DNA of 64,000 nt from Octopus vulgaris (taxonomy: Eukaryota). Position 1 is the stretch's first letter. The number at the start of each line of letters is the position of its first letter. The notes under the pieces are model-generated. The model ran no database searches. It had not been told where the DNA came from and was given only the letters and a program-made list of their open reading frames with translations. Where the stretch lies: contig OX597820.1 in NCBI GenBank assembly GCA_951406725.2, positions 35,774,001 to 35,838,000 on the forward strand, in the 5' to 3' direction. The position numbers and the translations under genes are program-made. Of this stretch, positions 1-64,000 are shown piece after piece.

Positions 1-760
1 CCATCCACTATTAACACACCGACTCACACTCCTACCTTAACTTCTCCTACTCCCACCCTACCCGCACCAAGCTCTCCATCCCCTACTCCCAATTCCTCCG
101 TCTGCGCAGGCTCTGCAGTAACAACCAAGACTTTAAGACTCAGTCTCAACTCGTGCCTCGCCACTTCATTCTTCGTGGATATCCATTCACCAACATCCAT
201 ACAGCCCTTGCCAGGGCGCAATCTGTGGGCCGTGCCTCTGCTCCCTTTCCCTGAGCCCGCCCCACCGTTACCCGTCTCCCGTTTCCACTCTTATACCATC
301 CCTCTAGCCTGCCCCTCCAACGCACTATTCTCCGAGCCTTCCGCGACTCCAGTCGACCTCTCCATCTCACACATTTTTCCCAACCTACCTTATCCCTCCT
401 TCCCTAACCCCACCTCACAGCCTGGATCGTTCTCCTGCTCCTGCCCATGATGCCGTGTCTGGCCCTACCTCTCCATCACTACCATCCTCACAAGCACCCA
501 TCATCGTTCCCATCATTTCACCGACTCCTTTACCTACACTTCCAGCAACGTCATTTACTGCATCTCCCGCTCTTTCTGCCCTTCTCTGTACATTGGTCAA
601 ACGGGATGTCGCTTAGCTAACTGGTTCGTGGAGTACCTCCGAGACACAGACTCTGAGTTCGGATTGTCTTTGCACAGAAGTCATCCGGTCTCCCGTCTTC
701 GTCGTGAACAGAAATTATCTTTTCCCTTCGCTCCTTTGCGCCACATGGGCTCAACTACCC
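1..760 (+). pseudogene. Decayed Penelope-like (Neptune-type) retroelement ORF: RT thumb plus GIY-YIG endonuclease
   Basis: Frame from nt 3 reads IHY*HTDSHSYLNFSYSHPTRTKLSIPYSQFLRLRRLCS...FILRGYP. After a frameshift it reads PFPLLYHPSSLPLQRTILRAF, then GSFSCSCP*C...FTYTSSNVIYCISRSFCPSLYIGQTGCRLANWFVEYLRD and RLRREQKL..PHGLN. These match PLE RT C-terminal and GIY-YIG motifs, with stops and frameshifts. Confidence 0.9.
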
Positions 761-1059
761 TCCTTTCTTCATCTGACACTTCCTCTATTCACCTCTCTTC
801 ATTGATACCCACCCCGGCCCCACACCCACTCCCCACACTCTCTCGAACACCCTAACTACCACACCACCGCACCACACCACTCCACACACACTAGCACCGA
901 CCACTTCCCAGCACTTAAACCACACACCCACACACAGTCTTCAATAGTGTTACCACACATACCACTACATGAGCAGCCACAGGTTACAGACTCACATACT
1001 TACAGAACCACACACGTCAAGGTCACTAGTCCCTATCCAAATACACACACTTGGGGGAA

Positions 1060-1383
<324 letters not shown>

Positions 1384-1462
1384 GGTCCCGGGTTGAGTCG
1401 GGGTTAACCACAGTAAATAAGGTACTCAATACATAGCAGAGTAAATTAATTTATTTTATAGA

Positions 1463-1513
1463 AGCTTCCTGATGATTTCTTTTGAATGAAACAGCTCTAG
1501 TCCTGTAGAAGCT
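1463..1513 (+). ncRNA. Type I hammerhead ribozyme motif, canonical core
   Basis: agcttc-CTGATGA-tttcttttgaat-GAAA-cag ctctagtc ctg-TA-gaagct. Stem I agcttc/gaagct, stem II ttc/gaa, stem III cag/ctg, GUA cleavage triplet. Confidence 0.8.
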
Positions 1514-1528
1514 CCTTCTATAAAATAA

Positions 1529-1585
<57 letters not shown>

Positions 1586-2119
1586 TGTATATATACTTCC
1601 TCATAACTTAGCGGTTCGGCCCAGATCCGATAGATTAAGTAACAACACACACACACACACAAGGGCACGTACTATGATTGTCCCGGATGTCATGCAAAAG
1701 TGTGCATAACTTGTCTATTAAATGATGCATGTTATTCAAAATGAACGTATTGGTAGAATATGTCTTCCTCCACAGGGACTGTTTCACTGCAGTAACTTTT
1801 CTTCCTGCTCTTCGTCATTAATAGTGATTAACTTCAAGAAATTAGATGCAATTATTGGGAATAATAGTCGCATTAATTACACAAGTATGTTATGTTTTTG
1901 CTATTTTATAAATGTATTGAAATATCAATTCTAAGTAGATTTAATTATACATGCGGGAGATGGGGTCATTTTAGGGCGACGTTTACTACTGCGAAGCATA
2001 ACTGAGAAGCACAAAATAATAACACCATAAAATCGGTAAGGTTCTGGTACCATACGTTGTAGGGCTCAGCTGAGTTTATAAAGTAACAAAAATATTTGGG
2101 TATTGTTTGACCATGAATA

Positions 2120-2215
2120 GAAAATAGAGTCAGTTTTGTTATATGCTGCTGAAACTTGAACCCTCACCAAAAAACTTGAAAAACAAATAGAGAAGTGCTA
2201 CATTAAGCTAAAATG
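2120..2215 (+). mobile_element. RTE-like LINE RT fragment
   Basis: Translates IESVLLYAAET*TLTKKLEKQIEKCY, resembling the RTE VLLYGxETWTL motif. Confidence 0.6.
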
Positions 2216-2491
2216 CCCAAATGACAACAATGTTCGTCAAATTAAACGCTAAATATTATAGCTTTAGGAATGCATCAACATTTTGTCAACAAACTTTTGA
2301 AAGCAGCGAATGCGTTTCGTATTTTTACAAATAAAAAAAGTAATATTTCGAACGCGGTCTAGCCTTGAAAACGGCAGAAAGATTGGGTATTTTACTGTCA
2401 TATTCGGTACAAAGCCACATACACACACACGCACAAACACTCAACGTATTACCTAGTTATCTGGGCGTACAGCTGGAGATCAAAATATGTA

Positions 2492-2571
<80 letters not shown>

Positions 2572-2582
2572 ATATATATATG

Positions 2583-2614
<32 letters not shown>

Positions 2615-2619
<5 letters not shown>

Positions 2620-2900
2620 TATTATAAAAGGCAGATTTTATCTGCCTCCCTTTGGGAGTTATACAAATCTACAATATAGGATTTCTTCAATTACAATTTA
2701 CCTAGCAATTTTAAGAGTACAATGCATCGCGTCATGCCAGGTCCAGTTTTTAAAATTTAAACTCCAATTAAGCAAAATTTACAGAAAACTCATATTCTGG
2801 TGTGTGTGTCAAATGCTTTTCTTAGTCTGGTTTACACCACACGCAAACGCACACACACAGTGGGCAGCGAATAAAATGAAAGTAATTCACTTACTGTAGT
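2615..2900 (+). mobile_element. Non-autonomous Helitron-like 5' segment (second copy at 21770-21979, minus strand)
   Basis: Starts a|TCtcttattataaaaggcagattttatctgcc; a near-identical reverse-complement copy lies at 21770-21979. Confidence 0.55.
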
Positions 2901-3028
2901 GAGTGATTCTTTCACTCTGCCTCCCACTTCCTCTTTCAACACAGACACGCAAATATATAAATAAAATTGTAAGCTAACGTGCGTGTGTGTGTGTGTGCGC
3001 GCGCGTGTGTGTGTGTGAGGGTGAGCGC

Positions 3029-3060
<32 letters not shown>

Positions 3061-3110
3061 GCGTGAGTGTGTGACAGGAAAGTTTTTTACGACGAATATA
3101 AGTAGCAGAA

Positions 3111-3805
3111 AGATAAGACAGTAAGGTGTGATTTGAGGGAGATTTGGCTGCTATTTCTACCATGTCTAGCTGCCATGTAGGGGTCTCCCTCATAGGCTCA
3201 TACATACATATATACATAGATAAGACAGTAAGGTGTGATTTGGGGGAAATTTGGCTGCTATTTCTACCAGGTCTAGCTGCCATGTAGGGGTCTCCCTCAT
3301 AGGCTCATACATACATATATACATAGATAAGACAGTAAGGTGTGATTTGGGGGAAATTTGGCTGCTATTTCTACCAGGTCTAGCTGCCATGTAGGGGTCT
3401 CCCTCATAGGCTCATACATACATATATACATAGATAAGACAGTAAGGTGTGATTTGGGGGAAATTTGGCTGCTATTTCTACCAGGTCTAGCTGCCATGTA
3501 GGGGTCTCCCTCATAGGCTCATACATACATATATACATAGATAAGACAGTAAGGTGTGATTTGGGGGAAATTTGGCTGCTATTTCTACCAGGTCTAGCTG
3601 CCATGTAGGGGTCTCCCTCATAGGCTCATACATACATATATACATAGATAAGACAGTAAGGTGTGATTTGGGGGAAATTTGGCTGCTATTTCTACCAGGT
3701 CTAGCTACCATGTAGAGGTCCCCCTCATTGGCTCATATATATATACATACATAAGACAGTAAGGTGTGATTTGAGGGAGATTTGGCTGCTGTTTCTACCA
3801 GGTCT
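3111..3805. repeat. 107-bp tandem repeat, about 6.5 copies
   Basis: Unit agataagacagtaaggtgtgatttgggggaaatttggctgctatttctaccaggtctagctgccatgtaggggtctccctcataggctcatacatacatatatacat. The ORF track shows identical ORFs offset by 107 nt. Confidence 0.97.
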
Positions 3806-4135
3806 GTTAGGCCTTCTCATGTAAACTCAAGCTTTCTTATGCCTTGAACATAAGACCAAAGCAGAGAATGTATTCTTTTATTCTTCTGCTTTTTCCAGCC
3901 ATTGGTCTGTGGCCATGCTGGGGCAATGCCTTGAAGAATTGTAGTTTAATGAATCAACTCCAGTTTTATTTTTGTAAGCATTGTACTTATTCTATCTGTT
4001 TCCACTAGGTGACAGGGATGTAAACAAACCAACATTCGTTGTCAAGCAGTGGTGGAGGACAATCACAAGCACAGACACGCACACACACACACATACATGC
4101 ATACATACATATATATATATGTGTGTATATATATA

Positions 4136-4394
4136 TTGCAGCGTGGAAGGTGTTTGTAAGCCATTTAAGAAACACACAAAAACCGTTACATTCACTTCAA
4201 CATTTAAATTTCATTTGCCAAAATATTTTCGTCGCTTTGAGACCGCGACCTGTTCACTGACAAAAATATCGTGCTAACAGGTCGCGGTCTCAAAGCGACG
4301 AAAATATTTTGACAAATTAAATTTAAATGTTGAAGTGAATCTAACGGTTTTTGTGTGTTTCTTAAATGGCTTATAAACACCTTCAACGCTGCAA
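4136..4394. mobile_element. Inverted PLE-type terminal-repeat pair (arms 4136-4254 and 4276-4394)
   Basis: Near-perfect inverted arms of about 119 bp with a 21-bp spacer. Contains an HHR; a third copy of the arm is at 39581-39697. Confidence 0.85.
4214..4264 (-). ncRNA. Minimal hammerhead motif with G3-C8 swapped core
   Basis: Minus strand: tttgtca-GTGAACA-g-gtcgc ggtctcaaa gcgac-GAAA-atat-TT-tggcaaa. Confidence 0.7.
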
Positions 4395-4465
4395 CTGTTT
4401 TCGTTCCAGCACACGATCTCAGATCAAGTCACTTGCTATGCAAGTACATCTCTGTAACTATTTAT

Positions 4466-4522
<57 letters not shown>

Positions 4523-4585
4523 TGTTAAAAACAGTAAGATAACAAAAGAAAGAAAGAGACCTCAATATTATGTAAATAGAGGAAA

Positions 4586-4979
4586 TCTTTATATATAAAA
4601 GTGAGGTTGTGTGTCTGTCTCCTACGATTTAGATTCCTAACTACTCCCACATTTTGCGGTGCAGTTTAACCAAAAGCGGGTATCTTATAGTCGTGATTCA
4701 TATCGAGACCGTCTGGGTATTAGCGCGCGTCTACGATGAGTCTACGATTTAAAAAAAAAATTACCATCAATTTTTCCCATTTTTAATCCATTTTTGACAT
4801 ATATAAGGGAAGTAACTCTCTAAAATTTATTATTAAATCTCAGAACGTAAAAAGCTACAGTAACACCCCTCCCCCTTTGTGGTTAGCCATATTGAGATGG
4901 CTATTATACTTTACATCTCTAAAAATGCTTATATAATTATTTCCCTTACAAACCCGAGCAACGCCGGGCGATACTGCTA

Positions 4980-4980
<1 letters not shown>
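4586..4980 (+). mobile_element. Non-autonomous Helitron
   Basis: A|TC 5' end, subterminal hairpin cccgagcaacgccggg, CTAG|T 3' end; sister copy at 20503-20887. Confidence 0.85.
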
Positions 4981-5019
<39 letters not shown>

Positions 5020-5369
5020 CTGAAGAAAAACCATCAAAACTGGATACATCTCCGGAAACGGAAACAAAAGCATAACTTGCAAGACTACCCCATGTTGTGT
5101 TTGGTCGAAACTGATCTAAGTTATAGTCAAGAGCCTCACCAATCGTCACTTTTACTTGCAAAATCAACCCAGAGACACACATACATACACACACATACAT
5201 GCACGCACACGCAAACACATGCACGCACGCACGCACATACACATGGTTTATCTTAGCTGATCTAATGGCCTGCTACTCAGGAATTTCAGCGAACTGTTCC
5301 CGGATATATGTATATATATATATGTGTATATATATATATATATATAGTCAAACATGCACACACATAAAA

Positions 5370-5411
<42 letters not shown>

Positions 5412-5593
5412 CTCTCTCTCTTTCTCGCTCGCTCTTTTTCTTTCTCTCTCTTTCTCTCACACACACACACACACACACATACACACACATACACACACAT
5501 ATATACATGGTCCAGTGGCCTGCTACTTTTGTGTTTCCTCGGACGTATTCCAAATATACACACAAACACTCTCTCCCGCTTTTCCCACTCTAT

Positions 5594-5652
<59 letters not shown>

Positions 5653-5669
5653 ACTCACTCACTCACACA

Positions 5670-5726
<57 letters not shown>

Positions 5727-5945
5727 CCACAAATAAACAAATAAACAAACCTGTTCGGTAATATGCATTTCACGAAATGTGTAACAAACCATTGTTTCTT
5801 TGAAACAGATAAAAATTCATGTAAATCAGATACGAGACGAAAAAAATCACATTTATATCTACGTAGAACGAGGCAAATATGACGTGTGACGTATGCGTAC
5901 TATGTAGCTTTGCGTATATTATATCATAGTATATATTATATATAT

Positions 5946-6303
5946 ATAATAGTTATCGCCAAGCTAATATGGCAGTCCATAAATATAGGACGAAAGCTGC
6001 CGTTGATTAGCTCCAAGAGGCCATCGCCTCTTGCTAGCTATGTGACACACGAACCTGTGTCCATTATAACCTTCGAACAGGGGAGGTCAGCCGCTTCCCC
6101 TTGCTGGTCAAGCATCTGCAGACATGTTTCAGGGTATTTGCCCTTTATGAATGCTGAGTAGCCGAACCCAGCAAGTGTCGCTAATGATCGTCTGTTCAAA
6201 GGATTATTTACCTAAATATAGTGGAATACATCCACTGGTTTCCACTAATCAACGGTAGCTTTCGTCCTATATTTATGGACTGCCATATTAGCTTGGCGAT
6301 AAC

Positions 6304-6309
<6 letters not shown>
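5946..6309. mobile_element. PLE-type fragment with inverted ends of about 65 bp (5946-6010 and 6245-6309)
   Basis: Inverted arms are directly visible; internal HHR-like motif at 6118-6154. Confidence 0.7.
6118..6154 (-). ncRNA. Degenerate minimal HHR (U3-A8 type, G5 mutated)
   Basis: Minus strand: gca-TTCATAA-aggg caaata ccct-GAAA-catg-TC-tgc. Confidence 0.55.
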
Positions 6310-6388
<79 letters not shown>

Positions 6389-6817
6389 TGTATATATACA
6401 TACACAAAAAGAGAGAGTGTGTCGTGTGCGTGAAAAGCGGTGTTGATGACCATAGTGCTAGTGGTGGTGGCAGCGATGACCACGACATCAACGACGGCAG
6501 CCATATAGAAGACGACGACGACGGTGACTTTTAGTTGAGCCATATTTTCCTCTCTAAATAATATTGAAGAAGAATTTCACCAACGACATCACACCACACT
6601 AAGTGGTTCGCACGAGTTTTTTTCTCACTTCAACGTCATTGCCATCTCAAGGACCTATTGTTGCTTTTTATTGCTTTTTGCTGCTTATTTTTTCACTTTG
6701 CATTCGTGAAGGTTTGAAGGAGCATTTTCGTGTATTTGTCAGTATCTGCGGTTTTACTTTTTTATTAGCTTTGTTTCTTTAATTTCTATTTTCTCCTGTT
6801 CATTATCATTATTATTG

Positions 6818-7137
6818 TGAGGGTGCGTGGCTTAGTGGTTAGGGCATTCGGCTCATGATCGTAAGGTTGTGAGTTCGATTCCCGGCGACGCGTTGTGTCC
6901 TTGAGCAAGACACTTTATTTCACGTTGCTCCAGTCCACTCAGCTGGCAAAAATTAGTTGTACTTGTATTTCAAAGGGTCAGCCTTGTCACTCTCTGTGTC
7001 ACGCTGATTATCCCCGAGAACTACGTTAAGGGTACACGTGTCTGTGGAATGCTCAGCCATTTGCACGTTAATTTCACGAGCAAGCTGTTCCGTTAATCGT
7101 ATCAGCTGGGACCCTCGTCGTCGTAACCGGCGGAGTC
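6818..7137 (+). mobile_element. tRNA-derived SINE family C (related copies at 17730-17900 -, 49985-50215 +, 50260-50545 +, 52642-52980 -)
   Basis: A box tggcttagtggttag, B box gagttcgattccc, core tgtgtccttgagcaagacac, tail cgtcgtcgtaaccg; repeated in the window. Confidence 0.85.
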
Positions 7138-7160
7138 TTATTTTAATCATTATTATTATA

Positions 7161-7795
7161 AAGGCAGCGAGCTGGCAGAATTGTTAGCACGCCGAGCAAA
7201 ATGCTCAGCGCTATTTCGTCTACTGCTACATTCCACCGAGGTCGACTTTGCCTTTCATCCTTTCGGGGTCGATGAAAGAAGTGCAAGTTGAACACTTGGT
7301 GTTGAGGTGGTCGACTTACCCCATCCCCACAAATTTCAGGCCTTGTGCCTATAGTAGAACGGATTATTATCGTTATTATTACAAAGGCGGCGATATGCTT
7401 AGCAAGTATTTCGTCTGCCGCTACGTTCTGAGTTCAAATTCCGCCGAGGTCGACTTTGCCATTCATCCTTTCGGGATCGATAAATTAAGTACCAGTTACG
7501 CACTGGAGTCGATGTAATCGACTTAATTCGTTTGTCTATCCTTGAATGTCCCCTCTATGTTTAGCCCCTTGTGCATGGTAAAGAAATAGGTATTTTGTCT
7601 ATACGTTCTGAGTTCAAAATGCTTAGCTGTATTTCGCCCTTCGCTACGTTCTGAGTTCAAATTCCGCCGTGGTCGACTTTGTCTTTCATCATTTCGGGGT
7701 CAATAAAGTAAGTACCAGTTGCATACAGGAGGTCGATATAATTTACTGGCCCTTTCCCCAAAATTACAGGCTTTGTGCCTTTAGTAGAAATGATT
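7161..7795 (+). mobile_element. SINE family A multimer
   Basis: Head aaggcggcgagctggcagaa..gttagcacgcc, B-box-like gagttcaaattcc, central gaggtcgactttgcctttcatcctttcggggtcgataaa repeated several times. Confidence 0.9.
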
Positions 7796-7874
7796 ACTAT
7801 CGTTATTATTTATGTAATTATTTAGTTTCAAACTCAAAACAATAACCATATTAAAGTCACGTAAAATATTCTTT

Positions 7875-8427
7875 ATTACTCTAGGCACAAGACCCAAAGT
7901 TTCTGGGGAGGGGGCCAGTCGATTAGATCGATCCCAGTACGCAACTGCTATCAACCCCGAAAGGATGAAAGGCAAAGTCGACCTCGGCGAAATTTGAATT
8001 CAGAACGTAAAGACAAACGAAATACCTATTTCTTTACTACCCACAAGGGGCTAAACACAGAGAGGACAAACAAGGGCAGACAAACGGATTAAGTCGATTA
8101 TATCGACCCTATTGCGTAACTGGTACTTATTTAATCGACCCAGAAAGGATGAAAGGCAAAGTCGACCTCAGCGGAACTTGAACTCAGAGCGTAGCGGCAG
8201 ACCAAATACCTATTTCTTTACTATCCACAACGGGTTAAACACAGAGAGGACAGACAAACGGATTAAGTCGATTATATCGACTCCAGAGCGTAACTGGTAC
8301 TTAATTTATCAACCCCGAATGGATGAAAAGCAAAGTCGACCTCGGCAGAATTTGAACTCAACGTAAAGGCAGACGAAATACTGCCAAGTATTCGCCCAGA
8401 GTGCTAACGTTTCTGCCTGCTCGCCTT
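7875..8427 (-). mobile_element. SINE family A trimer, inverted relative to 7161-7795
   Basis: Reverse complement of the same modules. Confidence 0.9.
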
Positions 8428-8461
8428 GGTCACGTAAAATATTGTTGCATAGAAATATTAC

Positions 8462-8554
<93 letters not shown>

Positions 8555-9278
8555 ACACCACACTCACACACATTGTACTAGTATGTGTTAAGTACTTTGA
8601 GAACGCTATTAGATGTTATTTGTAACCTCTTAACATCTTGTGAATATTAAGTGTTCTGAATTCATCTAAGGTACAGTCAGAACTGCTCTTGTTTTCTATT
8701 GCCGTGAGAAGTAGTTTTCTTGTATAGGGGAGGGGGTAGTTGGTTTGCATTTTTCTTTTTCTAACCGACTTTTAATTAGATTATTAAATATAATGCCAGA
8801 TTTTACATCATTTCCGGATTAATCCGGAGACAACAACTAAGACTTGTTTAATTTTCCTAAATTGCTATAAATTTTCCATCGCAACTGTTAAGCAAACATA
8901 TGTATCTTTGTTGTGTGCGTACGTATGTGTGTATGTGTATAAATATGAGTGTGTGTTTGGATGTGTGTGTATAAATATGAGTGTGTATTTCGATGTGTGT
9001 GCGTGAATAGAGACACTCACATACATTCACACACACACACACACATTCTTTTATTCATTTACTTGTTTCAGTTATTTGACTGCGGCCATGCTGGAGCACA
9101 GCTGTCATGGTTTTTAGTCGAAAAAATCGACCCTAGGACTTATTCTTTGTAAGCCTATTACTTAACTTATCGGTCCCTTTTGCCAGACCGCTAATGTCGC
9201 GGGGACGTAAACACACCAACGTCGGTTGTCAAGTGGTGATGGGTGGACAAACACAGACACAAAAATACACACACACAT

Positions 9279-9310
<32 letters not shown>

Positions 9311-9351
9311 GTAGGTAGGTAGGTAGGTAGGTAGGTAGGTAGGTAGGTAGG

Positions 9352-9421
<70 letters not shown>

Positions 9422-9496
9422 TGTTTCTTTATTAGCCACACAGGGCTGCACACAGATAGAACAAATTACAAGGTAGAGCTTTTCTTTTGAAGGTTT

Positions 9497-9560
<64 letters not shown>

Positions 9561-9684
9561 TACACATACGACGGGCTTCTTTCAGTACATACAAGGATAC
9601 AAACATACGTACACATACGTACGTACATATATACGTACGTAAGTACATACATATATACATATAAAGATACGCACACACACACAC

Positions 9685-9724
<40 letters not shown>

Positions 9725-10546
9725 GACGGGCTTCTTTTAGTTTCCGTCTACCAAATCTACTCACAAGTGTTTTGTCGGCTCCAGGCTTTTGTAGTGGGAT
9801 TGAACTCGAAAGCATGAGATTGAGAAGCAAGCTTTTTACCTCACAGCTACGCCTCCGTATATGTATATACCTACATACATATATACATACAAAGTACGGG
9901 GATTTAGTTCACAGAGGATCTAAACGAGTAGGTACACAAGGTAAGTGCTTGCCAATCTTTAATTTACTCCCTCACTCTCTCTACCTCTCTTTCTATTTTT
10001 TTTTCTTTTTACCATTTAATAGCCACTTCCGCTTCCATTCCATTATTGAACGTTCATTGGTTCGCGTCTATTTCTGGATATTTACACTATTACGCTGCCA
10101 TATTTTATAAACATTTTTTATGGCAGAAACGTTAGCACGCCGGGCGAAATGCGTAGCCGTATTTCATCTGTCGTTACGTTCTGAGTTCAAATTCCGCCGA
10201 GGTCGTCTTTGCCTTTCATCCTTTCGGGGTCGACAAATTAAGTACCAGTTACGCACTAGAGTCGATGTAATCGACTTAATCCCTTTGTCTGTCCTTGTTT
10301 GTCCCCTCTATGTTTAGCCCCTTGTGGGCAATAAAGAAATAATATTTACACTATTAGGACTTTAATCTACATCGATTTACACAGGATTGCACCTAAGGAT
10401 TTATGGACTTACTTCTACATGATCGGAAAGCTGAACTGTGAACTTTTATGGTTCTTTTTTCTTCTCTTTCTTCATATCCTTATTCCTTTCTCCTGTCCTC
10501 TGTGTCGTCATTTAATTAATCTATGCTCTTCTCATTTTCCCTATTT

Positions 10547-10602
10547 GTCTTCGATGACGGAATAACCCATATTCTGATATATCCCAGAAACAGGTGTAAA
10601 AC
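10547..10602 (+). ncRNA. Degenerate HHR in a PLE fragment (family of 29774/30097)
   Basis: gtct-TCGATGA-cggaataacccatattctgatatatccca-GAAA-caggtg-TA-aaac. Confidence 0.45.
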
Positions 10603-10717
10603 TTTGAATTTTTCCAATAATGATAACGTATAAAGTCGAAGAAATAAGTACCGGTTGAACACTGTGATCGATGTAATCAACTTATCCCCTCCTCCAAAAT
10701 TGCTGCCCTTGTGGTAC

Positions 10718-11232
10718 AAAGAAGATTGACTCGATGCAAAAGATGGGCTACTGGGAGAGGCTAAAGAAGCTGAATCTCTATTCTCTGGAGAGAAGATCAG
10801 AGAGATATGTGATGATATCTATTTGGAAAATCTTGGAGGGTTTAGCTACCAATTTTGTAATTGACAGCCATGCTAGTCCCTGAATTGGACAGCACTGCAT
10901 CGTACCAAAGATCCCGTCTTATCCATCTAAAATATGGACACATACTGCAATAATCTGGGTTCCAAGGGCCTGCAATTGTTCAACATCCTGCAAGGCAACC
11001 ATAGAGATTTACATGGTATTGATGTGGTAGTTTTCAAGGAACGTCTGGACAGGTTTCTATCTGAGATATCAGATAGGTTTCTATCTGAGATACAGATCAC
11101 AGCAGGAGACACACAAAAAAGAGTAGCTCCGTCCAACTCACTACTTCACCAAAAATAATGCCGGAAACAAAACCGAGTAACTACAGGTGGTGCACCAGCA
11201 TGACCTCAACCCTGGGCTGAAACCAATAAAAG

Positions 11233-11233
<1 letters not shown>
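10718..11233 (+). mobile_element. CR1/L2-group LINE 3' end (RT C-terminus plus 3' tail)
   Basis: KKIDSMQKMGYWERLKKLNLYSLERRSERYVMISIWKILEG..GLQLFNIL..VFKERLDRFL; ends ggtggtgcaccagcatgacc..gctgaaaccaataaaag. Confidence 0.85.
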
Positions 11234-11315
<82 letters not shown>

Positions 11316-11320
11316 AAAAC

Positions 11321-11402
11321 CCTAACCGTCGTGATTTGAACTAACGCAGAGAGACCCCACAGGATTAGCAGTCCACTGCCTTAACCACTCGGACACCTCG
11401 TC
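11321..11402 (-). pseudogene. tRNA-Ser(GCT)-derived pseudogene
   Basis: Minus strand GACGAGGTGTCCGAGTGGTTAAGGCAGTGGACTGCTAATCCTGTGGGGTCTCTCTGCGTTAGTTCAAATC resembles eukaryotic tRNA-Ser(GCT), but the 3' acceptor strand does not pair. Confidence 0.75.
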
Positions 11403-11447
11403 TTCTTGTAGCAAGTGCATGTATATATATGTATGTATGTATGTATG

Positions 11448-11490
<43 letters not shown>

Positions 11491-11618
11491 ATGTATGTAT
11501 GTATGTATGCATGTATGTATGTCTACATAAATAAGTATATGTGTATATGCATGCATACCTGTACAAATGTATACATACTATCTATATGTATGCACACACA
11601 TGCATACATATAGACAAA

Positions 11619-11820
11619 CAGGTTGTCCCAAAAGTTCCCAACAGTGTCAAAGATATATAATATTTCATTGTTAAAATATTTCAAGTAAATTTTAATTAAA
11701 TTTCTATCACCAAAGGGTTTCAAAATCTAATTATCTTTAATCTAATTAATTTTGAATATTTTAACACTAAGAAATGTTATTAGATTTTTTATATTCCTCG
11801 GGGCTTTTGGGACATCCTAT

Positions 11821-11821
<1 letters not shown>
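11619..11821. mobile_element. Tc1/mariner-type MITE
   Basis: Imperfect TIRs caggttgtcccaaaagttccc / gggcttttgggacatcctata; a related end lies at 15335-15358. Confidence 0.55.
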
Positions 11822-11861
<40 letters not shown>

Positions 11862-12025
11862 TACATACATACATACATACATTTGTGAGTGTGTGTGTGT
11901 ATGAGAGAGAGAGAGAGAGAGAATGTATAAGAGTGAGTGTGTATGTATATGTGTATGTGTGTGTGTATGTATATATATATATATATATATATATACATTA
12001 TGTATATATATATATACATATTATG

Positions 12026-12056
<31 letters not shown>

Positions 12057-12725
12057 GTGTGTGTGTGTGTTTCTGTGTGTGTTGTGTTTGTACATACATA
12101 CATGCATACATGCATACACACACGCATACATACATATGTATATACTTATATGCATACATATATATACATTTATATACATAGCCCTCATAGTTGTATACTT
12201 GACATAGCAATGCACAAATACATAAGCATACATCGACCTATCCAGGTCACATCAACCCAAAGAGTTATCTTGACTAAGACAATAGACGCTTGCCACTGTG
12301 TTGGTGACCGACTGGAATTCTGAAAATGTAAAATGGCTTAAATAAATTGCTAAGTAAAACATACGTGCATATACATATGTACATGCATACAACAGCACAT
12401 AAGTGTACATATATGTAGACTTAAATGTTTGCAAGTATGCATGCGTATTTATATACGTATACACATTAGTATGCATACGTAGTTAAGAACATACATACAT
12501 GCATACATACATACATACATACATACATACATACATACATACATACATACATACATACATACATACATACATACATAACCGCCATCATTCGCAAGTGAGT
12601 TTGACTTGGTAGCTTGTTCTGGGCTTCCATTATTTGATTTAAATACCTCTGTAGTTGTGAGCAGATATAGACATTCTTGCGGTCCTCGCACATTTGATCC
12701 AGCGAAAGACGCAGAATGAGACAGC

Positions 12726-12808
<83 letters not shown>

Positions 12809-13122
12809 TGAGACAGAGATAGAGACAGACAGAAAGAGAGAGAGAGAACAGCAATTCTACTCGACTTGTGTTCTTTTAAACTGCGTACTCTGAAACAACG
12901 TGTAATGAAATGTTTTGCTCAAAGAGACAACTGCACCGCTCGGTCTATGAATCAAACTTGTGACTTGTTAAACATGTTAATAGTAAGTATTATTAGCGGC
13001 GAGTTGACGAAGTCGTTGGACCTCGTACAGAACGCCTCGCGACATGCGGCATTCGTTCCGACTGTGTACCCTCTGAGTTCAAATACTGCCCAGATCATGT
13101 AGATATTTTTAAAATTTCGAAA

Positions 13123-13295
13123 TAGGTGCAGGAGTTGTTGTATGATAAGTAGCTTGCTTACCAACCACATGGTTCCGGGTTCAGTCCCACTGCGTGGTTC
13201 CTTGGGCAAGTGTCTTCTACTATAGCCTCGTGCCGACCAAAGCCTTGTGAGTGGATTTGGTAGACGGAAACTGAAAGAAGCCCGTCGTATATATG

Positions 13296-13328
<33 letters not shown>

Positions 13329-13528
13329 TTGAGTATCTATGTTTGTCCCCAATATCGCTTGACAACCGATGCTGGTGTATTTACGTCCCCGTAACTTAGC
13401 GGTTCGGCAAAAGAGACCGACAGAATAAGTACTAGGCTTATAAAGAATAAGTCCTGGGGTCGATTTGTTCGACTAAAGGCAGTACTCCAGCATGGTCACA
13501 GTTAAATGACTGAAACAAGAAAAAGAGT
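13123..13528 (+). mobile_element. tRNA-derived SINE family B, full length (also 17903-18297 -, 62273-62682 +, many partial copies)
   Basis: Head ggcgcaggagtggctgtgtggtaag..ggttcagtccc, ccttgggcaagtg core, internal microsatellite, tail ggtgctccagcatggccgcagtc..gactgaaacaag. Confidence 0.9.
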
Positions 13529-13835
13529 AACTAAAATTCTTTTAATTTAAAAAGACAAAAAAGAGGACGCAAAAAGAAAAAAGAAAGAAGAAAAGAAAGA
13601 AAACCACTATTTCTGTTTCTGCTGTCTCATAGTCGCCTGCTTTGTGGCTTTCCAAGTGGTTATCTGTGATTCTGGCTGTTAGGGATTGTCGGTCCAGATA
13701 GTTGGTTCACAATAACTACTTGACTTAGAGGAAACCTGTAGATTAATGTTTAGTGATGTGGGATTTCTGTGTATTTGCCTGTCTGTATATGTGTTTGTGC
13801 GAGTTTGCGCATGCTTGTATGAGTGTGCGTTTGTA

Positions 13836-13876
<41 letters not shown>

Positions 13877-14608
13877 AATTTTCACTGAGATTTGCTCAAG
13901 TTTTGCTTTCCTAGAATTTCATGTCGGACACAAAGAAAGTGCATGTATGTATGTATGTATGTAAGTGTACATATGTATGCATGTGTACTTGTATATATGT
14001 ATGTTTGTACGTAAGCATGTATGTATTTTAGTACATATGTGTGTGTATGCGCACACGCGCGCGTGTGTGTATATATGCGTACACGTAAGTACGCATATAT
14101 GCAAGTATGTGTGTTGATAGCACATGTATTGATTGTATGTGTGCGTGCGTTTACGTATAAGTTTATGGTGGTGGTGGCGGCGGCAGAGGTGGTGGCAGCG
14201 GCGGCGGAGGTGGTAGCGGCGGCAGTCACGGTGACGGCGGCGGCGGCAGTGGTGGTGGTGGTGATGGCCGTGGCGGCGGCGGCGGTGGTGGCGGTGGTGG
14301 TGGTGGTGGTGGTATTGACAGTAGCTCTAAGTTTATATTACTGAAGCTTTATGGAATTCAAGACAGGGACTTAGTGAGTGATATATAGAACGTATAGAGA
14401 TATAGAGAGTGATGTATAGCGACAGAGGCGTATAGAGAAGTACACTGAGGCGTAGAGAGACATATAGAGACGTGCAAAGGCACGTAGATATTCTTAAGAA
14501 TGCATAGAGATATTCAAAGACATATATAACCACATAGAGCTATACATAGACATATGAAGACATTCAGAATCATATAGAGACGAATAGAAGCATACACCGA
14601 TGTACGCA

Positions 14609-14992
14609 GACATTCAGAGATATTTAGAAACATACAGAAATATATTGAGATATATGTTATTATTATTTAAAACAATTTGATTCGACTTCATGCGACTCAT
14701 AGTTTCTGAGGCTTCTTGAGGCTCAGTTAACTGAATCGGTAATCTGAGCCTGAGGGAGTTAAGTTTCAGTACAGGGACATTCAGAGACATTTAGAAACAT
14801 ACAGAAATATATTGAGATATATATTATTATTATTTAAAACAATTTGATTCGGCTCCATGCGACTCATAGTTTCTCAGGCTTCTTGAGGCTCAGTTAACTG
14901 AATCGGTAATCTGAGCTTGAACGAGTTAAGTTTCAATCAGAAACTTTTAGTCACATAGAACCGAATCAAACTGTTTTAAATAATAATACATG
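14609..14992. repeat. Tandem duplication of about 165 bp (14609-14770, 14777-14936) closed by an inverted end (14937-14992)
   Basis: Both direct copies and the reverse-complement end are visible. Confidence 0.8.
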
Positions 14993-15351
14993 TGACCCCT
15001 AAATGTGTTGAATATGTTTTTCATTTGTTTGTCCATTCACTCGTATTGAAACATACGGAAATATATAGAAACATAGTGAGAAATAGAGAGACGTAAAACC
15101 TCTCTTTCATGTATCCTTATAAGAAAAGGGTGTTATGGTGCAAGTTTTAGAAAGAGTACGGACGTGCGAAGCCGAAAATAGCTGCTATTTAAGCGATGTC
15201 CATTTTCATATGTGATGTAGTGGTGTTGAAAAATTTGACATGTGCATATTAATTTCTACTAGGTCTTTTATATTGTACCAATATTTCATGCATTTATTTG
15301 TAAAGTTAAGGAAATTATTAAAAATTGAAACCCATCGGTAACTTTTGGGAG

Positions 15352-15411
<60 letters not shown>

Positions 15412-15933
15412 TATATGTATATATTTGTGTATCTGTTTGTTCCCACCCCACCATCGCTTGACAACCGATGTTGGCGTGTTTACGTCCTCGTAACTTATCG
15501 GTTCGGCAAAAAAGAGCGATAGAATAAGTACTAGGCTTCGAAAGAATAAGTCTTGAGGTCAATTTGTTCGACTAAAACCCCTTAAGGTGGTGTTCTAGCA
15601 TGGCCGCAATTAAATGACTGAAACAAGTAGAAGAATAAAAGAATAAAAGAATATTTAGAGCATTTCATACACACACAGAAAATTATATTGAAATATATAC
15701 AGATAACTACAGTCGTACATAGATATTCAGATATATGTAATGATATGCAGAACATTAAGACATACTGAAACATGGATAACAATAGACATGTATAGGTACT
15801 CGAATACAATAGGATATATCGAACATTACCAAACACATACAGAAACATGCTGAAACGAATACAGGCATATAAAGATATAGAGAGAGAGACATGGAGAAGA
15901 CATATAGACTTAACAGAAACATATATGTATATG

Positions 15934-15971
<38 letters not shown>

Positions 15972-16653
15972 CTAAAGACATGGATGTAAGAACAGAGACC
16001 TGCCACCTACACAGTAAAAAAATAATGTCAGAAAGAAAATTATGATATCCAATGACAACCAAACATTAGCTTTTACAATGCGAAGGAGATAATTAACAAC
16101 AAAAAAAACAACAGAGAAACAACAAAAGAAAAGAAAAGAAAAAAACAGTCCTGAAACGCCGGAATGCATAACATGTTTCCGCAGCAATAATTGTTTTGTC
16201 TTTGTCGTTGCCGGTTTTATGTTGATATTGTTCATTTTGTTGTCTTTTTGTTGCTATTGTTGTTGGTTGCTGTTTTTCCATGATTTCGTCCAATAATTCT
16301 CAAAAGTGTGAACCCCCACCTCCACTTCCACCATGAGTGTATACTCACTATTATGTCTCCCACACGAGAAAACAACTTATTCTACATCTCTATAATTGTA
16401 CTTACGTCACAGTGATGATTTTTAAAAAAAACATTAGGAAACAATAATAAATCTCTGAACGAGATATAAACAGTAACTGCACGACAATGTGAGGTATACT
16501 TGCCATCTCATTATGGCTAACCACTAAGGGTGGGTGTTACTGTAGCTTGTAGCCCCAGGAGAACATCGTCTCCAGCTGACTTTAGGCACACTTTCTGTGC
16601 CCTTATGGTATTTGCAAAGGGAGGTCACCCTTCCCTCGTCAACCTAAGTGATA

Positions 16654-16698
16654 CGCACGGACTGCAGTTTCTAGGTATTGACCTGTCGTCGGTGTACG
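16654..16698 (-). ncRNA. Minimal HHR, C4 variant (left arm)
   Basis: cgtaca-CCGACGA-c aggt caat acct a-GAAA-ctgcag-TC-cgtgcg. Confidence 0.6.
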
Positions 16699-16824
16699 AC
16701 AATCACCGGTTTTCGATGAAGGGAGGTCCCAATGCAAATTCTTATATCGTTTTTCTAGTAACTTATCGTCACTGCATATAAGAATTTGCATTGGGACCTC
16801 CCTTCATCGAAAACCGGTGATTGT

Positions 16825-16869
16825 CGTACGCCGACGACAGGTCAATACTTAGAAACTGCAGTCCGTGCG
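16825..16869 (+). ncRNA. Minimal HHR, C4 variant (right arm)
   Basis: cgtacg-CCGACGA-c aggt caat actt a-GAAA-ctgcag-TC-cgtgcg; 6-bp stem I, palindromic stem III, GUC triplet. Confidence 0.65.
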
Positions 16870-18109
16870 CATCACTTAGGTTGACGAGGGGAGGGTGACA
16901 TTCCTTTGCAAATACCATAAGGGCACAGAAAGTGTGCCTAAAGCCAGCTGGAGACGATGTTCTCCTGGGGCTACAAGCTACAGTAACACCCACCCTTAGT
17001 GGTTAGCCATAATGAGATGGCAAGTATACCTCACATTAGAAAACAATTTTCGTTTTATTCAGTATGAAAATTTACCCGACTTCTTTTCAATCTTCACAAC
17101 GTACCCCCACTCATCCCCATCAACACTGGTTTACTTAAAGAAACGAAGGCAGTGTCCATGAATTTTTCCAGGGCTTCTGTAAGTGGTGAGAGAAAAAAAG
17201 AAAGATTGTTCTGAGAATGGGTACCTGGTTACAAAACCTCTAATAAAAATGGACTTCGCTTAAGGTACTCAAGGATCGGATGGTGGTGTTGAACCGGCTA
17301 ATGGGATGTGATTACCCACCAAGACAAAACAAAAACATTGTCTTTGACGGGATTCCATATAGTTTCCATTAACACAATTTCACTCAATGCGTTATTTGTC
17401 CTGAAATTATGTGAGAAGACACCCAAGTTTCAATGTTCGTATTGAACCCAAAGCAATGTAATTGCTAGGGAAAACTTTTTTTATCGTTTAACGAAAAGGG
17501 AGGGCATTGTTCATTACCTTTTACAGGACCTTCTAGAGTGGCGAAAATGAGAGAAAGTATCCTTAAATTGGAGACTTGACCCGAATGTTTACAACAGAAG
17601 GCGCTTCGCCTAAAGCAGCCATAGTACCATGTGGTAGCGTTAAGCCAAACGATGGACAACGTTAATTCATGAAACACACTGTTGTTGTTGCTGGTATTTA
17701 ATTCTAAGATAGTACTTATTGAGCAAATACTGGCACTCCGTCGGTTACGACGACGAGTGTTCCAGCTGGCCCAATCAACGGAACGTCCTGCTCGTGAAGT
17801 TAACGTGCAAAATAGCTGGGCACTCCACAGATATGCGTTCTCTTAACGTAGTGTGACACAAAATGTGACAAGGGTAGCCTTTGGAAATACATGTACTCTT
17901 TTATTCTTTTATTTGATTCAGTCATTTGACTGCGGCCATACTGGAGCACCGCTTTTAGTCGAGCAAATCGGCCCCAGGACTTATTCTTTATACGCCTAGT
18001 ACTTATTCTATCGGTCTCTCTTGCCGAACCGCTAAGTTACGGGGACGTAAATACACCAGCATCGGTTGTCAAGTGATGTTGGGGGGGGGGAGACAAACAC
18101 AGGCACACA

Positions 18110-18149
<40 letters not shown>

Positions 18150-19869
18150 ACAGGCTTCTTTCAGTTTCCGTCTACCAAATCCACTCACAAGGCTTTGTTC
18201 GGCCCTAGGCTATAATAGAAGACACTTGCCCAAGGTGCCACGCTGTGGGACTGAACCCGGAACCATGTGGTTGGTAAGCAAGCTACTTACCACACAGCAA
18301 CTTTTACCAGCTGAGTGGATTGGAGCAACGTAAAATTCGTTTCTCTGTCTTTGTTTGTCCTCTTTGTGTTTAGCCCCTTGTGGGTAGTAAAGAAATAGGT
18401 ATTTCGTCTGTCTTTACATTCTGATTTCAAATTCCGCCGAGGTCGATAAATCAACTCCCCCTCCCCACTTACAAAAAACAAATGCGGGCCTTGTGCCTAG
18501 AGTAGAAAAGAATATATAGTCTTTATTCTGTAACATTGTGTATCTAAGATCGAGTTATCCAAATGTATGTTTCATTGATTAGGCAGTAGAGTGTGACCCG
18601 AAGAAGATTTGGCTGCTATTTTTAGCAGGTTGCTCATTCGTATAGGTGTCATCCCGTAGATTCTCGCCCGATTAGTTGCATAAAAAATGGTATTTAGTTA
18701 AAGAAAGGAAAATATATTTCAATAATATAATCATAGGCGAAGGCACGGCTGTGTGGTTAAGACGCTCGCTTTGTAACCACGTGATATCGGGTCTGTACCA
18801 CGTCTTCTGCTTTAGCCCCGAGTCACTTTGTGAGTGAACTTGATAGAAGAAAACTGTGTAGAAGCCCGTTGAGTATACACATACGTGTATGTGTGTGTGT
18901 GTGCGCGTGTGTATGTGTGTGTGTGGATTTGTGGTAAGAAGCTTGCTTCCCATCCACATGGTCCCGGTTTCAGTCCTACTGTGTGGCACATTGGGCAACT
19001 GTCGTCTATTATAGCCTCAGACCGATCAAAGCCCTGCGAGTGATTTAGTAGACGGAAACAGAAGGAAGCTCGCCGTGTGTGTATATATGTGTGTGCGTGT
19101 GTGTGTGTGTATCTTTGTGTTTATCCCACCACTACTGCTGACAACCGGTGTTGGTGTGTTTATGTCTCCATAACTTAACGATCCGGAGTAAAAAAAAAAT
19201 GATAAAATAAGCACCAAACTCGAATAAAGATATGTACTGAGGTTGATTTGCGTGACTAAACCCCTCTAGGCGGTGCCCAAGCATGGCCACAGTCCAATAT
19301 CTAGAACAAATAAAAGATAAAAGATTTAAATGGTCTCTTGTAGACTGCGCCAAATTATAAATAATAGATCGTGCCAAGAGCTTATGCCAAAAAGAAAAAT
19401 TATGCAAGATCTTACTAAGTGTTTCTCTTTGTTTTTTTCTCTCTTCTCATTTTTTTTTTTTTTGCTTGAGTTTATTCCTAGTGGAATATTAACGATTCTA
19501 TCTGTAGATATGAGGTTATATCCAATGGCAACGTTACGTAAATTTGCAGGAAATAATTCAAGAAAATCGGTCTGGAATACAGAAAAATTGGAATACAGAA
19601 ACCATACAAAAGTGAAGCTCCATTAGTTACATAAGAAGATCGAATGAAATATCTCTTATCTAAAACTGTTTGATCATGGAAAGAAGAATTGATTCTAATA
19701 ATGTAGCAATAAAAAAAAAAAATGGTCGGCCATAGAATATTCCAAAGATTGTGAAAGAAGTAGAAGATTATGCAGTGTCGGTCTGAGATGGAGCAGGCGG
19801 CGTGGTGGTGTTTTTATACTATTATGAATGATTGGTGCAAAATTAAACAAGGTCTGACTGTTTTTATTG

Positions 19870-19931
<62 letters not shown>

Positions 19932-20502
19932 TGGTGTCTTAAGGCGGCGAGCTAGCAAACCAGACAAAATGCTTAGCGGCATTTCGTCCCCTTTTCGTTC
20001 TGAGTTCAAATGAATCCGAGTGAAATTTTGCCTTTCATCCTTTCAGGGTTGATGAACTAAGTATCAGTCAAGCACTGGGGTCGATATAATCGACTAGCCC
20101 CCTCCCACCAAATTTCAGGCCATGTGCTTATAGTAGAAAGGGTTATTATTTGGGAATTTTCTAAAACACTGACCTGGCAAGATTGTTAGAGAGTCGGAAA
20201 GTATGCGTGGCAGTATTACTTGCGACTCATTACGTTCGGAGTTCAAATCCCGCCGCGTTTGTCTTTGCCTTTAATCCTTTCGGACTCGATAAAATAAGTA
20301 CAACACGACCATGGGCTGCACAGCACAGCACAGCACAGCACAGCACAGCACAGCACAGCACAGGCGCCCAGACCGAACTCATGGCTCTCCTTGGACCCTA
20401 AGTAAGGCAAGTGTAATATGTGAATGAAATTGGTTGTGTAGTTCTCAAGTTTTAGGGAAACGCATAGACAGATAGGCACACATTCTAGGTTTTATATATA
20501 TA

Positions 20503-20887
20503 CTAGCAGTATCGCCCGGCGTTGCTCGGGTTTGTAAGGGAAATAACTATATAAGCATTTTTAGAGAGTTATAGCCAAAAAATAGGAAAAAAATACATTA
20601 AAAATGGAAAAATTTTTTTTTTAAATCGTTGACACATCGTAGATATTTTTAGAGAGTTACTTCCCTTATATAATAGCTAAAAAATGCATTAAAATGGAAA
20701 AATATGATGGTAAATTTTTTTTAAATCGTAGACTCATCGTAGACGCGCGCTAATACCCAGAAGGGCTCGATATGAATCACGACTATAGGATACCCGCTTT
20801 TGGTTACACTGCACCGTAAAATGTGGGAGTAGTTACGAATCTAAATCGTAGGAGACAGACACACAACTTCAGTTTTATATATAAAGA
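20503..20887 (-). mobile_element. Non-autonomous Helitron, sister of 4586-4980
   Basis: TC...hairpin...CTAG termini on the minus strand; high similarity to 4586-4980. Confidence 0.85.
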
Positions 20888-20995
20888 TATAAGTCACGTA
20901 GTTATATACACATACTTTGTTATATACACATTCTTAAAAGAAAATGTTATTTTGAACACAACATTTATAAAGAATAAAATATTTTTTGGTTTTTC

Positions 20996-21680
20996 TTAAC
21001 CCTTTCGTTACTATATTTCTGACCAAAATACACCCCTTATGTGTTTCAATTATTTTCTAACGTAATCATAAATTTAGTCTGGTTTCATTAAACAAGCAAT
21101 AACTTTTTTATTTATCAATATATTAATGTGATTTTTGGAAGATAATTTAATGAAATGTTCTCAACCTATTCTATACTATAATTTTTGTCACAAAGTGACT
21201 CTAATTGCAGGTAGATACAGGTAAATTCAACAATATATAAAATTATTAAAATTTTTGTTCAAACATCGCTATAGAAAATGGGTTATTAGCTAATATTCAA
21301 TTGGGTATACAACAAAATTTTATGATAGAATTTGTTATTCTGGGTAACTTTCTGATACCCATAATAATATTTATGGCAAAATAGGCCTTGATTTCATTTA
21401 AGGTTGTGTGAAATAACAAACTATCCTTTCTTTCGTTTTGTTTACATTTTAGCGTAACAGTTCGTTTCCGCCGTAATGATTTCAAATAGGCTCATTCAAA
21501 AAAGTAAAAAGAAATAGTCTAAGGCTTTACTCTCCTGGGAAAGTCTGTGGCTTGGTGCAGTTTCTTCAGAAAAATCACCGAAAGAAACAGTTTTTAAATT
21601 TTCACTCCATTCAGGTACCAATTCATTTTCTTAATCGCTGTCGGATTCACTGTTTTCACTTTAATAGTTGCAAACTTGCA
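20996..21680 (-). mobile_element. Decayed piggyBac-like transposon
   Basis: TTAA-CCCTTTCG terminus at 20996; minus-strand peptide FHTTLNEIKAYFAINIIMGIRKLPRI resembles piggyBac transposases. Confidence 0.7.
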
Positions 21681-22129
21681 AAGAGAAAGGAGAAATTAGA
21701 GTGATAGCATCATTGAAACAGTTCGCTCCGTTTGTGTGTGTGTGCGCTTGCGTGTGGTGTAGGCCACACTAAGAAAAGCATTTGTCATATACACCACAAT
21801 GTGAGTTTTCTCTAAATTTTGCTTAATTGGGGTTGAAATTTTAAAAACTGGACCTGGCACGACCCGATGCATTCTACTCTTAAAAATGCTAGGTAAATTG
21901 TAATTGAAGAAATCCTATATTGTAGATTTCTATAAGATACAAAGGGAGGCAGATAAAATCTGCCTTTTATAATAAGAGATACTAGCATTAAAGAGCCGTC
22001 GTTGCCGGGTCATAGTGCTAGTGCATGTATATCTGTATATATATGTATGTACATCTATATATATATATACATCTACATACAAAGTTATATCTTGATATCG
22101 CTAGTGATAACAATACTCAAAATATATAG

Positions 22130-22447
22130 CAGACTGGAATTGTTAGCCCGTCTCTTGTAATTTCGATCAATTGTATCTTGTCCTCCCTCTTGTATAGAAG
22201 TGTGGCTACAATCCAGCCTACCTCTACTTCGGGGGGGGGGGCATTTATAATTTTTTTCCTGGACGTCCTACGTCCCAGATATAAAGGTAAAAATAAAATA
22301 TTTCCACTTTGCAAGTTCGAGTCGAGTACTCCCGTGCACGCTCCGTTGACTCGAACCTTGCTTCTATTGTGGCTAATTTACCGCCTCTGATTAGATACCT
22401 TTCATAGTCGCACCAAGACACTTTTCGAAGGTGCTTTCCTCCAGGTG
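22130..22447 (-). pseudogene. Older diverged ORF1 paralog, 3' part (interrupted; 5' part at 24218-24360)
   Basis: STFEKCLG..RYLIRGGKLATIEARF..LFLPLYLGRRTSRKKIINAPPPEVEVGWIVATLL aligns with AEIEKCLG..TYVSRGKKFGTVEVRC..MWPSYKGRRGVRVKIPNIPPEVKTEWLATAIL. Confidence 0.8.
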
Positions 22448-24217
22448 ATTTTATTATTACCCACAAGGGGCGAACATAGAGGGGACAATACAATCGGGGA
22501 ACTTAAAATAAGAAAGCGAATGACAAGAAAAGGAAAAAATAAAAGTAAAAATGACATATGAAAGAATATTTACAATGAGATGTAAATGCCCACTCGATCC
22601 CCGGAATCGAGAGGTTACATTTTCGTCACATATATTTCACAATATTTTCTTTTTTTTTTCTTTCTTCTTTCTTGTCTCTCTTCTCACAGTTCTATACATA
22701 TTCCATGATAGTTTTCAACTCTCTAAAGTCTATCACTGAGCCCTCAGGCAGCCGCTCTCTCACTCGAACACTCGTGTAGAATGTTACACTCTCACCGGCA
22801 GCTCTGAGGAACTCAGCGACTCTTTCTTCGGGGATTAGAGCAGTCTCCTGCCACTGATCGGTCATCCTGTTGACCCATATATGTCCCTCCGTACTACTTG
22901 TCAATTCTTTCATTTCAGGGCAGAAATGGAAGGTTATTAACTTGTAGAAGCCGTGATCTTGTTTCCGTCCTACGTTTTCCCTCGTTTTTCTTTTCGGGCT
23001 TATTTCTTCCTTGTTCTCCTCTCTTTGTTTCTCTCTTTCTCTCTTTTTGCCTTCTTTTCTTTCCTCTTCCTTCTCTTGTCTTTTTGGTTCTTTGTCTGTT
23101 CTATCTTTCTCTCGTGTTTTATGTTCCTTTTCTTTTTCTTTTTGTGTGCCGTCTTTTCTTTTCATTTGGTTCTGATCTCTCTCTTGTTTTTTTCCTGTTG
23201 TTTCTTTTTCCTTTTTCTTTTCCTGACTCTGTTTTGGTTCTATTTCTTTCTTTTCTTTTATTTCTTTTTCCTTCATTGACTTATTATTTCCTTTCTCTTG
23301 TTGTTTTGTTTCCTTTTCTATGTTTTCTTTTTCATTTACCGTATTCTTCTTTTCGAGTTCCTGCTCGCACTCCGCTACGAATTCGTATAACGGGCACTCT
23401 TTTTTAATGTGCCCCCTTGTCCCGCACAAGTAGCAGTTTGGCTTTCTTCCTCTACAATTACACTGAGGGTTTTCTCATCTTCGATTTCTATTCTGTAGGG
23501 GAACCTTTCAATGTCCTCTTTTGTGGCCATCAAACACAGTTCTACCCCATATCCTCTCCAGTTTATCACGTTGGACTCCTTAAAGGATTCCACCTCCACT
23601 TCCTCTTCTGCTGCTCCTAGAATAGCTGTTGCCAGCCATTCTGTTTTTACTTCTGGGGGTATATTCGGGATTTTAACCCGGACCCCTCTTCTTCCCTTGT
23701 ATGAGGGCCACATTGTAAATGTTTCCGCTCTTAGTACAGTGGTAGCCAGTGATGCTGCAATTTCTTCCGTTGCACATCTCACCTCCACCGTACCAAATTT
23801 CTTGCCTCTACTCACGTAGGTCGATTTCCCCATTATGTCTCCCAGACATTTTTCGATTTCTGCTATCTCCACTCTTGCCAGTTTCTTTGTATATTTGTCT
23901 TGGGTTCTATATGTTACAGTCTTATTTTCTTTGTCCTCTTTTGCTTTCGCGGGGGGATTAGCTTCACGCTATCACCCTCCCTTTTGAATAGTTTTTCATA
24001 TTCTTTGAGTTTACTCTTCTCAAAGAAAACATCCTTCACGATTATCGACGAATCATTATTCCTCTTTCCCGTGACCCCCGCGTAAGTCGCCATGACTAGA
24101 GGGTCAATTCACCTTCTTCGGAAGGTTTCCACACGTGGAGGCAAACGCCTCGCGCGATAATAATCAATTTACACAACAAAATTTCACTGTCTAATCACAG
24201 ATAACAACACGTATAGA
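22448..24217 (-). mobile_element. ORF1-only (HAL1-like) non-LTR retroelement with 13-bp TSD
   Basis: TSD tttcctccaggtg at 22435-22447 and 24218-24230. Contains a single ORF1 and no RT/EN; 3' tail tgtcccctctatgttcgccccttgtgggtaataataaaat. Confidence 0.85.
22692..24093 (-). pseudogene. L1/Tx1-like ORF1 (gag-like, CCHC zinc knuckle, Lys/Glu-rich linker) with two frameshifts
   Basis: ATG at 24093 (MATYAGVTGKR). Frameshifts in the C-run near 23955 and near 23445; knuckle CYLCGTRGHIKKEC; stop at 22692. Confidence 0.8.
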
Positions 24218-24499
24218 TTTCCTCCAGGTGTTCAAATCTTCTTTTTTCTCTACATTGTATAGACAATAGTCTTTTCTTTAATTTAATTTTTTATTATCCA
24301 TCTGGACTATTCCATTTCTGCACGCTAATTTTATTTTTAATTTATTCCCATTCATTTGAAACCACTTATTCAAGTTCAAATCATTGATGCAATTTTATAC
24401 GAATTGCTATTTTTACTTTTTTTATGTTACGATTATATTATACTTTAGTTTGATTTTAATTATTACTTACTACATATAATTCAATTGTTATTATTATTT

Positions 24500-24888
24500 T
24501 TATTGTTAAAGTGAAAGTATCTGACATAAAATAGAGAAACGTTTTTGTTTCACTTTTAACACGTAATACTGAAATAGTGGAAAAGATATGATATTGCTAT
24601 GGGCTCGCTCTAGGCAAGAAGTTGAACATTTTTTTACCCATGAAACTACATGGACCCTAAGTAAGGCATGTGTAAAATTTGAATGGAATTGGTTGTGTAG
24701 TTCTCAAGTTTTAGGGAATCGTAATGGAGAAGATATGCTATTGCTGTCGGCTCGCCCCTAGGCAAAAAGTTTAAATTCTTTTTTGCCGACGACACTCCCC
24801 GGACCCTAAGTAAGGCATGTGTAAAATTTGAATGAAATTGGTTGTGTAGTTCTCAAGTTTTATGGAGGCAGACAGACACACATAAAGA
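24500..24888 (-). mobile_element. Helitron-like 5' region with internal duplication; its CTAG 3' end may be at 21982
   Basis: Repeated ggaccctaagtaaggcatgtgtaaaatttgaat module (also at 20390-20470); CTAG plus hairpin at 21982-22010. Confidence 0.45.
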
Positions 24889-25169
24889 TAAACAATATGA
24901 GAGACTGCTATGTGGATCCCTTGAATGCTAAAAATAGACGTCAAACCGTCTTACCACGAAATCTGTGTTCTCAAATTAGCAAGACGCTAGATGTTTACGA
25001 GTTAGACATATGAAAAGAAATAAGCGCTATGTTTATTTCTTTCCATTCGTCTAGCTCGTAAACATCTAGCGTCTTGCTAATTTGAGAACAGAGAATTCGT
25101 GGTAAGACGGTTTGACGTCTATTTTTAGCATACACGGGATCCATATAGTGACCTCTCATATTGTTTATA
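24887..25169. repeat. Foldback (near-complete palindrome of about 280 bp)
   Basis: Arms ataaacaatatgagag...gttagac / gtctagc...ctctcatattgtttat with a self-complementary centre. Confidence 0.85.
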
Positions 25170-25299
25170 TTTAGAGAGTAATTTGCTAACTACATTTACA
25201 TGAGAAACAGTATTTCAGTCAGTGTCAATTCATTTAATGCAAGAAGCAATTTATAGTTAACTTTTTTGAATTAGTTTGGTCCATGGACTTCACAAGCTC

Positions 25300-25780
25300 T
25301 CTCGAGGCTAGTGAAATCAGTACAATTCACGTTCCTCATGAGCAATTTATAATTTGGTGACTATAAAACAGTGCCCATGTACAGGGAAGGAATTCCAGAG
25401 GGCAGAGGTTCAAGGAAACAAAGACTAGTCATAAGTACAAACAAAGGCTGGTTAAACGCGGTGCCTGTGAATGGACGTAATATGGGTGACGAAGGGAGGA
25501 GATATGGGTGAGTTTGGAGTACCTTAGCAGAAGTGACACATGATAAGCCTGCATTGAGGAACAGAGGTCATTATACTAGCTGAAGAAAATGTAGAGAGAG
25601 GCTGTATCAAGTTTGTGGGCCAGAGATTGGAGTGCTTTGTTGCGTGATCCCAAAGGTATTAACTGAGTTGCCATTTTTTTCCTGCTATCTAAGATGCTAC
25701 AGTATGTAGAAGCGGTACTGTCTCGGATGTGGGACCAACACTTCATTGTGGATCTTACCAGAGTTTTTAAATAATTACGT
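25300..25780 (-). mobile_element. Decayed CR1/Jockey-group LINE RT 3' fragment
   Basis: Minus-strand peptides ILDSRKKMATQLI..LQSLAHKLDTASLYIFFS*YNDLCS and SLFP*TSALWNSFP. Confidence 0.65.
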
Positions 25781-26699
25781 GATGAAGAAAAAACAATACT
25801 ATCAAACGACTAATATTATTTACATTTTTCGGCAAATAAGGGAGCTAACTATGGACAGACTTTTATCTAACTCTGGATAAGGTTCGTATTATTCTGACCT
25901 CATCAGCTAAGTATAGCCTTCAGCATACTTATCCTATGTATAGATCTTTTAAATAAAATCTCGTTTTCCAAAGCAAACGTAGTATGGAGATCCCTGACTA
26001 GTATAAGTGATAAATTAAAAAGAAAAATGACATCTTATAGCTTTTAAAGTGATAGCTCCTAGAAATGCCAATGGCTGATGTTTCAGCTTTACAAGTTGTT
26101 GTTATTGTTATTTTATTATGTTATTGTTAGTAACACGATAGTGCAGAGGATTAAGCGTAGAACTGCCATTAATAGTGTATGATTGCTCACTTAAAACTGA
26201 CAGCCAAAACCAGATGTAAACATGCTGGAGGAGAACAACGGCAAATTTCTTCTCTCTTTTTAAGCAGAAAATTGGTCAGAAATCATGTTGAATCGTAGAA
26301 GAGTCATTATCAGTTGCAAGATGTTGTTTTTGGAAAAATTCTTCTGATTTAACGATCGATTTTCAGATTTTTGATCATTTACAAAAGCATACATTTTCTT
26401 TTCTTTGTTCACCCCCTTTCTCCCCCTCTCTTCTTTTTTCTCTCCTCTTCCTCTTTCTTTCCCCTTTTCTTCCCTTCTCTCTCTCGCTTTCTTCTTTCTC
26501 TTCTTCTTTCTTCTTTCTTTCCTATTTCCCTTTCTCTCCATCTGTCTTCTTTCACTTCTCTCTTATTCCGCTCCCTTTTCTCTGTCTCTCCCTGTCTACT
26601 CTTTATCTTTTCTTCCTTTTTCTATCCTCTTTTTTCTCTCTCCTTAGACTTCGCCTCACAAACAAATCCAAATCCACTTTCTTCTCACCTATTATCTCA

Positions 26700-27130
26700 A
26701 GACATTGACCATGTCTCCACCTTCCTGTTACGCACCTTCCTTTCCATCAACCACTTTCCCTTGCTCCCCATCTTCCATTTCAGTATTCGATTTCTGCAAA
26801 CCATTATACACCAACATTTCTGTTTTCTAAAATCTCAAACTGCTACCGCTCAATCTTATCTCACCCCGCAACTCCTCATCTTCAAATGTGACCGTAACCT
26901 CCGGAACCTGTAGGTCAGATATTCCTTCACCTTAATCACATCCAAACACGATCAATCGCCTACTTCCATTATAACTTCTGTCCTTTCATTTTCAATATCA
27001 AAAATCGATTCATTTCAATTCATAAGATCTACAGCCATTTCTCTGTTCACTAGACTTCTTTGGAAGCAAAAACTTACTTTCAATCCAGACACATCCATTT
27101 TTCATTACATCAACAATTGTTTATATATCC
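26700..27130 (+). pseudogene. Second decayed Penelope-like RT/EN linker fragment
   Basis: FPLLPIFHFSIRFLQTIIHQHFCFLKSQ..PQLLIFKCDRNLRNL*V matches the PLE PLxxxFHP..PxxxFKRxxNLRxxLV motif. Confidence 0.7.
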
Positions 27131-27632
27131 TTTAATTCCATCCCCTGTAACACGCTGAAGTACGCGCGCGCGTCACTCTCCCTGCTAATATGTCTACTAA
27201 CATATACTGTTGTTTCCACGCATAGAAAGACACACAAAAAGACACACATAGAAAGGCACACTTAGAAAGACACACAGAGGCACATTCGTTATTACCAACT
27301 CACACGCAAACATATCAACCGTACTCTTACTGCTGCTCATTTTTCAACACATCTTTGATATATCAGCCCTCCACCATCCACCTCTATCTGCTCTACCCCA
27401 AAACCGTATTTCTACCAATCCACTTCCTTAGTCAATTGCTACATAATCCCTCTGTAAACCCACACAAAATGTTCTCTTTTCTCTAATTTGACAAATGCTT
27501 CCAACCCGGAGCTTCGATTATTTTTCCTGCCCTTAGGGTAATTATATTATAAATTACATTTCATAACGTAATTTATTTTATGATACAATATAATTACATT
27601 TTGTACTACAAATAAATTGCAAATAAATGTAA

Positions 27633-27995
27633 TTTATTACTTCCGCTTTAGAGAAGTCGGGGTGTTGTTTCCAGTCGTATTTGTTTATATGTTTGTCCGT
27701 GGACAAGATATTTCAAGAACTGCAGGATGGATTCGGATGAAAATTTCAGGCATGTTTGGCCTTGTGACTGGCATGAACTGATTAGATTTTGGGTTTGATA
27801 CGGTACCAGACAAGGATTCTGGATAATTTTTCCTGTTTTTTACTTAATTTTTGAAAGCGGTCGGGTTCATTTTTAGTATCCTCGTTTGTGAGAGCAGACG
27901 AGTTTTTTTCAGATATTCTCATTTTAAAAAATCAGCTCCAGCTAATCATTGGTGTTGCTTTGGCAGAAGTTTGCGCTCTCTTAGTGCCCTTGTTT
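27633..27995 (+). mobile_element. Helentron/HINE-like element
   Basis: tttattacttccgc start, gtttgtccg microsatellite-like region, end ggcagaagtttgcgctctcttagtgc hairpin. Confidence 0.5.
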
Positions 27996-28019
27996 GTATT
28001 ATTTTCATTTATTATTTCT

Positions 28020-28645
28020 TAATAATGGTTTCAAATTTTGGAAGAAGCTCGGAAAATCTAGGGCAAAGGGTAAGTCGGTTGCATCGATCCCAGCGTTTAC
28101 CTGCTACTTATTTATCACCCTCGAAAGAATGACAAGTAAACTTCGGCGTAAAACGTAAAACCGGAAGAAATCCCACCAAGCATTTTGTCTAATGTGTTAA
28201 CGATTCTTATTTCTTTATGGCCCACAAGGGGCTAAACATAGAAGGGACAAACAAGGACAGACAAAGGCATTAAGTCGATTACATCGACCCCAGTGTGTAA
28301 CTGGTACTTAATTTATCGACCCCGAAAGGATAAAAGGCAAAGTCGACCTCGGCGGAATTTAAACTCAGAACGTAACGGCAGACGAAATACGGCTACGCAT
28401 TTCGCCCGGTGTGCTAACGTTTCTGCCAGCTCGCCGCCTTCGTCCCATTCCTAATTATGGTTTCAAATTTTGGCACAAGGCCAGCGAATTCGGAGGAGGG
28501 GTTAAGTCGATTACCTCGGCTGTAGTGTTCAACTGGTATTTATTTTATCGACCCTGGCGGAATTTGAACTCAGAACGTAAAACCGGATGAAAGCCACTAA
28601 ACATTTTGTCCAACGTGCTAACGATTTAGCAAGCTCGCCGCCTTC
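28020..28645 (-). mobile_element. SINE family A cluster
   Basis: Reverse-complement family A modules. Confidence 0.85.
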
Positions 28646-29559
28646 ACACAATACCTAATGATGCAAGAAGAGAGCTCGTGTGTTGCTATGCGGGAATCTT
28701 GCTGCTTGAAATTCATCATTCTATTGATCTTCCAAATGGAAGGCTTCACTACAGTAACTCCAAGGTCACTGGCAAACCATTTCATTTGTAAACAAAATGC
28801 CTGCTGAGAGAATAAAAAATAAAATGATATGATATACTGCTCTTTTTTGTTTTCTTTTATATGATTTTTATTCTTTCTTTATGTTTTTTTTTCAAACATT
28901 CTGCTGGCTTATATTAATAGTTGTTTACCTTATTTATATTTTTATAATTTATTTATGTTTAAGAATGTGTATGTGCGTGTGTATGTGTGTATTTCACTAG
29001 ACTTACTAAACTTAAAGCTTGACCGATTTCAACAGCCGTTGTCCACTAACTGACTGAATTTCTTTTCTCCTTCAGTCCGAACTCCACAATGAAATCTTTA
29101 TTATATGCCAACTGCTGATATAATAAATAATTACTGTAGAATAAACTCGCTAGAAATAAATCAGTGACACCAAAAAAATACAGGAGATAGGCTCGTGAAT
29201 TCCTCTTTGTTTTCATTAATTCTTTCTCCAGCTGCGAGCTGAATTATTAGGAATGAAAAACAACCGAGATAGTTAATGGCTCAGACACGGGCAGTCAATG
29301 GTTCGTTCGTGGTCAACGACACCACCAAGAGACAGGGCTGGTTGTCAGTTTTTAATTTTTTTATCTTTTATTTTTTACTTGTTTGAGTCATTTGGCTAAG
29401 GCTATACTGAGCCACCGCCTCGGAGGGGTTTAGGACTTTTTTTCTTTTTAAGCCTAAACTTATTCTATTGGTCTCTTTTGCCGAACCACTGTGTTACGGG
29501 AACGTGAACACACCAACGCCGGTTGTCAAGCCATGGGCGGTGACAAAACAGAGTTACTA

Positions 29560-29720
<161 letters not shown>

Positions 29721-29734
29721 AATATGTATATATA

Positions 29735-30210
29735 TAAGGCAAGGCAAACATCTCAAGTCATATACAATTCAAAATCTTACAGCTATTTCTGGTATATCCC
29801 CGAGTATGGGATATTCGGTCATTAGAGACAAATTGAGGGAAAAGATATGGAAAATGAGAATGGTATATATCAATAAGATGACGACATAGTGGAAGGGAGT
29901 AAAAGAATAAGGAGATGGAAAGAGAGAAGAAAAAAGAAGCATAAAAGTTCATAGTTCAATTTTCCGAAGTTATAGAAACCAAAGCATGCTTCTTTCTTCT
30001 CTTTTCCCAGCTCCTTATTCCTTTACTCCCTCCCTCTATGTTGTCATCTTATTGATATATATACCATTCTCATTTTCCATATCTTTTCTTCAAATTGTCT
30101 CTAATGATCGAATATCCCATACTCGGGGATACCCCAGAAACAGCTGTAGGATTTTGAATTTCTTCCTGTAATAATATTGTATATGACTTGAGATGTTTGC
30201 CTTGCCTTAA
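29735..30210. mobile_element. Inverted PLE-type pair (29735-29942 and 29986-30210) with degenerate HHRs at 29774-29829 (-) and 30097-30152 (+)
   Basis: gtct-CTAATGA-..long stem II..-GAAA-cagctg-TA-ggat; arms are reverse-complementary. Confidence 0.8.
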
Positions 30211-30374
30211 TGATTGACGTCCTGTTTAACAATTATATATGTGTTGCATCAGAAATCAAAAATAGCTCCATAACTACCGTCTTGGCTATAGCTTTGGCGT
30301 CCCAGTAATCCGTTACAGCATTTACCTAGCGTACCTAATCATTTAGATCACCAGCGAACTAAACCCCCATGCTT

Positions 30375-30440
<66 letters not shown>

Positions 30441-30537
30441 ATCTAAACATGAAAACACAAGGAGAAAACACAACAACGCGAGGACGTGGAACAAATATAG
30501 TATTATGGGACGCCCAGGAAGGAAGGGAAGAAGGAGG

Positions 30538-30572
30538 GTTTTACGTTTCGAGTGGAGCTCTTCGTCAGAAAC
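30538..30572 (-). ncRNA. Minimal HHR, canonical core
   Basis: Minus strand: gttt-CTGACGA-a-gag ctcca ctc-GAAA-cg-TA-aaac, inside PLE-type fragment 30437-30650. Confidence 0.75.
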
Positions 30573-30654
30573 ATAGGAAAACAAAAGATCCAGAGAAGGA
30601 AAGACGGAGGGAAAAAAATCGCCAACGGTACACACGCGGTCATATTTTGAATGT

Positions 30655-30716
<62 letters not shown>

Positions 30717-31639
30717 AATAATGTACGACAAGCTTCTTTCAGTTTCGGTCTACCAAATTTGTTCGTCCCAAGAGGCTATAGTGGAAGACACTTGCTCAAG
30801 GTGCCACGCAGTAGTACTGAACCCGGAACCATATGGTTGGGAAGCAAGCTTCTTATCACACGTAAGTTCGTGTTACGTAAGAAGACATTTATATCATTTC
30901 AGACAGGGCCCCTTCTTTGTCAAATTTTGACTCTTGTTATTGTTGTTGTTTAACCTCATTTCAGTTAAACAATGATTGAGCAGAAATATGCTCAAAAGCA
31001 TTTCAGCTGTGACAATCTCGTCTTTTTAGAATACATGGTACTACATTGTCCACTTTCTTTTCCAAGCCGGTAAGGCATAGGGATGGTTTTTGCTAGTACT
31101 TATAACAGATCCAATGGCCACATTTGGTACATTAGAGAAATGTGTAGCAAAGCTGCAAATTAATTTTGTGCATCTGTGCGTGTATACATACATACATACA
31201 TATATATACATATATATATACGTATATATAAATATATACATATATATATACATGCACACACGCGCACGCACGCACACATACATACATACATACATACATA
31301 CATACATACATACATACATACATACATACATACATACATACATACATACAGATAGAGAGAGAACATTCTTATTTACAAATTTACAAAAAAATGTCTTCAT
31401 ATAGTTGCAATGTTTAGGAGAAAACTATTTTTTGTAATGAAAGATTATTAATTATAAAGCAATTATTTTTAAAACAACGTAGGATTAAGACAGACTTGAA
31501 GTAAGAGAGATGTTAGTTGGGCGTTTTCGCTGTTTCCTTCTTTTCAAACACACGTGTTAAAAGTTGTCTGTGTTTATTCTGTGAGCATCAGTCTAGAGAG
31601 CCGCTTGTTATAATAAAACAATCGAGTTGATATGTATCA

Positions 31640-32290
31640 AATTTCACCAGGATTAAAAAAACAAATTGCCGTGACTGATTTTACTTGCCGACCTTCAAAC
31701 AGTGATCATAAAATTGTTCCAATACAGTTTCGATTAGGGCAAAGTATTTTGATGCTTCGACGTCGGCTCCGCTTCGGTGCGGGATGCTATCATTTTCTTG
31801 TATAGAATCTTTTTCGTCACATGGATTATAATTGGATCAAGATATCAATCATTTTTCTGCGCAAAAGATATGCACAACAGACTTAGTATCGGCATTTCTT
31901 TTTACATATTTTGCTGCTATTGTTGAGCTCATACGGCGCCCATTTGTCAAGAATTTTTGCCTTTCCAATATGGTAGAAATGTAGAACAACCATTGATTGG
32001 TCAATGTTTTGTTCTGTAATCTATCGAGTCGTTTTGTGTGAATCAACTTCATTAATGACCATCAGCTGATCATTATCATTTGAATCAGGTCGTTTACAAC
32101 TTTCTTCATCTTTCAGGTTCTTGTCTCCACAATAAAATATTTTTGAGCCAATGTTGACTTGTGCGTTCGATGACGGTTCCCTGGTTAAATGCTTTGTTGA
32201 TATTGTAAGCAGCTTATACCGTTTTGTACCATTTTTAACTCATACAAAAGATCACTTAAACTTGATTCATTTTTCTTATATTTTTTTCAT
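31640..32290 (-). pseudogene. Decayed mariner transposase
   Basis: Frameshifted peptides LLYE..NINKAFNQGTVIERT..W..CGDKNLKDEE..RP..DNDQL..KTTR..HIGKAKILDKWAPYEL, which contain the mariner WVPHEL motif. Confidence 0.8.
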
Positions 32291-33210
32291 TGTTAATTTG
32301 ACAACCAAAAATAAACTAAAATAAACAGTAAAATTAAAACCAATAACAACTAATAAAGTATACACATAAATATGTTACAAAATGATATAGTATATAACCA
32401 TTGTTCGATCAAAGTTTATACACACACGTGCACACACACACACACGCACAGCCACCACCACACACTACACAAATAGTAACAAAATTTTAAATAAAAACCG
32501 CAATTAACTGCTTCCATATCCGATATAAACAATACAAACGTTTCCGTTCTGAACACGCGCCATTTTTCTCTGTTGCGTTGCATAATTATAGCAGCCCTAA
32601 AATACACCTCTCGACTGTATTTTGGCTTCTAAAAGATTCGTTTATCGAGCTACGCTATCTCTTATATATATGTAACAATCAATCAAAAAGCTATATAAAA
32701 AAAAAAGCTTACTGAAAAAATGTTATGCAAAAAACTTACGGAAAATACTTCTAAAGAAAGATTTTTGCAGCGTAACGGATACACAGGAAGACGCAACATT
32801 ACTTTACTATCTAGATATATCTGGAATATTTCAATAAAGTATATCTAAGACTTTGTTGCTTTTCTATTGTAAGATACGAAGTGATTTCAAGTTGAATTGT
32901 TTTCTATTTCTAGCCGATCGAGCAAGCATACCAAGGCACTCCCCATTATTGAGTTTATTTTTGTGGTCTTAGACTCCTTGCAGATATCACTAGGCAATAC
33001 TCCCTAGTTATTCTTCCTAGTTATATCACTATTCACTATTCATTCATGAAAAACCTGCTTATAATTCTTATCACTCTTAGATCTGCCAGTAACATATAAA
33101 CTAAGCCGTTATTGATGAGGTCTAATAAGGCTGAAAAGTGTTCGGAGGGGTTCCCTTATACATCAGACTGGTCAATTCATAACAATTTCGGAGAAAACAC
33201 CGAAATTGTT

Positions 33211-33563
33211 CAGTGGTTCTCAACCGGCGTCCATATGGCCCTTGATGGTCCATATAATATTTTGGGGACTCCACACCACCAAATAGTAAATTGGAGATCC
33301 ACAGTAGTATTTTAAGGGCCACTAAGAAAATGTTGCTTTAGATGTATGTATGTATTGGTATGTATTGCAAGAAACCGATATATTTTTTTTCTCTAACATT
33401 TTACATAGTTCAACCTACACAAGTTAATATGGAAATAAGAAAATAGGAATTTTGAAAGAAGTTTCTATAAAACTAGTTTTTGAATATTGAATGGCTGTGG
33501 GGGCCCACCAGAATAAAATGATAATCAAAGGGGTCAATAGATAAAAAATGGTTGAGAAACCTG
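33211..33563. mobile_element. hAT (Charlie-like) MITE
   Basis: TIRs cagtggttctcaacc / ggttgagaaacctg; no TSD recognised. Confidence 0.6.
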
Positions 33564-33974
33564 TCGCCACGTTCTGAGGTCAAATCCCGCCGAGGTCGAC
33601 TTTACCTTTCATCTTTTCGAGGTCGATAAATTAAGTATCAGTTGCGTACTGAAGTCGATCTAATCGACTGGTACCCTCCCCAAAAATTTCGAGCATTGTG
33701 CCAAGAGAAGAAAAGAATATTTCTTGGCTTACTGCAGGAAGTACGTTACTGACAGCTTTACTATTAGATTATAATACTGCAGGCACACCTTTGTTTCAGT
33801 ACCATTCTGTTTTGAACCACGATACATGTAAATGTTTATGAGAGACAAAATATTCAATATAGTATAAATCTACACATGGTTGAATATGTTGGAGTGGTAC
33901 CTCATCAGAATAGTACCACGGTGAGCTACTACTATACATGTTTATACAGATATTGAGTATTTTATCACATATAA

Positions 33975-34250
33975 TCTATTATATAAAATCCGTTCTGTCT
34001 GTCTGTCTGTGTGTGTCTTCTAGGATCTCGGGCATCCTCCATCCCATTGCGCTCAAATTTGATATGTAGATACCGACGGTATCAGGGCGTGTATAAGTCT
34101 TGAAAAAATTACAAAATTCGATTCCAGGTGAGAATGCGATCGATAAAGCCGTGGGAACGTGCATTTGTATGCGCGAGTACATCAGCTGTTGCGATGTACT
34201 TACTGGTACTTTAAACTCTTCGGTTGCATGTTTGTGTGAATAAAATCGTT
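33975..34250 (+). mobile_element. Helitron-like 5' end
   Basis: a|TCtattatataaaatccgttctgtctgtctgtctg start typical of non-autonomous Helitrons. Confidence 0.5.
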
Positions 34251-34895
34251 TTTCTTTGGAATAGACAAAAAGTCTATCTTTATTTCTTCTGTTGCTGGGG
34301 TCTCAAATTTAGGTTAAATCAGTGTTTCTCAAAGGGAAGACCCATGGGACGGTCAGACAAGTTGTTTTGAGAAAATTTGGTTTAAATGTTTGACAACTCA
34401 GCACCGTCCATTGGACGGGGGGCTTTTTGCTCGTCGTTTATGTCAGGTAGTTCGGAAGGAAATGGCACAGAAACAACTGCAATAAATATCAAACGTGCTG
34501 CATTGACTCTTCATCTACGTTGACTTAGATACTACGTTATGAAATATTCACACGCCAGTTATACTTGTGGTAAACACCGGGAGTTTCTGCAAAAGTAAAC
34601 TTATTTGAATTTTTAAGTACAGTACCAAACTTAAAGTGTAAAGAGTGAGGGCACTGTATTGACTGCTAAAGATAGAATACACCCAGTTTTTAGTCAATAT
34701 AGACTTGCTATATGTGTGTGGCGTGTGTTTATGTGTGTGTGTGTTGAATGGGTCGTCAGGCAAAACTTATAAAATCCCTGTCATTTCGAGCTTTACAATA
34801 GATAGGGGAGAATTCGCAAAAAAAAAAAAAGACGAACACAAGTGGTGTAGACAACAAACAGATGTATTAGTTTAACGCTCGGGAAGTGAAAAAGT

Positions 34896-34931
34896 CTTTA
34901 ACGTTTCGTGCCTACGCTCTTCCACAGAAAG
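34896..34931 (-). ncRNA. Minimal HHR-like motif, U6 family
   Basis: cttt-CTGTGGA-a-gagcgtaggcac-GAAA-cg-TT-aaag. Confidence 0.55.
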
Positions 34932-35451
34932 CAACAGGGAGAGAAAATAAAGAATGTGTAGTGGCTAGCGATCTATCATGGCGAATGCCGGACAGAGGGG
35001 TCACACAGGAGAGCTAGGAAGAAGAGGGGATAATAAAGTAGTCTGTATTAAGCAAATTTTCAAAAGTATATTAAGTTTAACTTGAAAATGATAACCTGAA
35101 TTAGCACGCGCACTCACACACACACACGCGCGCGCGCACACATACATACATACATACATACATACATACATAATGTGTATGTATGTATGCATGCATGTAT
35201 GTATATATATATGTATGTATATCATCAGTTAGTTGTCAATGCGTCAGAAAAGAAAAGCACACTCAATATGAGTAATAGAACGGTTATATTTTATACTGCT
35301 CGACGATGTTTGGAGGTGCGCGCACGTGTGTGCTCCAATTACTGTTTCTAACTAGTCTATCCCGCTCCTCTATATACTTTCATGTTTGTTTCTGTGAGTG
35401 CGAGTGCGCGTGCATGTGCGTGTATATGTGTATGCGAGCGTGTGTGTGGGG

Positions 35452-35513
<62 letters not shown>

Positions 35514-36699
35514 AGTGGTTCCTGTGGATATGCGCACGTGTACAGGCCAATTATCACTATCCGACTAAGTTTTGTTCCTTCATACATACGTATGCATATG
35601 AGTGTGTGCACTTATAATATATATATATTCGTGCGTGTGTGTGTGTGTGTGTGTGTGTGTCTGTGTGTCTGTGTGTCTGTGTGTGTGTGTGTAAGATAGC
35701 TAACATTTGTGTTTGTTTAAAACGATGTTGTAACCTAATCTGCTTGCTGACAATTACAAGTAGTTTAGCATATTATGACTCACGCCTAAATCATTCTCGC
35801 TTCCTTCTTAATTCTTTCTATTCGTTGTCAGCAAACGGTTTCGTATCATAACTCAGCAGTCAGCGTAAGTTTACATCAATATATTGTGCTACCCTCAGCT
35901 GTCATGCCCTGCCAGAGATAGGAGTAGGATTAACGTTAGATTTTAGATTTTATCATTACCGTTATTTCACTATATCGTACTACCCTCAGCTATCAAATCT
36001 TTTTGACCCCATATGGTTACAAACTCTAGATATATAAAATTACGCCATGCAATTGTCATCCAGAACAATTCTGCGTGGGAGTTAAGGTAGTCACTAACAA
36101 AAATGTACAAGTCAAATACTGAGGTCAACTGTTTTGCACCATTATCATTTTCTGACCTTGAAAAGCAGCAAAATGCTTTGCGGTAATTCGCCGGTCTTTA
36201 CGTTCTGGGTTCAAATTCCGCCGAGTTCGACTTTGCCTTTCATCCTTTCGGGGTCGATAAAATAAGTGCCTGTTGAGCACTGGGTCGGTATAATCGACTT
36301 ATACCCCTCCCCAGAAATTTCTGGCGTTGTGCTAAAATTTGAAATCAGTATTTTCAGGCTTTATCCCTATGCTAGAAATAGTTATATGGCAACATCATTT
36401 GAGCATCGGCAGAAAATCTTTTCGCAGAATTTGTTCTGCACTTTACGTTCTGAGTTCGAATCACGCCGAGGTCAACGATGCTTTTCATCCCTCCGCGATG
36501 ATAAAATAAAGCATTAGTCAAAGGCACAAAACTGCAGGCCTTGTGGTTAAATTAGATAAAAAGGAATGCGAGAATAAGGTTTTAAGGACCGAAATACTTG
36601 CGTAAGAAAGGATTTTCTGCGAAAGACCTTCAGCTGTTAACCTCTTGTTAGAACCTGCTAGTACTACTAGAAGCATTTAGAGATTATGTTGAACAATTT

Positions 36700-37600
36700 C
36701 TCTGACAAGAGCTGAAATTGCATAATACTTTTTTAATACAGTTAATTAACAGATGTGAGTTTATTGGCATTGTGTTCTTGCATACTGGTATTAAACACAT
36801 CTAACTGAGAAAAAAGCATGACGAAATCTATCAGTTGTGCACACTAGCCATGCCAATCCCCTTAGAATGACAATGTGTTACCTTTTTTGTTTCAAAAGCC
36901 TCCTATTTTATTCTTCAGCTATAGTACTTAGATTACAGTTGCTTGTCCCTCAAAAGGCTATAAACCGCGTAAAGAATCAACCATTGGTGTTAATGTTTCC
37001 GTGTCGTTGCAGAGCTAATAAAATAACTGCGCCTTTGGTGACGTTGCGAGTTGTTTGATCTAAAGCAACTACAAGTTTGTTATAAAGGTCTGACGGACGA
37101 AGCCTCAGTGTATATTAAAAACATGAGCTTAAATTGCATCTGGATCCTCCATCTTTATGAATACAACTATACCTTTCACATTTTCTATCATACATGGCGC
37201 TCCAGCCGTACAAATTCCAGTACAAGAATCCTGTGAAAATCTCATCTTTCTTCCAGACATGCAGACACGGTTTGGAAAATATCATGTTTTATAGAAACTA
37301 GGCGATTATTTAACAATAGTGAATAGATGGTGACATTGCCAAACGACTGTACTTTTCCATTAATAACTGCCGATTCATTTTCAACTTGAATGGCAAACTT
37401 AGAACTTTTCATACTTCTAGAAACACACTTTACAATAGTAGTTAATACAACAACTATTTTTCTATGAATTGTTTTATTAGATAAAAGAATTTTCATTACT
37501 CCTCCCACAGCATTATCGCCATACTTTTCGCAGTCAAGCTGCAAGTAGTATATTTTTTCAGATGTAGTATATGGTTTTTCTTAGTTAAACAATCAGTTCA
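36700..37600 (-). pseudogene. Decayed hAT (Buster/Charlie-type) transposase
   Basis: KPYTTSEK..LLSNKTIHRKI..SSKFAIQVENES..DIF..CTGICTAGAPCM, matching the LSNxTIxRRI, FAIQLDES and CTDGAPxM motifs. Confidence 0.8.
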
Positions 37601-37670
37601 CCCACTTAGATACAGGCAGTATCTTATGTGAGACTGTCACTGGTTTACACCATCATCATTATCATCATCG

Positions 37671-37713
<43 letters not shown>

Positions 37714-37785
37714 CATCATCATCATCATTACTATTATTATTATCATTATTAATATTAATATTACCAGTATTAGTATTAGTATTAA

Positions 37786-38345
37786 AGGCAGCGAGCTGGC
37801 AGCATCGTTAGCACGCCGGACGAAATGCCGTTACGTTCTGAGTTCAAATTCCGCCGAGGTCGACTTTGGCTTTCATCCTTTCGGGGTCGATAAATTAAGT
37901 ACCAGTTACGCACTGGGGTCGATGTCATCAACTTAATCCGTTTGTCTGCCCTTGTTTGTCCTCTCTGTGTTTAGCCCCTTGTGGCTAGTAAAGAAATAGG
38001 TATTTCGTCTGTCTTTATGTTCTGAGTTCAAATTCCGCCGAGGTCGACTTTGCCTTTCATCTTTTCGGGGTCGATTAAATAAGTGCCAGTTACGCACTGG
38101 GGTTGATGTAATCGACTTAATCCGTTTGTCTGTCCTTGTTTGTCCCCTCTGTGTTTAGCCCCTTGTGGGCAGTAAAGAAATAGGTATTACGTTCGTCTTT
38201 ATGTTCTGAGTTCCAATTCCGTCGAAGTCGACTTTGACTTTTATCCTTTCGGGGTCGATAAAGTAAGTATCAGTGAAACACCGGGGTCGATATAATCGAT
38301 TTATCCCCTCCCTTAAAATTTCTGCCCTTGTGGCAATATTTGAAA
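37786..38345 (+). mobile_element. SINE family A trimer
   Basis: Three tandem central modules; two end in tail 1 and the last in tail 2. Confidence 0.9.
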
Positions 38346-38356
38346 TCATTATTATT

Positions 38357-38567
38357 CAGTAGTCTTATTTTTATCACTTGCTTTCACTGCCCTACCGAGC
38401 GCAGCTCTGTGTGCCTTGGATATGTGCTATGGTTTGTTGGGGTACTCTTATTTTTACTGTACTAAAAGTGTTCTATGTAGGATGTGTGCAGTGCCTAGTA
38501 GTGCTATTTTCTGTATGCTATATATACTTGTAAGTCCGGGTGTTTTTAATATGTATTTGCCTGAATG
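38357..38567 (-). mobile_element. 5'-truncated R4/Dong-like LINE end in (TAA)n
   Basis: Minus-strand SGKYILKTPGLTSIYSIQKIALLGTAHILHRTL (RLE-LINE C-terminal motif), flanked by ATT repeats. Confidence 0.7.
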
Positions 38568-38794
<227 letters not shown>

Positions 38795-39105
38795 TGGCAA
38801 TTCTATTCTATCAAAAGTCTTTGAGATCATATCTGCTAGATAAATATTCATATTTTGACAATAGATGTAGCTTTGTCTTGCTTTCGACCATATCGGAAAT
38901 AGAAAGCTTCTCACCACAGTTCAGATAACTAGGCCATCTACGTCTCCTTCTCCTGTCCATGAGACAACGAGACTCATATTTTTATTTTATACTAGCAGTA
39001 TAACCCGGGATTAAGTTAGGATTATTAAGCTAATCAAGTTCTTTATTTCAAACCAAACTAAGTAACATCGACATCAAATTTGGGCGAAATCCGTTGAAAT
39101 TGGTT

Positions 39106-39167
<62 letters not shown>

Positions 39168-39174
39168 GATGATG

Positions 39175-39213
<39 letters not shown>

Positions 39214-39300
39214 GTAGGGAATATCATTCCAAACTTACAAGCAAATATTCAATTTAGCAATTCTAAATCAAATTTCACAATATATAATATATGTATATAA

Positions 39301-39582
39301 TTGAGAGGAAAACCTTTATTAAGCAATTCAATACTGAAAGACGTTATTCACACCATATAGAAAAAATAGATATACTATAAAAACCTTATTATAAAAATCA
39401 ATAAAGTACATACACAATAAATAGTAAATAGTAGTAAATTGACTATTTACTACTGTTTACCATTTATTGTTTATGTACTTTATTGATTTTTAGAATGAGG
39501 TTTTTATAGTACATTTATTTTTCCTATATGGTGTGAATAACGTCTTTCACTATTGAATTGCTTAATAGAGGTTTTCCTCTCA
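39301..39582. repeat. AT-rich foldback of about 280 bp
   Basis: tgagaggaaaacct...gtagtaaat tgact atttactac...aggttttcctctca. Confidence 0.85.
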
Positions 39583-40890
39583 GGTCGCGGTCTCAAAGCG
39601 GCGAAAATATTTTGGTAGATTAAATTTAAATGTTGAAGTGAATCTAACGGTTTTTGTGTGTGTTTTAAATGGCTTATAAACACCTTCCACGCTGCAATTG
39701 TTTATGTATTTATGTATATCTATGCTTAACGGCATTTCGTCCGTCTTTACGTTCTGAATTCAAATTCCGCCGAGGTCGACTTTTACCTTTCATCCCTTCG
39801 GAGTTGATTAAATAAGTACTAGTTGAGCACTGGGGGGTTGATGTAATTGACTTATCCCCTCCCCGAAATTGATGGCCTTTTGCCAAAATTTGAAACCAGT
39901 ATAAGTCCCGAACGGGGATATATTAACGAGAAGAATTACTTTTAACTTTGGCATTGTACAAAACTCCGAACTGGAGCTCCAGTACGAAGTGGGAAAAATT
40001 CTACATTTGAGGTTAAGATCAAATACTGATATGGTTTGGGTTGGCTTCTAGGTGACCACAGCTTTTTAATATCCCCAAGAAAATCACGGAAGAACAGCAT
40101 ATTCAAATAGTCTACCATCCTGAGCCGCGACTAAATCTCCAAGACATGTGTGCTTGTGAATGTGTGTGTATGTGTATGAAGATAGATAGATAGATAGAAA
40201 GAAAGAAAGATTATATGTATGTATTTATGTATGTTTATGTGTAGTATATATTTATGTATGTGTATATACATATGCACACATATATATAGGTATGTGTGCA
40301 TGTGTATAGTGTGTGTGTGTATGTATATGTGTGTCTGTCTGTGTGTGTGTAGTTCAAGTTTACAGAAAACAACAGACGAAAACAGGTGTAGGAACAACAA
40401 GCAGGTGTATTAGTTTAACGCTCGGTAAGAATGGAAGTCCTTGACGTTTAGAGCCTACAGTCTTCGATAGAAAGGATTAACAGGAAAAGAAACAGAGAGA
40501 GAAAAAAATGTGTAAGGATTAACTGTTCAATATGGTGTGTATGCATGTGTGTGTAAGTAGACGAATTTAAACCCCCTGCGCGCACACATACAAACTGAAA
40601 AATCTTATGAAGAAATAGATAATTAAGATAAATTAAAATAGTTCGTGGTCGTAGTTAAAGGAATGGTGGAAACGTTCGACCCAAGAAAATATTGCGGCTG
40701 GATTTGAACTCAAAACGAACTAGATTAGGTCCTAATTTATTATCACCTCGCATTTTGTCTGGCCCTCTACCAAAGGATTAGCCGGGTCGTTAGAAATCCA
40801 AATCCCGTGGGCGAATAATCAACTTCACCAACATTCTTTCTGAGCAATGATAAAAATAAAGAACTAGTCACGTGCTTCGATTGATATATA

Positions 40891-40949
<59 letters not shown>

Positions 40950-41393
40950 CATCGTAAAGATAAATGGAAATAGAATTAAAAGACTCTACTTGTTCATCGT
41001 CCCTGTCTGGACTTTATCGGATGATTTTGAGGTCTGAGAAGAGGTCATGGTTAAGAAAACTTATCATAATTAAGTAATTGACCTTTGATATGGGTAATAA
41101 TTATAATTGTGAAGCTTAAATATAAGACTAGAGATATGGCGGTTTCAGAGATGACTGGAGTGGATAAAGAAGTTATGATTGAAAGAAAGCAGACGAGATA
41201 AGGAGAAGGAATCAAGGGACATACTGACACAGAACAATATAGTAACACCCTTTGACCTGTGATGTTGGAATAGCTAATGATCACATGCTAATCAATGTGA
41301 CCGCGTAACATAGATTTTTTTTTCAAATATATGTAATATGTATGTTTGTGAGGCTGTGTACATGTGTGTGCGTACGCGCGCTTATGTGTGTAC

Positions 41394-41425
<32 letters not shown>

Positions 41426-41515
41426 GCGCGTGCGTGTGCGTCTGTATGTATTTGAATTTGTATATTTCTAGACAGACAGATAGATAGATAGATATAGACA
41501 GACAGACAGACAGAC

Positions 41516-41581
<66 letters not shown>

Positions 41582-42636
41582 ACGTAGACGAGAGGATCTT
41601 TCATCATTCTGTCGAGGAAAGTAGGCCTTTCAACGCTTCCATCCTAAACATTTATTTTTTGTGCATTGATAATAATTTTTACATGTTTAATGCATCAGTA
41701 TGTCATCCACTCGCGTAATGCACTTTATTGCATCAACCACTCGCTGAATGTTTGAAACAGCAGTAAAGATGAGTTTTCTTTGTTAAATATATTAATGCTT
41801 GCATTTATTTATTACAGTTTATAAATAATTTAATGCTATGTATAAGTTCTTGCCCATCTTTTGTCACTTCACACACACACATACATATACATACATATAT
41901 ATGAATATGTATGTATGTATGTATGCATGTATGCACACAAGGTAATCAAATGGAAATAATTCCAATGAGCTAATTGCATGAATTTAAATAAATTGAGTAA
42001 TGACGTACTAAATGGCATGCAAAAATAAAATCAAAATTCTAAAATATATCAATTTGTCTTTTTGCTGGAGGAAGAATTTTAAAAAAATAACAACTAGCGA
42101 CAGATTTTAGCGACTCTCTGCATAAGAATGGAAATAATTTCAAGAAATCAACAATTTGGAACAAAGATGATTGAATTTGCATTGCATACATTCATTTAGA
42201 TGTACGGTTTAAAATGCCACCGTGGTTTATACTAGAGCTCACGTTACAGATCAAACTGAAGAACAACACGACAGGTTATGCCTGATTGTCGCCGCCTGAT
42301 CAGGAGAATTTTAATGAAAAATGGTAAGAGCAACAAGTGCTACTTTCGCTAATTTGCATACCAGCTTATTAATTGCTACATGTAATCAATAACATATATC
42401 ATTAATATGTACATCGTTTATCTTCTGTTGTTTCAGCTATTGCACTGCGGCCATGCTGGTGCACCGCCTTGAAAAGTCTGAGTCGAACGAATCAACCCTA
42501 GTTCTTACTTTTTTACAAAGCTTAATACTTGTTCTATGGGCTTCTTTGGCCGCGCCGCTAAATCACAGGTACGTAAGCAGACAAGCACCGGTTGTCGAAT
42601 GGTGGTAAGTGACAAACACACACGCACAAAAACCTA

Positions 42637-42685
<49 letters not shown>

Positions 42686-42689
42686 GGTA

Positions 42690-43195
42690 GCTGCCCCCTC
42701 ATTATCGAGTATGGCCATTGCGAGAAGCTTAATCAATGTAGTTATCGTGCAATGCCCGTGCAAGAAGATTTTTTTTAAGTGAGGAAAGGCTGTGCACTGA
42801 GTCAATCCCACTCACTAAGCAACAAACTACTGAGCCGCAGGTTTTATGTCTGAGTTATCCCAGTTACCTGAGTTACCTTCTCCTAGAAGGATGCCCTAAC
42901 AAAGGCTAGGAGGCCTTCACTCCCAATGGTTTAACTGCGCGATCGGGTATTCAGTCCGATTATTTCTATGTCCCCGCGCATGATACAGCCTTAAGACATT
43001 TATTGGATGGCCGTTCACTCTCAAGAGTTCCTCCGCTCTTTGACGGGTTTTGTTTTTCATCCCGCAGGGTGTCCAATAAACACCCCCTCACCAAGCAAGC
43101 TTGGTGGGGTTGCCGGTTTAGTCGCCGACGACCCGACCATGCAACAGGTTGTACTGGGTTACATGTTACCAGTAGCACTCGAAAGTGACCTGACA
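42690..43195 (-). mobile_element. Probable RTE-type LINE 5' region
   Basis: GC-richer structured segment; motif gagtt..cttctcctagaagg..ttcactcc recurs at 56395-56455. Family assignment is from recalled similarity only. Confidence 0.4.
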
Positions 43196-43477
43196 TAATA
43201 TATATACACATGCATACATACATACATGCATACATACATACATACATACAAATATACATATGTATTATATGTGTGTGTATGCATACATATATACGCGCAA
43301 ACACAGACGACGGGTTTCCTTCAGTTTCTGCCGATCAAATCCACTCACAAGGCTTTGGTCGGAGCTATAGTGGAAGACACTTGTCCAAGGAGCTCCACAG
43401 TGCAACAGAACCTGGAACCTTTTAGTTGGATTGGGAAGCAAACTTTTTGTCTGGTATCCATGCATATATATATATGT

Positions 43478-44333
43478 GTGGAACAAAAGCGCAATAGAGG
43501 GCATTAAAGTGAGACGATACAAGGGTGAACAGGAGAAACAATAATTAAAAGGACAGGCAAAAAAAGACAGGTCATTATTGGCTTTATTTCATCAGTCAAG
43601 TTCCAGAAGTCTAAGCTAAGAGCATTAGACCCCTTTGTAAGTAAGCTAGTGAAGGTGTACGGCAACGAAGACAAAAAATAAACAAACAACAAGAAATGAC
43701 AACAGGTGTCTTTCGACTGAGAACGAATCAAATTGAGCTGGCGAGTATGAAGTGAAGGCCTAAAGGCAGGAACATAGGAAATGGACATAAGATGTGTTGG
43801 CGGTCGGCAGTCAGGCCAAGAAAGAAAGATCATGACTGGCCGGATACCCGTCACGTCAAAGGAGGAGAGATGGGTGGGGGACAGCGGGATTGAAGGATTA
43901 GAAAAAAATCAGAGACAAAGAGAAACGTACAGGGTAGATAAACGAGTGGGAAATAGTGGGAGTTAAAGAGTGGGTCAAGAAATATGAGAGAGGGGGAGCA
44001 AGAAAAGGAAGGAAAATGAGAGAGGGAATAAAAGAGAGAGTAGGAGTCGTACACAATTTAGATACATGCCTACTATGAGGTGAGCACAAGGGTGTACGTA
44101 TGCGGAACAAAAACGCAATAGAGGACATTAAAACGAGACGATATAAAACCGGACAAAAAAAAAAACAAAAGACGAAGACAGGTGGTGTAGACAACAAATA
44201 GATGTATTAGTATAACCCTCGGGAAGTGAAAAAATCTTTAACGTTTCGAGCCTACGCTCTTACACAGAAAGGAACACAGAAAGAAACAATGAGAGTAAAT
44301 AAAGAATATGTAGTGGCTAGCGATCTATCATGA
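43478..44333 (-). mobile_element. Non-autonomous PLE-type repeat (homologs at 54780-55645 and 63600-63970) ending in a U6 HHR at 44236-44271
   Basis: Shared blocks gtctttcgactgagaacgaatcaaattgagctggcg and gagatgggtgggggacagcg; HHR cttt-CTGTGTA-agagcgtaggctc-GAAA-cg-TT-aaag. Confidence 0.7.
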
Positions 44334-44850
44334 GAATATATATATATAGGTGTCCGCGTGTGTATAGTGACAAAAACTACATGTGGCGCCGTATGATTAA
44401 AAAGCTAGCGGTACAATCAGTAGATCAGATCTCGATTACGTGGCACATTCAGGGGGTTATTTTTTCCCATTTTTTTAAACATTGCTTCGAAAGAAGCCAA
44501 GCTTTGTGAATGGAACTGGGTAAGCGGAAGGGGACAGCGCTGAAACCTGTTGAGCAATCGCATTTATAATTCAAAGGCTCTGCCTTATTTATACATCATA
44601 CTATGTTGATCCCGTCTGGGAATTATGCTAAGGGTACACGTGCATGTCTACCCAGTGTTCAGCCACGTACTCGTTAATTCAATGAGAAGGTAGATTAGTT
44701 GATCGAGCAACTCAAAAATCCGCATCGAGACCTATGGGAATCCATTTTAACGTGTGCTTGTGTATGTATGTGCGTGTGTATGTGTGAGTGTATATGTATG
44801 TGTGTATGTATGTGTGTATTTATGTATGTATGTATGTGTACATGAATGTG

Positions 44851-44889
<39 letters not shown>

Positions 44890-45014
44890 GTATAGATGCA
44901 TGTATATAAGTATATGTATTTATTTCTACATACGTATATGTGTGTGATACTTAGATATGTAGGTAGGTATATATGTATGAATGCATATATCTATCTATAT
45001 AAACATATACATAC

Positions 45015-45047
<33 letters not shown>

Positions 45048-45120
45048 CGTGTACACGTATATACACATATATGTGTGTGTGTATAGATATATACATATAC
45101 ATATATATATACATGTACAT

Positions 45121-45218
<98 letters not shown>

Positions 45219-45861
45219 GTATATATATATATATTTATATGTATGTATGTATGTACGCATGTATAGAAGCATGTATACGTGTGTGGATTTCTAAGTGTCT
45301 GCATGTTTAGAAATACGCTTTTATTTACGCCTATATCTCTCCGTGTGCACTTGAACGTATAAAGCGGGTAGACGGTTGATTTATTCCAAAGAAATAAAAT
45401 AAACACACACATACACATACATCCATACATACACACACTCACATCCATTTAACAAGCAACCTTTTCCCTCGTCTGTAGTTTCTTTATGCATGCATTCAGT
45501 TAACAAATATGTATGCGCTTTGGCATCATTAGGGAGTTTGAGATTCTCAAAGAGAAAATTCCAATAAAACCGATCTTCGGTTCACCGAGTCTCGGGAGAG
45601 GAAGATCAAGTGACGTTAGGTATTTAGGCATTCGGCTGTTGAAGACTTTAGATTCCAGCATCACAGCAATTGAACATTATACAACCAAATGGGCACGCCA
45701 CCAAACTGCTCCCTCCACACTACCTGTATCATACACACACGCGCGCATTCGCGCGTACACACGCATACACTCAGACACACACATATACACTTACATACTC
45801 ATACACGCAAACAAGTATTTCTTTTATGTATGTATGTATGTATGTATGTATGTATGTATTC

Positions 45862-45902
<41 letters not shown>

Positions 45903-46287
45903 CACACATACAGACGTATGTATGTATATATACACATACATACATAGACATACATACATACATACATAAATACAGAGAGATAGACAGACAGACATGCATA
46001 CACACATGTACAGGTTTTGAATTAACTTCTACGTGATTGGTTGACAGGCAAGTAATAGCAACCAAATCTCTTTCGAACTTCATCCAATTGTCTTTAACAT
46101 TTTAGACACAGCAACAAACGTAGTCCGAAGTACAGAATTCCCGAACGCAAACTTTTTTTTCTTCTTAAAATACCAAGGAAAATATAATATTGCTGCATTT
46201 CTTCTGACACTTTACGTTGTGAGTTCAAATCCTGCAGCGATCTACTTTGCCTTCCATTTCTTTCGTGGTCAATAATATACCAGTCAA

Positions 46288-46720
46288 AGGCGGCGAGCTG
46301 GCAGAATCGTTAGCACGCCGGGCGAAATGCTTACCGGTATTTCGTCTGCCGTTACGTTGTGAGTTCAAATTCCGCCGAGGTCGACTTTGCCTTTCATCCT
46401 TTCGGGGTCGATTAAATTAGTACCAGTTACGCACTGGGGTCGATGTAATCGACTTAATGTCCTTGTTTGTCCCCTCTGTGTTTAGCCCCTTGTGGGCAAT
46501 AAAGAAATAAGAATCGTTAGCACGCCGGAGAAAATGCTTAGCGGTATTTCGTCTGCGCTACATTCTGAGTTCAAATTCCGCCGAGGTCAACTTTGCCTTT
46601 CATCCTTTCGGGATCGATAAATTAGATTGACTCCAGTTTCGTACTGGAGTCAATCTAATCGACTGCCCCCCACCAAAAACAAAAAAAGAAATCGGGCCTT
46701 GTGCCTAGAGTAGAAAAATA
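46288..46720 (+). mobile_element. SINE family A dimer
   Basis: Head, central module, tail 1, restart at gaatcgttagcacgcc, tail 2. Confidence 0.9.
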
Positions 46721-47609
46721 TTTTTTAAATAAAATTATATTCCAGTCAAATACTGGAGCCAATGTAAACAGTTTCTCCTCGCTCCTGTAAATTACTGTCC
46801 TTATGTATTTAAATCCGAAGTCATTATAAAAGGTGGGTTGAATGCGGCCAACTGGTAGAACCGTTAACGCGTCGGATGAAATACTTAGCGGCACTTCTAC
46901 CGACTCTTTACGTTCTGAGTTCAGTGAATCCATCAACTAAAGTACTTACTCCTAAAATAAAATATAAGCGGCTCAGTATTTCACAGATATATGTACCCTT
47001 AACATATGTCTCAATCAGAATCTGCACGACACAGAGGATATCAAGGCTGTTCTTTTGAATTACAAGCACAATCCACTCGATTCCGTACAGTTTCTCCCTC
47101 AACCCAATTTCAATTAAGAGGTACATGGCGATCCGGGGCTATAAAAATTACATTTACTCAAGATACCACGCAATGGAGTTCCAACTCTGGATATGTCCGG
47201 TCATAAATGACCGTGAAATTGCACGAAGTTCGCCTCTGTGACACATGTCCAAGCAAGGTTGAATGTCGAAGACCACCATACATACCAGTCTCCTCTCTCT
47301 GCGCCACCGATGTTACAGTTTGGCACCAGTGTCGTCGCATCTCATCTCTACGGGTGAGTGAAGTGGAGCAACGTAAAATAAAGTGTCTTGCTCAAGAACA
47401 CAATACACAGCCCGGTACAGGAATCGAACTCGCAACTTCACAATTGTAAACCTCATACTCTAATCAATGAACTATATATATATATATATAAAGATATATA
47501 CATATATATGTGTGTGTATATGTATATACATATGTATGCATGTGCGTATGTGTATGTATACATATGTATGCATATATATATATATGTATATGTATATATG
47601 TGTGTTTTT

Positions 47610-47683
<74 letters not shown>

Positions 47684-47935
47684 CGGTGTACTGAAAAGTT
47701 CCTGGCTTTAGGTAAAATAAATAAGAGGATCAGTTAATCATGATTTTATTCAACATATTCCCCTCTCAGATTCACACTTATTCAGTTTTTCTAAGCCCTG
47801 TAAAAGAATGTTTTGCCTCCAGCCAGGCTTTTCACGACACCCTTGAAGCCAGTGAGTTTTCAGCACTCCCCTCATACATATGTTTGTGTGTGTGTATGTA
47901 TGTATCTGTACATACATACATACATACATACATAG

Positions 47936-48587
47936 CAGTGGTGGCTCGTATATAGGCACTGCGGAACTGCAGTACTCCCTATTTCCACTCAATATGAGTC
48001 CTTTTTTCTTTAATTCTTTGTTTATACTTGTACATTATATAAACCTAAAGCTTAATGTCAGTAGACATCCCCTACAAAAATCTTTGTATAGAACTGCGCG
48101 CTTCAAAGTTCCAGCGAGCGTTGTTTCGCTGTTGTGCGCATGCTCACATGTCCGAGATAGAAAGCTTCATGCTAGGGAGAGAGAGTACTGTCGTCCACGC
48201 AGCACCGGTGAAAAGTAGTGTTTCTTTTTGACTCTATGTGTATCGTGCTTAAAAACGTGTATATATTCTTGAATGTGATAAGGTGTAGAATTAGATTATT
48301 ATCCTGCTTCCAGCTTCAGTGTTGCAGCCAGGATTTGAAAAATAGGCCAGATTTTTCACCCTTATTTTGTGATTTAAGGGGGATTTTTGAAAAACAAGGG
48401 CGAATTCGCATAGGTGTTCAGTAAACAAATTAAATACACTACCTGGCAGTGGCTAAAACACGAACTGATCAAGTTTATGTAAAAATATTCTTTTTATATA
48501 TTTGTTTCCTTTTACACAAAATTAAAACAATGGCTAAAAATTTTCTGAAGCAGCACCCCCACTAATTTTATCTACGACCCGCCACTG
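47936..48587. mobile_element. MITE, possibly hAT-type
   Basis: TIRs cagtggtggctcgta / tacgacccgccactg; flanks atacatag / atacatac, a possible 8-bp TSD within a microsatellite. Confidence 0.65.
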
Positions 48588-48604
48588 ATACATACATACA
48601 TACA

Positions 48605-48638
<34 letters not shown>

Positions 48639-48937
48639 CACACACATACACATACATACATTTATACATAAACACAGCACTGGCATACACATGCATCGTG
48701 CATCTGCCTGTTGGGCATTATATGTACCTGTCATATATAGTTATATGTTGCTAGCATCGCTCTTATACGCAACATTATTCCTTATACATCATACGCCCTT
48801 TATAATTATACAAATGACAAACGTCTGAGGGTGGATGACTTGTACGTCTGCGTATGAAGACGCAGCTATGTTTTTGCTTTTGCATATATGCACATAGATG
48901 TGCGTGGGCGTTTGTGTGTATGTATGTGTGGGTGGGC

Positions 48938-48977
<40 letters not shown>

Positions 48978-49496
48978 CTTTGTATTTGTTTAAATGTGGG
49001 TGTGATTGCGAGAGACCGAGCACGAGCGTGGTAGAGAGCGAGAGTGAGGAAGTGAATGTATAGTATTACAGGTGTGCAATCGCTGCACCTACAGAAATAT
49101 TTATACAAATGAGCTTACCTGATTCACACGCACTTTTATTAAGGGATAAGAAGATAAGCAAGTGCACGTTCATTCATACGGTTACGCCCTCGCGCTCATT
49201 CACACATCCCCACAATGCACATACACACTATCGAATACATACACTGACGCACACATGCACCTGCACACACACGCGCACACGCGTACACACCTGCACACAC
49301 ACGCACATGCTCACACACAAATATATACATATACAAACATACATACACGAATGTACACATACACAAACACCCACCCACCCACACACATACACACATATGC
49401 TTGTATGTATATACGTGTGCGTATGAATGTATATGTGTGTCTGTGTGTATATATATATATACGTACATATGTGTGTGTATATACGTGTGTGTGCAC

Positions 49497-49590
<94 letters not shown>

Positions 49591-49615
49591 GTGTGTGTAT
49601 ATATGTACATTTATA

Positions 49616-49673
<58 letters not shown>

Positions 49674-51514
49674 CGTATATATGTGTGTATGTGCATATGT
49701 ATAAGTACACATGTATATGTATGTATATGCGTGTGTGTGTGTGTGATGTGGACTTCACGATCCAGTTGAGCCGAATTGAAATCAACATCACAAATATACG
49801 AGACACGTCAACCGTGTTTGTGTTGTGTACAATTATTTAAAGAGACTGACACATTTCAAAAGCTACTGTTTAAAAGATGCTAAGATGAAAGCAGAGCAGA
49901 TTCCCATCGATAAAATATAGTATAATACTCATTGCAACCGAGGCAGATCGGAAGTTGACTAAGTATCCACTATCTTCGTTTGATTTAGTGATTAGGATGT
50001 TAGGACTCTTGGTCATAAGACTGTGGTTTCGATTCCTGGACCGAGCGATGCGTTATGTTCTTGACTAATTCACTTCAGTTCACGTTGCTCCAGTCCACTC
50101 AACCGGCAAAAATGAGTAATCCCGCGACAGACCGGCGTCCAGTCAAGGTGGGGCTTTTTTTACGCCATGAAACCACGAAACCGTCCCTAATGAGTCAGTA
50201 TGGCTCGTAAAGGTTACTTAACGTTTTGGGGTTTTTTTTACAACTACCCTCCTATAGGTAGAGGCGCATAGCCTAGTGGTTAGAGCAGCGGACTCGAGGT
50301 CGAGGGATCGCGGGTTCGAATCTCAGACCGGGCAATGTGTGTGTTTATGAGCGAAACACCTAAGTTCCACGCGGCTCCGGCAGAAGGTAATAGCGAACTT
50401 CCGCTGACTCTTTCGCCACAACTTTCTCTCACTCTTTCCTCCTGCATCTTGCAGCCGGCGTCCCGTCCAGGTGGGGAACCTATACGTCAAGGAAACCGGG
50501 AAAACCGGCCCTAATGAACCAAGCATGGCTCGAGAAGGAACAAACAACAACAACCCTCCTATAGATCTCTTTCGAACCTATAACGATGCAAATACTCAAT
50601 ATTCTGGGACCCCGAGCTACTTCCCTTCTCAGTTTGATCAAGAGAGAGATTGACGCCCACATACTGCGAATTGGAAGGCTCTTTCATAGCGTCTTCTTCG
50701 TCATTTTTCGGCATACTGCATTTGCCATTGTAACTGTCGCGACTTCGAGACATTTATATGAACCACCGTACTATATTTCTTAATTAACGAAATCTGCGAA
50801 ATGATCTTAATTATTAGTAATTAGTAAAACGATCTATGTTGGACAATCTAACACAAAGTGGTCTACGAACCTGAATAAGTGGAACAAAATCGCAGTCATC
50901 AAGTGGTTCATACAAATTTATCCAATTTGATGATGATGATGATGATTATTAACGTTTTGTAAGCCAGAAAAGTGTTTTTTCTTCAGCAAAAAAAAAGACA
51001 AATGAATTTTCCCAGAAGGCATACTAATATCAATAGTAACTATCTGACTTTAAGGTATAATTTTTTTTAGCTAAAAATCTTGCTGAATTATAAAGGGCAG
51101 AAGAATTTTGAGGAGGCCGGATTATGCGAGTTAGCAGGCTTGTTTTAGATCTATAAAATGCAGTTATTTTAATAGATGAAGAGGAAAATGAGAAACTTCT
51201 AACACTGCAGAAATGAAAGTTAAAAAGCCTTTATATAATTCGGGCTCAACGGTCCATCTTCAGTAAGGTTCAGTCATGGAAATTTGTGTCTGTGGCCGAC
51301 CTGTACAATGATGGTGGGATCGTTGGTTTCAAGTAGTGTGAGTGGTCGCGCGTAGTTGACACCCAACAAGAAAAGGAATAATTACAACAATCGATAATTT
51401 CATTGTAATTTTGGCTGTTAAAGAGAAATTTAAAATAGATATTTTCCTAGATGTCACCTGAAACTGAACTCGAAATCGTTGTAGCCATTTAAGAAATCAG
51501 TCAACAATTATTAT

Positions 51515-52050
51515 TATATACTCTGGGCACACGGTCCGAATTATTTGGGGAGGGGGCTAGTCGATTAGATCGGCACCAGTACGCAACTGCTACTTAATTT
51601 CTCGACCCCGAAGGTTGACAGGCAAAGTCGATCTCGGCGGAATTTGAACTCAGAACGTAAAAACAGAGGAAATACCTATTTCTTTACTCCCCACAAGGGG
51701 TTAAACACAGAGAGGACAACCAAGGACAGACAAACGGATTAAATCGATTACATCGACCCCAGTGCGTAACTGGTACTTATTTAATCTACTCCGAAAGGAT
51801 AAAAGGCAAAGTCGACCTCGGTGGAATTTGAACTCAGAACGTAGCGGCAAACGAAATACCTATTTCTTTACTACCCACAAGGGACCAAACACAGAAAGGA
51901 CAAACAAGGACTGACAAACAGATTAAGTCGATTACATCGACCCCAGGGCGTAACTGGTACTTAATTTATCGACCCCGAAAGGATGAAAGGCAAAGTCGAC
52001 ATCGGCGAAATTGGAACTCAGAACGTAAAGACAGACGAAATACCGCTAAT
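51515..52050 (-). mobile_element. SINE family A trimer
   Basis: Same architecture as 7875-8427. Confidence 0.9.
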
Positions 52051-52192
52051 GCGATGACGGTAGTGATTTGGGGCAAATATTCGCTGTTGTCTCTAGCATG
52101 TCAAGTGACCACCTTTGGGTTTCTTCGTTAGCCCTAAGAACAATTGTGAATGTGGGGAGCGTGCTTATGTATGTGTCAGTATATATGGCTTT

Positions 52193-52337
<145 letters not shown>

Positions 52338-53833
52338 CGTGCATGTTGAGATGTGTAGTAGAATGATGTAATGTGGATGAGTCAATTTAGCAAGAAGTGA
52401 TGGCAACGAGGGTAGCGCTGGATCTATTCTTGTAAACAAACGCTATTTATACGTCCGGTCGTTCAGATAACAGATTTGCAACTGATCCGGCGTGTAAAGC
52501 TGTATAAAGCTGTGTGTATACCAGTTAATGAAGGTACCTCAAAGTGGTCTTTAAGCATGGTAGAAACAACAGCAAAAATAACTACCCTTTACATAATGGA
52601 AGGTCAAAATGGATGATTGTAATCCTAGACATGGATATAGTGGCACTTCGTCGGTTACGACGGTGAGAGTTCCAGCTTATCCGATCAACGGAACAGCCTG
52701 GTCGCGAAGTTAACGTGCTGAGCACTCCACAGACACACGTACCCTTAATGTAATGTACCCTTAATGTAACGCGTACCCTTAATGTAATCTCCCTGTATCA
52801 CTCAGGGAGATTCGACGTGACATAGAAAGTGACAAGGCCGGCCCTTTGAAATACAGGTACTACTCAGAAGCAACATGAAATAAAAGTGTCTTGCTCAAGG
52901 ACACAACGCGCCGCCGGGAATCGAACTCACGACCTTACGATCGTAAGCCGATTACCTTAACCGCTAAGCCACGCGACTTCACTATGGATGTTATATCGTT
53001 TCTACTCTAGGCACAAGGCCTGAAATTTGGGGGGGGGAAAGGTGCCTGTCGATTAGATCGACCTCAGTACGCAACTGGTACTAAATTTATCGACCCCAAA
53101 AGGATGAAAGGTAAAGCCGACCTAGGCGGTATTTGAACTCAGAACGTAGCGGCAGACGAAATATCGCTAAGCATTTCGGCCGGCGTGCTATCATTTCTGC
53201 TAGATCGCCGCCTTACTATGGAAGTAATATAACTGGATAAAAGATGTAATTAGAACTCTTATGTGAGGTATGACCAGTAACACCAACCACAACAACAATA
53301 GCTAAACGAATACAGGAACTACTATGTAATAGCGCGACCTGCTGAAAATAGCAACCAAGTTATTCTCAAACCACCTCTTCGACAGTAGAAAAGCTGGAGG
53401 GAATTTACTGATACAGTTAGTTCCTAGAAAATAAAGCAAGCGATGGAGAGTGGAGTGGTCACTAAAATACCGAGGAGAGACACAGGGCTCTAAAATTCTG
53501 GGGTGGCTAGATTACTTTCAACCTTTGGTCCAATCGATCGTCAACGACATGGAAACGTAACATTAACTACTACTGCTACTGCTACAGCTACTACTACTGC
53601 GTACTTTAGACGTTCGTTTGTGTAGATAAGTGATTTGCTACGGATCCGGCGCTAGAGCTTGTTCCAAATATAGAACAGACAATTTATAAATAACACACGT
53701 GGTTTACATTAGCACCGTTTTATTTCCGACGTCCTGTTGCCTCTGATTATACACACTTCTCCCTCTCTTCCGTCCTTTCTTTCTCTTTCGCTCTCTCCCA
53801 TCATAAGTGTGTATGTGTATAAATGTATGTATT

Positions 53834-53886
<53 letters not shown>

Positions 53887-53967
53887 CCTTATCTTATACT
53901 ACAAATTTATATGATATATATATCTTGTATCTCTCTCTCCCCTCTTTATCTCTCAATATATGTATAT

Positions 53968-54035
<68 letters not shown>

Positions 54036-54298
54036 TAGAAATTTGTAGTATATAGATTCAGAGAATCGTATGGCTACTACAGAAAGCTAACAGTCCACAT
54101 GTCTATATGCATTGATTTGTAAATTTACTATTGCATTCTATAATACCAAACACACATATTAATGCAAACCGAAAAGTATAAATTTCATAAATTTCTTCCA
54201 CACCGAAATTAATAGTACATGAAGGAAGTTGCGAAACGGCCGTAGTCGTAAGGATATCACGTGGTTAAATAAATTTATATTCATCTCCCATACCTCTT

Positions 54299-54441
<143 letters not shown>

Positions 54442-55648
54442 TATAAATATATATACATATATACATATACATATATATATATATATATATGTAAATATAT
54501 ATATATACATATATATATACATGCATATATACATATATATTATTTTATTCATTTAGTTGTTTCAGTCATTTGGCAGCCATGCTTGAGCACCGCCTTTAGT
54601 CGAACAAATCGACCTCAGGACTTATTCTTTGTAATCCTACTACTTATTTTATTGTTCACTTTCGTTGAACTGCTAAGTTACGGGACGTAAACACACCAAC
54701 ATTGGTTGTCAAGCGATGGTGGGGGACAAACACAGACACACACACAAATACATAATACATATATATACATATATATATAAATGGAACAAAAACGGAATCG
54801 AGGACATCAAAACATTCGGACAGATATACGATACAAAGACGGACAAGAGAAACAACAATGAGAAGAACAGGCAAAAAAAAAAGCCGGTTCATTCGTGGCT
54901 TTCTTTCTTCAGTCAAGTTCCAGAAGTCACTACCATTTCGGGCAGTTACACTTGAGATGGTTCAATCTGGTTGCCCCAAAAAAGTCTAAGCCAAGAGCAT
55001 TAGACTCCTTTGTAAGAAAGCTAGTGAATGTGTGCGGCAACAAAGACAAAGAAACATACAAACAAAAATCGGAGAACTTGATACACAATTATGAATACAA
55101 ACAACAAGAAATAGCATGTCTTTCGACTGAGAACGAATCAAATTGAGCTGGCGTGTATGAAGTGAAAGCCATAAGAGATGGATATAAGTGGTGTTGGCGG
55201 TCGGTAGTCAGGCCAAGAAAGAAAGATCTTGGCTGGCCGGACACCGGTCACATGGAAGGAGGTGAGATGGGTGGGGGACAGCGCGATCGAAGGATTAGAA
55301 AAAAATCAGAGACAAAGAGAAACGTGAGATAAAGGAGTGGGAAATAGTGTGAGTTAAAAAAAGAGAGGGCCAAGAAATGTGAGAGAGCAGTAGCGAGAAA
55401 AGGGAAGAAAAATGAGGGGGGAATAAAAGATAGAGTAAGAGTCCTACAAAATTTAGATACCTACTATAAGGTGAGCACAAGGGTGTACGTACGCCGCTAT
55501 AATATATACAAATATAAAAAAAGGAACAAAAGCGCAATAGAGGACATTAAAAACATAGATGTTACAAAAGCGGACAAGAGAAACAACAATTAGAAGGACA
55601 GAAAAAGAAAGACGGGTCATTCGTGGTTTTCTATCCTCAGTCAAATTC

Positions 55649-56025
55649 GGCAAATTTGTTGTTGAAGATGCACCTAAATTTGAAAAACTTGTAATTGTTT
55701 AAAATAAATTTATTTACATATATACCGAACTAGTTTCAACAATATTTTTTTGTTTATCAATGGTAAAAATTTAGAATTATGAATTAGAAAAACATCTTCA
55801 AAAATTTCAATGTTGACAAGTTTAAATGTTCATAACAATCAATATTATTTAAACTTGTCAACATGGAAATTTTTAAAGAATGTTTTTCTAATTCATAATT
55901 CTAAATTTTTACCATTGATAAACAAAAAATATTGTTGAAACTAGTTTGGTATATATGTAAATAAATTTATTCTAAACAATTACAAGTTTTTCAAATTTAG
56001 GTGCATTTTCAACAACAAATCTGCC
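55649..56025. mobile_element. Inverted PLE-type pair (arms of about 180 bp) with U3-A8 HHRs at 55723-55765 (-) and 55910-55951 (+)
   Basis: tacca-TTGATAA-acaa aaaata ttgtt-GAAA-ctag-TT-tggta; arms are near-perfectly complementary. Confidence 0.8.
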
Positions 56026-56064
56026 TATATTTTTACCTGCGTGGAAACACCACCCCATCTTTTG

Positions 56065-56110
<46 letters not shown>

Positions 56111-57396
56111 GTACGTATGTATGTATGTATGTATGTATGTATGTATGTATGTATATATGTATGTATGTATGTATGTATGGTTGATCCGAAATTGTGAATG
56201 AATTACACCACTTCATGGACTCAGTAATTCCGTACAATCGTTCTGAGAGTTCAATAAGCTCCTATGCAGGAATTTCTTTTGATTTAGTATAGCACAGTAA
56301 TGGACCCACTTTTCAGTCCAATCAGCTATAAAAGCAGCGGCACAATACAGCTTGAAACGACCAGAAATCAATTACACCTCGGATATTTTGTACGAGTTTA
56401 TCTTCTCCTAGAAGGGAGTTCTAACGAGAACTAGGGATCGTTCACTCCAAGTGGTTCACATGCTAATTAACCCATTGGTAGAACCTTAGTATGCCCTACT
56501 CCGGGTCAGAGTAGACTTAGATGCAATAGTAGCTAAGATATGGTTCCACACTCTCCAAAACTCTTGGACTTCTGTAGTAGGAGCCCTCTACCGAATGCAG
56601 TGTAAAATCATACCTAGAACATATATCATATATGTTTTAGCTTTTACTAGTTTTAGTCATTGAACTGCAACCATGGTGAAGTACCGTCTTTAACGGTTTG
56701 AAGAAGGACAAATCGTCAGTGAGGAAGCGGTTACTAGTGGATACTGGCCACTGGTGAGCTCAAAGAAGCAGTAATCTGTATTTAGCAATTCTACCGCGTC
56801 TGTTGAACGCTTTTCCTCTGTTGCTAATATACATCTGTGTTTTTTAGCACCATACATCTATATGAGATGCTTTCTCGAGACGAATAGTGCAGTTTCCTGA
56901 CTTTCTACAGTGTATCCAAGTTAAGTAAGGTATACAGAATGATATTCTTAACCAATACTGCTTCCATCGTTCATGTAACTGAGACAGAGATAAAGAAACA
57001 TTGATCATAGAACAAACATTAAATTCGAATCAACGACTTTATATATAACACCATACCACAAACATTTGATCATATATAAATATTACCATGATTCTTACAC
57101 ATATAAAATTATACATACACACAAAAAAAACATAGAAGGTAAAAATATATATGCGAATAAAATACAAATATATAGCACGGCCTATCAAAAACTATATATA
57201 AATGACTAATAATTCATAAAAATTCTAAAGCGTGTCATGCAACTAAAAAATTAAATAAACTAAGTTAAAATAAAATATCAATCGACTAGAAAAAATTTTT
57301 TAAAGTTTTTTTTACTCCCTTCACACAAGAGTACGTCCAGAAAGTTCAATTCTTAAAACCATGGTAGGTTAGAGTCCTAATAGTATGTGTGTGTGT

Positions 57397-57449
<53 letters not shown>

Positions 57450-57756
57450 CTTTTATTTGTGTGTGTGTGTGTGTGTGTGTTCTTTTTTATTTGTTTCAGT
57501 CATTTGATTGCAGCCATGCTGGAGCACTGTCTTTAGTCAAACAAATCGATCCCAGGACTTATTCTTTGTAAGCCTAGTACTTATTCTGTCAGTTACCTTT
57601 GCCGAACCGCTAAGCTACGGGGACGTAAACACACCAGCATCGGTTGTCAAGCGATGGTGGGGGGGGACAAACACAAACACACAAACTACTCAGTCAATTA
57701 TTTTCTCTCTTCCTAAGTGTGTGTGTGTGTATGTGTGTGTGTGTGTGCGCGCGCGC

Positions 57757-57787
<31 letters not shown>

Positions 57788-58074
57788 CGCGTGTACTCGA
57801 ATTATGGACAGTTTATTTAACAGTTCAAAACTGATGAATCAGTCCGTTGTTGTAAGTGACAAAATTTCTCGCTGACCGCCATCCAAAGGGCAACGGAAGG
57901 AAATATGTGTGTGTGTATGTGTGTGAGTGTGTGTATGTGTGTGAGTGTGTGTATGTATGTATGTATGTATGTATGTATGTATGTATGTCAATATATGTAT
58001 GTCCGTATATTTATGCCCATATATGTATGCAAGTATATAATTATATGATATAATAATTGCCGTTGTTGCTGTTA

Positions 58075-58493
58075 AAGTGACGAACTGGCAGCACGTTGGA
58101 CAAAATGCTAAGCATCAGTTCTTCTGGTTCTTTGCAGTCTGAGTTCAAACTTCACCGAGGCCGATTTTGTCTTTCACCCTTTCACGTTCGATGAAATATG
58201 TACCACTAGGGTCGAAGTGATTGACTAGCCTCTTCCGCTAAAATTTCAGGCATTGCGCCCATAGGAGAAAGGCGAAATGCTTTGCGGTATTTCGTCTGCA
58301 GCTACGTTCTGAGTTCAAATTCCGCCGAGGTCGACTTTACCTTTCATTCTTTCGGGGTCGATAAATTAAGTACCAGTTGCATACTGGGGTCGATCTAATC
58401 GACTAGCCCCCTCCCCCAAAATTTCGGGCCTTGTGCCTAGAGTAGAAGAGATTATTATTATTATTATTATTATCATCATTATTATTATTATTA

Positions 58494-58534
<41 letters not shown>

Positions 58535-59090
58535 CATTATTATTATCGTTGTTGTTATTGTTATTAAGGCGGCGAGCTGGCAGAAACGTTAGCACGCCGG
58601 GCGAAATGCCTAGTGGTATTTCGTCTGTCGTTACGTTCTGAGTTCAAATTCCGCCGAGGTCAACTTTGCCTTTCATCTTTTCCGGGTCGATTAAATAAGT
58701 ACCAGTTACGCACTGGGGTCGATGTAAATGACTTAATCCCTTTGTCTGTCCTAGTTTGTCCCCTCTATGTTTAGACCCTTGTGGGCAATAAAGAAATAAG
58801 AAACGTTAGCACGCCCGGCGAAATGCTTAGAGGTATTTCGCCTGTCTTTACGGTCTGAGTTCAAATTCCGCCGAGGTCGACTTTGCCTTTTATCCTTTTG
58901 GGGTCGATAAATTAAGTACCAGTTGCGTACCGGGGTCGATCTAACAGATTGGCCCCCATCCCCCCAACATTCTGGGCCTAGAGTAGAAAGGATTATTATT
59001 GTTGTTGTTATTGCAAAGGTGGTGAGTTGGCAGAGGCGTTAGCGCATCGAACAAAGTGCTTAGCTGCATTTCTTCCGGCTCTTTACCTAT
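58075..59090 (+). mobile_element. SINE family A cluster interleaved with (ATT)n
   Basis: Multiple heads, modules and tails bounded by attatt runs. Confidence 0.9.
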
Positions 59091-59305
59091 CATACCTTAG
59101 GAGTCGCTATAATTCGTTGGATTATTACTATCATTTATTGACAGAAATGTGTGGATGGCATTTATCACGAAACTCCCTGCTGTGTGGTAAGAATTTTGCT
59201 TCCTAACCACACGATTCCAGGTTCAGTCCCGCTGCGTGGCACCTTGGGCAAGCATCTTCTATTGTAGTCCCGAACTAATCATGGCTTTGTGAGTGGATTT
59301 ATGTA

Positions 59306-59354
<49 letters not shown>

Positions 59355-59541
59355 GTGTGTGTGTAATGGGCGCGCGCGCGTGTGTGTGCTTGTTCCACAA
59401 TACCGATAGGTAATAGTCTTTGAAAAACATTAGTTCTGAGTCGCTTAGTTCGACTATGATTCTTCTATGCAGTGCCCCAGCATGGCCGCAACCCAAAGAG
59501 TGAAACAAGTAAACGGTTAAAAGTATATATAAGCATACACG

Positions 59542-59587
<46 letters not shown>

Positions 59588-59740
59588 TACACACACACAT
59601 ACACACACACATACACACACGATTATCGGATGGCCAACGGGCTTATCCGAGGCGATTTTAGTTTTAAAAAAGACAGAATTGCATGTGTGTGTGTGTGTTT
59701 ATCATTGTATGTTTGTATTAGGCGACCAGTATATATATAT

Positions 59741-59774
<34 letters not shown>

Positions 59775-59783
59775 TTACTCACA

Positions 59784-59838
<55 letters not shown>

Positions 59839-60165
59839 AAAGCCCCGAGGGAAGTAGATGCCTTAGTCATCACAACTCTTACCCCTTTCGCACACCCACA
59901 ATCATATACATTACACTGACACACATACAAACTCACACACCTTCACCCTCAAGACATACGCCTTACTCACGTGCAAAAGCAGACGATATATTCTTGTCGA
60001 AAATTCAAGGCTCATCATTATGTTCGTTGGCAGAAGCTAACTTTCTTTCTGTCTGTGTAAACATCTATCTATCCACCCATCTGCCTGTCTATCTATCTGT
60101 CTGTCTGTCTGTCTATCTATCTATATATTTATCTATCTATCTATATTATCTATCTTTCTCTCTCA

Positions 60166-60237
<72 letters not shown>

Positions 60238-60879
60238 GTCTATCTATCTATCTATCTATATTATCTATCTTTCTCTCTCAGTCTACTAATTTATCTATCT
60301 TATGATTGTTTATCTATCCATCATTTCCTCTGTCTTTCTTTCTAGCAAGATAAAGAGAGAGAGAGAGAACAGAGATAGGGGACAGAGATGGAGAGAGAGA
60401 GAGACAGATAAACAGACAGGGACAGGGTGAGGGATGGGTAGATGAATGAATGAATGATTTTTCTAACAGATACATACGGAAAGAGATGAGGGGAAAGAAA
60501 GAGTGAGAAAGAAAAAGATAGAGGAGACAGACACACAAAGAGACAGAGTGACAGAGTCAGAAACACAGAGAAAGAGATGGATGGATGGATGGATGGATGG
60601 ATGGATGGATGGATGGATGGATGGATGGATGAATGGATGGATGAATGGATGGATGGATGGATGGATGGATGGATGGATGGAGGAATATATATATCCTTAA
60701 ATCATTAAAAATCCTTCAGCCCGAAAGGTGCGGCCATGCTGGAGCACCACCGTTGAATGAGCTAGACTAGTATGTGAAACTACCTCTGATACGTGACACT
60801 TGGTCGGTCAACAAGGGAGTTCGACGCCACTGCCCGCATCTGTGTTTCCTGCCGAGAGGTAGGTTCATCTGGATCCCCT

Positions 60880-61003
<124 letters not shown>

Positions 61004-61041
61004 GTGTATAGACCGACAGACAGACAGACAGACAGACAGAC

Positions 61042-61114
<73 letters not shown>

Positions 61115-61404
61115 CTAGGGTTTAGCAATCTGTTATCAATTAAGTTTTAATTACCGTGGATATCTTCTATGACGTTTATAGATTAATTAAGCATTTACGA
61201 GAGTGTTACCCGTCATATGATTTTATAACGTTGGGAGTATTCTTTTGCCACTGTGAGTAATAGGAAAGCTAGCATACATACATACAGTCAATATAATCTG
61301 GCTTTTATCAAATTTCTTGGTGCTTATACGAAATGATGAAATGAATCCTAACCTTCAAACGCAAAACATTTATTTCTCTCTCATTTATTCCACCTTCGCC
61401 TCCT

Positions 61405-61578
61405 CTACCACCTCCTCCTTCTCCACTTCCCCTCTTCTTTGTCTCCCTCCATCTCCGCCGACTCTATGATTCTTCGTCTCTCACTGTGTATAGCGATCCA
61501 TTACTCACTGCCGGCCGCCAAGCCTAATAGGTGCACTCATCTTGCACCTGCTACGTTAACTCTTTTTCATTACGATGT
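61405..61578 (+). repeat. Dispersed segment duplicated at 62790-62968
   Basis: Near-identical ctcctccttctccacttcccc...ttacgatgt; the second copy leads into the HHR-bearing PLE end. Confidence 0.85.
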
Positions 61579-62003
61579 AAAGAGTATGCATGCATGTATG
61601 TATGTATATATATATATATATATGTATATATATGAGAAATGGAAAACAAAACAATAAGTTCGATTCAATTTATTTTATACAAACAAATGACACATCTCAT
61701 GAGTTGCAGCTGTTTCCGCCTCATTAATAAAACGAAGTTTTTCAAAAGTAATCAAATCCGTTTAGATATGTAATGGTGCTTCATCAGAGCGACATATCTG
61801 CTTCAATGTTTCACGAAAACTATCAATTGAAAATATTTTTAAGTGCTAAGGCCTTTTTAAGAGCGAGCTTAATCATAAATACGTAAATAATCTAACTGAA
61901 ATTACGTAAATTTCTAAATTTAAATCTATAAATATTCAGTCCTATTACCGATTTTATTGCACCTAACTAAATTGTTATTTTTTAAATATATATGTGTGTG
62001 TAT

Positions 62004-62083
<80 letters not shown>

Positions 62084-63058
62084 ATATTTAGAAGAAGTAA
62101 TTGAGTGACTCAAGGTCCTAGAGTTTTGTGCGTTGGCACTTAAACTTATTACTTGTTTTTCTTTGCTTTTTTATTCTACATCTCACAATGAATGGATCCC
62201 TCTCTTAGAACCAAATTTCCATCACAGGAACTCAAATAACAATCGAAAGAAATAGATTTTATACACATACATAGGCGCAGGAGTGGCTGTGTGGTAAGTA
62301 GCTTGCTAACCAACCACATGGTTCCGGGTTCAGTCCCACTCCGTGGCATCTTGGGCAAGTGTCTTCTGCTATGGCCCCGGGCCGACCATTGCCTTGTGAG
62401 TGAATTTGGTAGACGGAAACTGAAAGAAGCCTGTCGTATATATGTATGTATATATATATGTATGTGTGTGTTTGAGTGTCTGTGTTTACGCCCTCTAGCA
62501 TTGCTTGACAACCGATGCTGGTGTGTTTACGTCCCCGTCACTTAGCGGTTCGGCAAAAAGAGACCGATAGAATAAGTACTGGGCTTACAAAGAATAAGTC
62601 CCGGGGTCGATTTGCTCGACTAAAGGCGGTGCTCCAGCATGGCCGCAGTCAAATGACTCAAACAAGTAAAAGAGTAAAAGAGTATACATGCATACATACA
62701 TAAATACATACATGCATACATACACACACACACACATATATATATATATTCCCCCTTCACCTCCTTTACCACATCCTCCTTCTCCACCGCCGTCTCCTCT
62801 TCCTCCTTCTCCACTTCCCCTCTTCTTTGTCTCCCTCCATATCCGCCGACTCTATGAATCTTCGTCTCTCACTGTGTATAGCGACCCATTACTCATTGCC
62901 GGCCGCCAAGCCTAATAGGTGCACTCATCTTGCACCTGCTACGTTAACTCTTTTTTCTTACGATGTCATTGTCCGAAGTCAGGACGCCGTGATAGATCGT
63001 TAGCTACTACACGCATTTTTTTCTCTCCTTGTTTCTCTCCTTGTTTTTTTCTGTGTAT

Positions 63059-63094
63059 CTTTCTGTCGAAGAGCGTAGGCTCGAAACGTAAAAG
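63059..63094 (+). ncRNA. Minimal HHR, U6 family (best-preserved copy)
   Basis: cttt-CTGTCGA-a-gagc gtag gctc-GAAA-cg-TA-aaag. Confidence 0.65.
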
Positions 63095-63200
63095 ACTTTT
63101 TCTATTCCTGGGCGTTATACTAATACATTTGTTTGTTTGTACTCCACCTGCCTTCGTCTTTTGTTTATTCTCGTAAACTTTCCCATTATATATATATATG

Positions 63201-63250
<50 letters not shown>

Positions 63251-64000
63251 TATAGCAGTATCGCCCTTTAGAATTGCAATTTTTGGAAAGTAAAAATTTT
63301 GCATTATGTAGCTTGTTATTCTCTTTAAGTGAACATTTTTCTGGTTGAAATACACCAAAAAATGGCGACACAGCAGTCAAAAACTCGTAAAAAATAGAGG
63401 TTTTCATAGAAAAAAAGCACCTTTAAGATGTAAATAATTTTTGATCTTAACATGGTCCGATTTGAATTTTATCTTCTACGGAAGGAAGAGTAAGCCTTCT
63501 ATCATACTCTCAATTTTGATCAACTTGCGCCGCAGCAGGGTCTCGGAGGAGATAGTGTTAGTTGAAGGCTACCAAACCTGCCATACACAGACAACATATA
63601 TAAATAAAATACAAAATGGGACAAGGACGCAAAACATCCGGACAACTAGGTGATGCAAAAAGGGAGAATAAAAAACATCCAGATAGACGGTACAAAGAAA
63701 AAAAGGACGGGTCATTAGAAGTTTTCTATCTTCTGTCAAGAACCAGATTATCCTCCTCATAATTTCGGCTGATTATTCTTGAGATTGCTCCAAGGAAAAA
63801 CTAAGCTTAGAGCATTAGATTCCTTGGAAGAAAGCAGTGAATGTATACAAAAATAAGGACGGAAAAAACGGACAATGTTACACAAATATAAATACAATAA
63901 GAATAATAACAGGACATAACAACAGGTGTCTTTCGACTAAGGACGAATTTAATTAAGCTGGCGCGTGTGGAAATATTCATATATCTATATATATATATAT

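What the first reader, a model, noticed from the sequence alone, without database searches (positions are those of the whole stretch)
22435..24230. ORF1-only non-LTR retroelement that shares its 3' tail with an abundant SINE
Seen: a 1.77-kb unit bounded by a perfect 13-bp TSD (tttcctccaggtg). It has a 5' UTR of about 125 nt, one gag-like CCHC ORF1, a 3' UTR of about 245 nt and no RT or endonuclease. Its last 35 nt or so (tgtcccctctatgttcgccccttgtgggtaataataaaat) match SINE family A tail 1 (tgtcccctctatgtttagccccttgtgggcaataaagaaat). Known: SINEs borrow the 3' tail of their partner LINE, and ORF1-only HAL1 elements exist in the L1 clade. Inference: a three-member system in which an unseen L1/Tx1-like RT mobilises both this chaperone-only element and the SINE, or a bipartite LINE with ORF1 and ORF2 on separate RNAs.
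Basis: partly seen in the sequence, partly recalled or inferred. Interest (0 to 1): 0.82.

Follow-up and report, generated by a model that had tools for sequence, protein, structure and literature searches.

The report
Octopus ORF1-only retroelement sharing SINE tail
A 1.8-kb mobile element in octopus DNA, present in many copies, carries only one RNA-binding-type gene and ends in the same 45-base tail as an abundant short repeat (SINE), so both likely borrow the copying enzyme of a full-length retrotransposon that was not seen here.

Summary
A 1,770-bp unit (22448-24217, minus strand) lies between exact 13-bp repeats. It has a 124-nt 5' UTR, one ORF1 (about 466 codons, two 1-base frameshifts in this copy), a 244-nt 3' UTR, and no RT or endonuclease. 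Its last 45 nt match a tRNA-type SINE tail (41 of 47 columns). Contigs of public runs show the empty site with one 13-mer, so the repeat is a true TSD inside a very high-copy repeat. Other copies keep the frame open at both breaks. Twenty other Octopus vulgaris gene models carry this ORF1, often under adjacent accessions, and a head-to-tail junction exists. ORF1 is an RRM-like fold plus one CCHC knuckle (type I, Tx1/L1-like), with an excess of synonymous changes. Best reading: a young non-autonomous ORF1-only LINE family, working like HAL1, HeT-A or Ag-Sponge, moved in trans by an unseen partner, probably Tx1, that also moves the SINE. The partner was not found, so clade and trans-mobilisation are inferred. 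Two insertion sites share 10 of 14 bases, a hint of target preference. No support for a two-RNA bipartite LINE. New variant of a known kind.

The parts
22435..22447 (+). Target-site duplication, copy at the element's 3' end (13 bp)
   Evidence: Exact repeat; empty-site joint 22434 to 24218, skip 1783, 13 letters fit both sides, runs X1 and X3
22448..22493 (-). 3' tail shared with the tRNA-type SINE, ending in an A-rich stretch against the TSD
   Evidence: 41 of 47 columns, score 58 vs shuffle maximum 28; nine SINE tails hit by blastn
22448..22691 (-). 3' UTR, 244 nt
   Evidence: bridged by contigs of other copies (records 9, 10, 25)
22692..24093 (-). ORF1, about 466 codons; two 1-base frameshifts in this copy, near 23950 and 23448
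   Evidence: contigs with one more base at each break in all four runs (table 4)
22695..22946 (-). Small C-terminal alpha/beta domain of ORF1p (low-confidence model, no known match)
   Evidence: Model residues about 297-376; no usable atlas hit
22956..23375 (-). Charged low-complexity tract of ORF1p, 64% K/E/R/D, predicted partly helical
23391..23438 (-). Single CCHC zinc knuckle
   Evidence: Pfam PF00098 E=3.2e-5, 24.3 bits vs cut-off 20.8
23451..23704 (-). RRM-like (ferredoxin-fold) domain directly before the knuckle
   Evidence: AlphaFold2 pLDDT about 90; best Foldseek rows are RRM proteins at E 2e-3 to 1e-2; VIA Z up to 6.5 over residues 44-131
24094..24217 (-). 5' UTR, 124 nt; same 5' end in a second copy
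   Evidence: head-to-tail joint at 24216; folding z = -2.8
24218..24230 (+). Target-site duplication, copy at the element's 5' end (13 bp)
22077..22447 (.). Left part of the high-copy host repeat that was the target (left limit approximate)
   Evidence: Summed contig depth about 25-69 times the ORF1 median in three runs
24218..24866 (.). Right part of the host repeat, with a 149-bp tandem subrepeat (right limit not defined; reads laid only to 24700)
10121..10340 (+). The one SINE copy in the window that ends free in the shared tail; 15-bp direct repeat at 10078 and 10342

Best explanation
This is a multicopy 1.77-kb element with a true target-site duplication, one ORF1 and no reverse transcriptase, which likely spreads as a non-autonomous LINE using the reverse transcriptase/endonuclease of an unseen full-length partner, probably of the Tx1 clade. 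Shown: boundaries, TSD, empty sites, many copies, open frame in other copies, RRM-like fold plus CCHC knuckle, tail shared with the SINE. Inferred steps: (1) the 5' UTR drives a full-length polymerase II transcript; (2) its ORF1p coats that RNA in cis and co-assembles with the partner's proteins, which would explain why the frame is kept; (3) the partner's ORF2p recognises the last 45 nt or so and carries out target-primed reverse transcription, leaving a 13-15 bp TSD; (4) the SINE carries the same tail and is copied by the same or a sister enzyme; (5) repeated insertion at a preferred site (CACCTGG-N4-AAG in two junctions) inside other repeats builds short head-to-tail arrays. Step 5 is the weakest.
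For: True insertion: empty-site joint in 2 of 4 runs (X1, 7 contigs; X3, 6 contigs). Family: 21 distinct proteins with this ORF1 (one is the window's own) on contigs of 8 different lengths; 19 of 21 end at the same stop, 16 of 21 read through the second break, 17 of the 20 others are 92-98.5% identical over the last 190 aa. Same short structure elsewhere: contigs with 13 and 8 substitutions bridge 22568-22736 and 22495-22610 in run X10, and one bridges 22462-22638 in X9. Summed depth of the 3' UTR bin is 0.73-1.5 times the 5' UTR bin and 1.1-1.8 times the ORF1 median, not the 3' pile-up expected of a long 5'-truncating LINE. Coding constraint: 12 synonymous and 12 non-synonymous among 24 listed variants, expected synonymous share 0.20-0.26, P 0.0009-0.011. 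ORF1 type; type I ORF1p (RRM plus CCHC) goes with Tx1 in non-mammalian animals (PMC5203782, passages). The tail works as an end on its own: a free SINE copy has a 15-bp direct repeat. Candidates exist: 13 recently active L1-Tx1 families, 421 insertions, 2.29 Mb in O. vulgaris (PMC13282606). Arrays: head-to-tail joint in X3 (table 5c) and five groups of adjacent accessions.
Against: No partner was seen, so neither the clade nor trans-mobilisation is tested. No second complete copy with its own flanks was read; the family structure is pieced from short contigs, and only 15 of 93 joints and 24 of 1,270 loose-end rows were shown. The tool states that depth is no copy number, and the bin at the ORF1 stop was partly skipped as a repeat. 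Adjacent accessions do not exclude an ORF2 between copies if RT-bearing models were filtered out. None of the named close copies starts at the window's ATG, and only about half of the depth shows the extra base at each break. The SINE's free copy does not share the element's target motif. The tail shows no compensatory base changes and folds weakly. Fold matches are below the usual thresholds (no Foldseek E <= 0.001; Z < 8). Mollusc SINE tails described so far pair with CR1, L2 and Nimb, not Tx1 (PMC11481361, passages).
Confidence: 0.72

Rival explanations
1. Chimera: the ORF1 comes from a Tx1-type LINE, but the last 45 nt were captured from the SINE by template switching, so the element now rides a different LINE (for example Nimb, L2 or CR1) than the one its ORF1 came from.
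For: The match stops sharply at about 45 nt. Tail exchange by template switching is the accepted route for SINE modules (PMC4824008, passages). The SINE itself has two alternative tails in this window. Known mollusc partners are CR1, L2, Nimb.
Against: SINE-LINE tail matches in bivalves are 35-61 bp at 72-95% identity, which fits this match without capture. The element's tail differs from all ten aligned SINE tails at the same few positions.
Confidence: 0.12
2. One-off or rare internal deletion: most copies are autonomous ORF1-ORF2 elements and this copy lost ORF2 during or after insertion.
For: No second full copy was read end to end; the depth bin at the ORF1 stop is low (22637-22727, partly skipped as a repeat).
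Against: Diverged contigs in another species label join the stop to the same 3' UTR; even depth from 5' UTR to 3' UTR; no loose end with foreign sequence after the stop among the rows shown.
Confidence: 0.08
3. Bipartite LINE: ORF1 and ORF2 lie on separate RNAs that share the tail and need each other.
For: ORF1 shows coding constraint and many young copies; no autonomous element with this ORF1 was seen.
Against: No ORF2-only unit was seen. The ORF1 family is large (238 relatives) and young L1-Tx1 insertions average about 5.4 kb, long enough for two ORFs. HAL1, HeT-A and Ag-Sponge keep ORF1 although their partners have one (PMC5786205, section 23).
Confidence: 0.05
4. A host or domesticated zinc-knuckle gene (ZCCHC3-like) amplified by retrocopying and tandem duplication.
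For: Atlas leads include ZCCHC3-like clusters (0.86-0.87, TM about 0.5); copies cluster under adjacent accessions.
Against: No poly(A) run, a SINE-shared tail, one fixed 5' end, insertion in a repeat, a diverse octopod-wide family with many broken members.
Confidence: 0.03

Closest known systems
HAL1 (half-L1) of mammals
   Same: Non-autonomous, encodes ORF1p only, arose repeatedly (PMC5753468 passages; PMC5786205 section 23).
   Different: HAL1 derives from mammalian L1, whose ORF1p is type II (Transposase_22; PMC5203782); no such Pfam hit here. This element has a type I ORF1p, no poly(A) run, and a sequence tail shared with a SINE.
HeT-A and other ORF1-only telomeric elements of Drosophila (Jockey clade)
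   Same: ORF1-only, depends on another family's ORF2, forms head-to-tail arrays (PMC13534243 abstract and passages).
   Different: Not telomeric: copies are on many contigs and this one sits in an interspersed repeat; one knuckle; much shorter UTRs (HeT-A anatomy recalled).
Ag-Sponge of Anopheles (CR1 clade)
   Same: ORF1-present non-autonomous LINE.
   Different: CR1-derived; its anatomy was not read here.
Tx1-clade LINEs (Xenopus Tx1, crocodilian Tx1-Mar; octopus L1-Tx1)
   Same: Type I ORF1p; many prefer fixed sites in non-autonomous DNA transposons (PMC4494074 passages and section 15); active in O. vulgaris.
   Different: No ORF2 here, so the clade cannot be set by RT; an ORF1-only Tx1 derivative was not found in the searches run.
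Octopus tRNA-derived SINEs (OR1 and relatives; tRNA-CORE class)
   Same: The window's SINE is abundant and has a head-core-tail layout with two tails; OR1 is listed as an octopus CORE-SINE (PMC4824008).

Membership tests
ORF1-present non-autonomous LINE (HAL1/HeT-A/Ag-Sponge kind) | Encodes an ORF1p-type protein and no ORF2 | tested here: met
ORF1-present non-autonomous LINE (HAL1/HeT-A/Ag-Sponge kind) | Inserted as one unit with a TSD, no LTR or terminal inverted repeats | tested here: met
   (empty-site joint)
ORF1-present non-autonomous LINE (HAL1/HeT-A/Ag-Sponge kind) | Amplified as a family in the short form | tested here: met
   Indirectly: bridging contigs of diverged copies, even depth, 21 ORF1 proteins; no second full copy read
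ORF1-present non-autonomous LINE (HAL1/HeT-A/Ag-Sponge kind) | 5' and 3' parts traceable to an autonomous LINE | not testable with these tools
HAL1 in the strict sense | Mammalian L1 type II ORF1p (Transposase_22) | tested here: not met
   No such Pfam hit in the pieces or in 40 relatives; CCHC present
Tx1 clade | Type I ORF1p: RRM plus CCHC knuckle | tested here: met
   Knuckle by Pfam; RRM-like fold by model, below strict thresholds; type I also occurs in other clades
Tx1 clade | RT phylogeny | not testable with these tools
   The element has no RT and the partner was not found
Tx1 clade | Target-sequence preference (common, not universal) | tested here: inconclusive
   Two junctions share 10 of 14 bases, first 7 identical; n = 2
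SINE-LINE partnership by shared tail | Tail similarity at the extreme 3' end of both elements | tested here: met
SINE-LINE partnership by shared tail | Conserved stem-loop with compensatory changes | tested here: inconclusive
   11 tails, 10 predicted pairs, none with a change on both sides; little divergence
SINE-LINE partnership by shared tail | An RT-bearing LINE ends in the same tail | not testable with these tools

The most novel reading that the evidence does not exclude
A target-seeking, array-forming ORF1-only element whose own ORF1p helps choose the landing site: it and the SINE feed the same reverse transcriptase through one tail, yet only the ORF1-bearing RNA lands at CACCTGG-N4-AAG sites inside other repeats. 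In the strongest form the RT partner has no working ORF1 and the two act as one split LINE, a HeT-A-like division of labour away from telomeres.
Probability: 0.1. Interest if true: 0.82.

Novelty: new variant of a known kind. Interest (0 to 1): 0.5.

Why it matters
ORF1-only LINEs are known from three clades (L1, Jockey, CR1). A Tx1-type case in a mollusc would be a fourth independent origin. It also names, indirectly, the enzyme behind one tail of a very abundant octopus SINE; SINEs make up 11.6% of the O. vulgaris genome. One tail carried by a coding and a non-coding passenger is a natural test of what ORF1p in cis adds: efficiency, full-length copying or target choice. Practically, at least 20 O. 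vulgaris 'uncharacterized protein' models are this element's ORF1, not host genes.

Tried and rejected
No related locus in metagenome or prokaryote contigs; no tail match in viral or metagenome contigs. A profile search among proteins of 1,092-3,115 aa found no ORF1-ORF2 fusion; the tool calls this weak evidence. Long relatives checked by Pfam were gene-model fusions with host domains (astacin, LDLa, WD40), none with RT (20 proteins). Inspection of six-frame ORFs of 90 aa or more showed no obvious RT in the window (read by eye, not scanned with Pfam). No tRNA or Rfam hit for the SINE. PDB sequence search found only knuckles. No run on record as RNA was listed; X9 is only guessed to be RNA, so expression is untested. 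The idea that the 89-aa ORF seen upstream in some gene models is an ORF1 C-terminal domain failed: HMM and profile scores were no better than shuffles. Earlier scan notes: four look-ups, nothing. Literature: no paper describing this element or an ORF1-only Tx1 derivative; tail and core motifs hit only two unrelated papers. Repbase/Dfam and the repeat library of PMC13282606 could not be searched, Bao and Jurka 2010 was not held, and four supplementary files of PMC9115989 were not searched, so the family may already be catalogued as an unnamed or L1-Tx1 consensus. Rejected: tail as a separate SINE fragment (no own TSD; it abuts the unit's TSD; other copies carry it joined to the same UTR).

Full report
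Observation. Between them lie 1,770 bp. On the minus strand: 124 nt of 5' UTR, an ATG at 24093, a stop at 22692-22694 and 244 nt of 3' UTR. The reading frame is broken twice by one base, near 23950 and 23448, giving pieces of about 46, 166 and 252 codons. Pfam finds only a CCHC knuckle (E 3.2e-5). The last 45 nt match the tail of a SINE at 41 of 47 columns; the score of 58 compares with a maximum of 28 in 2,000 shuffles, and nothing else in the element matches the SINE.

Host. All named close relatives of the ORF are Octopus vulgaris gene models. Of ten more distant relatives looked up, eight carry a species name: O. bimaculoides, O. sinensis, O. vulgaris or Argonauta. The window is therefore taken to be octopus DNA.

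It is a real insertion. Contigs of four public runs were laid on 22000-24700 (4 of the 24 runs listed). Both flanks have summed depth about 25, 29 and 69 times the ORF1 median in X1, X3 and X10: the element sits in a very abundant repeat. A joint from 22434 to 24218 that skips 1,783 bases, with 13 letters fitting either side, is present in X1 (7 contigs) and X3 (6 contigs). It is the target with one copy of the 13-mer. Because the flank is repeated, these empty sites are probably paralogous copies, not an empty allele of this locus. The tail lies inside the TSD and touches it, so it is the unit's own 3' end.

It is a family. Of 29 proteins in the close clusters, 21 carry this ORF1 (I dropped eight that hold only an unrelated 89-aa ORF; four further relatives at 49-57% identity were not counted). 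They lie on contigs of eight different lengths. One is the window's own product. Nineteen of 21 end at the same stop, 16 of 21 read through the second break, and 17 of the other 20 are 92-98.5% identical over the last 190 aa. In all four runs, contigs carry one more base at each break, in about half of the depth in the three large runs (table 4). Both breaks are in short single-base runs, so they may be assembly errors; this was not tested. Against a simple picture, none of the named close copies starts at the window's ATG, although the first 47 residues match more distant relatives (E 6e-7 to 0.004 within the session's proteins).

The short form is shared, on indirect evidence. In X10 (another species label) one contig with 13 substitutions bridges 22568-22736, across the stop, and one with 8 bridges 22495-22610; in X9 one bridges 22462-22638 (table 8). 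Depth in the 3' UTR bin is 0.73, 0.87, 1.05 and 1.50 times the 5' UTR bin. A long LINE with this UTR would be expected to pile up 3' ends (established knowledge of 5' truncation). Limits: the tool says depth is no copy number, the bin at the stop was partly skipped, and most joint and loose-end rows were not shown.

The protein. A search of 1.84 billion representatives gave 238 relatives. The model of a close copy, built on 40 sequences, has pLDDT near 90 over residues 40-170 and is disordered further on. Residues 44-131 form a ferredoxin-like fold; the best Foldseek rows are RRM proteins (TAP, UPF3B, IMP3; E 2e-3 to 1e-2, none at 0.001), and VIA-align gives Z up to 6.5 with ribosomal S6, ACT and RRM domains tied. 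The knuckle follows at 133-148. Atlas leads are CCHC and ZCCHC3-like RRM-CCHC clusters. This is a type I ORF1p, which in non-mammalian animals goes with Tx1 (PMC5203782, passages), but it does not fix the clade. Among the 24 variants listed inside ORF1 (40 of 129 rows were shown), 12 are synonymous against 20-26% expected, P 0.0009-0.011, omega about 0.25-0.35. The rows are the best-supported ones and mix species, so this is a rough sign of constraint, which may in part predate the loss of ORF2.

The SINE. It has a head, a core and two alternative tails. Twelve copies end in the shared tail; 11 run straight into another SINE unit at one of two points, and one (10121-10340) ends free, with a 15-bp direct repeat at 10078 and 10342 and 28 unexplained bases before the head. 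So the tail can serve as a terminus, with a TSD of similar length. The tail folds weakly and shows no compensatory change in 11 sequences. The SINE was not matched to a published family.

Arrays and target. One X3 contig (depth 377) joins the element's 5' end to another copy's tail through a 14-nt spacer (table 5c). The spacer and this copy's target share 10 of 14 bases, the first seven exactly (P about 3e-4 for a fixed register). Matching bases may help such a joint be listed, and n is two. Five groups of adjacent accessions (CAI9715245-49 with 51; CAI9739099-101; CAI9719596-97; CAI9729052-53; CAJ1099379-80) fit short arrays if numbering follows position, which I assume. Many Tx1 elements prefer fixed sites in non-autonomous DNA transposons (PMC4494074, passages and section 15). 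The free SINE copy does not share the motif.

Mechanism. Most likely (0.72) the element is a non-autonomous LINE that kept the promoter region, ORF1 and the 3' recognition tail. Its RNA would be coated by its own ORF1p and copied by a partner's ORF2p through the tail, as would the SINE. Kojima describes this class and suggests that the proteins multimerise with those of the partner (PMC5786205, section 23 read). Candidates exist: 13 recently active L1-Tx1 families with 421 insertions over 2.29 Mb, 80 families in all (PMC13282606, first third of the text, term search and supplement). Rivals: tail captured from the SINE with another LINE as carrier (0.12), rare deletion of an autonomous element (0.08), split two-RNA LINE (0.05), host gene family (0.03).

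Comparison. It works like HAL1, HeT-A and Ag-Sponge. It is not HAL1 in the strict sense (no type II ORF1p; PMC5753468, passages). Membership of Tx1 cannot be tested without an RT. Repeated loss of ORF2 with arrays is described for Drosophila telomeric elements (PMC13534243, passages). Bivalve SINE tails match CR1, L2 and Nimb over 35-61 bp (PMC11481361, passages), which fits the size of this match but not the Tx1 guess. Other papers seen as passages only: PMC4758252, PMC8967140, PMC4824008, PMC9115989. The searches listed under Tried and rejected found no description of this element; repeat databases were out of reach.

Verdict. Real, mobile and multicopy; a new variant of a known kind. Interest 0.5. 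It would rise to about 0.8 if target choice depends on ORF1 in cis or if the partner lacks its own ORF1 (probability about 0.1).

Noticed in passing
window 7162-8425, 18334-18507, 28209-28570, 37786-38309, 46288-46715, 51559-52048, 58567-58988: SINE multimers: units ending in tail 1 run into the next unit at one of two fixed points in the head, and the last unit often ends in tail 2. Either self-targeted insertion or multimers moved as a whole.
   Followed up: partly
proteins P0166-P0173, P0180-P0182, P0160, P0015 (not in the window): A young multicopy 89-aa ORF (identical on 9 contigs) is joined to this ORF1 or a close relative in five gene models on four contigs. No Pfam family, no homology to the ORF1 C-terminal domain. 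It may belong to an element that sits upstream in mixed arrays, perhaps the partner.
   Followed up: partly
window 22077-22447 and 24218-24866: The host repeat is very abundant in reads, has variants lacking about 22147-22447, a 149-bp tandem subrepeat and a short CAGA-type stretch near 24868. It recalls non-autonomous Helitron/DINE-like elements (recalled, untested).
   Followed up: no
window about 24890-25170: A long palindromic element (MITE-like) just right of the host repeat, seen in the sequence.
   Followed up: no
window 16486-17037: Inverted repeat with 262-nt arms, 97% complementary, 28 nt apart.
   Followed up: no
window 3004-3838: Tandem array of a 107-bp unit with copies 98-99% alike.
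   Followed up: no
window 2613-2859 and 21735-21981; 13133-13530, 17901-18302, 57482-57686, 62282-62479: Two further interspersed repeat families, the first directly left of the host repeat.
   Followed up: no
window 23754-23921: Contigs about 85% identical here continue with different sequence towards the ORF1 5' end, and proteins at 49-57% identity exist (P0015, P0163-P0165): a sister subfamily that could include the autonomous partner.
   Followed up: no
window 24094-24217: The 5' UTR folds better than 198 of 200 shuffles (z = -2.8), the first ten bases pairing with a stretch about 80 nt on.
   Followed up: partly
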